Of a DNA stretch of 64,000 nucleotides, positions 1-64,000 are shown one piece after another (position 1 is the stretch's first letter; every line of letters begins with the position of its first letter). Made by a program: the position numbers and the translations under genes. The notes below the pieces were generated by a model. It ran no database searches. It was not told where the DNA came from and saw only the letters and a program-made list of their open reading frames with translations. The DNA comes from Candidatus Poribacteria bacterium (GTDB lineage Bacteria > Poribacteria > WGA-4E > PCPOR2b): positions 32,001 through 96,000 of the forward strand of contig OZ244042.1 of the NCBI GenBank assembly GCA_965215015.1. The letters are read 5' to 3'.

Positions 1-1407
1 AACAGTCCGCAAACCATCGGGAGTGAACCGACAATCACGGAGAATCGCTATACACGTACTTATACATTTGAGATACATGATGTTCCCCCGCTCCGTGAAG
101 AGGCGTTTATGCCAGCCATCGCGGACCTCGCTTACAGCATCAACATCACATCGCTTGATTCGTGGAATAAACTTATGGAGTGGTACGGCACTCTTATTCG
201 TGAGCAAGATTATGTGACACCAGAAATCGAGCAGAAGGCGAAGGCGTTGCTGAGAGGGGCATGGAGCCGAAAAGAGAAGATTAAACGGCTTTACGAATAC
301 GTTGCGACGAACATTGATTATGTCGGCATCGAACTCGGAATATGGGCGATAAAACCGCACTCGGCGCCCGAAATCTTTAAGGAAGGATATGGAGACTGTA
401 AGGATAAGACAACGCTGCTCAGTACGATGCTCTCCGCGGTGGGCATCCAGTCCTATCCGGTGCTGATTTCCGCGGGTGAATCCAGCAGGGTTGTCCGTGA
501 AATCCCTTCACTCGCGTACTTTAATCACATGATTCTCGCTGTCGAGGAAAGTGACGAGGGGGGGCTCATCTGGCTAGATGCGACAGCGGAGACCTGCGCG
601 TTTGGAGATCTCCCCGCCAGCGATCAGGATCGGTGGGCACTCATCGTCAACCCTGATTTTCTCATGAAGGAACGGGAAGGGATAGACCAAGGGTTTACTT
701 CAAATTCCGAGAAAATTGGCGGAATGCGGGAGCAATTATATCGATTCGCAAAAAGTCCAACCATTGGAGCGGCAGCAAACCTCAAAAGTGTTGAGACGCG
801 GATACAGGTGGAAGATGATCTATCAGTAGAGGTCACTCAAACACTCACCGTAACCGGGGCGTTCAACACGAAACTACGAAGCCAATTGAAATATATCAAT
901 CCTAATGAGCAATCGAAGTTTCTGCATGAATACATGGAGCTGGACGATCGCGCAAAGTTGGAGAAGGTTTCGACCCCAAAACTTGATGCCATGGAGGACA
1001 AATTGAAGATTGTCCTCACATGGCGATGTGAGGATTACCTCTTTGCTATTGGACAGCAGTATGTTCTTGAGTTACCGCTTGTCAAGCATCCTTACGCTGC
1101 GCTGCTCAGTGAAGAGGATAGGACGCACCCGGTCATCCTCGGCAAAGCGATTACTTTTGTGGATGAGGTTATCGTCAATTTATCGTCTCTATTTTCGGTG
1201 GATTCTGTGCCTGAAGACCGTGAAATTCATAACCGAGTTGGGGCTATCCAACTCAAGTATACAAAATCGAAACGAAAAATGGTAATGAAGCAGACACTCC
1301 GTTTCCATCGTCCAACAGTCCATGTCAATGAGATTCTCGACCTAAAGGCACTTGTCCGACAAGCCTCAAACAAGGGGACAAAGCGGGTATTGTTAGTCCA
1401 CAGGTAA
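1..1407 (+). CDS. Transglutaminase-like / DUF3857-type protein, 5'-truncated by the window edge
   Basis: Frame is open from base 1 through the listed ORF 109..1407. GDCKDK, FNHMI and WLDAT give the Cys-His-Asp triad motifs of transglutaminase-like domains. Confidence 0.8.
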   Translation, partial: NSPQTIGSEPTITENRYTRTYTFEIHDVPPLREEAFMPAIADLAYSINITSLDSWNKLMEWYGTLIREQDYVTPEIEQKAKALLRGAWSRKEKIKRLYEYVATNIDYVGIELGIWAIKPHSAPEIFKEGYGDCKDKTTLLSTMLSAVGIQSYPVLISAGESSRVVREIPSLAYFNHMILAVEESDEGGLIWLDATAETCAFGDLPASDQDRWALIVNPDFLMKEREGIDQGFTSNSEKIGGMREQLYRFAKSPTIGAAANLKSVETRIQVEDDLSVEVTQTLTVTGAFNTKLRSQLKYINPNEQSKFLHEYMELDDRAKLEKVSTPKLDAMEDKLKIVLTWRCEDYLFAIGQQYVLELPLVKHPYAALLSEEDRTHPVILGKAITFVDEVIVNLSSLFSVDSVPEDREIHNRVGAIQLKYTKSKRKMVMKQTLRFHRPTVHVNEILDLKALVRQASNKGTKRVLLVHR

Positions 1408-1480
1408 ACGTGAATTTGCAATCCAATCCTAGTTAAAAGGGATTTTGACCGTTTGAGTTTAGTGGATGTGAGGAGAGAAA

Positions 1481-2584
1481 TTGGTGAGGCAGAAAGACTA
1501 CTATCAAATCCTTGGTGTGGGTCGGGATGCAACCTTCGACCAAATAAAGAAGGCTTATCGAAAAATTGCGATGCGTTATCATCCCGATAAAAATCCGGGG
1601 GATAAGCGTGCAGAGGAAAGATTCAAGGAAGCATCGATGGCTTATCAGGCATTGACCGAACTCACTCCGCAGCACATCGGCAATCAACCGCCAGGGAGGG
1701 GTCCGGGTAGTCAAGGCGGTGGAGGTTTTGGACCTTCTGGTGATAGTGTCTCCAAAATTAATGACCTCTTTGATAACCTATTCCAGCCCGGGGCGCAAAC
1801 CAAACGGAAAACAAAAACGAAACGAACAGTTAAAGCGAAGGGAAGACGTGGTTCCAACATAAGAGCTAGTCTGACCCTCACGTTTACTGAAGCGATGCTG
1901 GGAACGGAGCGGCCTATCCGTGTACCCCGCCATGAGGAATGCGACAGTTGTAATGGCACAGGTGCACAAAAGGGCTCGCCTCAATCAACTTGTCCTAATT
2001 GTATGGGAAACGGCGCGATCTTCGACCAGTTGCTACGTGGTAATGCAGCGAACAATAAACCGTGCGAACGCTGCCGAGGAACGGGTGTCCTCATTCATCG
2101 ACCGTGTCAGACCTGCCGCGGGACAGGTGCTACCCGCAAGGAGCGTTCTTTACTAGTGAAAACGCCTCCGGGGATTGAGAGTGGTAAATCATTACGCTTA
2201 CCCGGTCAAGGAGAATGTGGTTTACGGGGGGGGGGTTACGGCGATCTGTTTGTGGATGTTGTTGTCAAACCGCATCCGGCTCTACAACGCGATGGATATG
2301 ATTTGCGCTATCAGGTTTCAGTTGGCTTTGCGATTGCGGCACTAGGTGGAGAAATCGATGTTCCGACACTTACTGACCCCATAGCATTGAACCTCCCCCG
2401 AGGTACACAACCCAATCAGACGTTCCGGCTAATCGATCAAGGGATTCAAAAATCTGAAAACGAGAGGGGAGATCTCCTTGTCACTGTAGTCATTGAAATT
2501 CCTACTACCCTAACGAGGAAACAGGAACAGCTCCTGAAGAAGTATATCGAGTTGGAGAAAAAAGCGTCCTCACAGGAACCTTGA
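1481..2584 (+). CDS. dnaJ: DnaJ-class molecular chaperone
   Basis: DYYQILGV...HPDKN J-domain, G/F-rich linker, four CxxCxGxG repeats and a C-terminal substrate-binding domain. Confidence 0.9.
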   Translation: MVRQKDYYQILGVGRDATFDQIKKAYRKIAMRYHPDKNPGDKRAEERFKEASMAYQALTELTPQHIGNQPPGRGPGSQGGGGFGPSGDSVSKINDLFDNLFQPGAQTKRKTKTKRTVKAKGRRGSNIRASLTLTFTEAMLGTERPIRVPRHEECDSCNGTGAQKGSPQSTCPNCMGNGAIFDQLLRGNAANNKPCERCRGTGVLIHRPCQTCRGTGATRKERSLLVKTPPGIESGKSLRLPGQGECGLRGGGYGDLFVDVVVKPHPALQRDGYDLRYQVSVGFAIAALGGEIDVPTLTDPIALNLPRGTQPNQTFRLIDQGIQKSENERGDLLVTVVIEIPTTLTRKQEQLLKKYIELEKKASSQEP

Positions 2585-2767
2585 CAAACAGCTCGATACT
2601 CCCCGATGCACAGACTCAGATAGGCAGATCGGTTCTGTTCCGAGAATCCCGATTTGTCGGGATATTCAAAACAACCCCGATAAGATTGGAATTCAAAGGA
2701 ACTTGATGCCTTGACTCGCTTTCTCGTTCACTGGTTCGTTAATGAACCCATGAACTGAAATCAGCAC

Positions 2768-3352
2768 ATGAACTCATGTACTAATGAACCTATCACGGTG
2801 GTGTCGGGGCTCCCCCGATCCGGCACCTCAATGCTGATGCAAATACTGGCTGCCACCGGCTACCCGTGCCTGACTGATGGAGTACGGAAGGCGGACGCCG
2901 ACAACCCGCGTGGCTATTTTGAATATGAAAAGGTAAAATGGATTCGGCGAGATTATTCGTGGCTGCCTAAAGCGAAAGGCAAAGCGGTGAAAATCATCGC
3001 CCAACTGATGCCGTTTTTGCCGCCCCAATTCAGCTATCGAGTTATCTTCATGAAGCGCAATATCAACGAAGTGCTTGCGTCTCAGGGGAAAATGCTTCAA
3101 CGTCAGGGGAAAGGCGGCGGTAGCTTGTCCGACGTGCAGCTGGGCAAAATCTTTGAACGTCAGATCTGTCAGGTGAAGCAGCTGCTGACTCAACGTAATA
3201 TTCCGACGCTTAATGTAGCGCATTCGGATGCCCTTCAACGCCCGATGGAAATCGCGAAGAAGATTGAAATGTTCTTCGGTGAGGATTTGGATGTGTATGC
3301 CATGGCTGCAGCGGTTGACCCTAACCTCTACCGTCAGCGATATAAACAATAG
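2768..3352 (+). CDS. Sulfotransferase-family (P-loop) protein
   Basis: VVSGLPRSGTSMLM PAPS-binding loop; NPRGYFE motif. Confidence 0.8.
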   Translation: MNSCTNEPITVVSGLPRSGTSMLMQILAATGYPCLTDGVRKADADNPRGYFEYEKVKWIRRDYSWLPKAKGKAVKIIAQLMPFLPPQFSYRVIFMKRNINEVLASQGKMLQRQGKGGGSLSDVQLGKIFERQICQVKQLLTQRNIPTLNVAHSDALQRPMEIAKKIEMFFGEDLDVYAMAAAVDPNLYRQRYKQ

Positions 3353-3495
3353 ACTCCAACATCATTTGTATCGCATCGGCAGCATAGATCCATCTTCTGT
3401 CACGGTTCCCCTCAATCTTGGGTTCTCGAAATTACGAGAAAAGGCCTGATCGGCTTGGATAGACATATCCAAGCCATAACCGTGTAAAAGAAAAA

Positions 3496-4674
3496 ATGCA
3501 CCCTACCAACACAAAACCGCTCACGGCAGAAGAGGCAAGGGTATGTATCACCGGCTGGGATTTCAATCGTCCGGATCCATTCCCCGGACTCGGCGACTTT
3601 ATTGGATGGGCCGGGGCACTGGAGCGAATGCCTAATGGAAATTTACTGCTCGCCCACTCCGCCGGTTACTGGCACGCCTCGTTTGCATCACCGAGATTGT
3701 TTGAGAAAGAGACCCGTGAACGCTATGCCGCTGAAGGTTGGCCCGTGGATTTTGTCGCGCCCACAGGTGGACGCTCGATGGCAGTCCATTCCACCGATGA
3801 CGGTCGTACCTGGAGTAAACCTGTCGGACTGATAGACCTCCCTTTAGATGACGCTCCCGTTACGTTGTTTGTCTGTCGAGATAATACCGTACTCTGTTTC
3901 ATCAATGTGCAGGCATCTTGGTATGGATTCTCAGAGGCACCCCCGGCTTTCCGCAAAGACCTGAATGGCTTGAATACCCAGCAGTGCGTGATCAGATCAA
4001 CCGACAGCGGGACGACCTGGAGTGAACCGATTTGGTTGGACAGTCCCGGCTCATTTTACGAAAGGAGTCACGGTCAGGCGGTCCAACTTCCCGATGGGGG
4101 TATCCTCTGGCCCACCTACTATTCAAGTCAGAATGAAAATCATCTCTTGGGTGCGATGCGCCGCTCTGATGATGCCGGAAAGACGTGGCGCACCGTTTCC
4201 ACCATCCGCCGCAAAGGGAAGGATGTGGATGAACCTGCTATCGCCCGTTTCGACAGTGGACGGCTCGTTATGGTGTCCCGACCCGATGGCGGTATCTTTT
4301 TCTCAGACGACGATGGTGTGAGTTGGCACGAGTCCGGACAAATTGTAACCCCCTCCCCCCGTAGGCGGGGAGGGGAGACGCTCAAAGCACCCCGATTGTT
4401 TGTGTTGGAAGATGGCACACTCGTCTGTGTCACAACCTACCAAGGTGGATTATATGTTTTCTTGAGCCGGGACGGAGGGGCGAATTGGACGCCGGAACTT
4501 CCCCTCGATGTGTCTTGCTACGGCTACCCCGGTGGATTCCAGATTGAGGATGGATCACTGTTGATCTCATATTGTGAAAGTGGTAAAGCACCAAACCGCG
4601 TGTATGTGATACGGTTCACGGTCAACTCCACACGAGATGGTATAGAACTATTGGGCATTGGAAATTCTCCATAG
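3496..4674 (+). CDS. BNR/Asp-box sialidase-like beta-propeller protein
   Basis: Five Asp boxes: STDDGRTW, STDSGTTW, SDDAGKTW, SDDDGVSW, SRDGGANW. Confidence 0.8.
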   Translation: MHPTNTKPLTAEEARVCITGWDFNRPDPFPGLGDFIGWAGALERMPNGNLLLAHSAGYWHASFASPRLFEKETRERYAAEGWPVDFVAPTGGRSMAVHSTDDGRTWSKPVGLIDLPLDDAPVTLFVCRDNTVLCFINVQASWYGFSEAPPAFRKDLNGLNTQQCVIRSTDSGTTWSEPIWLDSPGSFYERSHGQAVQLPDGGILWPTYYSSQNENHLLGAMRRSDDAGKTWRTVSTIRRKGKDVDEPAIARFDSGRLVMVSRPDGGIFFSDDDGVSWHESGQIVTPSPRRRGGETLKAPRLFVLEDGTLVCVTTYQGGLYVFLSRDGGANWTPELPLDVSCYGYPGGFQIEDGSLLISYCESGKAPNRVYVIRFTVNSTRDGIELLGIGNSP

Positions 4675-4766
4675 TAACCTTTAGTGCGGGAGGGTGAAGA
4701 TATTGAGTTCATCGGTTCATTAATGAACTAATACAACAATAAACCAAAAAGGATTGGAGGTATGAT

Positions 4767-5429
4767 TTGGACCTTGAGCAGAAAACAGAGTTAATTTCTA
4801 ATGCTTTAGAAAAACTTTACGGTGTGCCTGAACCGGATACGGAAGAAAACGTCCTCGATTGTTTGATACTTACAATCTTGTCCCAGAACACAAATGATGT
4901 CAATCGCGATAGGGGATTTGCGGTCCTCAAGGAACGTTTGCCGACATGGGAGGAGGTTCTCGGTGCTGATGTAGAGGAAATCGGGGATGCAATCAAGATT
5001 GCAGGATTGAGCGGACAAAAAAGCCAAACCATCAAGAATTTCTTGACATGGCTCAAGGCAGAATATGACGAGCTAAATCTGGAGTTCATCCGCGAAATGG
5101 AAACCAAAGATGCAATACAACTGCTGTCTCAGCACAAAGGCATCGGTATCAAGACTGTGTCCGTTACACTTGCTTTTGCTTGTGGGCGCGATGTGTTCCC
5201 TGTGGATACGCACGTCCTGCGGATCAGCAAACGGCTTGGATTCGTGTCATCAAATTGTACTGCGGAAAAAGCGCATGAATTGATGCCGCAGATCATCCCT
5301 AAAGGCAAAGCGTACCCGTTTCACATGAACCTTATTGCTTTTGGACGCCAGATCTGCGACGCGCGCAAGCCGAAATGCGATCAGTGTCCCATCACGGCAC
5401 ATTGTCTCTATTATCGGGAGGAGTTGTGA
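4767..5429 (+). CDS. nth: Endonuclease III-family HhH-GPD DNA glycosylase with 4Fe-4S cluster
   Basis: LSQNT, HhH motif KGIGIKT, FPVDTHV, and C-x6-C-x2-C-x5-C (CDARKPKCDQCPITAHC). Confidence 0.85.
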   Translation: MDLEQKTELISNALEKLYGVPEPDTEENVLDCLILTILSQNTNDVNRDRGFAVLKERLPTWEEVLGADVEEIGDAIKIAGLSGQKSQTIKNFLTWLKAEYDELNLEFIREMETKDAIQLLSQHKGIGIKTVSVTLAFACGRDVFPVDTHVLRISKRLGFVSSNCTAEKAHELMPQIIPKGKAYPFHMNLIAFGRQICDARKPKCDQCPITAHCLYYREEL

Positions 5430-5831
5430 AACGAAAGGGTATCCAGATTGGAAAGACGGGGATTATTCTATTAATAATCGCCCGATAGAAGCGGTGCATC
5501 CTTATCAAGGTCCCACTGAAATGTCTTTGTGTCCGACATAAAATGCTTAAATTCAACATGATTTTGGTAGGCCCTATATCGGAACTAAAAAAAAGAGACG
5601 CAAAAATGCCAATCCAATGAGAAACGAAATGAAACGACGCTGAAACATGCTAATAGCCTCCCTATTCGTTGTAGAGGCAGTAGGAAGTCCCGATTTGTGC
5701 TCCCTCCCTCCTCAAATTTGCACAAGGCGAAAAGACCTTCACCCCAACTTCAATTCGTATGATAGCACATCGAGTTCGTGTGTATCGGTTCGATACGCTG
5801 CCTCCAACCAGTGATCCAAACTATTCCCAAC

Positions 5832-6083
5832 TCAACAATAAATGATTCCAACGATATATCGACTGGTGTAAATCCTCCGTAACTTTCCGCAGAATGGGCG
5901 GGGCTTGTTCTCATACCTAATTCGCGTGTAGCTGCTTTTTCCGGGAACCACCTCGCGTGTTTTATAATATGAGCCGTTATGGGCAGCCCCATCATCTACC
6001 TGAAAAGCGGCTATCAGTCCCAAACCAACGCTCAATAACCCAACAATAAAAACCATCGCATTCAAATGGCGTAAACTTAACAT
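5832..6083 (-). CDS. Small hypothetical protein with N-terminal hydrophobic segment (possibly frameshifted or degraded)
   Basis: ATG start with AGGA upstream; hydrophobic stretch VFIVGLLSVGLGLIAAF; no recognisable family. Confidence 0.35.
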   Translation of the reverse strand: MLSLRHLNAMVFIVGLLSVGLGLIAAFQVDDGAAHNGSYYKTREVVPGKSSYTRIRYENKPRPFCGKLRRIYTSRYIVGIIYC

Positions 6084-6357
6084 AATTCATTTTCCTATGA
6101 GTTGTGCTCATAAAGTAGTAGGCACGACCCGCATGCCGTAAACAACACAACCGTTATGACACATTGCTGGGTTAACACGCAACTGCCATCTGTTGAATCC
6201 GTGATTCAGACAATAATTATGCACACCCCTCGCTAATATAGTATAGTCGATAAAACTCACCTTCGCTAAAAAAATAACGGAAAATAACAGCTTCGACATT
6301 GCAATCACATTATGATGTGATATACTGTATCCTAACATTTGTATCCGAGGTGATTGA

Positions 6358-7669
6358 TTGCCGAATATAGAACATCATACCGTAATTATTGTGGGCGGGG
6401 GGGCCTGCCGGGCTGCCGCTCGCTGTGGTGTTGGGAGGTTGGCACCCTTACTTTCGTGGAAGTCGTATGTTCAACCTGCGCTATCCACAATTGGCTGCGG
6501 GGCTGCAGCAAATCAAAGGGACCCTTTTGGGATTAGATTTCAAAGGATTGTCCAGAAACGTCCCGCCCGTGGATCTATTCCGACTCCTCCATCATCCCAG
6601 ACAGCTGTTTGAAGAACTCGCGCAAATCGCGATGGAGTTTCGCCAAGAGACGCCGATAGATTATCTACTCATTACCCAAGAGGAGGTCGGTGGACTGTGG
6701 AACAATGTTCCCCAAAATCTTTTGACCCTTTCCCCAGGACAGTGGATGGAGTTTCCGTTCTATCCACTCGCACGACATATCCAGGAACAGGGGATTGACT
6801 TAAACGTCAACGATCTAATAATCAAAGGGGATTTACTGCGTTACTATCATAGCATTCCCGGTCGATTTGGACAAACTGACCGCATCCACACCGGCGAAAC
6901 GGTTGTCCGTATTGAGCCGCATGAACGCGGCTTTCTAGTCAAGAGCAAAGATCTCGGAACGGAGATAAGCCATCAATATACCGCTAAATACCTCGTTTAC
7001 GCCGTTGGGCAGCGGTGCATCTTCCGGCGACTCAATGTGCCCGGGGAAGATCTTCCGTTTGTGGCGAAAAGCTACAATCGACCGGAGGATTTCCCCGGCG
7101 AGCGAGCGATTGTCGTCGGTGGTGGCAGATCGGCGGATTGGGCAGCAACGGAGCTCTACGATGCGGGCAAACAGGTGTATTATGTGATGCGCCAACCGTT
7201 TGAAAAACACTGGCGGTTAATCAGTGAGAGCCGCTATGGTCTGCCCTATTATGCTCGACTTGCAGAGATTATGGAGAGCCGAGACCCTCGATTTCAGACG
7301 TTGTATCAAAGCCATATCCGCAAGATTGAGGAAGGGGTTTCCATCGGTCTAGTGACAATAGACCATCAGAGTGAAAAACAAACCATCGAAGCCGAGCATG
7401 TTATCTTGGAGATTGGCGGTATCGCAGACTATTCTCCCTTTCAGGGATTTGAGCCGCTCGAACAGGTCGAAAAATATGACAACTATCGTTTCCAGTTACA
7501 TCAGGTGAGGACGCATCCGCATAACTACGAAGCGGTCAATATTCCGAACCTCTATATGGGCGGTTACCTCGCATCGGGCATCGGATTAGTGGTCATTGCC
7601 ATGCACGGGACAACTTACGCGATTGCTGGGGATATCCTTCAAAAAGAGGGACTTATCAGAGAAACGTGA
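6358..7669 (+). CDS. FAD/NAD(P)-dependent oxidoreductase, OSGIN1/OKL38-like, with a one-base frameshift in a G7 run near the start
   Basis: The 6358 frame gives MPNIEHHTVIIVGGG and the 6389 frame continues PAGLPLAVVLGG. Removing one G from 6397-6403 restores the Rossmann motif GGGPAG. Second dinucleotide motif VVGGGRSA. GAGGTG RBS before 6358. Confidence 0.75.
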
Positions 7670-7763
7670 GACGTGAAACCTAAAAAAAATGGGGGCATAG
7701 GTTCATGAATGAGCGCATGAACTAATGAACCGATGCACTCTTGAATAAGGCTTGGAGCAAAAC

Positions 7764-8774
7764 ATGACACGTATTGGCGTTATCGGCACAGGAGGAATGG
7801 GTAGTGGCCATTGCAATTCGCTGCCCCACGTTGAAAATTGTGAATTTGTCGGCGTTGCGGACCTCCGGTTAGAGGCGGCACAAGCAGTCGCAGAACAGCA
7901 TCAAATCCGTGCATTCCAAGATTACCGTGAACTGCTAGAGATTGTGGAGGGTGTTGTGGTTGCAACGCCACCTGTAGCACATCGGGAGGTTGTCGTTGCA
8001 GCGGCGGAGGCCGGTGTTCACGCTTTTTGCGAAAAACCCCTGTCTCTCACCCTCAGCGATGCAGACGCTATGATTGCAGCTGCAGACAAAGCAGGGACGC
8101 ATCTGATGGTTGGTCAAGTGCTCCGATTCTACCCTGTGCATATCCTCGGCAAGCGTTTGATCGATGACGGTGGGATTGGGGATGTGACCTATATTGAAAC
8201 GGATTATAGCGGGCCCTATCGGGGGCCGCGAGAACGTCCATCAACTTGGTACGGGAGTGTCGGTGGACTTCTGGAAAACGGCATCCACAAATCCGATCTC
8301 ATTAACTGGTATGGTGGAACCGCTCTAACGGTCGCGGCAGAAGTGGGCAGCTTTTCTGGGCACGAAGATTGGGAGGATTACACCGTGTCGCTCATTCGGT
8401 ATGATACGAAAGTTGCTTTGAATCCCAATCGAATCGGGGCAGTGGGTATATTGCGATGGGGTGGGTTCATGGGGGCACGCGGCACAAACGAGACCATCAT
8501 TGATGGATCGAAAGGCTCGCTACGGCTCGATATGGGAGCCGACATGGCGTACCTCAAAAAGATTGGCGAATCGGAATGGAAGGCACTCACTCCCGATCGC
8601 ACGGCACCTCACGGCGTCGTCGGTGAACTGACCCATTTTGTGGAATGTATCCGTGAAGATAAAACACCCCTGATTGATGGCAGAGGCGGGCGTCATGCTG
8701 TTGAAATTGTCTTAGCAACTTACCGTTCAGCAAAGGAAAAGATTAAAGTTATCTTGCCGATGCAGGATCTATAG
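7764..8774 (+). CDS. Gfo/Idh/MocA family oxidoreductase
   Basis: IGVIGTGGMG, CEKP and GGLLENGIH motifs. The start may instead be TTG at 7752. Confidence 0.9.
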   Translation: MTRIGVIGTGGMGSGHCNSLPHVENCEFVGVADLRLEAAQAVAEQHQIRAFQDYRELLEIVEGVVVATPPVAHREVVVAAAEAGVHAFCEKPLSLTLSDADAMIAAADKAGTHLMVGQVLRFYPVHILGKRLIDDGGIGDVTYIETDYSGPYRGPRERPSTWYGSVGGLLENGIHKSDLINWYGGTALTVAAEVGSFSGHEDWEDYTVSLIRYDTKVALNPNRIGAVGILRWGGFMGARGTNETIIDGSKGSLRLDMGADMAYLKKIGESEWKALTPDRTAPHGVVGELTHFVECIREDKTPLIDGRGGRHAVEIVLATYRSAKEKIKVILPMQDL

Positions 8775-9160
8775 AGAAAATAAGGGGCGGGAGCACATCA
8801 ATCATTCCAGAATCGGACGATTTTCCTAACTGCTTGATATTGCCGTTCTCGCTCATCTTTTATCTTAGCTTGCAGTTACCGTTTTTCAGCATCGGTGAAC
8901 TTCCTCATTGGCAATCATCCCCTTGGGTGCTTTGTCCGAGCAGGCGTACTCGACTAACTACAACGGCTAACGACTTTTTGACTGTTTCCCCACTGTTTTG
9001 AACGGGCAAATCCGTTTTTGGAGGCTTTGGTTCTTACAAGTTGGCGTAGTATCGTCTTCTATCTTTCACTAGCGTATAAGATTGTTAGAAGAATTATATG
9101 ATAAAAATATCTATTAAGACTACACCCCCATTTTTTTATAAAAACTTAATTTGATACAAT

Positions 9161-9404
9161 TAGGAGTTACGCCCTTGAGTGTGTAGTAATGCCATTCAAC
9201 CCGCGTCAAGAGGATAAATTGATCGACAGTAGTCGGTATACGCCGTATGCCGTACCCCCCTTCCCCTGCAAGCAGGGGATGGGGCGTAAGTGAGGAGAAA
9301 TAGACTCAATGAGTCTGTCTCCCCCTGCTTGCGGGGGGACTAAGGGGGGTCTTAGGGGATAAATCGCTGAACTACAAGGCTTCGGGTCAACTGCGTAAGG
9401 CCTA
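9161..9404. mobile_element. MITE-like composite repeat with imperfect 13-bp terminal inverted repeats
   Basis: Starts TAGGAGTTACGC and ends TGCGTAAGGCCTA. Related copies at 41669-41889 and 50662-50962. Confidence 0.65.
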
Positions 9405-9426
9405 ACAATTTTGAATGAGGTTCAAC

Positions 9427-10893
9427 ATGCCTACGAACAGCGAACAAAACCTGCGTCCGAATATCCTCTGGATCTGTACCGACCAGCAGCGTTACGATAC
9501 AATCGGTGCGCTAGGCAACCATTATGTCTCAACCCCGAACATCGATCAGCTGGTCGAAAAGGGGGTCGCTTTTACCCACGCCTACTGCCAGAGCCCAATC
9601 TGCACGCCTAGCCGGGGCAGTTTCCTCACAGGTATGTATCCGAGTGCGGTGCATGTCAACGGAAACGGCAACGAATACTTCCCGGACAATCCACCCCTTG
9701 TAACGCGCCTGCTCGCAGACGCTGGGTACGACTGTGGATTGATTGGCAAGCTACACCTCGCTAGCGCTTATGGTCGTATTGAACCCCGCGTGAACGACGG
9801 ATACCGATATTGGCAGTATAGCCATGCACCCCGCGATGATTGGGAAACGGGACACGACTACGCAGACTGGGTGCGATCCAAAGGGCATACTCTGAGGGAA
9901 TTGACCAAAAGCATTAACGGTGTTCCGGCTGAACTCCATCAAACCACTTGGTGTGCGGAAAAGACGATCGAATTTATCCGACAAGAACGGGACGCGCCGT
10001 GGTTGGCAAGTGTGAATATTTACGACCCTCACCCACCCTTCAATCCGCCCAAAACTTACAGGGATATATTCAATCCGGCGGATATGCCGGGCCCCCTTTT
10101 CCGAGAGAGCGATTTGGAACAGCAGCGGAAGCTCGAAGCAGTTGATTTCCAGTCAAAGGGGCACCCTCCAGAGGAATTGGATATCCGCAGCCCAATCGTG
10201 CCCCAGCCTCCGGGGACAGCGGAGCCGGCTTCAGCGGGAGGACGCGATGCCAAGACCTTGCAAGCAGCATATTACGCTATGATTAAGCTAATCGACGATG
10301 CGCTGGGGTGTATCTTGGAGACACTGGAGGAAACTGGGCAGCGTGAACGGACAGTGATTATCTTCACCAGTGATCACGGAGAAATGCTCGGTGATCATGG
10401 ATTGATTCAGAAGGGCTGTCGGTTTTACGAAGGATTGGTCCGTGTGCCGCTCATCTTTTCTTGCCCCGGATACTTTGAAAGGGGGGTGAGAAGTGATGCG
10501 TTGGTAGGGCTGCTCGATAAGGCACCAACCTTGTTGGATTTGGCTGGTTTGGAAATCCCTGATCGTATACAAGGCATGTCGCTGCTGCCAATCCTCAAGG
10601 GGGAGGTCTCTCCCTCTCATCACCGGGATTTTGTCCGCTGCGAATTCTATGATGCCTTAGATCAGCCGGACAGTACCTTTGCCACGATGTACCGGGATAG
10701 GCGATATAAGCTGGCGATTTACCACGGGCACCAGCACGGAGAACTCTACGACCTTGAAACGGATCCGGGGGAATTTGAAAATCTGTGGGATGTGTCGAGC
10801 GTACAAAACCTCAAGTTGGAGCTGATGAAACGAAGCTATGATGCTTCAATGATGGCGATGGACCGGGGGCCTCGACGAATTGGTCCCATGTGA
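9427..10893 (+). CDS. Formylglycine-dependent sulfatase
   Basis: PNILWICTDQQ, CTPSR (CxPxR), GKLH, SDHG, ELYDL..DP.E..NL. Confidence 0.92.
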   Translation: MPTNSEQNLRPNILWICTDQQRYDTIGALGNHYVSTPNIDQLVEKGVAFTHAYCQSPICTPSRGSFLTGMYPSAVHVNGNGNEYFPDNPPLVTRLLADAGYDCGLIGKLHLASAYGRIEPRVNDGYRYWQYSHAPRDDWETGHDYADWVRSKGHTLRELTKSINGVPAELHQTTWCAEKTIEFIRQERDAPWLASVNIYDPHPPFNPPKTYRDIFNPADMPGPLFRESDLEQQRKLEAVDFQSKGHPPEELDIRSPIVPQPPGTAEPASAGGRDAKTLQAAYYAMIKLIDDALGCILETLEETGQRERTVIIFTSDHGEMLGDHGLIQKGCRFYEGLVRVPLIFSCPGYFERGVRSDALVGLLDKAPTLLDLAGLEIPDRIQGMSLLPILKGEVSPSHHRDFVRCEFYDALDQPDSTFATMYRDRRYKLAIYHGHQHGELYDLETDPGEFENLWDVSSVQNLKLELMKRSYDASMMAMDRGPRRIGPM

Positions 10894-10968
10894 TAAAATG
10901 GTTAAATTGAAAACGCACCGCTCACATTTCACTTACACCATTGCAACGAAGAAAAAGGGGCACAACTA

Positions 10969-12405
10969 ATGTCTGATTCCAATAATCGTCAGCCTAATAT
11001 AGTCTTTATTTTAACCGATGATCAGGGACCTTGGGCGGCGGGCTGCTGTGGCAACGATGAAGTTCGCACACCAAACATAGATCGACTTGCGGAGACGGGT
11101 GTTCTCTTCGATAACTTTTTCTGTACCTCTCCCGTCTGTTCTCCAGCTCGGGCTAGTCTGATGACCGGACGGATTCCATCAGCGCATGGTGTACACGACT
11201 GGATTCGGGATGGGAATATGCCGCCGAATTCCGCGAGGTATCTTGAAGGTCTGACGTGCTACACCGATGTGCTCGGTGAAAACGGCTACACCGTCGGTCT
11301 CAGTGGGAAGTGGCACCTCGGCGATAGTATGACCCCACAGCACGGCTTCAGTCACTGGTTTGCGATGCCACTGGGTGGTAGTAAGTATAATGACGCAGAG
11401 ATGATTCGGGACGGAGCTGTGGCAGTGCAGCCCGGCTACGTTACCGATATCATCACGAACGACGCCTTGCAGTTTATTGAGGCAAACAAAAATCAACCTT
11501 TTTACCTCAGTGTTCACTACAACGCACCCCACACGCCGTTCGACGGGCACCCACAGGATATTGTGGATTCTTACGATGATTGTCCATTCAAAACGTGTCC
11601 CCAAGAAGCGGCACACCCGTGGGCTGTCCCCGGTGCTCGGATACATTTAGGAAACAGGGAATCGTTGAAGGGCTACTTTGCGGCGATTACAGCAATGGAC
11701 TTGAACGTCGGTCACATTCTAGAGAAGCTTGAGGGGCTTGGCCTGCGAGAAGACACACTAATCATCTTCAGCAGCGACAACGGCTATTCCTGTGGACATC
11801 ACGGGTTCTGGCACAAAGGAAATGGCACCTTCCCGCTGAATATGTATGAGAACTCCGTCAAGGTGCCCTTTATTATGAGCCACCCCGGAGAGCTTCCACA
11901 GGGGCGCGTTACCACAGCGATGGCAAGTCAATACGATTTCATGCCGACCCTGCTTGACTACCTCGGCTTGGAGATGCCAGCAGATCCATTGCGCCCCGGG
12001 CGGAGTTTCCGAGCAGCTTTGCTCGGTGAAACGGACGACGCACAGGATGAGGTCGTCATTTTTGACGAATACGGTCCCGTCCGAATGATTCGGACGCAGG
12101 AGTGGAAATATGTGCACCGCTACCCTTATGGGCCCCATGAACTCTATGATCTGGTGAACGATCCAGACGAGCGGAAAAACCTCGTGGACGAGAAATCGAA
12201 GGGCGCACTGGTGAAGGAGATGCGTCAACAACTCGCCTCCTGGTTCAGCCGATATGTTTTGCCGGAGCTTGACGGGACACGATTCCAAGTTACAGGTCTG
12301 GGTCATGCTGCCAAGATTGAGCCGGGGGCCTGTGGTGAAGGTGCTTTCCATCCGCTGCCAGAGGACTGGCACGAAGTCCGACAACGGCTATTCCAGCATA
12401 GGTAG
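10969..12405 (+). CDS. Formylglycine-dependent sulfatase
   Basis: PNIVFILTDDQG, CSPAR, GKWH, SDNG, ELYDLVNDPDE. Confidence 0.92.
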   Translation: MSDSNNRQPNIVFILTDDQGPWAAGCCGNDEVRTPNIDRLAETGVLFDNFFCTSPVCSPARASLMTGRIPSAHGVHDWIRDGNMPPNSARYLEGLTCYTDVLGENGYTVGLSGKWHLGDSMTPQHGFSHWFAMPLGGSKYNDAEMIRDGAVAVQPGYVTDIITNDALQFIEANKNQPFYLSVHYNAPHTPFDGHPQDIVDSYDDCPFKTCPQEAAHPWAVPGARIHLGNRESLKGYFAAITAMDLNVGHILEKLEGLGLREDTLIIFSSDNGYSCGHHGFWHKGNGTFPLNMYENSVKVPFIMSHPGELPQGRVTTAMASQYDFMPTLLDYLGLEMPADPLRPGRSFRAALLGETDDAQDEVVIFDEYGPVRMIRTQEWKYVHRYPYGPHELYDLVNDPDERKNLVDEKSKGALVKEMRQQLASWFSRYVLPELDGTRFQVTGLGHAAKIEPGACGEGAFHPLPEDWHEVRQRLFQHR

Positions 12406-12509
12406 GCACCGGTTAGGCAAGCGAGAATAAGTCACCCCTGCAATTGGATTAAACAGGTACTCGCTCAAAGCATCCAATAGAAGGTTTTATTTGGGTCAAT
12501 TGGAGAAAA

Positions 12510-12768
12510 TCTGACGAAAGAAATGAAACAGGAACCTTTCCTGGCGAATCGGAGAACGGGAAGCCGGTTCGATCGCTTTCTCGTTTTCTAACTCTCCCGT
12601 TTTCTTTTTTTTGCGTTCCCCTTCCCCCTGCTTGCGGGGGGATTGAGGGGGGTCCCTTCCCTCCCCCTGCTTGCGGGAGGACTGAGGGGGGTGCCTTCCC
12701 TCCCCCTGCTCGCGGGGGGACTGAGGGGGGTGTCCCCGCGTTTTATTAAAAGCCAGTAACTACTTATT
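12510..12768 (+). repeat. Dispersed composite repeat with three 39-bp tandem copies of the CCCCCTGCTTGCGGGGGGACTGAGGGGGG palindrome module
   Basis: CCCCCTGC at 12624, 12663 and 12702. Ends in TTTTATTAAAAGCCAGTAACTACTTAT, also seen near 42975 and in reverse near 19635 and 55600. Confidence 0.8.
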
Positions 12769-12904
12769 GCCACAAAAAATACTGCGTAACGAGTAATGCG
12801 TCAGAAGATCGTTACTATTACTTACGCATCACGGATTATGCATCCACTACGACTGCATCTGGAGTGCGTAAGTGCTTTCAAAACAGATTTCACAGGAGAT
12901 TACA

Positions 12905-14245
12905 ATGGAAAACAGAGTAACCGAAGATGTCACGGCTTCACTAGAGGAGAGCTATCGAGCGCGCACCCCACGGTCTCGGGAACTCTTTAAGCAGGCGCGA
13001 AAGACGATGCCCGGTGGGGCGAAAGGTGCCTATTTTCATCAACCGTATCCTCTCACAATGGCGCGCGGCGAGGGATGTTATCTGTACGATGTCGAAGGGC
13101 AGCGATATGTGGATTTCGCCAACCATCACACAGCACAGATACTGGGACACAATCACCCCGCAGTCATAGATGCTATTGAGAAACAGATGGCGAAGGGCAT
13201 TGCGTTGGGTGCACCGGTCGGCGTTGAGGCAGAGTTGTGCGAGGAGATGTGCCACCGGGTGGCATCCCTGGACCGGATTCGATTCTGTAACTCCGGCACC
13301 GAAGCGACACTGCACGCTATACGGCTAGCGCGCGGCGTCAGTGGACGGGCTAAGATCGCTAAGTTTGAGGGCGGCTACCACGGCAGTCACGATGTCGTCG
13401 AAATCAGTTCCGCCCCGTCTTTGGACAAAGTGGGCCCCGAAACAGCTCCCAACTCCGTTCCTTCAACAGGCGGGCTATCTCCACACGCGGCAGAAGAGGT
13501 AATTGTTCTCCCCTACAACGATGAGGCTTCGGTGGAACGCCTCGTCACGCAGCACCGTGATGAGTTAGCGTGCATTATTTTCGATACCAAAGCGGGCATC
13601 GTGCCGCAACGTAGAGAATTCGTGCAATTTGTCGGGGAGATAGCACACAAAAACGACCTGCTGTTTATTTTGGATGAAATTGTCGGTTTCCGAGTAGGGA
13701 CAGGCGGATTGCAGGAATACTACGGCATTACGCCCGACTTGACCGCCTATGGCAAGATTGTTGGCGGCGGTTTTCCTGTCGGCGCGTTTGGTGGACGATC
13801 GGATATTATGGATTTGCTAGATGGTACGCGCGGCAGCTCCGGTTTCTTCCAGAGCGGCACATTCAGCGCACATCCCATCACAATGGTAGCTGGTTTGGCA
13901 ACCTTGAGACAACTCACACCTGAAGCTTTCGCCCACCTGAACGGATTAGCCGCCCGGCTGCGTGTCGGCCTGAATGAACTGTTCGCCCGTGAAAATATCG
14001 CAGCGAAAGCGGTGAATACTGGCTCAGTGTTTAGCATTCACTTTACCAGCGAAGACCTCGTCAACTATCGCAGCCTCGCTCGCACCGATAAGGCAATGGC
14101 ACATCGCGTCTTCCTCGCGCTGTTAACAGAAGGCTATTTCTTGAGTCATGGGTTGTCTATGAACGCAATCTCACTGCCGACTGAAACCAGCCATGTGGAC
14201 GAATTGATAGAGACGGTAGGACGCGTTATCAAACAATCGCAGTGA
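12905..14245 (+). CDS. Class III PLP aminotransferase (glutamate-1-semialdehyde aminomutase-like)
   Basis: FCNSGTEA, FEGGYHG, DEIVGFR, YGKIVGGGFP, SGTFS. Diverged from canonical HemL. Confidence 0.85.
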   Translation: MENRVTEDVTASLEESYRARTPRSRELFKQARKTMPGGAKGAYFHQPYPLTMARGEGCYLYDVEGQRYVDFANHHTAQILGHNHPAVIDAIEKQMAKGIALGAPVGVEAELCEEMCHRVASLDRIRFCNSGTEATLHAIRLARGVSGRAKIAKFEGGYHGSHDVVEISSAPSLDKVGPETAPNSVPSTGGLSPHAAEEVIVLPYNDEASVERLVTQHRDELACIIFDTKAGIVPQRREFVQFVGEIAHKNDLLFILDEIVGFRVGTGGLQEYYGITPDLTAYGKIVGGGFPVGAFGGRSDIMDLLDGTRGSSGFFQSGTFSAHPITMVAGLATLRQLTPEAFAHLNGLAARLRVGLNELFARENIAAKAVNTGSVFSIHFTSEDLVNYRSLARTDKAMAHRVFLALLTEGYFLSHGLSMNAISLPTETSHVDELIETVGRVIKQSQ

Positions 14246-14273
14246 GCAACAGTGAGCAACAGGAGGAATAGTT

Positions 14274-15461
14274 ATGCACAGTGCTGATACCCATGCCTAC
14301 GATCTCCTTGTCCGCGCCGGGCGCGTTGTATGTCCGGCAACTGGACTGGATGGGCCAGGCATAGTCGCGGTTCGTGGAGATCGAATCGTCGCTGTCGGTG
14401 ATCAGATTGATGGGGCCGCGCGGGAGACACTAAATTTCCCGGATGCCATGCTGCTGCCGGGATTGGTGGACATGCACGCCCACCCCGCCCGTGAAGGCTC
14501 AAAGTATGGTGTTGACCCCGATGTTCACTTCCTCCCCCGTGGAGCGACGACCGTGCTTTCCCAAGGGGATGCAGGTGCCGGCAATTGGCCCCGATACCGT
14601 GAATCGATCATCGAAGGCGCGCAGACACGCGTCCGGTTGGCTATCAATCTCTCCGTTACGGGGGAATCGAACCCGGCGAGCGGCTGTTTCGAGAATTTGG
14701 ACGATGTGGATGTAGATGCCTGTGTGGCAGCGATTGAAGATGGAGGGGAGGCAATCTGGGGTATTGCCGCCAACATAGCCAAATCCTGTGCCGGTGATAA
14801 TGACCCTCGCGAGATTCTGAACCGGGCGTTGGCAGCCGGCAATCAAACAGATCGCCCACTACTCTTGGGCACGCGGCGGGATGCGGATTTTCCTTTGGAC
14901 GAGCAATTAGCACTGTTACGCCCCGGAGATGTAATCACTTACTGTTTTCAGAGCGATCTGGATTGTCTCGTGATGGACGGCCGTATCAAGGATGAGGCGT
15001 GGGCAGCTCGTGAGAAAGGGATACTGTTCGATATCGGGCACGGCATGAATTCATTCCACTTTGACGTGGCAGAGATAGCAATCGCGAACGGATTCCTACC
15101 AGACACCATCTCGACAGACCAATATATCCGACATGTGAATAGCAACCCGCAACATGATTTACCCCGTACCCTTTCTAAGTTAATCGCTGCCGGCATGTCT
15201 GAAGCGGACGCGTTGGCACGGGTGACGGTGTGTCCCGCAGAATTTCTCGGGCTGTCCGGGGAGGTTGGGACGTTGTCGCCCGGTGCTTGTGCAGACCTCG
15301 CCGTGTTGCGTTTCAATCAAGATGCGCTACCGCTGCAAGATGTCAAGGGACTGGAGCGGCCTGGAGGCTGTTGGGAACCGATTTTCACTGTGCGGGCGGG
15401 GGAGATTGTCCGCACCAAGACGACTGCCGCGACCGCTTCTACCACTCTTGGTAGATCTTAG
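14274..15461 (+). CDS. Amidohydrolase/deacetylase-family metallohydrolase (dihydroorotase-like)
   Basis: PGLVDMHAH, DAG, LRPGDVIT, FDIGHG, PDTISTD, GTL..GA.ADL. Confidence 0.85.
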   Translation: MHSADTHAYDLLVRAGRVVCPATGLDGPGIVAVRGDRIVAVGDQIDGAARETLNFPDAMLLPGLVDMHAHPAREGSKYGVDPDVHFLPRGATTVLSQGDAGAGNWPRYRESIIEGAQTRVRLAINLSVTGESNPASGCFENLDDVDVDACVAAIEDGGEAIWGIAANIAKSCAGDNDPREILNRALAAGNQTDRPLLLGTRRDADFPLDEQLALLRPGDVITYCFQSDLDCLVMDGRIKDEAWAAREKGILFDIGHGMNSFHFDVAEIAIANGFLPDTISTDQYIRHVNSNPQHDLPRTLSKLIAAGMSEADALARVTVCPAEFLGLSGEVGTLSPGACADLAVLRFNQDALPLQDVKGLERPGGCWEPIFTVRAGEIVRTKTTAATASTTLGRS

Positions 15462-15529
15462 ATGCTCACGTAGCGGGGAATTGCCCACGACATTCTTGGC
15501 GACCGAACCGGATTACGAACCCATACGCG

Positions 15530-15803
15530 TGGGACGAGTCTCGTGAATCCGGTAACGAAAATGGAAACCGACGCACAACTTGAAGTGTGAGCGCATAATC
15601 GGGGCTCCGCAGATGTTACAGCGTTGGGTAAATATTATCGCCGCATCGTGCACAACGATGGCGAAATCATCGTTGAAACTTGCTGCCATCTTCAAAGCAC
15701 CGAAACAGCGTTTCACGTCACGATTGAGCTGTATATCACCGTCAACGGCTTACCGCACCATCAACGGCGGTGGGTACGGACGTTTCCCCGCGCCTTGCTG
15801 TGA
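15530..15803 (+). pseudogene. C-terminal remnant resembling a CocE/NonD (X-Pro dipeptidyl peptidase) hydrolase
   Basis: A frame not in the ORF track reads ...STETAFHVTIELYITVNGLPHHQRRWVRTFPRALL* with an internal TGA at 15588. It resembles CocE/NonD C-termini and has no N-terminal part. Confidence 0.45.
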
Positions 15804-16085
15804 AATTCCATTAAGGTTGCCGCAGATTTGTGGATATAGTAAAATAGAGACCCAAACGGCAAACAGTATCTTAGATAGACAGCCGAGGATATAGGATGAA
15901 GGTCACTGCCTTCATGCAATCGTCGTCATTGCATATAATGACGAGTTTGTTTACGTTAAAGATTTGAAGTTTACGAACGCGCCCCAAAAAGTCATATAGC
16001 AAGATTTTTCTGCTGCATGGGATGCGGTAGGATATTTCAGAGCAATTCTCGCAAAATAGCTATAAACTGAAAGGAGCTACTAATT

Positions 16086-16940
16086 ATGGACCTTACACGA
16101 CAGCCACCACGGCGTCCATCAAACCTGAGCCTCGCCGGCATTGTCGGCGCAGCACGAATGACCGACAAAGCCAGAGCGCATAACAACGGAACGACCGGCG
16201 ATTACCTCTACGGAGAGGATTCCGGTCTAGACCAGAAAGTTCTCGAACTACTGGGAATTGCAGCCGATGACTTTGCCAAAGCTGCTGATGAACACGATGA
16301 TGAAACCTTGCAGGCGTGGGTGTTCAAAAACTCGAGCGTTACGGAGACAGAGATTGATGCGTTTAATCAGCGGGAATTGAGCCTTGAGCCGCCGAACGAG
16401 GAGTATAAGCAACGCTTGAGAGATCGGCTTGCCAAGTACGCCCCCGGTAGGACAGATATCACAACAGTACTTCAATCGGTAGAACTAGATGATTGGGGTG
16501 GTTTCTGGCAGGTTGACTTGACGGTCGGCCCCCCGCGTAGTCCCCATTCTAAGGAGGTCGTAGGCTGCCATGGTGTCGCACGGATGGCAGATAAAGCGCG
16601 CGCAGCACGCGCCGGAAAAATCGGAGAATATCGGTATGGCGAGGATTCCGGACAGGATAGACGTATCTTGGAGTTTCTCGGTATCTCTGAGGAAGATTTC
16701 CAAGATGCCGCGGTCAACAACCCCAACGACATTGAGATTGGTACATGGGTGCTTGAAAACAGCGGTAAAGGGGCAGATGAAATCGCAGCCTTCAATGAAC
16801 GTATGGCAAATTGGGGGCCTGAGGATGAGTCGTCAAGAGCCTATTTTGAAAAGCGGCGTCAAGAGGTAGATCCAAGCCGTACAGACATTAAGACTTGGGC
16901 AGACCTTCAAGACATTGACGACAAACTCAGTTTCGAGTAG
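16086..16940 (+). CDS. Tandem DUF5069-like domain protein
   Basis: Two copies of DLT..PPR.P...G..G.ARM.DKARA...G..G.Y.YGEDSG.D..L..LGI; AAGGAG RBS. Confidence 0.75.
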   Translation: MDLTRQPPRRPSNLSLAGIVGAARMTDKARAHNNGTTGDYLYGEDSGLDQKVLELLGIAADDFAKAADEHDDETLQAWVFKNSSVTETEIDAFNQRELSLEPPNEEYKQRLRDRLAKYAPGRTDITTVLQSVELDDWGGFWQVDLTVGPPRSPHSKEVVGCHGVARMADKARAARAGKIGEYRYGEDSGQDRRILEFLGISEEDFQDAAVNNPNDIEIGTWVLENSGKGADEIAAFNERMANWGPEDESSRAYFEKRRQEVDPSRTDIKTWADLQDIDDKLSFE

Positions 16941-17976
16941 GCCGAAAATTGAGTATATCGAGGACGGTTGCGGTTTTATCATCGACAAGCACGACCCCCA
17001 GATTGCCCCAACCGTGATTGTGGTAACTGACAAACCAAGCAAACCCTTGAAATAAGGCGTATCCGTGCACACCTGTGTGCGCTGTTAGGTGTGTACGGAC
17101 ACGTTCATCCCTATTAGCAATCCTCAACGCTTGTGTGGATGTTAATTGTGGAGCAGGACTGATAGATGGACGGGATAAGTCCCTCAACATAGATTCTGCT
17201 TCGGTGGGCAAGGTTTTTGTCGGTTTGCCCTCAGCGAGTTCGCGTAACAGGGCTGCCCATTGACGATATGCGTTTCGGACTTTTTCATACTGCGTGACAC
17301 AGTTCGCCTCTACCTTTGAGAGGTCATTTGCCGCACGACGGGAAATTACCTCTCGGCCCACGCCCTCTGCTGCGCCACCGACCGCATCGCGATTCAGAGC
17401 ACTCCACCGGAAATAGGCGACTGTTATCTCGTTATATTGGTCAGCACACATCTCCGCAGCATCGGCTTCGAGATAAAGAACAGCGGCAAAATTCCCCCTC
17501 CTTTTGAAAATTTCCTGTTCCACTCTAAAAAAACTAGGGTAGATACCGTAATGATAAAATCGATTCGGATAGATCTGTGCCCACGTTGAAATAAACTGCG
17601 TAATTTTCTCGTGTTCCACCTCCAGTTCGGGCGAAGTCCCCTCTATTTCTGACCTTTTCCACTTTGCCTTCGCAGCCTTTAGATGGTATTCTCGCCGTTT
17701 CTTTATATTCGCTAATTCTCTACGACTCCGCTCCACCCGTACATCTTTTCCATGACGGAGATAGTAGCGAATTTGGATTTCCGTCATCGGAATAGAGATG
17801 ATTTTCAGACAGTCCGCAGCTGCTTCGTGCCACAGGGCTGCCTTGGCAAAGTTTCCCTCCCGTTCATACCGCTGGATCATAGCCGTAGCGTTGGCGGTGC
17901 CTTCACGAACTGCATGGCACAGTTGAACATAGCAAATCAACGCCCAAAGAACGATGAGGGAGTAGATTATCTTCAT
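16927..17976 (-). CDS. Hypothetical secreted helical-repeat protein with PepSY-like C-terminus
   Basis: Signal peptide MKIIYSLIVLWALICYVQLCHA; internal repeat GNFA.....EA.A; C-terminal LTSTQALRIA...WFVSY...VLVDDKTATVL. Confidence 0.55.
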   Translation of the reverse strand: MKIIYSLIVLWALICYVQLCHAVREGTANATAMIQRYEREGNFAKAALWHEAAADCLKIISIPMTEIQIRYYLRHGKDVRVERSRRELANIKKRREYHLKAAKAKWKRSEIEGTSPELEVEHEKITQFISTWAQIYPNRFYHYGIYPSFFRVEQEIFKRRGNFAAVLYLEADAAEMCADQYNEITVAYFRWSALNRDAVGGAAEGVGREVISRRAANDLSKVEANCVTQYEKVRNAYRQWAALLRELAEGKPTKTLPTEAESMLRDLSRPSISPAPQLTSTQALRIANRDERVRTHLTAHTGVHGYALFQGFAWFVSYHNHGWGNLGVVLVDDKTATVLDILNFRPTRN

Positions 17977-18250
17977 CTTGATAGATTCAATATTTTGGGC
18001 AGGCACAAGCCCCATCCCTACATTTGGTTAATTGCTATAGGGGCAACCCTTGTAGTTATCCTGCCGTAGGTCAATTTTCCAAAATCGACAATGCCTAGAC
18101 TCTAGCGCGAAAGTTCGGCTAATTGAGCCAAGATTGTAGTGGGGCAGGCCGGGTATTTTGTCGAGATATGAACCTCGACCGACCTGCTGTGCTAGTATTT
18201 TCCACGATTTGCGTTATATCACACCCATGTGTGATTGAAATGTCGAACTG

Positions 18251-19168
18251 TCATTTTCCGTATTTGAACCGTGCAATCGCGCCCTGCTCTACTAATTCTG
18301 CGCGGGCGTAATGCGCGGGCATCTGAGGCGATTTCCATCGCCCGGCAACCTGCATATTCACAACAGACGCCCCGGCTTGGGCAAGCGAGACAGCAGAACC
18401 GATACGAAGGGAGTGTCCAGAAATCTTGCCTTCCACACCCGCCGCGCGTGCCCTACGCTTGATAACCTTCCTTACACCATCAATCGTTAGCCTGCCCCCA
18501 GTTATGTTATCACCCCGACGAATCCACCGAAAGAGTGGACCATCAGTGATATCCCCCGATTCACAATACCGCTTTATCGCCTCCCGCGTGGGATCCCCAA
18601 TATACAGCGTCACACCGAGGACGCCCGCCGTACCCGGGTGGGTCTTTGACTGATAAACCCTCAACGCACTATCAACATCCTCTACATCTACCGCGACCGC
18701 TTCACTAATGCGTAACAGACAGTCACTCATCAGTCGAATCAGGGCCGAATCTCTCAGTCCAGCAACGGTTTCCTCCGCTTCGGCAAGCGCACAGATTCTC
18801 TCTACTTCATCCCACGTTATGCCATCCATCTGTCCTCGGCCTCTGCCTTTGCCTTTACGTCGAATGCCGGCGAGTGCCTTTTCCGTAATCTCAAAGGAGA
18901 GCTCCTTTGCCCCCACGCTGTGATTCTTCACCATCCATTTGACTGCAGCAACGATTTTACTGATGGTCGATGGCGACCTTCCGTTTTGATACAACTCTGT
19001 GATATAGTTTGCGAGTAGGTTATCGCTCAGGGAATGTCCATCCAACCAAATTTCCAACTGTTGCATCGCGAGACGATACGTCTCGACGGTGCTCGGTGCA
19101 ACGCTCGCTTTGACTAATTCCTCCGTTTCGTCGCTGATAACGACCTGCTTCCAAGCTGATGCATTCAT
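18251..19168 (-). CDS. Tyrosine recombinase (Cre-like phage integrase family)
   Basis: Catalytic set R (LLRISE), K (QSKT), HxxR (GHSLR), W (GRW), Y (AHY); N-terminal APSTVETY core-binding region; GGAGG RBS. Confidence 0.9.
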   Translation of the reverse strand: MNASAWKQVVISDETEELVKASVAPSTVETYRLAMQQLEIWLDGHSLSDNLLANYITELYQNGRSPSTISKIVAAVKWMVKNHSVGAKELSFEITEKALAGIRRKGKGRGRGQMDGITWDEVERICALAEAEETVAGLRDSALIRLMSDCLLRISEAVAVDVEDVDSALRVYQSKTHPGTAGVLGVTLYIGDPTREAIKRYCESGDITDGPLFRWIRRGDNITGGRLTIDGVRKVIKRRARAAGVEGKISGHSLRIGSAVSLAQAGASVVNMQVAGRWKSPQMPAHYARAELVEQGAIARFKYGK

Positions 19169-19214
19169 GATTATCCCTCCATGACTAAGTTCCTAATCTC
19201 TCTGATAGTTCTAT

Positions 19215-19502
19215 AGAATCCTGATTCTGACAAGTTACACCTCAGCCTCCAAAATCATCGCCGCATTCTGTCTGAATCGGGATTTACTGGATTTTAGGAT
19301 TCACAGGATTGACTCTATCCATTGCCATTGGCTATCCTGAAAATCATTCCATCTTGAGAATCCTGATTCTGACAAGTTACACCTCAACCTCCAAAATCAT
19401 CGCGACATTTGTCTGAATCGGGATTTACTGGATTTTAGGATTCACAGGATTGACTCTATCCATTGCCATTGGCTATCCTGAAAATCCTTCCATCTTGAGA
19501 AT
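19215..19502. repeat. Two near-identical direct repeats of about 142 bp, directly upstream of the recombinase
   Basis: AGAATCCTGATTCTGACAAG at 19215 and 19357. Internal inverted pair TGTCTGAATCGGGATT / AATCCTGATTCTGACA. Confidence 0.85.
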
Positions 19503-19925
19503 AGCATTTCTATAGCGTCTTATCTGTTTCTGAAGCGAATCCTCTAACGGAATGCCAACGCATTCCCTAAAACTCATGCTTTGGAGATAACGATAAGAAC
19601 CGCTTTTTGGTTGATCCACTATATTTATTGTGTATAAGTAGTTACTAGCTTTTAACAAAACACAAGCGAGCAAAGACATTGTTCAAATTTTAGGAAAACG
19701 CCAGATCATATAGGGAGAAGGTTATCACACCTTTATGTGGTTTAGGGCACGCGACTCGTGCCGGCTCCTTTATGAGCCCCCCTCAGTTAGTTTTCGGTCA
19801 TGGGATCTGCTTATGCCAGTTGTCCAGGCCGTCTTTTATCCGTGTCCTCCGTCAATCGGTGCTTATCCGTGATTCAGACAATAATATAGGAGAATTAAAG
19901 GACCCTATTTTTACCGCTTTTTCGC

Positions 19926-19954
19926 TTGATTGGTGTTATTAATCTTGATATAAT
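19926..19954 (+). promoter_or_regulatory. Putative sigma70 promoter for the large LRR gene
   Basis: TTGATT-17 bp-TATAAT. Confidence 0.55.
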
Positions 19955-20144
19955 ATCCACAACCGAACACTTTAGAATACATAGCAGCCAATATAAGAAG
20001 GCTGCTGTTAAGAAATTGTGCAACAGACCGTGAGCTTTCAAGAAAAAACTCGGGCTCTCTTCGCGCCATGTACTCTCTTTAAGCCTTACGCAGCTGATAC
20101 CAAGCAAAGGCCTCAGAAAAACTATCTATAAGGAGACACTCCCT

Positions 20145-23100
20145 ATGTTTAAGCATCATTTCATTTCCGATTCGATGGGAATTTGCAAACAACGGCAGCA
20201 CCTCATCACACTTATTAGTCTATTGATGTGCATCGTAGGTTATCAAAATGTATACCCCCAACAACAGATTGCCCAAGATGCCTACGCTATTTTTCAACAG
20301 AGCTGCCTCATCTGCCATGGACCCGACGGTGCCTATCGAGAGACACTCCTAATGGAACACAACTCACTCATCGAAAACGGGACAGTGGTCCCCGGAAACC
20401 CCAATGCCTCCGAACTGTATAACCGGCTCCTGACGACTGAGATAGCCAAACGGATGCCCCTTGGACAACCCCGGCTATCCACTCAAGCGATTGCCACCAT
20501 CCGAAACTGGATATTCGCTGGCGCACCCGATTGGGCGGCAACCCCCGCAGCCGATAGACGCTTTATCTCTCCCGGTGAAATACTCAATACCATCGAGACT
20601 CACGTCATGTCGCTGGCACCGTTTGACCGTGCCTTTGCCCGGTACTTCACAATGACACACCTCTATAACGCAGGTGAGACCACGCGAGCTCTTGACAGCT
20701 ATCGTAACGGCCTCTCGAAACTGGTCAATAGCCTCTCATGGGGGAGTACCGTCACCAACCCCCAACCCATTGACCGACAAGGCACCATCCTCTACATTGA
20801 CCTGCGACACTACGAGTGGGATCGCAATGATGGGTGGGGGCAGATAGAAGCGGCATATCCCTATCACATCGGGTTTGATGCACCGACACAGACCGCGCTA
20901 CGGGCCCAACTGACCCGGTTACAGACGGCGATGAAGTCTGATATACCATCGGTTCATGTCGACTGGTTTATAGCACAAGCCTCTTTACCTCCACTCTACC
21001 ATGATTTACTCTCTCTCCCCTTAACGGATAAAGAGTTAGAGACCCGATTAGAAGTCGATGTTGTCCGTAACCTGCAAAATGCACCGGGGGTGCGTGTCTG
21101 GCGGGCCGGCACCAACAATTCAGGTGTCTCCAATCACAACCGAGTGATAGAACGCCACACCTCTCGCTATGGTGCCTATTGGAAAAGTTACGACTTTGGG
21201 GGGAGTGTGGGTACACAGAACATCTTCACCCATCCCCTGTCATTCACCCATGATGGTGGTGAGGTTATCTTCAACCTACCCAACGGGTTACAGGGATACT
21301 ACCTTGCCAATGGGGCCGGTTTTCGCCTAAATGAGGCACCGATAAACATTGTTTCTAATCCCGCAGCGAGTGATCCGACGGTGCGGAATGGTTTATCCTG
21401 TTTCGGTTGCCACACAGAGGGTATGAAGCCATTTGAGGACCAAGTCCGTTCGGTGATAGCGAATAATACCGCTCCCACTTATGACAAAGCGCAGGCGTTG
21501 CGGCTCTACGTGGCAAAATCAGAGATGAACGCGCTTGTGGGTGAAGATATGAATAGGTACAGGGTTGCCCTTGAAGCGACGGGCGGGGCGTTTGATGACA
21601 TTGAACCCATCTCCCGTTTCCACGAGGCATTTCAGGAGGAGGTAGACACAGCACACGCCGCAGCCGCGGTTGGGTTAGAGCCGGAGGCGTTCTTGGAAAA
21701 GATACGTGAGAATATAGGGCTACAGGATATCGGCTTGCTGGTGTTAGACAGTGAGGCTGGAAGTATGAAACGGGACACCTGGACATCGAGTTTTCGGGAT
21801 ATAGTTTTTGCGTTGGATTTCCCGGAGCGTTTCACCCCTCCCACGGCGATAACCCCGCCGGTAGTGACACCGGGTACGGTTGTGTATATCCCGGACCCAA
21901 ACCTGCGTGCGGCAATAGCGGAGGCACTGGACAAGAGCCCCAATGCTCCGATTACTGCCGAGGAGATGGCAAAGTTGAGCAGGCTCGATGTGCCGCGCAG
22001 GGGCATCCGTGATTTGACAGGGCTGCAGTATGCAACCAATCTGACACGGTTAAATATTAACGACAATCAGGTCTCCGACATCTCACCGCTAGCGGGCTTG
22101 ATCGAACTGCGCGAGCTCCGGATTCACGACAACGACAACCTCTTGTCCGATATATCGCCTGTGAGAGGCTTAACCAATCTCACTTATCTTCAGTTTGACC
22201 GCTCTACAGTCTCTGATATATCTCCCGTGAGAGGCTTAACCAATCTTACTTACCTTGAGTTTGACAACACTTTGGTATCCGATATATCTCCCGTGAGAGG
22301 CTTAACAAATCTCATTACCCTTAAGTTTGGTCACACTTCGGTATCCGATATATCTCCGGTGAGGAACTTAACAAATCTCACTCGCCTTGAGTTTGAGCAC
22401 ACTTTGGTATCTAACCTATTGCCAATTGCGAGATTAATCAATCTGGAGCGGTTACATTTGGGAAGTGATAATATCTCCGACCTGTCGCCGGTTTCAGGAT
22501 TAATCAACCTCAAACACATTAGTGGTGGTTGGGGCAGCTCTATATCCGATTTATCGCCCTTGGCAGGCTTAACAAAACTGGAGCAGATACATATGCACGG
22601 CGGAAAGATATCAGATCTCACGCCTTTAGCAGGCCTAACCGGCTTGAAGGAACTGCATTTTCGGGACAACGACATATCGAATCTCGCCCCCCTCGCAGGG
22701 TTAACACAGCTAACTCGTCTGCAGCTCGCGAACAACAATATATCGGATCTCTCCCCCCTTGCAGGGTTAACCAACTTGAAATGGCTAGTGATCCATGACA
22801 ACGAGATTTCTGACATTTCTCCGCTGCAGGGACTCCGCGAGAATATAACGACGTTCGTTTGGCATGACAACCCGGGATTCCCAAAAGTGGGACCGTCAAT
22901 CGAGGGGCCGTGGTTATGGGTTGTATTACCGGAAACAAGACCGAGTAGCAGTAAGGATTTACTGTCAGAAGTGAGCGGGGGGGCGGTAACAGAGACGGAG
23001 ATTGCTACCCATGGGGCAACCGTGGGAAGTTCTGTAGGTGATGATGTATGGACCTACCGCACACTCCCGCCTACGGGCTGGGCTAATGTTCGCCAAATGC

Positions 23101-24416
23101 TTGACGGCCACATCGATGGTGCCAGCCTCTACGGCACGGTGTCCTTGCATTCACCACGACAACAGGACACAACACTATACGTTGGCAGTCATAACGATTT
23201 TAAGGTCTGGCTCAACGGGACTTTGATTTACGAGTCTCTCCGTTACCATGCGAGTTTCGGTTACACGGATTCTCTGCCGGTCACGCTGAAGCAGGGAAGA
23301 AATGTGCTATTGGTAGCCGTTAGAGCCCAGTATAATGCCTTTTTTGGGTTTGAACCCGGCACCGAATATACTGTGGCGAACCCCGGTGTCGGATACACTT
23401 TTTCCAAGACACCCATTCATATAGGCGATACCTTTACCCTTAATCTTCGCGCCGAAACGGTCTCCGACTTGGCAGGCTGGCAGTTCGATATTGCCTTTGA
23501 CCCGGCTGCCCTCGAAGCCATTGACGTCAGCGAAGGCAATTTCCTGAAGGCAGATGGGGGCTCCACCTTCTTTCAGGGTAGGAGCATCGATAACGCGACA
23601 GGTAAAATCTCAGGACTCAGTGCGGCGCGATTGGCTGCCCAAGGTGTAAATGGCACCGGCACCCTGCTGCAGGTCAGGTTCAGGGCGAAATCTGCCGGTG
23701 AAACAGAGTTGGTGCTGCAAAACTTTCAGTTTGGCTCCATCACCGGCGATACTATCCCTGCAGGACCGCGTCAAATTCGCATCGCTGTCGAGGGACGCCT
23801 GGCGACCGGGGACGTGAATCGAGATGGTGTGGTCAGCATTTTGGATCTCATTCTCGTCGCACAGCAGTTGGGGAAAAAGGTGGCCCCCAACTCACCGGTA
23901 GATGTCAACCGAGATGGTGTTGTCAGCATCCTTGACCTTATCGGCATCGCGCAGGGGATCGGGAACACCACAGCACCTGCCGCCCCGGCACCCTCCTCAC
24001 TGGAGGTAAATCCTGAGACCATAGCGGCATGGATTGCACAGGCACAGGTGGCAGATGACGGTTCCCTTGCCTTCAAACAGGGTATCGCAAATCTCCAAAA
24101 CCTGTTAGCCGCGTTGATTCCTGAAGAGACTGCGTTGTTGGCAAACTATCCGAATCCGTTTAACCCGGAGACGTGGATACCGTATCAGTTGGCAACCCCT
24201 GCGGAAGTTACATTGACCATCTATGATAGGAACGGGGAGGTCGTTCGCCGGTTAGCCGTGGGACATCGAGGCGCGGGTATGTATCAGAGTCAAAACCGTG
24301 CGCTATATTGGGACGGACGGAATCAGCTGGGTGAACCTGTCGCCAGTGGCCTCTATTTTTACACACTGACAGCAGGCACATTCACGGGGACGCGGCGGAT
24401 GTTGATACTCAAATAA
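20145..24416 (+). CDS. Large secreted multidomain protein: two c-type heme motifs, internalin-like LRRs, PA14-like region, cohesin, dockerin and C-terminal FlgD/T9SS-like domain
   Basis: CLICH (with VVPGNPNASELY, RMP; planctomycete cytochrome c-like) and CFGCH; IPDPNLRAAI LRR cap and about 13 22-aa LRRs; LAGWQFDIAFDP cohesin; two DVNRDGVVSILDL dockerin repeats; NYPNPFNPETWIPYQL. Confidence 0.85.
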   Translation: MFKHHFISDSMGICKQRQHLITLISLLMCIVGYQNVYPQQQIAQDAYAIFQQSCLICHGPDGAYRETLLMEHNSLIENGTVVPGNPNASELYNRLLTTEIAKRMPLGQPRLSTQAIATIRNWIFAGAPDWAATPAADRRFISPGEILNTIETHVMSLAPFDRAFARYFTMTHLYNAGETTRALDSYRNGLSKLVNSLSWGSTVTNPQPIDRQGTILYIDLRHYEWDRNDGWGQIEAAYPYHIGFDAPTQTALRAQLTRLQTAMKSDIPSVHVDWFIAQASLPPLYHDLLSLPLTDKELETRLEVDVVRNLQNAPGVRVWRAGTNNSGVSNHNRVIERHTSRYGAYWKSYDFGGSVGTQNIFTHPLSFTHDGGEVIFNLPNGLQGYYLANGAGFRLNEAPINIVSNPAASDPTVRNGLSCFGCHTEGMKPFEDQVRSVIANNTAPTYDKAQALRLYVAKSEMNALVGEDMNRYRVALEATGGAFDDIEPISRFHEAFQEEVDTAHAAAAVGLEPEAFLEKIRENIGLQDIGLLVLDSEAGSMKRDTWTSSFRDIVFALDFPERFTPPTAITPPVVTPGTVVYIPDPNLRAAIAEALDKSPNAPITAEEMAKLSRLDVPRRGIRDLTGLQYATNLTRLNINDNQVSDISPLAGLIELRELRIHDNDNLLSDISPVRGLTNLTYLQFDRSTVSDISPVRGLTNLTYLEFDNTLVSDISPVRGLTNLITLKFGHTSVSDISPVRNLTNLTRLEFEHTLVSNLLPIARLINLERLHLGSDNISDLSPVSGLINLKHISGGWGSSISDLSPLAGLTKLEQIHMHGGKISDLTPLAGLTGLKELHFRDNDISNLAPLAGLTQLTRLQLANNNISDLSPLAGLTNLKWLVIHDNEISDISPLQGLRENITTFVWHDNPGFPKVGPSIEGPWLWVVLPETRPSSSKDLLSEVSGGAVTETEIATHGATVGSSVGDDVWTYRTLPPTGWANVRQMLDGHIDGASLYGTVSLHSPRQQDTTLYVGSHNDFKVWLNGTLIYESLRYHASFGYTDSLPVTLKQGRNVLLVAVRAQYNAFFGFEPGTEYTVANPGVGYTFSKTPIHIGDTFTLNLRAETVSDLAGWQFDIAFDPAALEAIDVSEGNFLKADGGSTFFQGRSIDNATGKISGLSAARLAAQGVNGTGTLLQVRFRAKSAGETELVLQNFQFGSITGDTIPAGPRQIRIAVEGRLATGDVNRDGVVSILDLILVAQQLGKKVAPNSPVDVNRDGVVSILDLIGIAQGIGNTTAPAAPAPSSLEVNPETIAAWIAQAQVADDGSLAFKQGIANLQNLLAALIPEETALLANYPNPFNPETWIPYQLATPAEVTLTIYDRNGEVVRRLAVGHRGAGMYQSQNRALYWDGRNQLGEPVASGLYFYTLTAGTFTGTRRMLILK

Positions 24417-24504
24417 ACCAGATGGGCTTGTTTCACTTTAGCCATACGGAAATTGCTGTGGAACTATTGTATGTAGGTCGATTTGCCAAAATCGACAATC
24501 CCTA

Positions 24505-24935
24505 TCGGGGATTCACGGTTTCATCGGAAGAAGAACCAAGAAACGAAACAGCAACCTTCCCTGACGAAAGGAAAGACGGGAAGCCAGTTCTCTCGCTTTC
24601 TTTTTTTCCGCTCCCCTTCCCCCTGCTTGCGGGGGGACTGAGGGGGGTCCGTCTTATAGAATACCAGAACCCAATGAGTGGATAGGAGCTTTTCTCTGAA
24701 TTTAACGCAAAATCGCCCCCCCGCAAGGAGGAGGGGGCACCAGTCCCGATGCTGTTGCCCTCTAAAGGGAATGCTTACCGCATCGGGGATTCACGGTTTC
24801 ATCGGGAGAAGACCCAAGAAACGAAACCGGAACCTGCCCTGACGAAAGGAAAGACGGGAAGCCGGTTCCCTCGTTTTCTTTTTTTTCGTTCCCCTTCCCC
24901 CTGCTTGCGGGGGGACTGAGGGGGGTCCGTCTTTA
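24505..24935 (+). repeat. Two direct copies (about 280-bp period) of the dispersed composite intergenic repeat
   Basis: GGGATTCACGGTTTCATCGG..AGAAG..CCAAGAAACGAAAC...CCCCCTGCTTGCGGGGGGACTGAGGGGGGTCCGTCTT near 24507 and 24786. Confidence 0.8.
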
Positions 24936-25022
24936 TTTCTGTTGGTCGTCGTGCTATAATGAAAGTATTGAAATTTGGTTTCTAAACCGATTTGATGCCC
25001 CAAACGCAGAAAGGGAATTAGA

Positions 25023-25430
25023 ATGGCTATCTTTTTACACACGCGCGTTAGAGTGAGCAATCTCGATCAATCAATCAAATGGTATTGCGACCACTTAGGT
25101 TTTGTTGTAAAAAGTCGAAGCGATAAATCTCCAGCAGGCAACCAGATCGTCCATCTGGAACTTCCGGGTAACGTACCGACGCTGGAGTTGACCTATTCGC
25201 CCGACTATAAACTAAATGTTCCAGAAGATCTGATGCACTTTGCTATCAGTGTGCCGAATCTCGTTGACTGTTGTGACACATTGGAGAAGGCGGGACTTGA
25301 AATTTGGCCCGATGGCTGGCGAGAACAGTTCACATCGGGAGGCATGAAGATGGCATTCATCACCGATCCAGACGGTTACGAAGTTGAACTGCTGGAAGAT
25401 ATCGATGAGATTCTGGCAGAGTTGGAATAG
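25023..25430 (+). CDS. VOC/glyoxalase family protein (lactoylglutathione lyase-like)
   Basis: FLHTRVRVSNLDQS, LELTY, HFA, FITDPDGYEVEL. Extended -10 TGCTATAAT at 24952. Confidence 0.85.
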   Translation: MAIFLHTRVRVSNLDQSIKWYCDHLGFVVKSRSDKSPAGNQIVHLELPGNVPTLELTYSPDYKLNVPEDLMHFAISVPNLVDCCDTLEKAGLEIWPDGWREQFTSGGMKMAFITDPDGYEVELLEDIDEILAELE

Positions 25431-25535
25431 CTAAACGCACCCAAAAAGCTGGAATCTGTCCGCCCGACCATTCCTATTGAACCTTTGGTGATAGTTGGTG
25501 AGGGTGTCGTTATCGTTCAAGAGTTCATTAGTACA

Positions 25536-25690
25536 TAGGAGTTACGCACCTGAGTTTGTGGTAACGCCATTCAACCCACGTCTTTAAGGGTTACGGTATA
25601 CAGAGTATACCGTAACCCTCCTGCCCCCGCTGAGCCCCCTAACCCCCAACCCCCCGCAAGCGGGGGAAGGGGGGATAATGAACCAATGAG
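25536..25690. repeat. Partial copy of the TAGGAGTTACGCA-ended MITE-like element
   Basis: TAGGAGTTACGCAC...CCATTCAACCCACGTCTTTAAGGG, then a hairpin and a CCCCCGCAAGCGGGGG palindrome; no right end seen. Confidence 0.65.
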
Positions 25691-25727
25691 CAAATGGTTT
25701 TCCCGTTTCACCTGGTTATTGAGGCCT

Positions 25728-27035
25728 CTACTCCTCCTGATAGACCTCCTTGAGTTGTGTGGTGGTGATAAACCCCAGCAATCCCATCCCGATGGCAACG
25801 GCGAACATTCCTGCATAGTTTACAAGTCCGATGAGTTGCCCCGCGAGCATTGGCATAAAGCTGAACGGAAAGAGGATTGTGTTTATAAAACCGACATAGC
25901 TTGGACGATTCAAGCTTGGTGCAATATTTAGCAGATACGCCATGAACCCTATCGACGAACCGCTCATTGATGCGCCGTTGAAGACAAACGTCAGAAAATA
26001 GCACGGCACCTGCCACGCCGTCGGCAAGTATTTCACCAAAATCGCAACCAACGGTGATGCACATCCCAATGCCGAGGTGCAACTGAGGATGTATCGCACA
26101 CCATATCTCTCCCCTAGGTAACCCCACAGTGCATTTGACATGACACCGCTGATGGAGACAACGGCGAGAAACGTTCCAATCGTTGCGTCCGGCACTTCCA
26201 ATTTGAGCAAGGCGTAAGGGACATAAAAAGGGGTGCACATCCCGGCGACGGTGGTACACATTCGATAGTAAAAGAACCAGCGATAATTCCGATCTGTCTG
26301 AAAGAAGTGTGGTCCCTGCTTCAGGTGCTGTCCAAGCGGTTGACGCGCACTTTGGACGGGACGGATGGGCTCGCGGAGCTGCAGAAAAGTCGTAAGCGAC
26401 AACGCAATAGCTACCCCCGCGCACCCGAAAAGGAGCGCATAATTCGTTGGGAATACCAATCCGGATTCAGGGTTTAAGATATATCGGATAAAGAAAAAAC
26501 CGATGAACACACCGAAGAACCCACCCATCAACTGGCGCAAACTGAAATATCGGGATCGCCGCTGCGGTTCAATGGATTTGGAAATAATATCCATATACGG
26601 AAGCGTGGAAACCCCCATCGCCGAAGATCTGATGAAATAACAGCAGAGAAAGCACGCGGCAAGTAACCCGTTGTTTCCAGAACCGACCAAAAGGGTGCAG
26701 ACGACCATTGTGATCCATGCGAGCAGTCGAAAGCTCATACCGAGGACATAGAAGGGCATCTTGCGTGGACGGTGTTCTAGCAGATTCGAGATCAGGAGTT
26801 GGGGCCACATCCAACCGGCTCGCGTCATCGAACCGGTCAAACCGACAAGCGTGTTTGAGGAAGTGAGTTTTAAAATAAAGGCAGGGAGAACCGTTGTTGA
26901 GTCTGCAAACGCAAAAGAAATTCGTATGAATGTGCCTTGAAGCACAGCAATCCAAAAATTACGGTTCTGTTCCCGTTCCCTGTCTGTTTCCTGTTGATGC
27001 TCGGACTCCGATGTGTTCGTCAGGGCAGCTTTCAT
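25728..27035 (-). CDS. MFS transporter
   Basis: About 12 hydrophobic segments; WGYLGERYG motif A-like loop. Confidence 0.85.
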   Translation of the reverse strand: MKAALTNTSESEHQQETDREREQNRNFWIAVLQGTFIRISFAFADSTTVLPAFILKLTSSNTLVGLTGSMTRAGWMWPQLLISNLLEHRPRKMPFYVLGMSFRLLAWITMVVCTLLVGSGNNGLLAACFLCCYFIRSSAMGVSTLPYMDIISKSIEPQRRSRYFSLRQLMGGFFGVFIGFFFIRYILNPESGLVFPTNYALLFGCAGVAIALSLTTFLQLREPIRPVQSARQPLGQHLKQGPHFFQTDRNYRWFFYYRMCTTVAGMCTPFYVPYALLKLEVPDATIGTFLAVVSISGVMSNALWGYLGERYGVRYILSCTSALGCASPLVAILVKYLPTAWQVPCYFLTFVFNGASMSGSSIGFMAYLLNIAPSLNRPSYVGFINTILFPFSFMPMLAGQLIGLVNYAGMFAVAIGMGLLGFITTTQLKEVYQEE

Positions 27036-27191
27036 AGTCAGTTTCGTTTTCCCTCTACACCTCTATCGAACCTTGCTGACAAGACTCCATGCCTTTAGGC
27101 TAGGGACAGCTGGTTAGGTATCACCTAACATTATAGTCAGTCGAAGTGCGTTGATATATAAAAACTGGTGAATTTATAAGTAAAATAGAGT

Positions 27192-27745
27192 TAGGAGCTC
27201 CACACTTGAGTTTGTAGTAACGCCATTCGACCCACGTCTTTAAGGGAGTCAGCATACAGAGTATGCCATCCCCCCCTTCCCCCGCTAAATACCCTGTGGG
27301 TTGTCCGTCAGTTCCTGGCTCATTGAGTCTACCCCCCTCAATCCCCCCGAAAGCAGGGGGAGACAGAACCACCCCCCTCAATCCCCCCGCAAGCAGGGGG
27401 AACGTATCGGTAGTTGGCACCTCTTTGCCCCTCCCCGCTTGCGGGGAGCTCTGTTCCGCCACGCTTACGGCCTCTTCCCCTCCCTGCTTGCGGGGAGGGG
27501 CTAGGGGTGGGGTTCTTAGGGGGACACCCCACCGGGTTGCGGCCCCGCTTGCGCCCTTCCCCCTGCTAAACACCCTGTAGGTTGTCCGTCAGTTCCTGGC
27601 TCATTGAGTCTACCCCCCTCAATCCCCCCGAAAGCAGGGCGAAGAGATACCGTATCGGTATTTGGCACTTCTTTTCCCATCACCCCTTGCAGCCTCTTCC
27701 CCTCCCTGCTCGCGGGGAGGGGCTAGGGGTGGGGTTCTTGCGGTT
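27192..27745. repeat. Composite repeat cluster: MITE-like left end, two direct repeats 281 bp apart and several GC palindromes
   Basis: TAGGAGCTCCACAC left end; GTTGTCCGTCAGTTCCTGGCTCATTGAGTCTACCCCCCTCAATCCCCCCGAAAGCAGGG at 27300 and 27581. Confidence 0.75.
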
Positions 27746-27805
27746 TATGAATCTCGACTTACAGCGTTTGCAGAATCGGCGACAGTAAAATGCCAACACG
27801 GCATA

Positions 27806-28894
27806 TCAAGTCCGGGGGCTATACCTAGGTTGTCGAGGGGCACGGTCTCGCAGGAGCCGAATCGGACGCCCCTGCAGCGGCAATTCGACCCGTGCCCCAC
27901 CACAAAGATGTGATTCGATGGTTGCAAAGATTAGCTCTGTGCCAGCGTGTGCAACCCGCACCCCGCCGCGTGGTGGCTCGCCGGTGTCAAGTGAATGGAC
28001 GAGATCTTCCACGAGTCGTAGGTTGGGACTGGCTGGTTCGTAGTCGGGAAACGCTGCGTCCACAACCGTCGGCTGCCCCCGGTAACCCGGTGGCCCCTCT
28101 GCTCGCATTCGATACACGCTGTTGGGCAAGGCGGTCAAACTCCCTTTTTCACAGTTGACTTCCCACTCAATTTCACGGCTAGGGGTTACAGCATACGCTG
28201 TCATGTTGTTCTCAAAATGAATAACCCCGTGCCCAACCGGGTCCTCGGTCAATCGGTCCCCGTCAACCTGCCAATTGCCCTCCCTCAGATGCGCTTGCAC
28301 CCAAACTGCACGGCGGTCACTATTTAGGAACAACAGGTTATCATAGTAATGACTGGCTCCATTAAACAGCGTGCTACCGTTGAAGATAATCGTCTTTGGG
28401 GCACCAAGTTTGCCGCTGTCGATGATTTCCTTCATTTTAGTGAAGCCGGGATGCCACCGCCGTTGGGTGCCGAGGTTAAAGAAGACACCGTTCCGCTCGC
28501 AGGTTTCAACCATTGCATCAGCTTCTGCCATTGACGCTGCCATCGCCTTCTCAGCATAGATTGCTTTGGCACTGTGCTCGGCGGCATAGATGACGATTTC
28601 AGCACGATGCTCCGGCTGTGTAGCGACACTGACAATGTCGGGCCGCTCTTTGTCAATCAATTCTTTGTAGTTGGTGTACTGTTTTTCTTTTGGGATATTA
28701 TACTGCACTCCAACTTCAGCCATGACCTCTGGACGGAGGTCTGAGCACGCAATCAGGTCTGTTCTATCGCAGGCGGTAAATACTGCCGTGTGCGAATAGG
28801 GAGGCACATGCCCTGGTGCCCCAACAACCTCATTGTCGATGAACGCTCCCATGCGGCTGCATCCGATAACCGCTGCTCGATATGTCTTCAACAT
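27806..28894 (-). CDS. Gfo/Idh/MocA family oxidoreductase
   Basis: AAVIGCSRMG, PDIVSVAT, AEKAM; GGGAGG RBS before 28894. Confidence 0.85.
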   Translation of the reverse strand: MLKTYRAAVIGCSRMGAFIDNEVVGAPGHVPPYSHTAVFTACDRTDLIACSDLRPEVMAEVGVQYNIPKEKQYTNYKELIDKERPDIVSVATQPEHRAEIVIYAAEHSAKAIYAEKAMAASMAEADAMVETCERNGVFFNLGTQRRWHPGFTKMKEIIDSGKLGAPKTIIFNGSTLFNGASHYYDNLLFLNSDRRAVWVQAHLREGNWQVDGDRLTEDPVGHGVIHFENNMTAYAVTPSREIEWEVNCEKGSLTALPNSVYRMRAEGPPGYRGQPTVVDAAFPDYEPASPNLRLVEDLVHSLDTGEPPRGGVRVAHAGTELIFATIESHLCGGARVELPLQGRPIRLLRDRAPRQPRYSPRT

Positions 28895-29166
28895 CAATTC
28901 CTCCCGATACACGAAACATATAACAACTCAAGTTGCCCCCTAAAGCCCCAGCAGAGCGACAGGTGTCAACTTGCCTACCCTTCTGAAGTTCCCACGTACG
29001 ATCTATTTTTACCTTAGCATAAAATGACTAATCTGTCCAAATATTTATGTATAAGTCTTGGTTGCGGAAAGATCAATTTAGTAAAATATTAGATATCGCC
29101 CCTGTGCAACCTGTGATTCTCTTCGTGCTTGCCTTCCTGATGTTCCGACACTCCCGTAAAAAAAAG

Positions 29167-29226
29167 TTGACAACTCCTAAAATATGGGTTATCATGTACT
29201 GATTAAGAATTTAGGAGTGCCTAAAT
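29167..29226 (+). promoter_or_regulatory. Sigma70 promoter plus DtxR/MntR-type operator
   Basis: TTGACA(29167)-17 bp-TATCAT(29190). Perfect inverted repeat ATTTAGG-AGTG-CCTAAAT at 29209-29226 matches the TTAGG-N4-CCTAA core of SirR/MntR-type boxes. Confidence 0.75.
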
Positions 29227-29247
29227 CTAATTTTTGGATGGTCAAGA

Positions 29248-29611
29248 ATCAATAACCCCGTCCTAAAGGTCAGAGCTTGTACGAAGCGAATGCCACCCGC
29301 CGCTCCACAAGCTAAACCGTTGACTACACAGATGGTAACTTAGCTGTCTCTGCGTGGTAGCAGTCACCAGATGATACGGATGCCTCCTTATGGAGAATTA
29401 CTGATGTTCGTCCCAGTTGTAAACAAAAAATCAAAAACTGTTGATGCCTACCAAGCCCGCCCGTGCCCGGCGGTGGATTAAACAGGGCACAGTCAATCCC
29501 TTCTTTAACAAAGGTGTGTTCTGTGTTCTATTAAATATTGAGCCATCTGATAGCCAACTTGACGATAAGGAGCGCAGTTGCCTCCACACCATAGAAAGAT
29601 GGGGAACTGCG
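29248..29611 (+). mobile_element. Internally deleted IscB-type (IS200/IS605) element: omegaRNA/HEARO-like 5' part, PLMP/RRXRR N-terminal remnant and right-end hairpin
   Basis: 5' part ATCAATAACCCCGTCCTAAAGGTCAGAGCTTG...CAAGCT...GTTGACTA...GGATGCCTCC; peptide MFVPVVNK/QKLLMPTKPARARRWIKQG...FNKGVFCVLLNIEPS; 3' stem CGCAGTT(29573)...AACTGCG(29611). Confidence 0.7.
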
Positions 29612-29620
29612 AAGATCTTG

Positions 29621-30289
29621 ATGATAACCCATGCGATGGAAGATTATCTGAAGACAGTCTACTTGCTGCAAGAAGGTCGGGAGAAAGTCTCTACCTCTGC
29701 TATAGCCCAGCAAATGGATGTTTCTGCCGCATCTGTCACCGGTATGATCCGAAAGTTGGCAGCGATGGGATTCTTGAATTACGCCTCCTATCACGGCGTT
29801 GAATTGACAGAAGGTGGAAAAAAAATCGCTCAAGAAATTATTCGTCATCATCGGTTACTGGAACTTTATCTCGTGGAAATCATGGGATTTACTTGGGACA
29901 AAGTGCACGATGAGGCGGATAAACTGGAACATGTTATCTCCGAGGAGTTTGAGGAAAGGATGAGCGAGGCGTTGGGACATCCGACAACCGACCCGCACGG
30001 ACACGCTATCCCAGCCAAGGATGGTGCACTCCAAGAAGTTACTTATGAAACGCTGACAGAGGTGAATGTGGGCAGTTCTGCTACCGTTCAGCATGTCAAT
30101 GATAATAATCCCGAAATGCTGCGTTACCTCGATCAGCTGGGTTTGCTGCCGGGCACCGTTGTCCAAGTTATGGCGAAAGAACCATTTAATGGACCATTGC
30201 GTTTGAGGATTGACCAGACCGAACACTTTGTTGGTCTCGAAGTCGCAGGAAATGTGTTTGTAAGTCCTCAGACCACCTTATCTGCATGA
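29621..30289 (+). CDS. mntR: DtxR/MntR-family metal-dependent repressor with FeoA-like C-terminal domain
   Basis: EDYLKTVY, HTH (VSAASVTGMIRKL), RHHRLLELYL, EADKLEH, DPHGHAIP, C-terminal LRYL..LGL.PG. Confidence 0.9.
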   Translation: MITHAMEDYLKTVYLLQEGREKVSTSAIAQQMDVSAASVTGMIRKLAAMGFLNYASYHGVELTEGGKKIAQEIIRHHRLLELYLVEIMGFTWDKVHDEADKLEHVISEEFEERMSEALGHPTTDPHGHAIPAKDGALQEVTYETLTEVNVGSSATVQHVNDNNPEMLRYLDQLGLLPGTVVQVMAKEPFNGPLRLRIDQTEHFVGLEVAGNVFVSPQTTLSA

Positions 30290-30333
30290 CGTTTGCACCG
30301 ATCGAAATTTGTGTGATGCCAATTTAAGAAAGG

Positions 30334-31311
30334 GTGAGGAAAAGTATGCACATAATCTATGGGTTGTTAGCTTTCGTGATGATATTATTTGTTACTTGCG
30401 ACCATCAATCGGACAAGGCTAGCCAGAAGACGTCAAGCTCAACAGGTATATCCAGCCAGAAACCGATTCGCGTAGTGACAACAATCGGCATGATTACCGA
30501 TATTGTTCAGAATATTGGAGGGGACCGGGTTAATGCGACGGGATTGATGGGACCCGGCATTGATCCACACCTATACAAAGCGAGTGAAGGCGATGTGGCT
30601 CGGCTCGCAGGTGCTGACCTCATCTTTTACAATGGTCTGCATCTAGAGGGGAAAATGGCCGGTGTGCTCGAAAGGATGCAGGACCAAGTAAAGACAGTTG
30701 CTGTAACACAGGACATTGATAGGGAGATACTGTTGGCTCCACCAGAGTTTGAAGGGGCATACGACCCGCACGTATGGTTCAATGTCACTCTTTGGATGAA
30801 AGCGGTTCAACGTATACGGGATACGCTCATTGAGGTGAATAAGAGCAGTGCAGCGTTGTACCAGACGAATACAGAAGATTACCTAGCAAAGCTAGAGGAA
30901 CTGCACAATTATGTAACACAGCAAGCGGAGCGGATACCTTCTGACCGAAGAGTGCTCGTCACGGCTCACGATGCCTTCAATTACTTTGGCCGCGCTTACG
31001 GATTTGAAGTGCGCGGTCTTCAGGGAATTAGTACCGCAACTGAAGCGGGCACAGCTGATGTGCAAGCACTCGTGCGGTTTATCGTCGAACGCCGCATCCC
31101 TGCTATGTTTGTCGAAACATCCGTGCCCCGCCAGAGCATCGAGGCAGTACAAGCCGCTGTCAAAGCGAAGGGATTTGCTGTAGAGATTGGCGGGCAGCTT
31201 TTCTCAGATGCAATGGGAGCGACGGGAACTCCAGAAGGCACGTACATCGGGATGGTGCGTCATAACATTGATACAATCGTCGCATCGCTTCTGCAATCGG
31301 CGACAGACTGA
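30334..31311 (+). CDS. troA: Mn/Zn ABC transporter substrate-binding lipoprotein (TroA/MntA)
   Basis: DPHLY, NGLHLE, DPHVW, TAHDAFNYFG, LFSDA; lipobox-like FVTC. Confidence 0.9.
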   Translation: MRKSMHIIYGLLAFVMILFVTCDHQSDKASQKTSSSTGISSQKPIRVVTTIGMITDIVQNIGGDRVNATGLMGPGIDPHLYKASEGDVARLAGADLIFYNGLHLEGKMAGVLERMQDQVKTVAVTQDIDREILLAPPEFEGAYDPHVWFNVTLWMKAVQRIRDTLIEVNKSSAALYQTNTEDYLAKLEELHNYVTQQAERIPSDRRVLVTAHDAFNYFGRAYGFEVRGLQGISTATEAGTADVQALVRFIVERRIPAMFVETSVPRQSIEAVQAAVKAKGFAVEIGGQLFSDAMGATGTPEGTYIGMVRHNIDTIVASLLQSATD

Positions 31312-31428
31312 TAGGGGTGTGGCCACCTTTTGTTTGTAGGGTGCAACAATCGTTGAACCCTATAACATGTGTTCACCCAAAAATAGATAGGCGAACGAGT
31401 GTCGGTGTGCGAGAGGAGGACGAATGAT

Positions 31429-32289
31429 ATGGCAAAATCCCTTAATAATCCATTGGCGATTGAGGTTGCAGATTTGACCGTGGCGTACCGGGATCAACCT
31501 GTGTTGTGGGACGTAGACCTTAACGTACCATCGGGGGTCCTCATGGCAATCGTCGGGCCCAACGGTGCAGGCAAAACGACGCTCATCAAAGCAATCTTGG
31601 GGCTAGTGACACCGGCAGCCGGGCGAATATTAATCTACGGTCAACCCTACGCCGATCAGCGGCAACTTGTGGGATACGTCCCGCAACGCGGGAGCGTTGA
31701 TTGGGATTTTCCGACAAGTGTATTGGACGTAGTCATGATGGGATGTTATGGTGCACTGGGATGGGGACGTCGCCCGGGCCGTCAGGAACGTGTACGAGGA
31801 ATGGAAGCCCTTGAAAATGTTGGGATGCTTGACTTTGCAGACCGGCAGATTAGTCAGCTCTCCGGCGGACAACAGCAGCGGGTCTTCTTGGCACGGGCAC
31901 TAGTGCAGGACGCCCAAGTGTATTTCATGGACGAACCATTTCAAGGCGTTGATGCGACGACCGAGCGGGCAATCGTTGCGCTTCTGCAAGACCTGCGCGC
32001 TGCTGGTAAGACCGTCATTGCTGTTCATCACGACTTGCAGACAGTGGCGGATTACTTCGATTCCGTAACGCTGCTAAACGTGCGTCGAGTTGCTAGTGGT
32101 CCAGTGAAGGAAGTATTTACAGAGCAGAATCTCCGACTGGCGTACGGTGGTCGCGTCGCTTTTCTCAGTCGAAATGATCAGGCTGATGGGACCACAGGAC
32201 AACCTGATGCAACATTATCTCAACCTGTTGGCGAAACCACAACTGTACAGGTTGACAAACCGATGGACACCTCGCTCCGTCTATCTTAG
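31429..32289 (+). CDS. troB: Mn/Zn ABC transporter ATPase (TroB/MntB)
   Basis: GPNGAGKT, YVPQRGSVDWDFP, LSGGQQQR, DEPF, HHDL. Confidence 0.92.
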   Translation: MAKSLNNPLAIEVADLTVAYRDQPVLWDVDLNVPSGVLMAIVGPNGAGKTTLIKAILGLVTPAAGRILIYGQPYADQRQLVGYVPQRGSVDWDFPTSVLDVVMMGCYGALGWGRRPGRQERVRGMEALENVGMLDFADRQISQLSGGQQQRVFLARALVQDAQVYFMDEPFQGVDATTERAIVALLQDLRAAGKTVIAVHHDLQTVADYFDSVTLLNVRRVASGPVKEVFTEQNLRLAYGGRVAFLSRNDQADGTTGQPDATLSQPVGETTTVQVDKPMDTSLRLS

Positions 32290-32320
32290 AGTAAACTTAC
32301 CTTAGGAGGTTATTTTTTTA

Positions 32321-34990
32321 ATGACACGAAAACTGTTGGTTGTTACTGCTACACTTTTGATTATCTTTTCTCTAAAGGTTCAAGCCAAATCTGGTGATGC
32401 ACCGTATCAAAAGCTACAGGTAAACACGGCACAAGCAGTTACCTTTGAATCAACATCTACTGATGTTGGAAATCTAGTGGTTATCAACGGTAACGAGCAT
32501 ATCGTCCAGCCGAAGAACGCTTTCGATTTAGCGGGACACGGTTTACGTTTCACGCCTAATGACCCGGACGGATACGATGTATCTATGCCAGAAGAGATTG
32601 AGTTTGTTAAAGCCTTTGGGGATGTATTGAATCTGAATGATGACGACAGTAAGAAGATCGATATCGGGTTTAATTTTCCATTTTTTGGTGAGGAACATAC
32701 GGAGGTTTTTGTCAATTCAGACGGAAATTTAACATTCGGCAAAGGGGATGCCGCTTCGCAGGCGCGGGACTTGCAACGATTTTTGGGAGAGGCCCCTCGC
32801 ATCGGTGTGTTGTACACTGATCTGAATCCGTTCTCCGGCGCAACTGTTGAGGTAAAGCAATCCTCTAGACAAGTTACCGTCACTTGGTTCAATGTTGAGG
32901 CCTTCAGCGAATACCTCTTTAGTGGAGAGGCCATTACAATGCAGGTTGTCCTGTTCAATACAGGCATCATTGACATCGTTTTTGAAAAGTCTGATATAAG
33001 AACAGGTATTGTTGGAATATCCCCCGGCGGACTCAATGATGCCTTTCAAGTGACTTTAGTGGACTACTCCGACAATTTGCCACTTGAAGGGACAATGGGG
33101 GCTATCGCAGAAGTCTTCGTAGAGCTACCAACCGTCAACCTACAGAATGTTGCTCGCGAGTTTTACCGGACCCATGGCGACGATTTTGATAGTTTAGTTC
33201 TCTTCACTAATTTTGAATCGAACCTAGACCAGGTCGGGGTTCTAGCATTTGCTATTTCCGTCCAGAATGATGTGTTAGGCATTGGCAACCCAAACAGAGG
33301 CGAAATCTTTCCACAATTTGATGACACCGCCGCTTATGGCAGCCAGGGCAAACTAAGAACCTTCCTCGGTATGAAAAACTTGAAGGTGTGGGAGGACGAT
33401 CCCTTGGAGAATACTTTTGGTCCAGCGACATCCACGCTGAGTGTACTCGCGCACGAATTTGGGCATCGGTGGATCGCTTACATCGATCCACCCGATTTAT
33501 TAGGTCGGGATTTTGCACATTGGAGTTTTTTCCTGCATACCAGTGGGTCTGTTATGGGCGGCAATGATATCCAAGATAACAGGGATGGCACTTTTACTAC
33601 CCTGGCACCAAAAGATCTTTATAGCCCGCTCGATTTATATTTGATGGGGTTGCTAAAGCCAGAAGAGGTTCCCCCTACCTTCTTGGTGGCCAACGCCTAT
33701 GATTTGGACATCCCACCTCCTTATGATGAACAGTCTATCTTTTCAAATGATTTACGATACTTGAATCCCTTGGGAGACGTTAGTTTTCGGGGGGAAAAAC
33801 AAGAGATAAAAATTGAAGATATTATTTCGATAAACGGAGAGCGAATCCCCGATGCTGAATCCTCTCAGAAGGACTTTCGGACTGCGTTTATCCTGCTTGC
33901 CATGGGTGAGGAGGGACCCACTCCTGACGAGATCGACAAGGTGGAGGCTGTCAGACTGTACTGGCCCCCTTTCTTCCATCGCGCCACGAACAACTTGGCA
34001 ACGATGGTGAGCACCCTCGATGGTTCACCTGAAAACGTTAGGTTGCCCAGTGGAGATGAACACGAGGAGCGCATTTTTAATTTTACACTGCATCTAAATA
34101 ACGGGTTAAATATCATTTCACCGCCGCTACGCCCACCAACGCCGCTGACAGCGCGCAGCTTTATGGAAATGGTCGGATCGACGGTTATTATCGCTGCCTT
34201 GGAAAATGGAGAGTTCATATCTCATACCAACGCAACACCCGGGGATGGATTTCCGATTGAAGGTGGACGGGGGTATATTGTCAACACGCCGGAAGGAGGG
34301 ACGGTCACATTCACAGGAGAACCCTGGGACGATTCCGATTCGACCCAAGCTGCTGAATCGGCGAGTGCCCCACCTGTCAACGGAACGCTTTGGGCGTTCG
34401 TCATTGATGGGGTTCTGGGCAGAGAAGGGTTCCAAGAATCTTACCAAATTACCGTTGATAATCTCAGGATAGGTAGTCGATTGACGGAAGGATTAGCAGA
34501 AGCAGGGGGCAGATTTACTTTAGGCTATGCCGATTTGAGTCGAACCCCAATCGTCCAAGTTGGCGATACTTTGCGTTTGACGCTTACCGATATCACTTTA
34601 GGTAAACCTATCGGCAAGACAGACTATACCATCACAGCCAATGATATTCGGAAGGCATATACAACACTTCACCTAACCTTCGATAGCATTGCCCCGATGC
34701 ACACCCAGCTGCTTCAGAATTACCCAAATCCATTCAATCCTGAGACGTGGATTCCATATCAACTCGCCTCTGATGCGGATGTGTCTATCATCATCTACAC
34801 CCCATCAGGTGAACAGATACGCACAATCTCGTTAGGTAGTCAAGCTGCTGGCTCATATCTTACCAAAGGACGCGCAGCTTATTGGGACGGGCGCAACGGA
34901 CGTGGTGAGCTAGTCAGTAGTGGCCTCTATTTTTACCATCTACAGGCTAGTGACTTTACGGATGTCAAACGGATGATCATCCTAAAATAA
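32321..34990 (+). CDS. Secreted zinc metallopeptidase-like protein with nidogen(NIDO)-like N-terminal region and C-terminal FlgD/T9SS-like domain
   Basis: Signal peptide; IGFNFPFFGEEHTEVFVNSDGNLTF; HEFGHRW (HExxH) with downstream HWS and YSPLDLYLMG; NYPNPFNPETWIPYQL. Confidence 0.75.
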   Translation: MTRKLLVVTATLLIIFSLKVQAKSGDAPYQKLQVNTAQAVTFESTSTDVGNLVVINGNEHIVQPKNAFDLAGHGLRFTPNDPDGYDVSMPEEIEFVKAFGDVLNLNDDDSKKIDIGFNFPFFGEEHTEVFVNSDGNLTFGKGDAASQARDLQRFLGEAPRIGVLYTDLNPFSGATVEVKQSSRQVTVTWFNVEAFSEYLFSGEAITMQVVLFNTGIIDIVFEKSDIRTGIVGISPGGLNDAFQVTLVDYSDNLPLEGTMGAIAEVFVELPTVNLQNVAREFYRTHGDDFDSLVLFTNFESNLDQVGVLAFAISVQNDVLGIGNPNRGEIFPQFDDTAAYGSQGKLRTFLGMKNLKVWEDDPLENTFGPATSTLSVLAHEFGHRWIAYIDPPDLLGRDFAHWSFFLHTSGSVMGGNDIQDNRDGTFTTLAPKDLYSPLDLYLMGLLKPEEVPPTFLVANAYDLDIPPPYDEQSIFSNDLRYLNPLGDVSFRGEKQEIKIEDIISINGERIPDAESSQKDFRTAFILLAMGEEGPTPDEIDKVEAVRLYWPPFFHRATNNLATMVSTLDGSPENVRLPSGDEHEERIFNFTLHLNNGLNIISPPLRPPTPLTARSFMEMVGSTVIIAALENGEFISHTNATPGDGFPIEGGRGYIVNTPEGGTVTFTGEPWDDSDSTQAAESASAPPVNGTLWAFVIDGVLGREGFQESYQITVDNLRIGSRLTEGLAEAGGRFTLGYADLSRTPIVQVGDTLRLTLTDITLGKPIGKTDYTITANDIRKAYTTLHLTFDSIAPMHTQLLQNYPNPFNPETWIPYQLASDADVSIIIYTPSGEQIRTISLGSQAAGSYLTKGRAAYWDGRNGRGELVSSGLYFYHLQASDFTDVKRMIILK

Positions 34991-35483
34991 CGCAAGTTGC
35001 CACTTAAAGCCCAAATGCCCGGTGGGTTGGCCGCCAATTCTTGGCTCATTGAGCCTAGAACAGTTTAGTGAGGGGTGCTCATAAAGGAGTCGGCACGCCC
35101 AGCGTGCCGTAAGCCCCACAATCGTTATAGTATATGGCTTGGCTAACACGCAACTGTCATTGAACTCCCAACATAATTTGAAGAACAAAGTACCTCCAAC
35201 CCCGTAGGTGGGGCATCTTGCCCTATCTCCCACCTGGGGCCCATATCTGTATCCGTGCAATCTGCTGCATCTGCTAAATTCGAGATTCAGACAATTATTA
35301 TGAGCACGCCTCAGTTTAGTGAGTGTTCGGGTATTTGCGATAAACGCACCAGATTCGTTATAGGCCCAACGGGCCAACAGGGACCAAATCGAAAAAGAGG
35401 AAACGAGGGCTTTTGTCTTTGCTCCCTTTCTCACCCTTTCACTTGCTTCCTTTCATTAATAGGTAGCCACAATAGGTCAGCGA

Positions 35484-36605
35484 ATGGAATTGCTACATAA
35501 TCTCTTCTTTGATTACACCCTACGTACAGTCGCACAAGGCTCCGCCACCCTTGGAATTGTCAGCGGTGCCTTAGGGACATACGCCGTCCTGCGGAAGCAG
35601 AGCTTGTTAGGAGACGCAATTTCCCATGCAGCATGGCCCGGTATTGCCCTAGCATTTCTGTTGACAGGCAGCAAAGCCCCCCTTGTATTGGTGTTGGGTG
35701 CCGCTGCTGCCGGTTGGATAGGTACACTCGTTGTGATGGGCATTGTCAATACGACCCGCATCAAAGATGATAGTGCATTGGGGTTGGTGCTCTCCGTGTT
35801 TTTTGGTTTCGGCCTTGTCCTGCTGACAGCGTTCATTCAGAAGATGCCCAACGCGAATCAGGCCGGACTTGACAAATTCCTCTTTGGTCAGGCGGCGGCA
35901 CTGGTAGAAAGAGACGTTAACACGATGGCGTCGCTGGGTATCATTGCACTGCTGATAATGATGGTTTTCTGGAAGGAGTTCAAACTTCTCAGTTTTGACC
36001 CCGATTTCGGAGCCAGCCTCGGTTTTCCCATGCGCTGGCTCGACGTTTTGCTGACGACACTTATTGTGATTGCTATCGTACTGGGATTGCAAACTGTCGG
36101 TGTGGTGCTGATGAGTGCTATGATTGTCGCACCGGCGGCGGCGGCCCGGCAGTGGACAGACCGTCTGGGCGTGATGGTTGCCCTATCTGCTCTGTTTGGT
36201 GCAGTTGCCGGCGTGAGCGGTGCACTCATTAGTAGTAGCATGGCCCGGATTCCCACCGGTCCAACCATCGTACTCTGTATCAGCGCAATCGTTGTAATAT
36301 CAATGACTCTCGCACCGAATCGAGGGTTGGTCTGGAATTGGATGCGACATCAACGCAACCGTCGTCAACTCCGCGTCGAAATGGTTCTGGATGACCTCTA
36401 CGCACTGACGTTGCAGCATGAAGATTTAGAACATCGGCATTCTGTAACCGTCTTAAATGCGATGAGTGCCGGGCGCGGCGGTGTTAAGCGTAGCCTCGAA
36501 GAACTAGAGACTCGTGGCTGGGCACAGCGAGACAGCACAGAATGGGCACTAACCCCGAAGGGATTGGCGGAAGCAGAACGCTTGGCGGAAAGGCGGGGAA
36601 ATTAG
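35484..36605 (+). CDS. troC: Mn/Zn ABC transporter permease (TroC) with C-terminal winged-helix-like extension
   Basis: SLLGDAISHA, KEFKLLSFDP, LQTVGVVL; cytoplasmic tail ending WALTPKGLAEA. Confidence 0.9.
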   Translation: MELLHNLFFDYTLRTVAQGSATLGIVSGALGTYAVLRKQSLLGDAISHAAWPGIALAFLLTGSKAPLVLVLGAAAAGWIGTLVVMGIVNTTRIKDDSALGLVLSVFFGFGLVLLTAFIQKMPNANQAGLDKFLFGQAAALVERDVNTMASLGIIALLIMMVFWKEFKLLSFDPDFGASLGFPMRWLDVLLTTLIVIAIVLGLQTVGVVLMSAMIVAPAAAARQWTDRLGVMVALSALFGAVAGVSGALISSSMARIPTGPTIVLCISAIVVISMTLAPNRGLVWNWMRHQRNRRQLRVEMVLDDLYALTLQHEDLEHRHSVTVLNAMSAGRGGVKRSLEELETRGWAQRDSTEWALTPKGLAEAERLAERRGN

Positions 36606-37772
36606 ATGGACCTATCACCACAGGTAGAAATTCAAATTATCGCTGCAGTTGTTGCTGTTGCATGTGCTTTGCCGGGTGTCTTTCTGGTACTCCGCCGTAT
36701 GGCATTGATGAGCGATGCCATCAGCCATGCAATCCTTTTGGGCATTGTTTTAGCGTTTTTCGTTATTGAGGACCTCGCATCGCCACTCCTTATTGTCGCA
36801 GCCGCAATCACCGGCGTGATTACGGTCGCGCTCGTGGAGCTCTTGCACGGTACCGGACTTGTGCGTGAGGATGCCGCCATTGGAATTGTGTTTCCGGCAC
36901 TATTTAGTGGAGGTGTGATTCTCATCTCTCGCTACGCAGGGAATGTCCATCTAGATACTCATGCTGTGCTGCTGGGGGAGTTGGCCTTTGCTTGGATGGA
37001 GCGATCGACCGTTTTCGGATACGACCTACCCAAATCGCTTTGGGTGATGGGGGGTATCCTGCTAATCAACCTCATTTTCATTACACTGTTCTACAAAGAA
37101 CTGAAACTGGCAACCTTTGACGCCGGACTCGCCGCCGCGCTCGGATTTTCACCTGTCCTCGTCCACTACGGTTTGATGACGTTGGTTTCGATCACAGCCG
37201 TTGGAGCATTTGACGCGGTAGGGTCCATTTTAGTTGTTGCGCTGATGATTGCCCCCCCAGCGACCGCTTACCTGCTGACCGATCGACTATCCTATCTGCT
37301 TGGATTGAGTGGGTTGAATGGTATAGCGAGCGCTATCACAGGCTACTGGTTGGCGCGTTGGCTGGATGCGTCTATCGCCGGGTCTATGGCAACGATGAGT
37401 GGTGTCTTCTTCCTTTTAACCTTTCTTCTTGCACCAACCCGCGGCATCATCGCTATCGCCCGGCGACGCGTGCGGCAGCGATGGCAATTCGCTCAGACAA
37501 TGCTCACCATTCACCTGCTGAATCATGAGGGGTCTCCTGAAGCCCAACGAGAACGGCGGATTGAGCATCTAGATGAGCATCTGCGCTGGAACCCTTCTTT
37601 CGCGGGGCAGGTTGTGAGATATGCAGAGAAACACGGCACCATCCGGGCCGATGCAGGTAATCTAATGTTGACCAAGCGTGGACGACAGATTGCCCGCGAA
37701 GGTTTAAGTATGTCTGAGGCAAACCCCGATCAGAAATTGGAATTCGCGGTTTCGCCGGGTTTCAGAGATTGA
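36606..37772 (+). CDS. troD: Mn/Zn ABC transporter permease (TroD) with C-terminal extension
   Basis: LMSDAISHA, YKELKLATFD, AFDAVGSILV; tail LTKRGRQIA. Confidence 0.9.
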   Translation: MDLSPQVEIQIIAAVVAVACALPGVFLVLRRMALMSDAISHAILLGIVLAFFVIEDLASPLLIVAAAITGVITVALVELLHGTGLVREDAAIGIVFPALFSGGVILISRYAGNVHLDTHAVLLGELAFAWMERSTVFGYDLPKSLWVMGGILLINLIFITLFYKELKLATFDAGLAAALGFSPVLVHYGLMTLVSITAVGAFDAVGSILVVALMIAPPATAYLLTDRLSYLLGLSGLNGIASAITGYWLARWLDASIAGSMATMSGVFFLLTFLLAPTRGIIAIARRRVRQRWQFAQTMLTIHLLNHEGSPEAQRERRIEHLDEHLRWNPSFAGQVVRYAEKHGTIRADAGNLMLTKRGRQIAREGLSMSEANPDQKLEFAVSPGFRD

Positions 37773-37805
37773 GACTATCGAAACCGAAATTTTATACCTC
37801 TATAA

Positions 37806-39278
37806 GTGGATCGGCATGTGGACTTCTCTCCCAATCCTCCAAATCACTCTCCAAAGCGAATTATCTCATTCCTCAATCTTATTCCAATCCAATGCCTCTG
37901 TATTGCCCTTTTCTTCCTAATTTACCACAAGCTCCTTGCCCACTGGATGCGGACGGCTTCTGTTAATCTGGGAGCGGTCAAATTTCATCGCCATGTGGTT
38001 CCCCTCTACGCACTACCGCAAATCGATCTGAGCATCTGGCTGCTTCCTGCATTGGTTGTTTTGGTAGTGTTCCTGCTCCTTTGCCACAAGATTCTGATCC
38101 AGCGATCTGTGCCATCTACTTGGCTCTTTCTAATCTCGGCTGGGTTCTTTCTTGCCATTAGTATTAGCGTTGCGATGATTGATGGCTACCAAGAGGTAAG
38201 TGGAAGGCAGTTGCCTGCATTCCAAGAACCGTATACGCGGACAAGATATGAATATTACAATGATGTGCCAAAGGTAGATCGGGCCGGTCTCTTGTCATTC
38301 ATACGAGATTACGCCAAACCGGAGTTGTTCTCAACGTTATCGGGACATGCACAAACCCATCCGCCCGGCGGTATACTGTTCCTGTGGATTGTCAGCAAAC
38401 TCTTCGGATATAATCTGTTGGCTGCATCACTTGGGTCAATTGTCTTCACGAGCTTAACGGTGATACCAATCTACCTGCTTGCGAGAGAACTGTATGGTGA
38501 ATTGACCGCACGATATACCCTGGTGCTGTTCCTAATTACTCCCAATTTCGTCATGTTTACGGGAACATCAATGGATGGACCGTTCAGTGTTTTTCCAATC
38601 TTAAGTCTCTACCTCTTTTACGAGCGGAGGGGCTCGGAGAGGGCGATACTCTACGGATTCTTGACGGGAATTTCGCTTAGTTGTGGAATGCTGATGACGT
38701 ACTCGACAGTGTTCATCGGTTTATTTTTTGGTGTCGTCATGCTGCTTATCTTAATTGTCGACCGAAGGAGATTCAGACATACACTGACCCTATTACTGAC
38801 TATCGGCGTTACCTTCACCGCATTTTATCTGCTGATATTTCTATTTACAGGGTTTAATCTGCTGGAGGCTTTGCAGGCGTCGATAAGGAAAGACAGGGAG
38901 GGACTAGGAACAGGATATGAAACGATTGGGCTATACTTAAACTTGAGTATTGGCAATCTGTTTGCCTTTCTTATTGGGGTCGGAATACCGATGACAACTG
39001 TGTGGATTCGGCAGGTTGTGCGAACGATTCAAAACGGCCAGCGTGGTGAACCAATCGACATCTACGTCATTAGCTATCTAATCTCGTTGTTGGTGATTGC
39101 CTTTTCTGCACTTTTCACAATGGAGGTTGAACGAATCTGGATCTTTATGGCTCCTTTTGTTATTATTCCTGTGGCGAAATATCTGAGCCAGCGAGGGATA
39201 GCCGATTTTTATTGGGTCACCGGGTTGTTGTGCCTGCAATTGGTTTTGTTTGAGGTGACGCTGTATACTTACTGGTAA
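37806..39278 (+). CDS. Polytopic membrane protein, GT-C (PMT/ArnT-like) glycosyltransferase candidate
   Basis: Many transmembrane segments; THPPG motif; EVERIW near the C-terminus. Confidence 0.65.
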   Translation: MDRHVDFSPNPPNHSPKRIISFLNLIPIQCLCIALFFLIYHKLLAHWMRTASVNLGAVKFHRHVVPLYALPQIDLSIWLLPALVVLVVFLLLCHKILIQRSVPSTWLFLISAGFFLAISISVAMIDGYQEVSGRQLPAFQEPYTRTRYEYYNDVPKVDRAGLLSFIRDYAKPELFSTLSGHAQTHPPGGILFLWIVSKLFGYNLLAASLGSIVFTSLTVIPIYLLARELYGELTARYTLVLFLITPNFVMFTGTSMDGPFSVFPILSLYLFYERRGSERAILYGFLTGISLSCGMLMTYSTVFIGLFFGVVMLLILIVDRRRFRHTLTLLLTIGVTFTAFYLLIFLFTGFNLLEALQASIRKDREGLGTGYETIGLYLNLSIGNLFAFLIGVGIPMTTVWIRQVVRTIQNGQRGEPIDIYVISYLISLLVIAFSALFTMEVERIWIFMAPFVIIPVAKYLSQRGIADFYWVTGLLCLQLVLFEVTLYTYW

Positions 39279-39336
39279 CCATAGCAATCACACCCACTTA
39301 AAAAAGTCAAGTAGACAGCTTCAATGACGACTGACC

Positions 39337-39365
39337 TTGCAATAGCTTAGCAAAACGGGTAAAAT
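39337..39365 (+). promoter_or_regulatory. Putative sigma70 promoter
   Basis: TTGCAA-17 bp-TAAAAT upstream of 39435. Confidence 0.5.
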
Positions 39366-39434
39366 ATGCCAACCACGTAATAGTACAATGAAAAATGTCC
39401 CGATCAGATCGGGATTAGACGAAGGAGAGATGCC

Positions 39435-40448
39435 ATGTCAGACAAAGTTGGAGTCGGGCTTATCGGCTGCGGTGGGATGGGAGCACATCATGCACGGAAT
39501 CTCGCTGAAATTGAAGGCGCACATTTACGCGGATTCGCCGATGTCCGCAGTGAAGCCGCCCAACGATTGCAGACCGAAGTCGGCTGTGACTATTGCACAA
39601 CCAATCCACAAGATATCTTCAACGACGACCTGGTTGATGTTGTGTTAATCTGTACCCACCACGACCTGCATGTACCCCTCGCGATTGCAGCTGCAGCCGC
39701 TGGTAAACAAATCTTTGTCGAAAAGCCGTTAGCACTGACGATTGAAGGATGCGAACAGATTGAGGCAGCGGTAGAACATACAGGCGTCAAATTGATGGCT
39801 GGATTTCAAGCGCGATTCTCGCCATTCATCACCAAACTCAAAGAGGTAATCCCAGTGCCGCTGGTGATTGTCGGGCAACTCGTGGATCCGCGCTGGGGCG
39901 ATGATAACTGGGCGAACGATCCGGTCGAAGGGGGCGGCAACGTTCTTTCTCAAGGCTGTCATCTATTCGACGCAATGTGTTGGCTGGCTGGAGCCGAACC
40001 TATCACCATTTATGCAGAAGGCGGTAACTTGACCCATCCAAAGATTCCCGAAATCACCGACAGTGTTGTTGCCACGATTCGATTTGCCAACGGCTGCGTG
40101 GCAAGCGCAATCAATGGGGACTTTGGTTCGCCTGCATTGGCTGGGAAAGCGTTCTACGAATTGTTTAGCGGAGCGAAGACAGCAACGCTCTACGGTTATT
40201 ACGGTGAACCCGCAATCAAGTTTTGGGGTGTAGAGCCTGCCGATTTCACGATGGAAGATTTACCACCCGATTATCGCAACGGTAGTGCGGCTCACGGATA
40301 TGTCGATGAGATGCAGGCGTTAATTGATTGGGTAGGGAAAGATGTCGATCCCGTGAACGCAGCAAAGGTGAAGGACGGGCTGCGAGCAACGAAAATTGGG
40401 GTCAAGGCAATCGAGTCGATTCAGACAGGTCAGCCGCAGCGTTTATAA
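39435..40448 (+). CDS. Gfo/Idh/MocA family oxidoreductase
   Basis: VGLIGCGGMG, VEKP, GGG...QGCH; AAGGAG RBS. Confidence 0.9.
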   Translation: MSDKVGVGLIGCGGMGAHHARNLAEIEGAHLRGFADVRSEAAQRLQTEVGCDYCTTNPQDIFNDDLVDVVLICTHHDLHVPLAIAAAAAGKQIFVEKPLALTIEGCEQIEAAVEHTGVKLMAGFQARFSPFITKLKEVIPVPLVIVGQLVDPRWGDDNWANDPVEGGGNVLSQGCHLFDAMCWLAGAEPITIYAEGGNLTHPKIPEITDSVVATIRFANGCVASAINGDFGSPALAGKAFYELFSGAKTATLYGYYGEPAIKFWGVEPADFTMEDLPPDYRNGSAAHGYVDEMQALIDWVGKDVDPVNAAKVKDGLRATKIGVKAIESIQTGQPQRL

Positions 40449-40459
40449 GGGGCAACAGC

Positions 40460-41647
40460 ATGAAAATTACAAACATTGAAACATTTATCGTGGATGCCGG
40501 CTGGCGTCCATGGACATTTGTCAAAGTTGAGACCGATGAGGGCATCACCGGTTACGGCGAGTGTAGCGACGGCAGATCCCCTCACGGAATCGTCGGGACA
40601 ATCAAGGACTTAGAACGGGTGCTTATCGGTACAGATCCAAGAGCTTTCGAGATGCGATTTTGGGACATGATTCGGGGCACGCGCCAAAGCCCCGGCGGCA
40701 TCGCTGCCAAAGCCATCGCCGGAATTGAGTGCGCCCTTATAGACATCAAGGCGAAAGCACTCGGTATCTCTGTTGTTGAATTATTCGGTGGACCAACGCG
40801 GGATAAAGTTCGACTGTACTGGTCTCATTGCGGAACAAGCCGCGCCAGACATCATGAGCTAATAGGTGTACCACCCATCAAAACGATGGACGACATTGCC
40901 GCATTGGGACGGGAAGTGGTGGAGCGCGGCTTCACTGCACTCAAGACCAACATCGTGATTCCCGGTGAACCGGCGGCTGTGTACTTCAGTGGGTTCGGCG
41001 GCGGTTCCGGCACCACAGATCAGGTGGTCACGCCCGCGCTGTTGAGACACATTGAGATGCTGATAGGGACGTTCCGGGAGGCGATTGGGCCCGATGTGGG
41101 ACTCTGTCTAGACCTCAACTTCAACTTCAAAACGGAAGCGTGCCTACGGATTGCTCAGGTATTAGAACCCTTCAATCTCCAGTGGCTCGAAATTGATATG
41201 TACGACCCAGAAGCAATCTTGCAAATCAAACAATCCACGACCACCCGCATCTGTACGGGCGAAAATCTGTTCTACATGCGGGAGTTTATCCCCTATTTTG
41301 AACTGCACGCCGCAGACGTGATGATGATTGATGTGGCATGGAATGGGTTCACGCAATCCAAGAAGATCGGAGACCTGGCAGAGGTATACCAGACCAATAT
41401 TGCGCCCCACAACTACTACAGCCACTTAGCGACATATATGAGCGCGAGCCTATGCGCCGTTCTGCCCAATGTCCGCATTATGGAAATCGACATTGACGAT
41501 GTACCATGGAAAGATGACCTCGTCACCGACCCACCGGAGATCATTGAGGGCTACATGACAATTCCCACGAAGCCGGGGTGGGGGACTGATCTGAATGAGG
41601 CGGAAGTCGAAAAACATCTATGGGAGAACCGGTCTGTGAATTGGTAA
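40460..41647 (+). CDS. Mandelate racemase/muconate lactonizing enzyme family (galactonate dehydratase-like)
   Basis: MKITNIETF, FVKVETDEGITGYGE, DIKAK, TGEN, APHN, PTKPGWG. Confidence 0.88.
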   Translation: MKITNIETFIVDAGWRPWTFVKVETDEGITGYGECSDGRSPHGIVGTIKDLERVLIGTDPRAFEMRFWDMIRGTRQSPGGIAAKAIAGIECALIDIKAKALGISVVELFGGPTRDKVRLYWSHCGTSRARHHELIGVPPIKTMDDIAALGREVVERGFTALKTNIVIPGEPAAVYFSGFGGGSGTTDQVVTPALLRHIEMLIGTFREAIGPDVGLCLDLNFNFKTEACLRIAQVLEPFNLQWLEIDMYDPEAILQIKQSTTTRICTGENLFYMREFIPYFELHAADVMMIDVAWNGFTQSKKIGDLAEVYQTNIAPHNYYSHLATYMSASLCAVLPNVRIMEIDIDDVPWKDDLVTDPPEIIEGYMTIPTKPGWGTDLNEAEVEKHLWENRSVNW

Positions 41648-41668
41648 ACAACTGTCTCTATGAATAGA

Positions 41669-41889
41669 TAGGAGTTACGCACTTGGGTTTGTAATATCGC
41701 AATTCAACCCACGTCTTTAAGGGAGTCGGCATACGGCTTATACCGATTCCCCCCTTCCCCCTGCTTGCGGGGGGACTGAGGGGGGCGAGGATACCATGAC
41801 TATGGCGCCATAATCCTGGCTCAACCAACCATAACCATGGCGCGACCTTTTTTGGTGTTGGCTTTGAACGTTCAACTGCGTAAATCCTA
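41669..41889. mobile_element. MITE-like composite repeat with both terminal inverted repeats
   Basis: TAGGAGTTACGCA ... TGCGTAAATCCTA. Confidence 0.7.
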
Positions 41890-41902
41890 AATAGAAATAA
41901 TT

Positions 41903-42580
41903 ATGCGGTCAATAAATGAATGCAAGGCTATCATTTTTGATATGGATGGGTTGATGATCGACACCGAAAGGCTTGCGCTCAGAGCATGGCAGCTGGCGGG
42001 AGCTGATTTCGGATTTCCCATTAGCGATGATATTTTTATTACTATAGTAGGTCGAAATCGCAGAGATTCGGACCGCACCCTAGTTGAAATTTTTGGAACC
42101 GATTTCCCAGTTGAGGCTATGCGAAACAGGTATCGCACGTACCTCGATAGCTGGATTGACGAAGGCAAGTTATCTATTAAGCCTGGACTTCTGGAGTTGT
42201 TAGGCTTCCTAGACAGGATTTCAATGCCAAAGGCGGTAGCGACCTCTACAGAATATAAGCGAGCGATTCACAAATTATCACTCACAAATCTGTTAGACCA
42301 TTTCCCTATAGTGATTGCTGGTGATCAAGTGCAAAAGGGTAAACCCGCACCGGATATTTTTCTCATCACCGCGGCGCGACTAGAGGTTCTCCCGGAGAAT
42401 TGTCTGGTCCTGGAAGACTCAGACGCCGGCATTCAGGCAGCCCACGAGGCAAGAATGACACCTGTTATGATTCCAGACATGAAGCCCCCCTCAGAGAAAA
42501 GCCTCGCTTTTGCCTACAGAATTTTTGGAGGGTTAAGGGAGTTTCACGATTACTTTCGAGAAAGTTTAAGGTTGGTGTAA
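41903..42580 (+). CDS. HAD-superfamily phosphatase
   Basis: FDMDGLMIDTE, ATS, KPAPD, LEDS. Confidence 0.9.
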   Translation: MRSINECKAIIFDMDGLMIDTERLALRAWQLAGADFGFPISDDIFITIVGRNRRDSDRTLVEIFGTDFPVEAMRNRYRTYLDSWIDEGKLSIKPGLLELLGFLDRISMPKAVATSTEYKRAIHKLSLTNLLDHFPIVIAGDQVQKGKPAPDIFLITAARLEVLPENCLVLEDSDAGIQAAHEARMTPVMIPDMKPPSEKSLAFAYRIFGGLREFHDYFRESLRLV

Positions 42581-42614
42581 CCGCGTTCTGCTAATCTAAA
42601 TCGCAATGAGTAGA

Positions 42615-43002
42615 TAGGGGCTTTTCTCTGAATTTAACGCAAAGACGCAGCGTCGCAAGTCCCGATTCCGTTGCCCTCCAATCGGAACGCCACCCCGTTT
42701 ACCCCCTAACCCCCTCCCAAGTGGGGAGAGGAAGGAAATGCTTACCGCATCATGGATTCACAGTTTCATCGGGAGAAGAACCAAGAAACGAACCCCCCTT
42801 CCCTGACGAAGAGGAAAACGGGAAGCCGCTTCCCTCGCTTTCTCATTTCCTTTTTTTCCGTTTCCCTTCCCCCTGCTAAATACCCGGTGGGTTGTCCGTC
42901 AGTTCCTGGCTCATTGAGCCTAGAACAGTCTGATACCGTGTGGGTATTCGGGACTGAGGGGGGGCGTCCAAGCGTTTTATTAAAAGCCAGTAACGACTTA
43001 TC
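42615..43002 (+). repeat. Dispersed composite intergenic repeat
   Basis: GCTTTTCTCTGAATTTAACGCAAA (also near 24687), GGATTCACAGTTTCATCGGGAGAAGAACCAAGAAACG, the TGTCCGTCAGTTCCTGGCTCATTGAG module and the terminal TTTTATTAAAAGCCAGTAAC. Confidence 0.8.
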
Positions 43003-43040
43003 CCCATTTAAATAATAATGGACTTAAAAAGGAGGACCAA

Positions 43041-43469
43041 ATGCCTATACACACATCTGATCCAATTTATGACATGTTCGTTCAATACAAAACAATCGCG
43101 GTAGTTGGGCTTTCTGCGAAGCTCGATCGCCCCAGCTATCGTGTTGCGAAGTTTTTACAAGAACAGGGCTACCGGATTATTCCCGTAACCCCGACCTACG
43201 ACGAGGTACTCGGCGAAAAAGCATATCCAAGCCTGCTTGACGTGCCGAAAAGTCAACCTATCGAAATTGTCGATATTTTTCGTCGTACCGAATATGTGCC
43301 AGAGATTGTTGATCAAGCTATCGAAATCGGAGCAAGGGTTGTCTGGATGCAACTGGGAATTATCCACGAAAACGCCGCAGCCAAAGCACGCTCACACGGT
43401 TTGCAAGTCGTGATGGATAAATGTACAAAGCCCGAATTTACAAACCGTTTTCTGTCGCCCCAGGTATAA
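43041..43469 (+). CDS. CoA-binding protein (YccU-like)
   Basis: IAVVGLS..DRPS..VA..L...GY, IVDIFR, VWMQLGI, MDKC. Confidence 0.9.
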   Translation: MPIHTSDPIYDMFVQYKTIAVVGLSAKLDRPSYRVAKFLQEQGYRIIPVTPTYDEVLGEKAYPSLLDVPKSQPIEIVDIFRRTEYVPEIVDQAIEIGARVVWMQLGIIHENAAAKARSHGLQVVMDKCTKPEFTNRFLSPQV

Positions 43470-43607
43470 TAGTGAGGAACGCATTCGCACCCCAGAAATA
43501 ACAGAAGAGACCACGGACACTACGGCAGCACACCGAAGGCAGGTTCAGTGCCATGGGACTCGCAACCGGCTTGAACACCTTTTCTTATATCATATTGGGT
43601 CATTGTT

Positions 43608-44189
43608 ATGCCAGACACATATATTTTATTTCGGCCGCTCAAAATTCTGTGGAAACGGATGCTCCCTCCGCTGAAGTATGCAACAACACGGTGGATTCTC
43701 ATCCCCAAGCTGAAGTCGGATTCTGCGGAAATGCGATCCTATGCCACGCAAGCGTTGGAATCAATGGGAGACGAACAAGCAGTGCTGCCGCTCATTAATG
43801 CTTTGCAGGATGCGGATAGCACTGTGCGACGTTTTGCAATCTCCTCCTTAGGCGCACTGCGGGATAGCCGGGCGGTTGAACCTTTAATTCCTTTTCTGAA
43901 GGATGCAGAGCCAGATATGCGTTGCTCCGCTGCCGTTGCGCTAGGCGATTTGAGAGCTGCTCACTCGGTTGAACCGTTGATCGCAGCGTTAAATGATCCA
44001 GATCGATCCGTCTGTTCAGCAACAATTATTGCTCTGGGCAAAATTGGGTCTCGGCGAGCTATTGAGCCACTTAATGAGTTATCAAGAACGACGGACAGCG
44101 AGTGGCTGCGCCGCTATGTGAGTGAAACACTGCATCAGATTGAGGAACATGAAACTAAAAATGACAGTTATAACGAGGTGTTATATTGA
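43608..44189 (+). CDS. HEAT/PBS-lyase repeat protein
   Basis: Repeats of AV.PLI.AL.D.D..VR..A..ALG. Confidence 0.85.
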   Translation: MPDTYILFRPLKILWKRMLPPLKYATTRWILIPKLKSDSAEMRSYATQALESMGDEQAVLPLINALQDADSTVRRFAISSLGALRDSRAVEPLIPFLKDAEPDMRCSAAVALGDLRAAHSVEPLIAALNDPDRSVCSATIIALGKIGSRRAIEPLNELSRTTDSEWLRRYVSETLHQIEEHETKNDSYNEVLY

Positions 44190-45034
44190 ATCGAATTGAA
44201 GCAAAGTTTGAACAGTTACGTGCAGAGGGCCGTAGCGCGTTTATGCCGTACATCTGTGCCGGAGATCCAACCCAAGAAATCAGTCGAAAGCTGCTCTTAA
44301 CGCTCGAAGAAGCGGGCGCAGATCTCATTGAACTGGGTGTGCCGTTTTCCGATCCCATTGCAGATGGGCCTTCCGTCCAGAAGGCGAGTGAACGGGCATT
44401 GGCGGATAAAATCTCACTGCAAGGGGTTCTCGAGATGGTTGAGGCACTTCGTCAGGAGACACAGATTCCGATTACATTGATGACCTACTACAATCCAATT
44501 TTTCGGATGGGGGAAGCGGAGTTTTGCACTGCGGCACACAAGGCGGGCGTGGATGGGGTAATTATTCCAGACCTACCACCAGAGGAAGCCTCTGCACTAC
44601 TAGAAGTTGCCCCAGCATATAACCTGGCTACAATCTTTCTCGCCGCGCCCACAAGTTCGCCCGAACGAATGCGTTTCATCGCGGCGGTCAGCACAGGCTT
44701 TATCTATTGCGTTTCGGTTACCGGCGTCACAGGAGCGCGTGCGTCCCTTTCGGAGGAGATGCAGCCAATGATCGTTGACCTGAAGAAACAGACCCTAAAA
44801 CCGGTTTGTGTTGGATTTGGAGTCTCAACCAGTGAGCAAGCCAATACAGTCGCACGCCTTGCAGATGGTGTCATTGTTGGCAGCGCAATCGTTAACGTTA
44901 TAGAGGCACATTTGGGAAACGAAGCAGCAATCTTGTCGAACGTGAAGGAGTTTGCCGAGGAATTGGCAGCGGGAGTACGGGGAGAGATTCTGATAAAAAC
45001 CCCGATCCGACCGGGGCTACGGAACCGATCATGA
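44186..45034 (+). CDS. trpA: Tryptophan synthase alpha subunit
   Basis: IELGVPFSDPIADGP, MTYYNP, PDLP, GFIYCVSVTGVTG, VGFG, DGVIVGSA. Confidence 0.95.
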   Translation: MNRIEAKFEQLRAEGRSAFMPYICAGDPTQEISRKLLLTLEEAGADLIELGVPFSDPIADGPSVQKASERALADKISLQGVLEMVEALRQETQIPITLMTYYNPIFRMGEAEFCTAAHKAGVDGVIIPDLPPEEASALLEVAPAYNLATIFLAAPTSSPERMRFIAAVSTGFIYCVSVTGVTGARASLSEEMQPMIVDLKKQTLKPVCVGFGVSTSEQANTVARLADGVIVGSAIVNVIEAHLGNEAAILSNVKEFAEELAAGVRGEILIKTPIRPGLRNRS

Positions 45035-45754
45035 AACTACATCCAATAGGGATGGTAGCGAGATTGCAACCCAACGCGATGAGGTTTCTCCTTAGGGTGA
45101 ATGCTATAAGCAAATTGGTCACAGATTTGTGACAGATTGTCTATAAAATCTGACCAATTGTATGTTGTATCCTTACGAGCTTGCCCGTCAGCAAGAAGTA
45201 GGGCGAGCTCATAAAAATTTTGGCTATTCCTTTGAGAGTCTTGACTTTTCATCATGCCGATTTCCTTTCTGCTTGATTTTTTGGCAATTAAGTTACTGAA
45301 CTGAACGAATTTTCTACAATTTTGGTATTCCACGACTCTAAACAGTAGAAAAGCCAGTGAGGACACTGGCTTCCCTCAAGGAGGCAAATCGATTGATTTT
45401 TAAGATGCAATAATAATGCCAATATTTGGCTTAATCCTTTGAGGGTATTAAATCTAACGCAGCATATACGGACACCTTGATCTCAGCTAACCTTTGACCC
45501 ATCGAACGAGTTTTAGTAACCATAAGTTAGGGAACAAATCGGGCAGCTGCGCGACTGTCTATGACCCATTTCGTGCAACATCAGGGCTTTAATAATCCCC
45601 CACAACTTTACAAAACGTTTTCTGTCTCCCTCCGGTTACTTAAAAAGATCCGAGTTGCTTCTGTACGAAGACCGTAAGGGTCAAATCGGTGTCTCGCAAT
45701 CGTAACAACATGTATCAAAAGTAGCACGATAAACCTATACATAAAGGAGTAAAC

Positions 45755-47224
45755 ATGACAATGGCAACGGACCAACCTATTCGAGTTCGCTTTGCGCCCT
45801 CGCCGACAGGATTTCTTCATATCGGAGGCGCACGCACAGCACTGTTTAATTGGCTGTTCGCAAGACATCATCGCGGAACATTCATCCTTCGGATTGACGA
45901 TACCGATGCAGCCAGATCCACGGAGGAATCGATGCAGGGTATCTACGATTCGATGGAATGGCTCGGACTCGATTGGGACGAAGGACCGAGGGTTGGAGGA
46001 CCCCACGTACCTTATATCCAAACGGAACGCAGCAATCTCTATCACAAATATGTGCAGCAACTGCTTGACACAGGTAACGCATATCGCTGTTACTGCACCC
46101 CTGAGGAATTGGACCAGATGCGGACGCGTGCCCGTGTGGAAAAACGCTCACAAGGATACCTCGGAAAGTGCAGACCTCTGACAGAAGCGGATCGGCAGAA
46201 ACTTGAGGCGGAAGGACGCAAATCAACGATTCGGCTTAAAATTCCAGAAGGTGCAATCATGGTACGAGATCTTGTACTTGGTGTAGTCAAATTTGAAGCC
46301 GACACGCTTGACGACTTTATTATTGTCAGATCCAACGGTTCACCCCTCTACAATTTCACTTCGATCATTGATGATATTGAGATGAGAATAACGCATATTA
46401 TCAGGGGAGCAGACCACCTTTCCAACACGCCAAAACAGATTTTAATCTGTCAAGCACTCGGCATTGACCCACCGCAGTGCGCGCATTTGCCGATGGTGCT
46501 GGGCAGCAGCAAAGGGGAGAGGCTGAGTAAACGGCACGGTGCCACCTCCGTCGGCCAGTATCGTGAGGACGGGTATCTGCCGGAGGCATTGATCAATTTC
46601 CTCGTGCGGCTCGGTTGGTCCTACGACGACAAGGAGGAAATCTTTTCCGTCGACCAACTAATTGAGAAATTCGACTTTGAGCGGGTGGGAAAAAGCGGCA
46701 GTGTGTTTGATATCAAAAAACTCCAGTGGCTAAACGGGCACTACATCACACAGTTAGACCTATCTGCACGCACCAATGCAGTCATCCCCTTCTTGCAAAA
46801 AGGGGGGCTTCTAGAAAAAGAAAAAAGCCAGACGTGGTTGGAGCAATTTGTTTCAGCGGTTGGAGATCGACTGGAAACGCTGGCAGATATTACCGACTAC
46901 AGTTACCTTTTCACCGACGATTTTGACTATGACCCCAAAGCAGTTAAGAAGTGGTGGAAAGGCGATCCCGCTGGAATTTTACAGGGACTCCGCGATGTGC
47001 TAGCGGCGGTTGAAGTATTTGAAACAGAGCAGATTGAAACAGCAATCTGGGCACACATCGAAGCGAAGAAGGTCAGTCGGATCAAGGCAATGCAGCCGTT
47101 ACGAGTTGCACTGAGCGGCGAAGCGGGGGGGCCCGGCTTATTTGATATTATCGTCCTACTCGGTAGAGAAAAGGTGCTTGAGCGGTTGGACAGGGCTATC
47201 TGCCATATTGAGGGGTGCTCATAA
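45755..47224 (+). CDS. gltX: Glutamate--tRNA ligase
   Basis: RFAPSPTGFLHIGG, RIDDTD, LSKR; anticodon-binding domain PLRVALSG. Confidence 0.95.
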   Translation: MTMATDQPIRVRFAPSPTGFLHIGGARTALFNWLFARHHRGTFILRIDDTDAARSTEESMQGIYDSMEWLGLDWDEGPRVGGPHVPYIQTERSNLYHKYVQQLLDTGNAYRCYCTPEELDQMRTRARVEKRSQGYLGKCRPLTEADRQKLEAEGRKSTIRLKIPEGAIMVRDLVLGVVKFEADTLDDFIIVRSNGSPLYNFTSIIDDIEMRITHIIRGADHLSNTPKQILICQALGIDPPQCAHLPMVLGSSKGERLSKRHGATSVGQYREDGYLPEALINFLVRLGWSYDDKEEIFSVDQLIEKFDFERVGKSGSVFDIKKLQWLNGHYITQLDLSARTNAVIPFLQKGGLLEKEKSQTWLEQFVSAVGDRLETLADITDYSYLFTDDFDYDPKAVKKWWKGDPAGILQGLRDVLAAVEVFETEQIETAIWAHIEAKKVSRIKAMQPLRVALSGEAGGPGLFDIIVLLGREKVLERLDRAICHIEGCS

Positions 47225-47286
47225 TTGTTATCTGAATCGCGAATTTAGAACCGATTGAACTTGGGGGAGAAATCTATCGAAATTCG

Positions 47287-47440
47287 TAGGACTTACGCAG
47301 TTGACTCCTCGAAGCCTTGTAGGTTGAGATTCATATCTCGACCAAATACCCTACCCTATAGCCGACAAACAGTAGAGCAACCACAATGCCCCTACAGGAA
47401 TCAACCTAATGTAGGGACAGGCCTTGTACCTGCCCCTAAC
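47287..47440. repeat. MITE-like end plus GTAG-led REP-like hairpins between convergent gltX and glnS
   Basis: TAGGACTTACGCAGTTGA (reverse of the right end), GTAGGTTGAGATTCATATCTCGAC and GTAGGGACAGGCCTTGTACCTGCCC. Confidence 0.6.
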
Positions 47441-47558
47441 ACCCTCGGAAAGGAGATTGGTTCAATTTGTCAAATGTCAACAGAACCTAAGCAAATATTC
47501 GACAGTCAATTCGGTGGAAATTTGTTTGCCAATCTTTCTGCAGGATTTACAATTCTCC

Positions 47559-49283
47559 TTACTGGCGCTGCTGCGCCCTTTGAATCTTTGCCCACGTGTC
47601 TCGCAGGGTCACCGCTCGATTGAATACCAGTTTTTCATCAGAGGAATCGGGATCTACACAGAAATAGCCCGTTCTTAGGAATTGGTACTGAGTGCCCGGG
47701 GCCGCACCGGTGAGACTGGATTCGACCCGGCACGACTGCAACACCTCCAACGAGTTTGGATTCAAGTTCGTCTTGAAATTATCATCTGTGAGAGCGTTGG
47801 GATTCAGTTCACTGAAGAGGTGATCGAACAGGCGGACTTCCGCTTCCAGCGCGTGGGGGGCGGAAACCCAGTGCAACGTTCCTCTTACCCTGCGCCCATC
47901 TTCCGACCACCCCCCTCGTGTCTCCGGATCGTAAGTGCAGTGTAACTCAGTAACTTCTCCCGTCTGCTCATCCTTAACCACATCAACACATGTAATATAA
48001 TAGGCGTGTTTGAGTCGCACCTCACGCCCGGGGGCCAGACGGAAGTATTTCCGCGGTGGGGCTTCCATAAAATCTTCCTGTTCAATATAAATCTCGCGCG
48101 AAAACGGAATCTTCCGATACCCCATGCTCTCATCCTCCGGATTGTTCTCGGCATCTAAATCTTCTACCTTGCCTTCCGGATAGTTGTCAATAACCACCTT
48201 GAGTGGACGCAATACAGCCATCACGCGCGGGGCACGTATATTCAAATCCTGGCGGAGGCAGTATTCAAGCAGCGCAATATCGACTAAATTATCGCTTTTT
48301 GCCACGCCGATACGATTACAAAAGTCTCGGATGGCCTCCGCTGTGTAGCCACGTCGCCGGAAACCAGATAGTGTCGGCATACGCGGATCATCCCACCCCT
48401 TGACATACCCCGACTCTACCAGTTGGACGAGCCAGCGTTTGCTTAATATCGTATAGCTGAGATTGAGTCGAGCGAACTCAATCTGCTGCGGGTGATAAAT
48501 TTCCAATTCGTCAAGATACCAATCATACAAGGGGCGATGGTCCTCATATTCGAGTGAACATAACGAGTGGGTAATACCCTCTATAGAATCGTTTTGACCA
48601 TGCGTAAAGTCGTACATCGGATAGATACACCACTTGTCGCCCTGCCTATAATGCGTTGCCCGCCGAATGCGATACATGACCGGATCCCGCATGTTCAAAT
48701 TGGGAGATGCCATATCAATTTTGGCGCGAAGTGTACGCTCACCGTCCGAAAATTCGCCCCCTCTCATGCACTCGAAAAGGTCAAGATTTTCCTCAACCGT
48801 ACGGTTGCGGTACGGGCTATCCACCCCCGGCTCCGTCAACGTGCCGCGGTACTCCCGGATTTCATCGGGGTTCAGGTCGCAGACGTACGCCCTCCCTTTC
48901 TTGATCAGTTTCACGGCATATTCATAGAGTTGTTCAAAATAGTCCGAAGCATAGAACTCCCGGTCCTCCCAATCAAATCCGAGCCATCGAATATCCTCCT
49001 TCTGCGCTTCCACATATTCAATGCTTTCCTTGGTTGGATTGGTATCATCAAATCGCAAATTGCAAATCCCACCGAAATCGTCCGCCACACCAAAGTTAAT
49101 ACAGAGGGCTTTGGTGTGGCCAATATGCAGATAACCGTTTGGCTCGGGTGGAAACCGCGTATGCACACGCCCGCCAAATCTATTTGTTCGCAAATCTTCC
49201 TGAATCGCCTGCCGAATAAAGTCCGTAGCGGGAGTCGAATCGCTCGTAGAGTTCTTCGCTGTTTCAATTGTCGCATCTTTCAT
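47559..49283 (-). CDS. glnS: Glutamine--tRNA ligase
   Basis: [54 protein letters not shown]. Confidence 0.95.
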
Positions 49284-50078
49284 GGTTTTTCCCTCGATTT
49301 ATTGAAATAGTAATATAACGCAAGCTGCTAGTAGTAGGCATACGCCGTATGCCGTAACTTCTGTCTCATGAACTCATTCAATTTAAGAGTTCATTAGTTC
49401 AAAAGTTCGCTAATTGCGCCGATGAACTAACATCGCTCCAATTGCTTTGAATCCCGAAAATACCAATAACATCACGCGATAGCTCTAGGCTTAATTCACC
49501 AGGCATCGTAGCTCAACACACCGGGGGTTTTCGGGGCGGTATGTGCATCAGAACACACCCCACCTGTAGGTCAGGCACCTTGCTCGCCCCATAGCCCCAG
49601 AGGAGCAACATGTGTGTTGCATTGGGGTGATGCGCGATGAAGTGATAAAAACATTCCCCCTCACTTAGTAACCCCGATAAATAGTCTTAGGTAAATTTGG
49701 TCATTTCTGATAGTCTCAAGTATGGAAACTCGACCCACAGGCTGCTGAGTAACTCGAGCTAATATACAATCAGGTGTTCTCTCCAGCGTCAATAAGAGGT
49801 TCAGAAATTATAGGAAAGATCTTCATGGTTGTCAACCTGATTTCTACAACGAGGAGGGGCTTTTAATTCTCCTGTAGACTGAAAGCTCTCGGAACGGAGA
49901 GAGATCTCCGAATCCCAACTTCCTACTCAAACCAAGGAGAACATCGAAAAATAAATAGCCTGCTGCCTTTACTAAAAAATATTGACTTTTAACCTGACTT
50001 TGTGATAAGATCGGCAGCAGCCGTAGAAGCCTGATTCATTGCGCGACGACTTACCTTAACCGTAAGGGAAGTAAACCT

Positions 50079-50661
50079 ATGAAAAAACCACTTCTTTGTT
50101 TTAGCTTGTATGCGTTAATAGTCTATCTCACTAGCCCCACACTCAACCGCGCCGTTGCCGCTACCCAACCCTCCGCGGGAGATGGGACGCATTTTTGCAG
50201 CGGCGTAGTTGATTCGCCTCCCCAATTTCATCGAGATTCACAGCAACCAGACAACCGTCGTTATACCCAAACTTTTGCAGCGAATTTGAACCTCGGTGAA
50301 CCGTACGTGCGATTAATTCACTTCCTCCCAAGCGACCGTGCACTCCACCAGAGATCGACACAAAGATAGATGCGTTGATAAAGGATGTACAGCAGCTTTA
50401 TGCTAGAGGTATGGAACGTCACGGGCTCAACAGAAAAACCTTTACCTTTGAAACGGACACTTTTTACAAAATCCGTAAAGAAATCCCCCGCTAGCGGGAA
50501 GAAAAGGGGAGCAGCGATAACGTTGCAACCGGGGCCGAACCTCGTGGGGATGCCGTTGAGAGATTCACGAATAGCCCGGGTGAGCACCCTGTTGACGCTC
50601 GCGGGGATTGAGGGCAAGGTTTCAGCGGTTATGGTTTCGGGTAACACAAGATTCAAGACAG
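50079..50661 (+). pseudogene. Degraded, internally deleted remnant of a large secreted protein gene
   Basis: Signal peptide and VRLIHFLPSDR in one frame, then frameshifts, then ITLQPGPNLVGMPLRD, which resembles FTLHLNNGLNIISPPLRP of the 32321 protein. It ends at the MITE-like element at 50662. Confidence 0.55.
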
Positions 50662-50962
50662 CAGGAGCTACACACCTAAGTTTGTAGTCGCGCGTTCATT
50701 GCGCCTCTTTAAGGGAGTCGGCATACGGCGTATGTCGACTCCCCCCTTCTCCCCGCTAAATACCCGGTGGGGTGTCCGTCAATTCCTGGCACAATGGGCC
50801 TGTCTCCCCTCGCTTGTGGGGGACTGAGGGGATTCTTAGGGGGCAGCTACTTACGACTATGGGATGATGTAGTTGTCCGATTCGTCGGGCACCGTGAACC
50901 GTATGGCCCGATGATGGGGACCCGACCTACGAGGGTTTGAACCTTCAACTGCGTAAGTCCTA
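50662..50962. mobile_element. MITE-like composite repeat with both terminal inverted repeats
   Basis: CAGGAGCTACACAC ... TCAACTGCGTAAGTCCTA, with internal REP-like and GC-palindrome modules. Confidence 0.65.
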
Positions 50963-50994
50963 TACATAAACAACAATTCTATAACGAGGAGATT

Positions 50995-52119
50995 ATGAAA
51001 CGTAAATTACTTTTTTGTTTAATCTTTGTGGTCACTGTTTTTAGTTTTACCGCTTTTGGCGACTCCGGCGACGCGGACACCCCTCACGGTTTAGAAGGTT
51101 GGATCGAATCCAAGATTGGAAGCCTCCACACAATTTGGCTCTTTGTCATCATCGCAATTACCCTTTATCTCCTTGGAAAAGGCGCTGACATACTAGTCGA
51201 CGAAGCGGTTGCCCTCTCAACCCGATGGGGTATCCCGCAGACGCTGATCGGCGCCACAATTGTGAGTCTTGGGACAACGACACCTGAAGCCGCGGTTTCG
51301 GTGTTCGCCGCCGTTCAGGGGGATCCAGACATCGCCCTTGGGAATGCGGTAGGGTCAATTATCTGTGACACCGGACTCATCCTCGGTACTGCCGCGCTGA
51401 TTGCTCCTCTACCGCTCAACCGAAAAATTGTCAATCGCCAAGGTTGGCTGCAACTAGGATCGGGATTTCTGCTGGTGATTGCCTGCCTGCCTTTCGGTTC
51501 GTTAGGAACAACCTTTGCACAAGGAGGGCACCTCCCGCGAGTGATGGGCTTTGTTTTCCTCGGCCTGCTTGCCGCTTATATGTGGCAGTCGATCCGCTGG
51601 TCGCGCGACGCTGACAGCATAATGGAAACGGATCAGATTCACGAAGATTCCGCTAATACGGTGCTTGTCGTTGTCAAGTTGCTATTCGGCATTTTATTAG
51701 TGGTTGCCTCCTCATCGGTGTTAATTCCAGCAGTTAAGATTGTCGCTGAAAGAGTGAAAGTTCCTGAAAGCATCATTGCTGCTACATTGGTAGCCTTTGG
51801 AACCTCTTTGCCCGAATTTGTAACCGCAGTAACTGCTGCAAGAAGAGGACATGGCGCACTCGCGGTCGGAAACGTTATCGGTGCCGATATTCTTAACGTA
51901 CTTTTTGTCGCTGGCGCATCTGCCGCTGTAACGGGCGGCGGGTTAGAAGCACCGACGCACTTTTTCCGCCTGCTTTTCCCGTTGATGTTATTTATCCTGG
52001 TCGTTTTTCGTGTCGGTATATTTGTTTCGGGCGATAGGTTAAAGCGTCCTTTTGGTGTCGTACTTATCGGTGCATATCTGCTTGTGACGATTCTGAGTTA
52101 CAAGGTTACGGGAGGTTGA
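50995..52119 (+). CDS. Calcium/sodium antiporter (CaCA, YrbG-like)
   Basis: Two alpha repeats: GTTTPE...GNAVGS and GTSLPE...GNVIGA. Confidence 0.9.
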   Translation: MKRKLLFCLIFVVTVFSFTAFGDSGDADTPHGLEGWIESKIGSLHTIWLFVIIAITLYLLGKGADILVDEAVALSTRWGIPQTLIGATIVSLGTTTPEAAVSVFAAVQGDPDIALGNAVGSIICDTGLILGTAALIAPLPLNRKIVNRQGWLQLGSGFLLVIACLPFGSLGTTFAQGGHLPRVMGFVFLGLLAAYMWQSIRWSRDADSIMETDQIHEDSANTVLVVVKLLFGILLVVASSSVLIPAVKIVAERVKVPESIIAATLVAFGTSLPEFVTAVTAARRGHGALAVGNVIGADILNVLFVAGASAAVTGGGLEAPTHFFRLLFPLMLFILVVFRVGIFVSGDRLKRPFGVVLIGAYLLVTILSYKVTGG

Positions 52120-52163
52120 AACCCTAGTTGTGGTTTCAGAGATAGCTTAACAAGGGGACAAAA

Positions 52164-53318
52164 ATGAAAACATACCGTGTCAATATCTTAGGATGTCGAG
52201 GACGGGGGACAGCAGCAGCCAGAGCGTATCATGCACATCCGCGGACGGAGATTGTTGCGCTTTGTGACCTAGTCGAAGAGCGGTTGAACACGCTTGGAGA
52301 TGAGGTTGGCGTGTCCGCGCGTTTCACCGACCTCGACGAAATGATTCGCCAAACGGAGCCGGACATCGTTGCAATCCCAACAGGGACGGAATTTCACTAT
52401 GACCTGTGCATGCGTGTCCTAGAACACGGCGTCAACATTGAGGTCGAAAAACCGATGTGCGTTGATTTAATCCAAGCCGATGCCGTTATTGCGCGGGCAC
52501 AGGAGAAAGGTGTGCACACTGCTGTGCATCATCAGGGGCGGGTTGGCGCATCAATGCAAGCGATTGGGCGGGCGTTCAAAGAAGGAAAAATCGGGGAACT
52601 CCGATATATCTATGGTAGTGGCAAGGGGTACTATGGCGGTTACGGTCTGATGAACATCGGCACCCATATGATTAACAACATGCTCAGATTTGGCGGGTGC
52701 CCCCGTAGTGTCGTCACCCAAGCGACAACAGACGGGCATCCAATCACCCCGGACGATATTGTGCCATCACCGAGCGGGATGGGGACCATCGCCTGTGAAC
52801 ATATTACAGCGTCATTGCAATTTGATAACAACGTGACGGCGACACTCCTCCAGCATCGCTTCGATAAGATGGACTCTTCTGCTTATGCGATGGAATTGTA
52901 CGGCAGTGAGGGACGACTGATGTGGAGAGGCGACCAAGCATGGTGGCTGCCTCAACCCCACTTTATCCCGGATGGAGAGCATGACCAATGGGAAACACTT
53001 GAATCAATCTATCCCAAAAGCTACCAACCGGACAGCAGCGCAGCGGAGGCAGACTACTGGTTTGTCGAGGAATATATCCGCGCCTTGGACGAAGGACGGG
53101 AGCATGAATGCAGCGGGTTGGAGGGAAGGCGTGTGTTGGAAGTCTTGATGGGGGTGCTCGAGTCTGCGGCTCACGGGACACGCGTAGATCTCCCGCAAGA
53201 GAACCGGGAGCATCCGTTACGCCGCTGGCGAAGCGAAGCCGCGTTAGAGCCGCCCTCTGAAATGCCACGTCCCTATTGGGATTGGCTCTCAACCGAGTTT
53301 GAACGTTTAGGTAGATGA
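52164..53318 (+). CDS. Gfo/Idh/MocA family oxidoreductase
   Basis: ILGCRGRG, PDIVAIPT, VEKP, LMNIGTH. Confidence 0.85.
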   Translation: MKTYRVNILGCRGRGTAAARAYHAHPRTEIVALCDLVEERLNTLGDEVGVSARFTDLDEMIRQTEPDIVAIPTGTEFHYDLCMRVLEHGVNIEVEKPMCVDLIQADAVIARAQEKGVHTAVHHQGRVGASMQAIGRAFKEGKIGELRYIYGSGKGYYGGYGLMNIGTHMINNMLRFGGCPRSVVTQATTDGHPITPDDIVPSPSGMGTIACEHITASLQFDNNVTATLLQHRFDKMDSSAYAMELYGSEGRLMWRGDQAWWLPQPHFIPDGEHDQWETLESIYPKSYQPDSSAAEADYWFVEEYIRALDEGREHECSGLEGRRVLEVLMGVLESAAHGTRVDLPQENREHPLRRWRSEAALEPPSEMPRPYWDWLSTEFERLGR

Positions 53319-53361
53319 TTTACGGCTGCCCTACTAATTCTTGACTGCTCGCCGATATATT

Positions 53362-54558
53362 TCAAAGCGGTTTCAGCCACTCCTCCGGCACCTGAAGCCC
53401 GAACCCGGGGCCCGAGGGCAAACCTAGCTTGCCATCAATTGGCATCAGTGTACCCGGTGGAGTTCGATAACAGGACCGTCCTGACTCCGAAGGCGATCCC
53501 AAGTAACACTCATCCAATGGAATGCCCGGTGCTGAAGCTTGAAAAAGTTCAATCAACGGCGTGTTAGGCATGGCGGCGGTCCAATGTTGTCCATACGGAT
53601 TGTTGGCACCGGTGTGCAGACACATTGGAATGCCGACTGCATCTGCAAAGTGAGCCAGTTTCATCGCCTCTGTAAAACCACCGATCCAGTGGAGGTCTGC
53701 CTGAACAAGGTCTATTAGGCTTTCCTCCACCGCCCGCATCCCGGGCCAGCGCGTTGCCCAATGCTCTCCAGTGGCAAGAGTTTGCCATGGAACGCGCTCG
53801 CGTACGGCTTTTAACCCCTTCCAATCGTGCGGAACCAACATCTCTTCCATCCACCGCATCCGGTAAGGGCGTAGGGCTTCACACATCTGCACGGCGTAAT
53901 CGGCGTCATAGGCCATCCAACAATCAAGCATCAAATCCGCCTCGGGACCAATCTGCTCGCGGGTTTTTGCGATTAATTCCACGGTGCCATCAATGCCCGC
54001 CTGACCGTCATAGACCCCATACGGTCGCGCCAGTTTGAACTTTTTGAACCCGAGCTCTATACTCCAGTCCACATCATTGCCGGTTACATACACATCCATT
54101 GAACGGCGCGCAGGACCTCCGGCGAGCCGATAGACCGGCTGATCTAGGGTTTTGCCCCACAAATCCCACAACGCCAGATCCACGCCAGCTACGGCGCGTG
54201 CTGTCAAGCCTTCATTGCCAAAGGAGAGCGTTCCGCGCCACATTAGATCATTACAAAGGTCAATCGCACCCACCTCTTGCCCAACAACCAGCGGTGCGAG
54301 GCATTCGTTGATAAGTATCGTTGCTACGTGGCCCGTGTCAGCGAGGCCCAAGCCCCAAGTTCCGTCATCAGCGATAACCTTAACCCACACCAATCCACCC
54401 GGAGACCGTCGCTGGACCGGCTGGTCGAATCTATCCAAGGGGGTTGCCTCCACAAATGTCTGCCCCCAAGGCGGACGGCGGGCCGGTGTCCCTTCTTCGC
54501 TCGGCGGTGGCGGTTGCAATTCACACACCTGTATATCAACTATCTTATTCGCAGCCAT
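53362..54558 (-). CDS. Enolase-superfamily dehydratase (L-rhamnonate dehydratase-like)
   Basis: VDLALWDLWGK, KKFKL, LMLDCWM, WMEE, ATGEHWATR, GPGFG. Confidence 0.85.
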   Translation of the reverse strand: MAANKIVDIQVCELQPPPPSEEGTPARRPPWGQTFVEATPLDRFDQPVQRRSPGGLVWVKVIADDGTWGLGLADTGHVATILINECLAPLVVGQEVGAIDLCNDLMWRGTLSFGNEGLTARAVAGVDLALWDLWGKTLDQPVYRLAGGPARRSMDVYVTGNDVDWSIELGFKKFKLARPYGVYDGQAGIDGTVELIAKTREQIGPEADLMLDCWMAYDADYAVQMCEALRPYRMRWMEEMLVPHDWKGLKAVRERVPWQTLATGEHWATRWPGMRAVEESLIDLVQADLHWIGGFTEAMKLAHFADAVGIPMCLHTGANNPYGQHWTAAMPNTPLIELFQASAPGIPLDECYLGSPSESGRSCYRTPPGTLMPIDGKLGLPSGPGFGLQVPEEWLKPL

Positions 54559-54641
54559 TCAAATATTCCTTGTGTAATGTAGACCAATTTTCCAAAATCA
54601 ATTCAGAGACACTGGTGAATCCCGATTGACGATTTCTGGAA

Positions 54642-55544
54642 TTATTGGGTTGTTAATCCATCGGCTTGTGCGCGGTTCAGCCAACCCGGCAGCTTAACTT
54701 TAGCCGACAACTCCCAAGCCGTCAGGTAGAGTGCAGCCGTAAAACGTGTCGCTTCACGAGCCCGCTCAGTCGCAAAATCAACGACTTCAGGAACGCGCTC
54801 CCAGTCTTTGTTTCCAAAAGAAGGCAGGTCAGCCCCCAGTTCATACACCCGGTTGAGCAGGGCAAAGCCCGCATGAAATTCCTCCACAATACCAGCCATC
54901 AGATCATCTAGAGGCTCGATCTCCTGATCCTTTGCCAGCATCGATGGATCGAGAGCCAAATATTCGATAAGCGCGTCCACTTTCTCATGAATCCCTTTAT
55001 GCAAGACAGAACCATCCGACTGTTTCCAACCGTCGAAATGAATTGTCAGATGCAAGGGTTGACACATATCCTGCGCGTAGTGAGCAACGAATCCGGCATA
55101 AACTAGGCATTTACTCTGAATATGGGGATTGTTGGGCCATTTTCGGTGCTCGGCAAATGCCACGGCAAGGCGCTCTGTCCATTCAGCAAGGGCATAAGGC
55201 ACGAACCCCACCTTGTCGGGTTTAATCCCCAACTCAGTGCACAACTGAGTAAACTCATACCGGGTTTTCGGGAGTGGCTTGCCCTGTAAAAGCTCCAAAT
55301 CGAGGTAGTGCTCTGGATGTTCCGCCGCGCTGACATGGGGCGTACCATGATTTTTTGATATATCCGGCTCGTACGCACAGTGGGCAATCATTCCTTCCCC
55401 TGCTTGGAAAAACGCAGGCACCTCATCGGGCAATGCTCGAACCGCTGCTCGCGTTAGGATGCCATGTCCGCCCGACCACCACCCCCACGCAGCACCTTCG
55501 GCGACAAATAAACTCACACATACAGTCAATAAGAAACGTCTCAT
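54642..55544 (-). CDS. Secreted S1/P1 nuclease / Zn-dependent phospholipase C-fold protein
   Basis: Signal peptide followed by mature W..GH (WWSGGH), EPD, HYLD, HYAQDMCQPLH, IHEKVD. Confidence 0.75.
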   Translation of the reverse strand: MRRFLLTVCVSLFVAEGAAWGWWSGGHGILTRAAVRALPDEVPAFFQAGEGMIAHCAYEPDISKNHGTPHVSAAEHPEHYLDLELLQGKPLPKTRYEFTQLCTELGIKPDKVGFVPYALAEWTERLAVAFAEHRKWPNNPHIQSKCLVYAGFVAHYAQDMCQPLHLTIHFDGWKQSDGSVLHKGIHEKVDALIEYLALDPSMLAKDQEIEPLDDLMAGIVEEFHAGFALLNRVYELGADLPSFGNKDWERVPEVVDFATERAREATRFTAALYLTAWELSAKVKLPGWLNRAQADGLTTQ

Positions 55545-55712
55545 TTTTGCACTTGACTCCTTATCAGAAATGGAATATGCTACATTTTAAAAATAGGAAA
55601 TAAGTAGTTACTGGCTTTTAATAAAATGCAAGGGAACCAGGGGGCTAAGACGCAAAAAAAAGAAAGCGAGAGAACCGGCTTCCCATTTTCCGCTTCATCA
55701 GGGAAGGGGGTC

Positions 55713-57308
55713 TTTTCTTGGTTCTTCTCCCGATGAAACCGTGAATCCATGATACAGTAAGCATTCCCTTGGGAGGCAACCGAATCAGGACTGGTGCCTC
55801 CTCTCCCCGCTTGCGCCCTTCCCCCCGCTTGCGGGGGGACTGAGGGGGGTAAGTTAAATTTCGTAGTTCGGTGATTCATTGCCGAACAATATCACTGCTG
55901 GTGCCCGATGAATCGGGCGACTACAGTAAATCCATAGGTTTGTAGTTGGGCGATTTATCGCCCGTCCGAACGCAGGTTGAATTACGCTACTACAAGTTGG
56001 AGCAAGTTGGAGCGCGTAAGTCCGAAATATTTCAAAACGAGGTCGTTTCTTGGTTCTTCTCCCGATGAAACCGTGAATCCATGATACAGTAAGCATTCCC
56101 TTGGGAGGGCAGCCGAATCGGGACTAGTGCCTCCTCTCCCCGCTGGCGCCCTTCCCCCCGCTTGCGGGGGGACTGAGGGGGGTAAGTTAAATTTCGTAGT
56201 TGGGCGATTTATCGCCCGTCCGAACGCAGGTTGAATTACGCTACTACAAGTTGGAGCAAGTTGGAGCGCGTAAGTCCGAAATATTTCAAAACGAGGTCGT
56301 TTCTTGGTTCTTCTCCCGATGAAACCGTGAATCCATGATACAGTAAGCATTCCCTTGGGAGGGCAGCCGAATCGGGACTGGTGCCTCCTCTCCCCGCTGG
56401 CACCCTTCCCCCCGCTTGCGGGGGGACTGAGGGGGGTAAGTTAAATTTCGTAGTTGGGCGATTTATCGCCCGTCCGAACGCAGGTTGAATTACGCTACTA
56501 CAAGTTGGAGCAAGTTGGAGCGCGTAAGTCCGAAATATTTCAAAACGGGGTCGTTTCTTGGTTCTTCTCCCGATGAAACCGTGAATCCATGATACAGTAA
56601 GCATTCCCTTGGGAGGGCAACCGAATCAGGACTGGTGCCTCCTCTCCCCGCTGGCGCCCTTCCCCCCGCTTGCGGGGGGACTGAGGGGGGTAAGTTAAAT
56701 TTCGTAGTTGGGCGATTTATCGCCCGTCCGAACGCAGGTTGAATTACGCTACTACAAGTTGGAGCAAGTTGGAGCGCGTAAGTCCGAAATATTTCAAAAC
56801 GAGGTCGTTTCTTGGTTCTTCTCCCGATGAAACCGTGAATCCATGATACAGTAAGCATTCCCTTGGGAGGGCAGCCGAATCGGGACTGGTGCCTCCTCTC
56901 CCCGCTTGCGCCCTTCCCCCCGCTTGCGGGGGGACTGAGGGGGGTAAGTTAAATTTCGTAGTTGGGCGATTTATCGCCCGTCCGAACGCAGGTTGAATTA
57001 CGCTACTACAAGTTGGAGCAAGTTGGAGCGCGTAAGTCCGAAATATTTCAAAACGGGGTCGTTTCTTGGTTCTTCTCCCAATGAAACCGTGAATCCATGA
57101 TACAGTAAGCATTCCCTTGGGAGGGCAACGGCATCGGGACTGGTGCCTCCTCTCCCCGCTTGCGCCCTTCCCCCCGCTTGCGGGGGGACTGAGGGGGGTA
57201 AGTTAAATTTCGTAGTTGGGCGATTTATCGCCCGTCCGAACGCAGGTTGAATTACGCTACTACAAGTTGGAGCAAGTTGGAGCGCGTAAGTCCGAAATAT
57301 TTCAAAAC
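55713..57308. repeat. Tandem array with 254-bp period (five full units plus partial units at both ends)
   Basis: GTAGTTGGGCGATTTATCGCCC at 55942, 56196, 56450, 56704, 56958 and 57212. A partial unit at about 55713-55868 is separated from the first full unit by a different REP-like doublet. Confidence 0.95.
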
Positions 57309-57397
57309 TCTGCAAAGTTTAATCCGCATTATAGCACTGATCGAGGTTTTGGGCAACAACAATCCTACAGCTAAAGCAGAATGTAAGCGAGGACGTT

Positions 57398-58405
57398 ATG
57401 ACAGGCGAAGTAAAACAAAATATACGTTGGGGGATTCTGAGTACGGCAAGGATCGCAACAAAGGTAGCACGAGCCATCAACTTGGCAGACGGTGCCGAGT
57501 TGACGACAATCGCGAGTCGAAAGGAAGAGCGAGCCAAAATGTGGGCGTCTGAACACGACGTTGGAATAGCCTACGGAAACTATGAGGCACTCCTCGAAGA
57601 CCCGGAAATTGATGCCATTTACAACCCATTGCCACCCTCAATGCACGCCGAGTGGACTATCAAAGCGGCGCAACAGGGTAAACATGTGCTGTGCGAAAAA
57701 CCGTTGGAGGCAAACACAGAAAAAGCGATAGCGATGGCAGATGCCTGTCAGCAGCACAATGTGCAACTGATGGATGGCGTCATGTGGGTGCATCACGTGC
57801 GTACTCCTAGGATGAAACAGGTCATTGATGATGGGACTTTAGGACAATTGCGTCGGGTGACGGCGGCATTTACCACAGGTTGGGACAAAATTCCAGAAGA
57901 CAACATCCGGGTCAAAAAGGAACTTGCCGGCGGCTGCCTCGGAGATCTCGGTTACTATTGTGTTCGCTGCATTCTCTGGGCATTCGGCGATTTACCAACG
58001 CAGGTCTTTGCTACCGCACGCTATTATCGTGATGTAGAACTCAACCTGTCAGGCACCCTCTGGTTTGAAGACGAACGGATAGCCGCATTTGATTGTGGCT
58101 ATGATACCGCCAGCCGCAGGTGGTTTGAGGTTGCTGGCACCCAAGCTTCTATTGTATGCGATGATTTCGTAGTACCCCGGCAAGAAGACTCGACCCGTTT
58201 CTGGATACACGGTGCACAGGGACGGAACGAAGAACATAAAAGCGGAGGCTGTATCCAAGAGGTACGCATGATTGAACGGTTTTCAAACATTGTTCGGATC
58301 GGGCAGCTTGAGCCGCACTGGCAAACCGAAGCAATCAATACAATGCGTGTCTGCGACGCGTTGAGTGAATCTGCACGACTCGCACAGGTTATCCAAATCA
58401 GTTAG
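57398..58405 (+). CDS. Gfo/Idh/MocA family oxidoreductase
   Basis: RWGILSTARIA, IDAIYNPLP, GKHVLCEKP, GGCLGDLGYY. Confidence 0.9.
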   Translation: MTGEVKQNIRWGILSTARIATKVARAINLADGAELTTIASRKEERAKMWASEHDVGIAYGNYEALLEDPEIDAIYNPLPPSMHAEWTIKAAQQGKHVLCEKPLEANTEKAIAMADACQQHNVQLMDGVMWVHHVRTPRMKQVIDDGTLGQLRRVTAAFTTGWDKIPEDNIRVKKELAGGCLGDLGYYCVRCILWAFGDLPTQVFATARYYRDVELNLSGTLWFEDERIAAFDCGYDTASRRWFEVAGTQASIVCDDFVVPRQEDSTRFWIHGAQGRNEEHKSGGCIQEVRMIERFSNIVRIGQLEPHWQTEAINTMRVCDALSESARLAQVIQIS

Positions 58406-58418
58406 AAAGTGGGATTCG

Positions 58419-59219
58419 CTATCCCATCGACACACCGCCATCGACATGGATGGTCTGTCCGGTGATGTTTCGAGACTCCTCGGACGACAGAAAGACGACA
58501 AGGTTGCCGATATCCTCCGGCGTCTGCTCCCGCTGCAGCGGTGTGTTTTGTTTGACCCATTGCTCAAACAGGGCACGCGGTTCAAGATTTGCATAAGTCG
58601 GGTCGTTCTCGGCGATTAACGGTGCAAGCCTGTGCCAAAACCCGGTCCAGAGCATCCCCGGACAGATCGCATTGACATTGACGTTATGGGGGCCAAGGTC
58701 TTTAGCCACCAGTCGTGTCAAATTCAACAGGGCATTCTTGGCCGCAGCATAAGCCGGCGCAATCTGCGGGTCTCGCTTTGCTGCAATTGACGAGATATTG
58801 ATAATCTTCCCAAACTTCCGGTCCACCATGTGAGAGGCAACGGCTTTACAGAGGAAGAAGGGACCCTTGACGTGGACAGCTAAGTTATCATCCCAGTCTG
58901 CCTCTGTTTGGTTGGTGAACGGCAGCCCAAGGTTCTTACCGAAATGCCCAGCGTTGTTGACCAGAATATCTACCTGTCCGAACGTTTTAAGTGTTTCCTC
59001 CACCAGAGCGGTGCAATCTCCCTCCTTCGTTACGTCTGACTGAATCGCCAACCCGCTTTGGCCCGTCTCCTCAATCCTTTCAACGCAACCCTGTGCTGCC
59101 TCAAGATTCACATCCGACACGACTATGTTCGCACCTTCCCTAGCAAGACATAGACTGATACCCGTTCCCATCCCACCACCGCCACCCGTGACGATAGCAA
59201 CTCGATCTTTCAAACGCAT
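58419..59219 (-). CDS. Short-chain dehydrogenase/reductase
   Basis: TGGGGGMG, NNAG, YAAAK, VNAICPG, ITGQTIHVDGG. Confidence 0.92.
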   Translation of the reverse strand: MRLKDRVAIVTGGGGGMGTGISLCLAREGANIVVSDVNLEAAQGCVERIEETGQSGLAIQSDVTKEGDCTALVEETLKTFGQVDILVNNAGHFGKNLGLPFTNQTEADWDDNLAVHVKGPFFLCKAVASHMVDRKFGKIINISSIAAKRDPQIAPAYAAAKNALLNLTRLVAKDLGPHNVNVNAICPGMLWTGFWHRLAPLIAENDPTYANLEPRALFEQWVKQNTPLQREQTPEDIGNLVVFLSSEESRNITGQTIHVDGGVSMG

Positions 59220-59326
59220 AGAAATCTCCTTTGACTTATGTTAAGAAATCGTGCAACGGAGTTGAGGCTTCCTAGCCCGACTGTACCAATGAACTAATGA
59301 ACCAATAAACAGATTATTTTCACGTT

Positions 59327-60115
59327 TCATGCATCTTTTACCCGCTGCCATTTCAACACCTTTTGGGCATGAGGAGGCAGGCTCTCCCAGAGTTCCCTAG
59401 GGAAGTGCTTTTCGGTGTACTCATGCAGCCATTGGCTGAACAACCATGGGACGCTGAATGCCATACACAACTCATCGCGCGGGTGGCCCGATCTATTTGG
59501 TGTACCACGGTGGAAGGCGCGTGGGTCTTGCACCCAGAGAGAGCCCTTCTTCAGATTAAGGCGGACGGGGTGGTAATTGCCGCGACGGTTGAGGCCCTCG
59601 CCAAAAACGTCGTTCAAATTGGTGGGCAAGCCCTCATCGCCCACATATTGCGTCCCCGGAATGACCTCAAAACTCCCATTTTCCTCGCTTGTGTCAACGA
59701 GCGGAAATTTGACACCAACGGAGTACGCTGGCGTCTTAATTCCCGGAAAAAGAGAGGCACGGCCGTCCCGGTGCCACCTCTGATAATCTGCTCCCGGCAG
59801 TGGTATGTTCGAGTCGAAGTGTGTCCACACGTAATCAGGTCCTAACACACACCCCAGAAATGCAACTAGAGCGGGATGCTCGAAGATCTCCGCATCCACA
59901 AAAGGTCGCTCGAAAGGGACGCGCACGTTATAGCGATGATAGCCGCGGGGTGGATGCTTCCCTTGCCGCTTGATGTCGCGGTCCCGAATCGGTATCCACG
60001 CCTCAAGGATACGGTCAACTGTTTCTACCGGTATCAAATCCTCGAACACGACGAAGCCATTAATCCGCCACTCCTCCATCATCTGATCAATGTCATACTT
60101 TGTGTCCAAACCCAT
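59327..60115 (-). CDS. Phytanoyl-CoA dioxygenase (PhyH) family Fe(II)/2-oxoglutarate dioxygenase
   Basis: QRWHRD, PLVD...ENG..EVIPGT, HRGTPN...PR. Confidence 0.88.
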   Translation of the reverse strand: MGLDTKYDIDQMMEEWRINGFVVFEDLIPVETVDRILEAWIPIRDRDIKRQGKHPPRGYHRYNVRVPFERPFVDAEIFEHPALVAFLGCVLGPDYVWTHFDSNIPLPGADYQRWHRDGRASLFPGIKTPAYSVGVKFPLVDTSEENGSFEVIPGTQYVGDEGLPTNLNDVFGEGLNRRGNYHPVRLNLKKGSLWVQDPRAFHRGTPNRSGHPRDELCMAFSVPWLFSQWLHEYTEKHFPRELWESLPPHAQKVLKWQRVKDA

Positions 60116-60323
60116 GATGTCCCCTCCCTCCTAATTGATTGGGCTGAAAATTGCCAAGGGGGTAAATATCGCAGTTCATCTAAAAAGTAAAGTGCAAAGC
60201 GCGAAGAGAAACCGAGTCTTTTTCTCGATCTCGGGATCCTCTCGGACCTGAAAACTCAGTTTCTGTTGCCGTTTTTTTAATATGAGCCAATTTCGTTTGA
60301 CGGGCTTCAACATTCGGATTTAT

Positions 60324-60941
60324 TTAGCCGGCTGCTCCTTCTTCCAACTCCAGCTCAAATGCCTGTTTAAGCACCGAGTAAGGTTGTGCACCAACAACCA
60401 TATATTTCCCAATGATAAATGTTGGGACGCCGGTGATACCATACCCTCTTGCTTCCTGTATCTGTAAATCAACGCAGGCCCTCATCGTACGTTCAGAGAG
60501 ACATTCAGCCGCTGCCTCTCTGGCAAGCCCGACTTCCTCAGCTACCCCTAAAAGCACGGCTTCATCCCCCATGTCCCGTATTTGCTGGAAGTAAGTGTCA
60601 AATAGTGCCGCTCGGAACGCTTCGCCCTTTCCGTATTGATCGGCAAATTCACCCAACTCTAACGCAAGTCGAGAATTGGAATAAATGACATGGTCGCCGA
60701 GTTGCAAACCGGCACCTGCCGCCAACTGTTGGGCGTTTTCGGAAATCCGTTTGAGATGCGGATGGTTCTGATAAAACATTGACGATGGGATGCCGCCCGC
60801 CGGTGCTTCCGGATGAAGTTCAAAGCTCTTCCAGGCAAGCGGCGGATCGTACTCCTGTTGCAGTTGCTGTACTCGCGCTGCACCGATGTAGCAGTATGGA
60901 CAAACATAGTCTGAGTAGACTGTCACATTGATTGTTTTCAT
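60324..60941 (-). CDS. DsbA/FrnE-family thioredoxin-fold oxidoreductase
   Basis: YSDYVCPYCYIG, FELHP, GITGVPTF, GAQPY; start moved to MKTINV. Confidence 0.88.
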   Translation of the reverse strand: MKTINVTVYSDYVCPYCYIGAARVQQLQQEYDPPLAWKSFELHPEAPAGGIPSSMFYQNHPHLKRISENAQQLAAGAGLQLGDHVIYSNSRLALELGEFADQYGKGEAFRAALFDTYFQQIRDMGDEAVLLGVAEEVGLAREAAAECLSERTMRACVDLQIQEARGYGITGVPTFIIGKYMVVGAQPYSVLKQAFELELEEGAAG

Positions 60942-61057
60942 GGGAATTATTATACCATCAACGACAAAAAATTTCGATGAATATCTGGAAAGTAGAAAAT
61001 TGCAGGTGAGAAATCTTTTCGGTTGGACGCCATCCAAAGGCTTGCGGATTTCTGCTA

Positions 61058-61087
61058 TTGACAATAATTGTCCAAGAAGAATATAAT
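61058..61087 (+). promoter_or_regulatory. Putative sigma70 promoter with overlapping palindrome
   Basis: TTGACA-18 bp-TATAAT; GACAAT-A-ATTGTC overlaps the -35. Confidence 0.55.
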
Positions 61088-61451
61088 AACCCAAATTGCT
61101 AGTAATAGGCTACTCCGTATGCCGTAACCTGCACACATAGCCCCAGTTGCGTTACAATAAACCCAACCCCAAATTTTTCCGTCGGTTAAATGGCTAGATA
61201 TGAGGATATTTAGCACCATTGAAATTTTGAGCAAACCTCAAAATCCCCGGAAAGATGGGAAACGTATCTATTTTTAAATGTCAAACCATGATAAGGCCGC
61301 TCCCATGTCGGCAGCGTCGAGGAGCAAACAGCAGATGATTCACAATCGGAAAATGCCCCGCCCTGTTTGGCAATATGTGCGTTTATTCATGCAAAGCATA
61401 ATACTCTATCCACATCACGTTTTACAACCCGTCCCGATTCGCCGGGGTCTC

Positions 61452-62837
61452 ATGTTTTACATTTTGATTCTCTGTTGGTTGATCGTGGCTCCCCAAATGG
61501 GGAGGGCACAATCGAAGGCAGAGCGGCAAGCGGATATATCAATTTCTCGACGGAACGCCATTGTCAACGCGGTTGAGTACGCGAGCCCTGCGGTCGTTAA
61601 TATCAGCACAACGCGGACAGCAACACAGATGGTAAATGTATCTCCATTTTTTGATGATTTTTGGGCACCATTTTTCGACCTTCCCTTCCAAGTCCCACAA
61701 CGGCGCACTCTACACGGGCTTGGATCCGGAGTGATTTTTGACCGAAAAGGCTATGTAATCACCAATCAGCACGTTATCGCGGGGGCAGACTCGACAACGG
61801 TACTCCTTTCTGATGGGCGTGAAGCGAGTGCCGAAATCGTCGGGGAGGATTTCCTCACGGATCTTGCTGTCTTAAAAATTGATATACCAGAACTAAAAGC
61901 GGTTGAATTAGGCAATGCCGAAGATCTGATGATTGGAGAATGGGCAATTGCAATTGGACATCCCTTTGCTACTATGGTTGAGGATGCGAGTCCTACTGTC
62001 ACTGTCGGCGTAGTGAGCGCAACGGGCCGCGTCCTGAAGACAGAGGACCGGCTATACCGCAATCTTATCCAAACAGATGCATCAATTAACCCGGGCAATA
62101 GCGGCGGGGCACTGGTCAACTTATACGGACAGCTAATCGGTATCAACACGGCAATCTATTCGACGAGCGGCGGTTCACAAGGGATCGGTTTTGCCATTCC
62201 AGTTAATATCGCCCAAAAGATTGTCGATCAATTGGTTACATATGGGGCTGTTGTACCACCGGAAATTGGCATTGCCCCCCAAGATTTAACGCCGAGATTG
62301 GCGGAAGCCCTCGATTTGGAAGAGGGTATCGGCGTGTTGGTCGCGGCGGTAAAAAAGGGAACCCCGGCGGAAGCAGCAGGCCTCCGGCGTCGCGATGTCA
62401 TCGAGGCGGTAAACCAGAAACCGATATCCAATTCAGAGACATTCTTGGCAATCACTCGTCTTTTCCGTGAAAATCAGTTACTGACCGTCCGAATACTCCG
62501 CGATGGGAAACCCAGGAACCTGCGTGTGAAAATTCGAGAGCTCCAATGGAATTATGCCGTACCCGGCTGGGGTATTACAATTGAACAGTTAAATCGACAA
62601 CAGGCAGAGAAATACACGCAGCGTGGTGTCCTTGTTACAAAGGTTCAACCGAGAGGTACATTAGCGCAACAGGGATTGAAACGAGGCGATCTTATTTCCC
62701 ACATTAATAGTATCAAGGTTAATTCGCTTGAAGATTTCAAACGTATCATAAACCAGTTACAGTCCCCTCAACGGATTAGTCTTTACTTTGAGCGGAACGG
62801 TAGGCAGGGGGAATTGTCCGATTTAGTCATTCGCTGA
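61452..62837 (+). CDS. HtrA/DegP-family serine protease with two PDZ domains
   Basis: GLGSGVI, TNQHV, DLAVLK, QTDASINPGNSGGAL. Likely start is the MFYILILC signal peptide; the ORF extends upstream to 61278. Confidence 0.92.
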   Translation: MFYILILCWLIVAPQMGRAQSKAERQADISISRRNAIVNAVEYASPAVVNISTTRTATQMVNVSPFFDDFWAPFFDLPFQVPQRRTLHGLGSGVIFDRKGYVITNQHVIAGADSTTVLLSDGREASAEIVGEDFLTDLAVLKIDIPELKAVELGNAEDLMIGEWAIAIGHPFATMVEDASPTVTVGVVSATGRVLKTEDRLYRNLIQTDASINPGNSGGALVNLYGQLIGINTAIYSTSGGSQGIGFAIPVNIAQKIVDQLVTYGAVVPPEIGIAPQDLTPRLAEALDLEEGIGVLVAAVKKGTPAEAAGLRRRDVIEAVNQKPISNSETFLAITRLFRENQLLTVRILRDGKPRNLRVKIRELQWNYAVPGWGITIEQLNRQQAEKYTQRGVLVTKVQPRGTLAQQGLKRGDLISHINSIKVNSLEDFKRIINQLQSPQRISLYFERNGRQGELSDLVIR

Positions 62838-62955
62838 ACCCAGTCGAATCGCAACTTCAGCTGTTACCAGGTGTTTATAATTAGGATTTTGTCGATTTTT
62901 ATTAACAACATAACCGATTGGGATGTATCATTCTAAAGACAAGAGGTGAGGAAAC

Positions 62956-63732
62956 ATGCGTTTACAATTGCCAACAATCATATTCCTTTGTCTCTCTCTA
63001 GTTGTAGTTGTTCCACTTATCTACTATATGCAGACAGACGATCAGATGGCAGCTCGGGAAGCCATTAATTTGGAAGGACAGGAATTTAAGAGTTTGCGTG
63101 AACAAGCTGCAGTCGCTCATAACGCAAAAAGACATACCGCGGCTATCCAGATTTATCAAGAGGCACTAAAGATGCGCCCGGACAACGCCGAAGTCCATAA
63201 CGATTTGGGAGCAACCTGCTACGAATATGGACTTGACTACGCCGGACCGAATTGGCCCTCTTGGAAAACTGACTTGGCAAGCCAAACACCGGCCGAAGCT
63301 GTCCGGGAGTTGGAGACAGCAGTGGCAGAAGTCGGCTCCGGTTATATTGTCATGACATCAGATAAACCAGATGTCACTGGAGCCATCAACAAAAAAGCCC
63401 AAGAGGTTGAGGCATATATCTATATCCAACAATTCGGCGAAAATGTAACGATGAACATAGTCATCGGCAAAACCAAGGAATTATTCCTGAAAGCGCGGGA
63501 CCACTACCTTCGAGCAATTGATATCAAACCGACTTACCCTCGCCCCTACTTTAACCTCGGAGCACTGTACATGAAAATCGGTCAACATGATACCGCGGTC
63601 GATTATCTGGATAAGTCGTACCAATTGGATCCTCGAGATAAAGAACTTGAGGCATATCTCAATGAACTGAGGTCGGACAATCGTGGATACATATCAATTC
63701 CAGCCGATGCAATTCCAGCCGATGGGCGTTAG
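62956..63732 (+). CDS. Membrane-anchored TPR protein
   Basis: N-terminal transmembrane segment; TPR motifs AIQIYQEALKMRPDNAEVHNDLG and YFNLGALY...A..Y...YQLDP. Confidence 0.8.
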   Translation: MRLQLPTIIFLCLSLVVVVPLIYYMQTDDQMAAREAINLEGQEFKSLREQAAVAHNAKRHTAAIQIYQEALKMRPDNAEVHNDLGATCYEYGLDYAGPNWPSWKTDLASQTPAEAVRELETAVAEVGSGYIVMTSDKPDVTGAINKKAQEVEAYIYIQQFGENVTMNIVIGKTKELFLKARDHYLRAIDIKPTYPRPYFNLGALYMKIGQHDTAVDYLDKSYQLDPRDKELEAYLNELRSDNRGYISIPADAIPADGR

Positions 63733-64000
63733 GCAGATCTTCTTCCATGCGCTACGCTACTATCGAGTGAACTTTCTGAAGTTAGTTGGAATTGCTGCAC
63801 CCGGCACTCTGATTGGAGGATTGGCGTTTCAATCCATTTGGATCTACGGATATGCTAAGATTGTTGGACCGCAAGTGTTGGCGGCGGCATTGCCATATAC
63901 GGCGATTGTCGTTTTCCAATCTTTGATTGTGACGGCAGCTGGAACATTCGCAATTTCACAGCATCTACTCGGAAGGTCAATAAGCGTTGGCGAAGCGTAC
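63683..64000 (+). CDS. Membrane protein, 3'-truncated by the window edge
   Basis: Open frame from GTG 63683 (GAGGT RBS): ...FQPMGVRQIFFHALRYYRVNFLKLVGIAAP...ISQHLLGRSISVGEAY, with hydrophobic segments. Confidence 0.6.
   Translation, partial: MDTYQFQPMQFQPMGVRQIFFHALRYYRVNFLKLVGIAAPGTLIGGLAFQSIWIYGYAKIVGPQVLAAALPYTAIVVFQSLIVTAAGTFAISQHLLGRSISVGEAY

Follow-up and report, generated by a model that had tools for sequence, protein, structure and literature searches.

The 373 bp in front of mntR at positions 29248 to 29620 (+ strand) of the window, a 64,000-nucleotide stretch of Candidatus Poribacteria DNA, are very probably what is left of an ISC1-type IsrB-omegaRNA transposon (IS200/IS605 superfamily), a dead copy with internal deletions that is carried passively. 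As a decayed representative of a transposon family already known, the insert is selfish DNA in ordinary decay rather than a novel device for regulation. Its value is that of a clean worked example of an IsrB/ISC1 element that parks on a start codon, decays, and leaves its target-side end as the surviving piece. An earlier note on this DNA had described a miniature IscB/omegaRNA element at this place, and all of the sequence features listed there were found where the note had placed them.

A 373-bp insertion separates mntR from its leader

The mntR gene is intact. It occupies positions 29621 to 30289 (+ strand) and encodes a 222-aa protein with the domain organization of the MntR/DtxR family, namely, an N-terminal HTH domain (PF01325, Fe_dep_repress, 1.3e-19), a metal-binding/dimerization domain (PF02742, Fe_dep_repr_C, 2.1e-29), and a C-terminal FeoA/SH3-like domain (PF04023, FeoA, 3.4e-19), all of which score above the Pfam cut-offs. 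An Mn/Zn-type ABC uptake operon lies downstream, as judged by eye from the list of open reading frames (ORFs). The sole promoter-like site between 28900 and 30400 is a sigma-70-like mntR promoter at 29167 to 29195 (+ strand; TTGACA, 17-nt spacer, TATCAT; 11 of 12 consensus positions), and the same interval contains no terminator-like site. The promoter is followed by a palindromic operator-like sequence read at 29209 to 29226 (ATTTAGG-N4-CCTAAAT, with no strand assigned), which from its resemblance we take to be a putative DtxR/MntR-type box, and the native mntR leader (29228 to 29247, + strand) lies immediately upstream of the insert. The promoter, the half-sites of the palindrome, and the leader are retained across the orthologous empty loci wherever these are covered. 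The position given in the earlier note, within the mntR leader and downstream of a promoter with a metal box, is thus borne out.

Positions 29248 to 29620 are an insertion between the mntR leader and the mntR ATG. When 61 related genomes were searched at the DNA level, the 23 to 32 bases preceding the insert were recovered from 12, all of the genus or family, and 10 of these loci were fetched. All 10 orthologous mntR loci examined in related species are empty at precisely the insert point; the left flank, ...GGTCAAGA, is joined directly to ATGATAACC, the start of mntR, and the encoded N terminus (MITHAMEDYL) is identical in all 10. Comparison of the filled with the empty sites (...GGTCAAGA|ATGATAACC) gives base-exact edges with a 2-nt AT ambiguity and places the insertion 5' of ATGA without target-site duplication, as in ISC1/IsrB elements. 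In addition, a high-depth contig of a relative from the public run X5 skips exactly 373 bases. The earlier note had taken absence from close relatives, together with an MntR start at 29621 only, as marks of a neutral, decaying insertion, and this is largely the situation encountered.

Public-run contigs from four studies were compared at the mntR locus. The relic, together with its A-run (29425 to 29430) and its right junction with mntR, is present in the contigs of X1 and in low-depth X5 contigs, both identical to the window, and in X6, a strain from another study that is 95 to 99% alike; the left junction is present in X1, X5, and X7, the X7 contigs reaching only to 29447, and is broken in X6 by another insertion at 29243/29244. 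An assembly artefact or chimeric join might be suspected, since the genome is metagenome-derived, its sponge-associated group is uncultured, and homopolymer errors can occur in long-read assemblies; however, because contigs from several runs carry the insert, such an artefact is effectively ruled out. In a separate metagenome scan with a 20-mer across the deletion junction of the relic, the single locus retrieved (L034) was a chance match of ~23 bases in an unrelated sediment contig, and the scan thus yielded no additional strain copy.

The loose end of the X6 contig at 29243/29244 matches the unit end (...GCGGGGAGGGGCTAGGGGTGGGGTTCTT; window 27464 to 27517 and 27686 to 27739) of a G/C-rich repeat, and from this match the sister strain seems to carry a copy of the repeat in the mntR leader, at a distance of 4 nt from the 5' edge of the IsrB relic. 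In the window, two tandem copies of the unit, ~281 nt apart, occupy positions 27270 to 27740 (families D1 to D4, 85 to 100% alike), where they give rise to numerous spurious ORFs on either strand. The repeat is probably a MITE.

The parent is an ISC1/IsrB element

The insert has a match with 74% nucleotide identity in a genome of the same genus (G005), and this match continues into a 335-aa ORF (element L004). The 335-aa protein has Pfam RRXRR (1.3e-35) as its only domain, an HNH domain being absent, and its best match among solved structures is the IsrB nickase 8DMB (E=6e-32, residues 3 to 294). The closest full-length relatives are 307 to 342 aa long, likewise with RRXRR as the sole domain and without the HNH domain of IscB proper (ISC2), and IscB chains match just the N-terminal 115 to 150 residues of the full-length relatives. 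Because the proteins contain RRXRR only, match 8DMB best, and resemble IscB over their N-terminal part only, the family is assigned to the HNH-less IsrB and not to IscB proper. The derivation from the IscB family that the earlier note had proposed therefore stands in general terms, except that RuvC and HNH were not both lost from an IscB parent; the parent is IsrB, in which HNH was never there.

About 33 full-length IsrB copies were collected from the 61 related genomes by tblastn and protein searches, and they were aligned first as a set of 14 and later as a set of 33. The aligned copies have a sharp 5' boundary at GTCAATAACCCC and a 3' end composed of AAGGAG, a hairpin, and AAGATTTCG, followed by ATGA, whereas the flanks outside the element ends are unrelated to each other. 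The window copy holds the 5' end, the omegaRNA, the isrB start, and the 3' end of these relatives in the same order, in agreement with the description of a miniature derivative of an IscB-family OMEGA element in the earlier note.

The relatives' termini, GTCA...CG followed by ATGA, are the same as those of ISC1-1_MA of Microcystis aeruginosa, which has the target N|ATGA and belongs to the ISC1 transposons, whose IscB1 is IsrB, as described by Kapitonov, Makarova and Koonin (2016, PMC4810608). Further features in common with ISC1-1_MA as described in that article are an integration at N|ATGA that produces no target duplication, imperfect hairpins in subterminal position, an HNH-less RuvC protein, and a non-autonomous organization without tnpA. 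Unlike ISC1-1_MA, the window copy has been reduced by deletion to 373 bp, its omegaRNA is broken, only 54 isrB codons remain, and its termini read ATCA... and ...TTG. The host differs as well, being a sponge-associated Poribacteria-type genome, which is in keeping with the sponge-metagenome labels of public runs that contain small shares of the stretch. The full-length relatives align over the above-mentioned residues of DtIsrB-omegaRNA, the OMEGA nickase of Desulfovirgula thermocuniculi (PDB 8DMB; Hirano et al. 2022, PMC9581776), and the two systems resemble each other in the target-adjacent motif (NTGA/TTGA as given for the D. thermocuniculi system, ATGA here) and in having the omegaRNA upstream of the ORF with the guide outside the element (PMC9581776). 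However, what survives in the window is only the PLMP-coding segment plus the omegaRNA 5' half, and the family omegaRNA is ~205 nt long, compared with 284 nt in the D. thermocuniculi system (PMC9581776).

The closest full-length relative, L004 (G005:C1:5906506-5909869), sits between ruvA and ruvB, and its ATGA is the ruvB start codon (MNQDKEMQTLL..., with RuvB_N from residue 26); its omegaRNA-side hairpin has a 4-nt deletion of its own. Elements L040 (G018) and L041 (G013), from two species, agree in their 25-nt left flank and in their right flank, ATGATACAAAAG, reflecting either inheritance of one insertion across species or two separate insertions into one site. L014 and L040 (G018:C1:759117-762417) are two full-length IsrB elements in tandem, ~1.3 kb apart on the same strand.

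Retained parts and defects of the relic

The relic begins with the 5' 140 nt of the omegaRNA scaffold, including a degraded end hairpin (29249 to 29387, + strand), which matches a profile of 14 full-length copies (nhmmer E=1.2e-23) and is backed by the covarying structure of the family. It is followed by the isrB ribosome-binding site, GGAG (29392 to 29395), and the start codon ATG 29404 (together 29392 to 29406, + strand); this pair, recognized as such in the earlier note, aligns with the isrB starts of the 14 relatives. The remnant of isrB codons 1 to 54 (29404 to 29566, + strand) encodes the PLMP domain and is frameshifted. Its translation is 85% identical to residues 8 to 54 of L004 IsrB by tblastn, and the peptide from 29441 matches Pfam RRXRR with E=3.5e-4 and 20.9 bits (24.6 bits in the whole-genome RRXRR search), a score under the 25-bit cut-off because only 41 of the 174 profile positions are left. 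The PLMP/RRXRR N terminus proposed in the earlier note is thereby recovered.

The target-side transposon end starts immediately 3' of an ~870-nt deletion junction with AAGGAG (29567 to 29572, + strand), a purine-rich Shine-Dalgarno-like motif that has AGGAG-like counterparts in the same columns of 19 aligned ends. The terminal stem at 29573 to 29611 (+ strand), noticed earlier, is real and is the subterminal hairpin of this end; 8 of the 11 predicted family pairs show compensatory changes among 19 copies, and the window copy retains the basal stem CGCAGT/ACTGCG with a degraded upper stem. The final bases of the element form a 9-nt terminal linker, AAGATCTTG (29612 to 29620, + strand), aligned with AAGATTTCG in the relatives. 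Next comes ATGA (29621 to 29624, + strand), the transposon target motif, which coincides with the start codon of mntR and the base after it; 31 of 33 copies examined have ATGA behind the end, in accordance with the N|ATGA target given in PMC4810608.

The defects of the window copy are extensive. Its isrB lacks ~870 nt, from codon 55 to just before AAGGAG, and carries one extra A in the run at 29425 to 29430 relative to all 14 aligned relatives, so that the frame is shifted after codon 8. An IsrB protein of ~335 to 350 aa has PLMP, split RuvC, and TAM-interacting domains, and of this only the frameshifted codons 1 to 54 remain. The omegaRNA lacks ~50 to 58 nt between GGATGCCTCC and the isrB ribosome-binding site (alignment columns ~143 to 200). 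The first base is A in place of the G found in 14 of 14 aligned relatives, and both end hairpins carry mismatches. The ends are homologous to those of the family and correctly ordered, with ATCA... and ...TTG at the termini compared with GTCA... and ...CG; they are recognizable by descent but probably not functional. Judged from its sequence, the insert is a relic by descent and not a working ISC1/IsrB member.

The omegaRNA scaffold

The family omegaRNA, measured from the element 5' end to the isrB start, forms 36 pairs in 8 helices in the alignment of 14 copies. Compensatory changes were found at 16 of the 36 pairs, 94% of the cells are paired versus 23 to 40% with the partners slid, and at most 2 of 500 shuffles reached any of the observed measures. 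The structure was judged by covariation instead of single-sequence folding, whose z-scores (-0.09 for 29227 to 29420 and 0.22 for 29540 to 29660) were uninformative either way. The window omegaRNA corresponds to columns 1 to ~142 of the 246-column family alignment and is an incomplete scaffold, in which helices 1, 5, 6, and 8 have lost their 3' strands, so that 4 of the 8 covarying helices are broken. An omegaRNA is accordingly kept in part, as the earlier note had it, but not intact.

The 5' part shares the 5' motif GUCAAUAACCCC, a hairpin, and GGGGCUUG...CAAG...UUGAC with the HEARO model RF02033. Unlike true HEARO matches at the gathering score of 83, however, the window reached 10.7 bits (E=4) in a 216-nt search and gave no match in a 2-kb search around it, and the full-length relatives scored 21 to 29.5 bits. 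HEARO scans were too weak to use, and the nhmmer profile of the 14 full-length family copies was used in their place; the likeness to omegaRNA noted earlier holds against this family profile, whereas the named HEARO model did not recover it.

A second relic of the same omegaRNA lies on the minus strand at G000:C1:3936560-3936685 (locus L002:1501-1626). It comprises only the first ~125 nt, is 89% identical to the window copy, and is flanked by phytanoyl-CoA-dioxygenase-like and Gfo/Idh/MocA-like genes.

The genome lacks partners for the relic

No other RRXRR, IsrB, or IscB was found by profile and protein searches in the 5.9-Mb genome, a single contig that is 98% complete; the possibility of a full-length iscB elsewhere, raised in the earlier note, is answered by the same searches. 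The Y1 transposase is represented in the genome by two fragments only, of 74 and 77 aa. Because neither an IsrB/IscB nor an intact Y1 transposase is encoded, the relic can neither move nor guide.

These searches bear on a live non-autonomous element, either a PATE-like mini-transposon mobilized in trans or a stand-alone omegaRNA guiding an IsrB/IscB encoded elsewhere; the earlier note had suggested a non-autonomous element or a trans-acting omegaRNA source. Both transposon ends and the target ATGA are indeed present, and stand-alone omegaRNAs are mentioned for IscB in PMC9581776. However, with no IsrB or IscB in the genome, a trans-acting omegaRNA would have no effector, and the omegaRNA lacks one half of four helices; as for mobility, there are only the two Y1 fragments, the first base is altered, both end hairpins are degraded, and the genome has only one other partial copy, the above-described 5' part with 89% identity. 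A live element is thus highly improbable, and the evidence favors a dead, internally deleted copy. The genome is a graveyard of IS605-superfamily elements. For TnpB/Cas12f, the zinc-ribbon domain (PF07282) has 19 matches in the genome, all in open frames of at most 109 aa and several with internal stops, which suggests that its TnpB elements are all degraded as well.

At nhmmer E<0.005, 8 target-side ends and 2 omegaRNA-side ends were found in the genome. Solo target-side ends (...CACTGCGAAGATTTTG|ATGA) occur without adjoining omegaRNA or isrB, including those at G000:C1:514821-514905(-), 1218824-1218884(-), 2988542-2988571(+), 1875464-1875493(+), and 1730114-1730143(+). Among 15 nhmmer end matches examined, ATGA is in place in 10, the window included, and in 6 of these 10 an ORF of 188 aa or more begins with its ATG, several of these ORFs having signal-peptide-like starts. 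The members of one subgroup of solo ends have another upstream sequence in common, CATGCCAGGCTGATTGAGCC..., and this subgroup may be part of a TnpB-type element whose end is the same.

Landing on start codons is a habit of the family

For 31 of the 33 related copies, which are not all independent of each other, the 3' end was traced together with its ATGA. In 22 of the 31, the ATG of ATGA opens an ORF that is at least 68 aa long or runs to the end of the fetched locus; the nine copies without such an ORF are L007, L009, L012, L014, L024, L040, L041 (at the same site as L040), L046, and L054. Pfam domains were detected in 12 of the 22 downstream ORFs (for instance, RuvB_N, PMSR, Aldo_ket_red, ThiS, and GFO_IDH_MocA), nearly all of them starting at about profile position 1 and within the first few dozen residues. 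On the other side, the left flanks of the copies often finish in a GGAG-type motif and a spacer, that is, in a host ribosome-binding site. The placement in front of mntR is the ordinary habit of the family, not a special arrangement.

The element lands on start codons because its 4-base target, ATGA, contains ATG. A reason that can be offered for the habit is that omegaRNA production needs incoming transcription; for IscB, Meers et al. (10.1101/2023.03.14.532601) describe that omegaRNA production requires transcription entering from outside and that insertions show a bias toward the sense orientation. In that account, GstIscB resembles the present family in taking its guide from flanking DNA, which needs host transcription into the element, in its sense-orientation bias relative to host genes, and in its target motif, TTCAT, the reverse complement of ATGAA (10.1101/2023.03.14.532601). 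In contrast, GstIscB has an HNH domain and is described there as active, whereas here nothing is active and there is no transposase. Since the guide sits outside the transposon boundary (10.1101/2023.03.14.532601), positions 29228 to 29247 are by analogy the stretch that an intact omegaRNA would carry as its guide. In the literature searched (main texts), no explicit statement was found that IscB/IsrB elements land on start codons or replace ribosome-binding sites; the term "start codon" occurs 0 times in the main texts of PMC4810608 and PMC13565253 and once, in another context, in 10.1101/2023.03.14.532601.

Expression of mntR behind the relic

The element appears to have inserted immediately 5' of ATGA, the mntR start codon and the next base, without target duplication and like its relatives, which would have placed it in sense orientation between the native leader with its ribosome-binding region and the mntR ATG. 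Decay would then have removed ~870 nt of isrB, all of it after the PLMP domain, and ~50 nt of the omegaRNA and added the 1-nt frameshift. The relic is now presumably cotranscribed passively from the Mn-box promoter as a 5' UTR of ~420 nt, with mntR probably still translated from its original ATG at 29621. Of the sampled words, the RNA runs X19 and X20 contained only 0.04. The gene appears to be still usable because it is intact, because its window-unique codons show an ordinary pattern (8 synonymous and 5 nonsynonymous, like other species), and because no terminator-like site lies between promoter and gene.

An ORF of 282 aa (29441 to 30289) runs unbroken from TTG 29441 or ATG 29444 into mntR, confirming that the remnant is in frame with the gene from 29441 on, whereas the frame of ATG 29404 is short, ends at 29481, and is put out of the mntR frame by the extra A in the run at 29425 to 29430, again as described before. 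An in-frame PLMP-MntR reading frame therefore exists, its protein product being hypothetical. The X6 strain carries the same deletion derivative, so the relic is not brand new and has persisted, which neutrality allows and does not predict. Five displayed substitutions of X6 fall in 29404 to 29620, all at third codon positions, the four in the isrB remnant being synonymous, and indels of -1 and +4 (sum, +3) leave the frame into mntR open; these data come from one contig, with up to 6 further differences outside the displayed set, and give a weak hint of constraint on the relic.

The relic could be imagined as kept for the control of mntR, as the earlier note had suggested, through a PLMP-MntR fusion (initiated at ATG 29444, or arising when the A6 run causes +1 slippage) or through an RNA leader or uORF. 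The open frame, its maintenance in X6 together with the synonymous substitutions, the occurrence of the relic in at least two diverged strains, and the identity of the remnant as a PLMP domain (residues 1 to 52 in DtIsrB as given in PMC9581776) speak for such a role. Against it, the insert is found in 0 of the 10 orthologous loci of related species and start-codon landing is general in the family; ATG 29444 has no Shine-Dalgarno motif, compared with the clear GGAG-type motifs at host genes of the group, and the strong ribosome-binding site serves the out-of-frame ATG 29404 with its stop at 29481. Moreover, an in-frame join of 18 codons would arise by chance about 1 time in 7 by our estimate, the strain sample is the one contig with its five displayed substitutions and up to six undisplayed ones, and the omegaRNA partner of the PLMP domain is itself incomplete. 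We consider co-option very unlikely. The same low probability attaches to a new translational control region made up of the PLMP stub in the mntR frame, the omegaRNA 5' half, and the Shine-Dalgarno/hairpin end, of which the boldest version would have a PLMP-MntR fusion bind the omegaRNA stub of its own leader. With the insert read as a passive relic, the mntR start belongs at 29621 in annotation, and a 282-aa fusion protein should not be called.

For a passive relic in this position, the initiation of mntR translation has to be considered. The native ribosome-binding region is now 373 nt off, and initiation at mntR would therefore most likely depend on the retained transposon end with its AAGGAG, hairpin, and 9-nt linker, where the hairpin may bring the Shine-Dalgarno motif beside the ATG. 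Hairpins that bring a distant Shine-Dalgarno motif next to the AUG occur in phage T4 genes. From the arrangement of these parts, we consider it nearly as likely as not that the retained end has taken over the role of ribosome-binding site for mntR. The AGGAG-like motif and a linker of 7 to 10 nt are kept across diverged subfamilies, and it may just as well be the Y1 transposase that demands the conserved motif and linker length. Minimum free energy folds of 32 transposon ends were varied, the stem reaching to within 1 nt of the ATG in 15 of 32 and the motif being found by the parser in 13 of 32; the alignment was relied on for the end geometry, as the automated parse of these folds gave inconsistent stems, and the modeled "split Shine-Dalgarno" geometry of the ends is unproven. 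A ribosome-binding role of the end, if true, would explain both the tolerance of insertions between ribosome-binding site and ATG at ruvB, msrA, and mntR and the survival of solo ends beyond the rest of the element.
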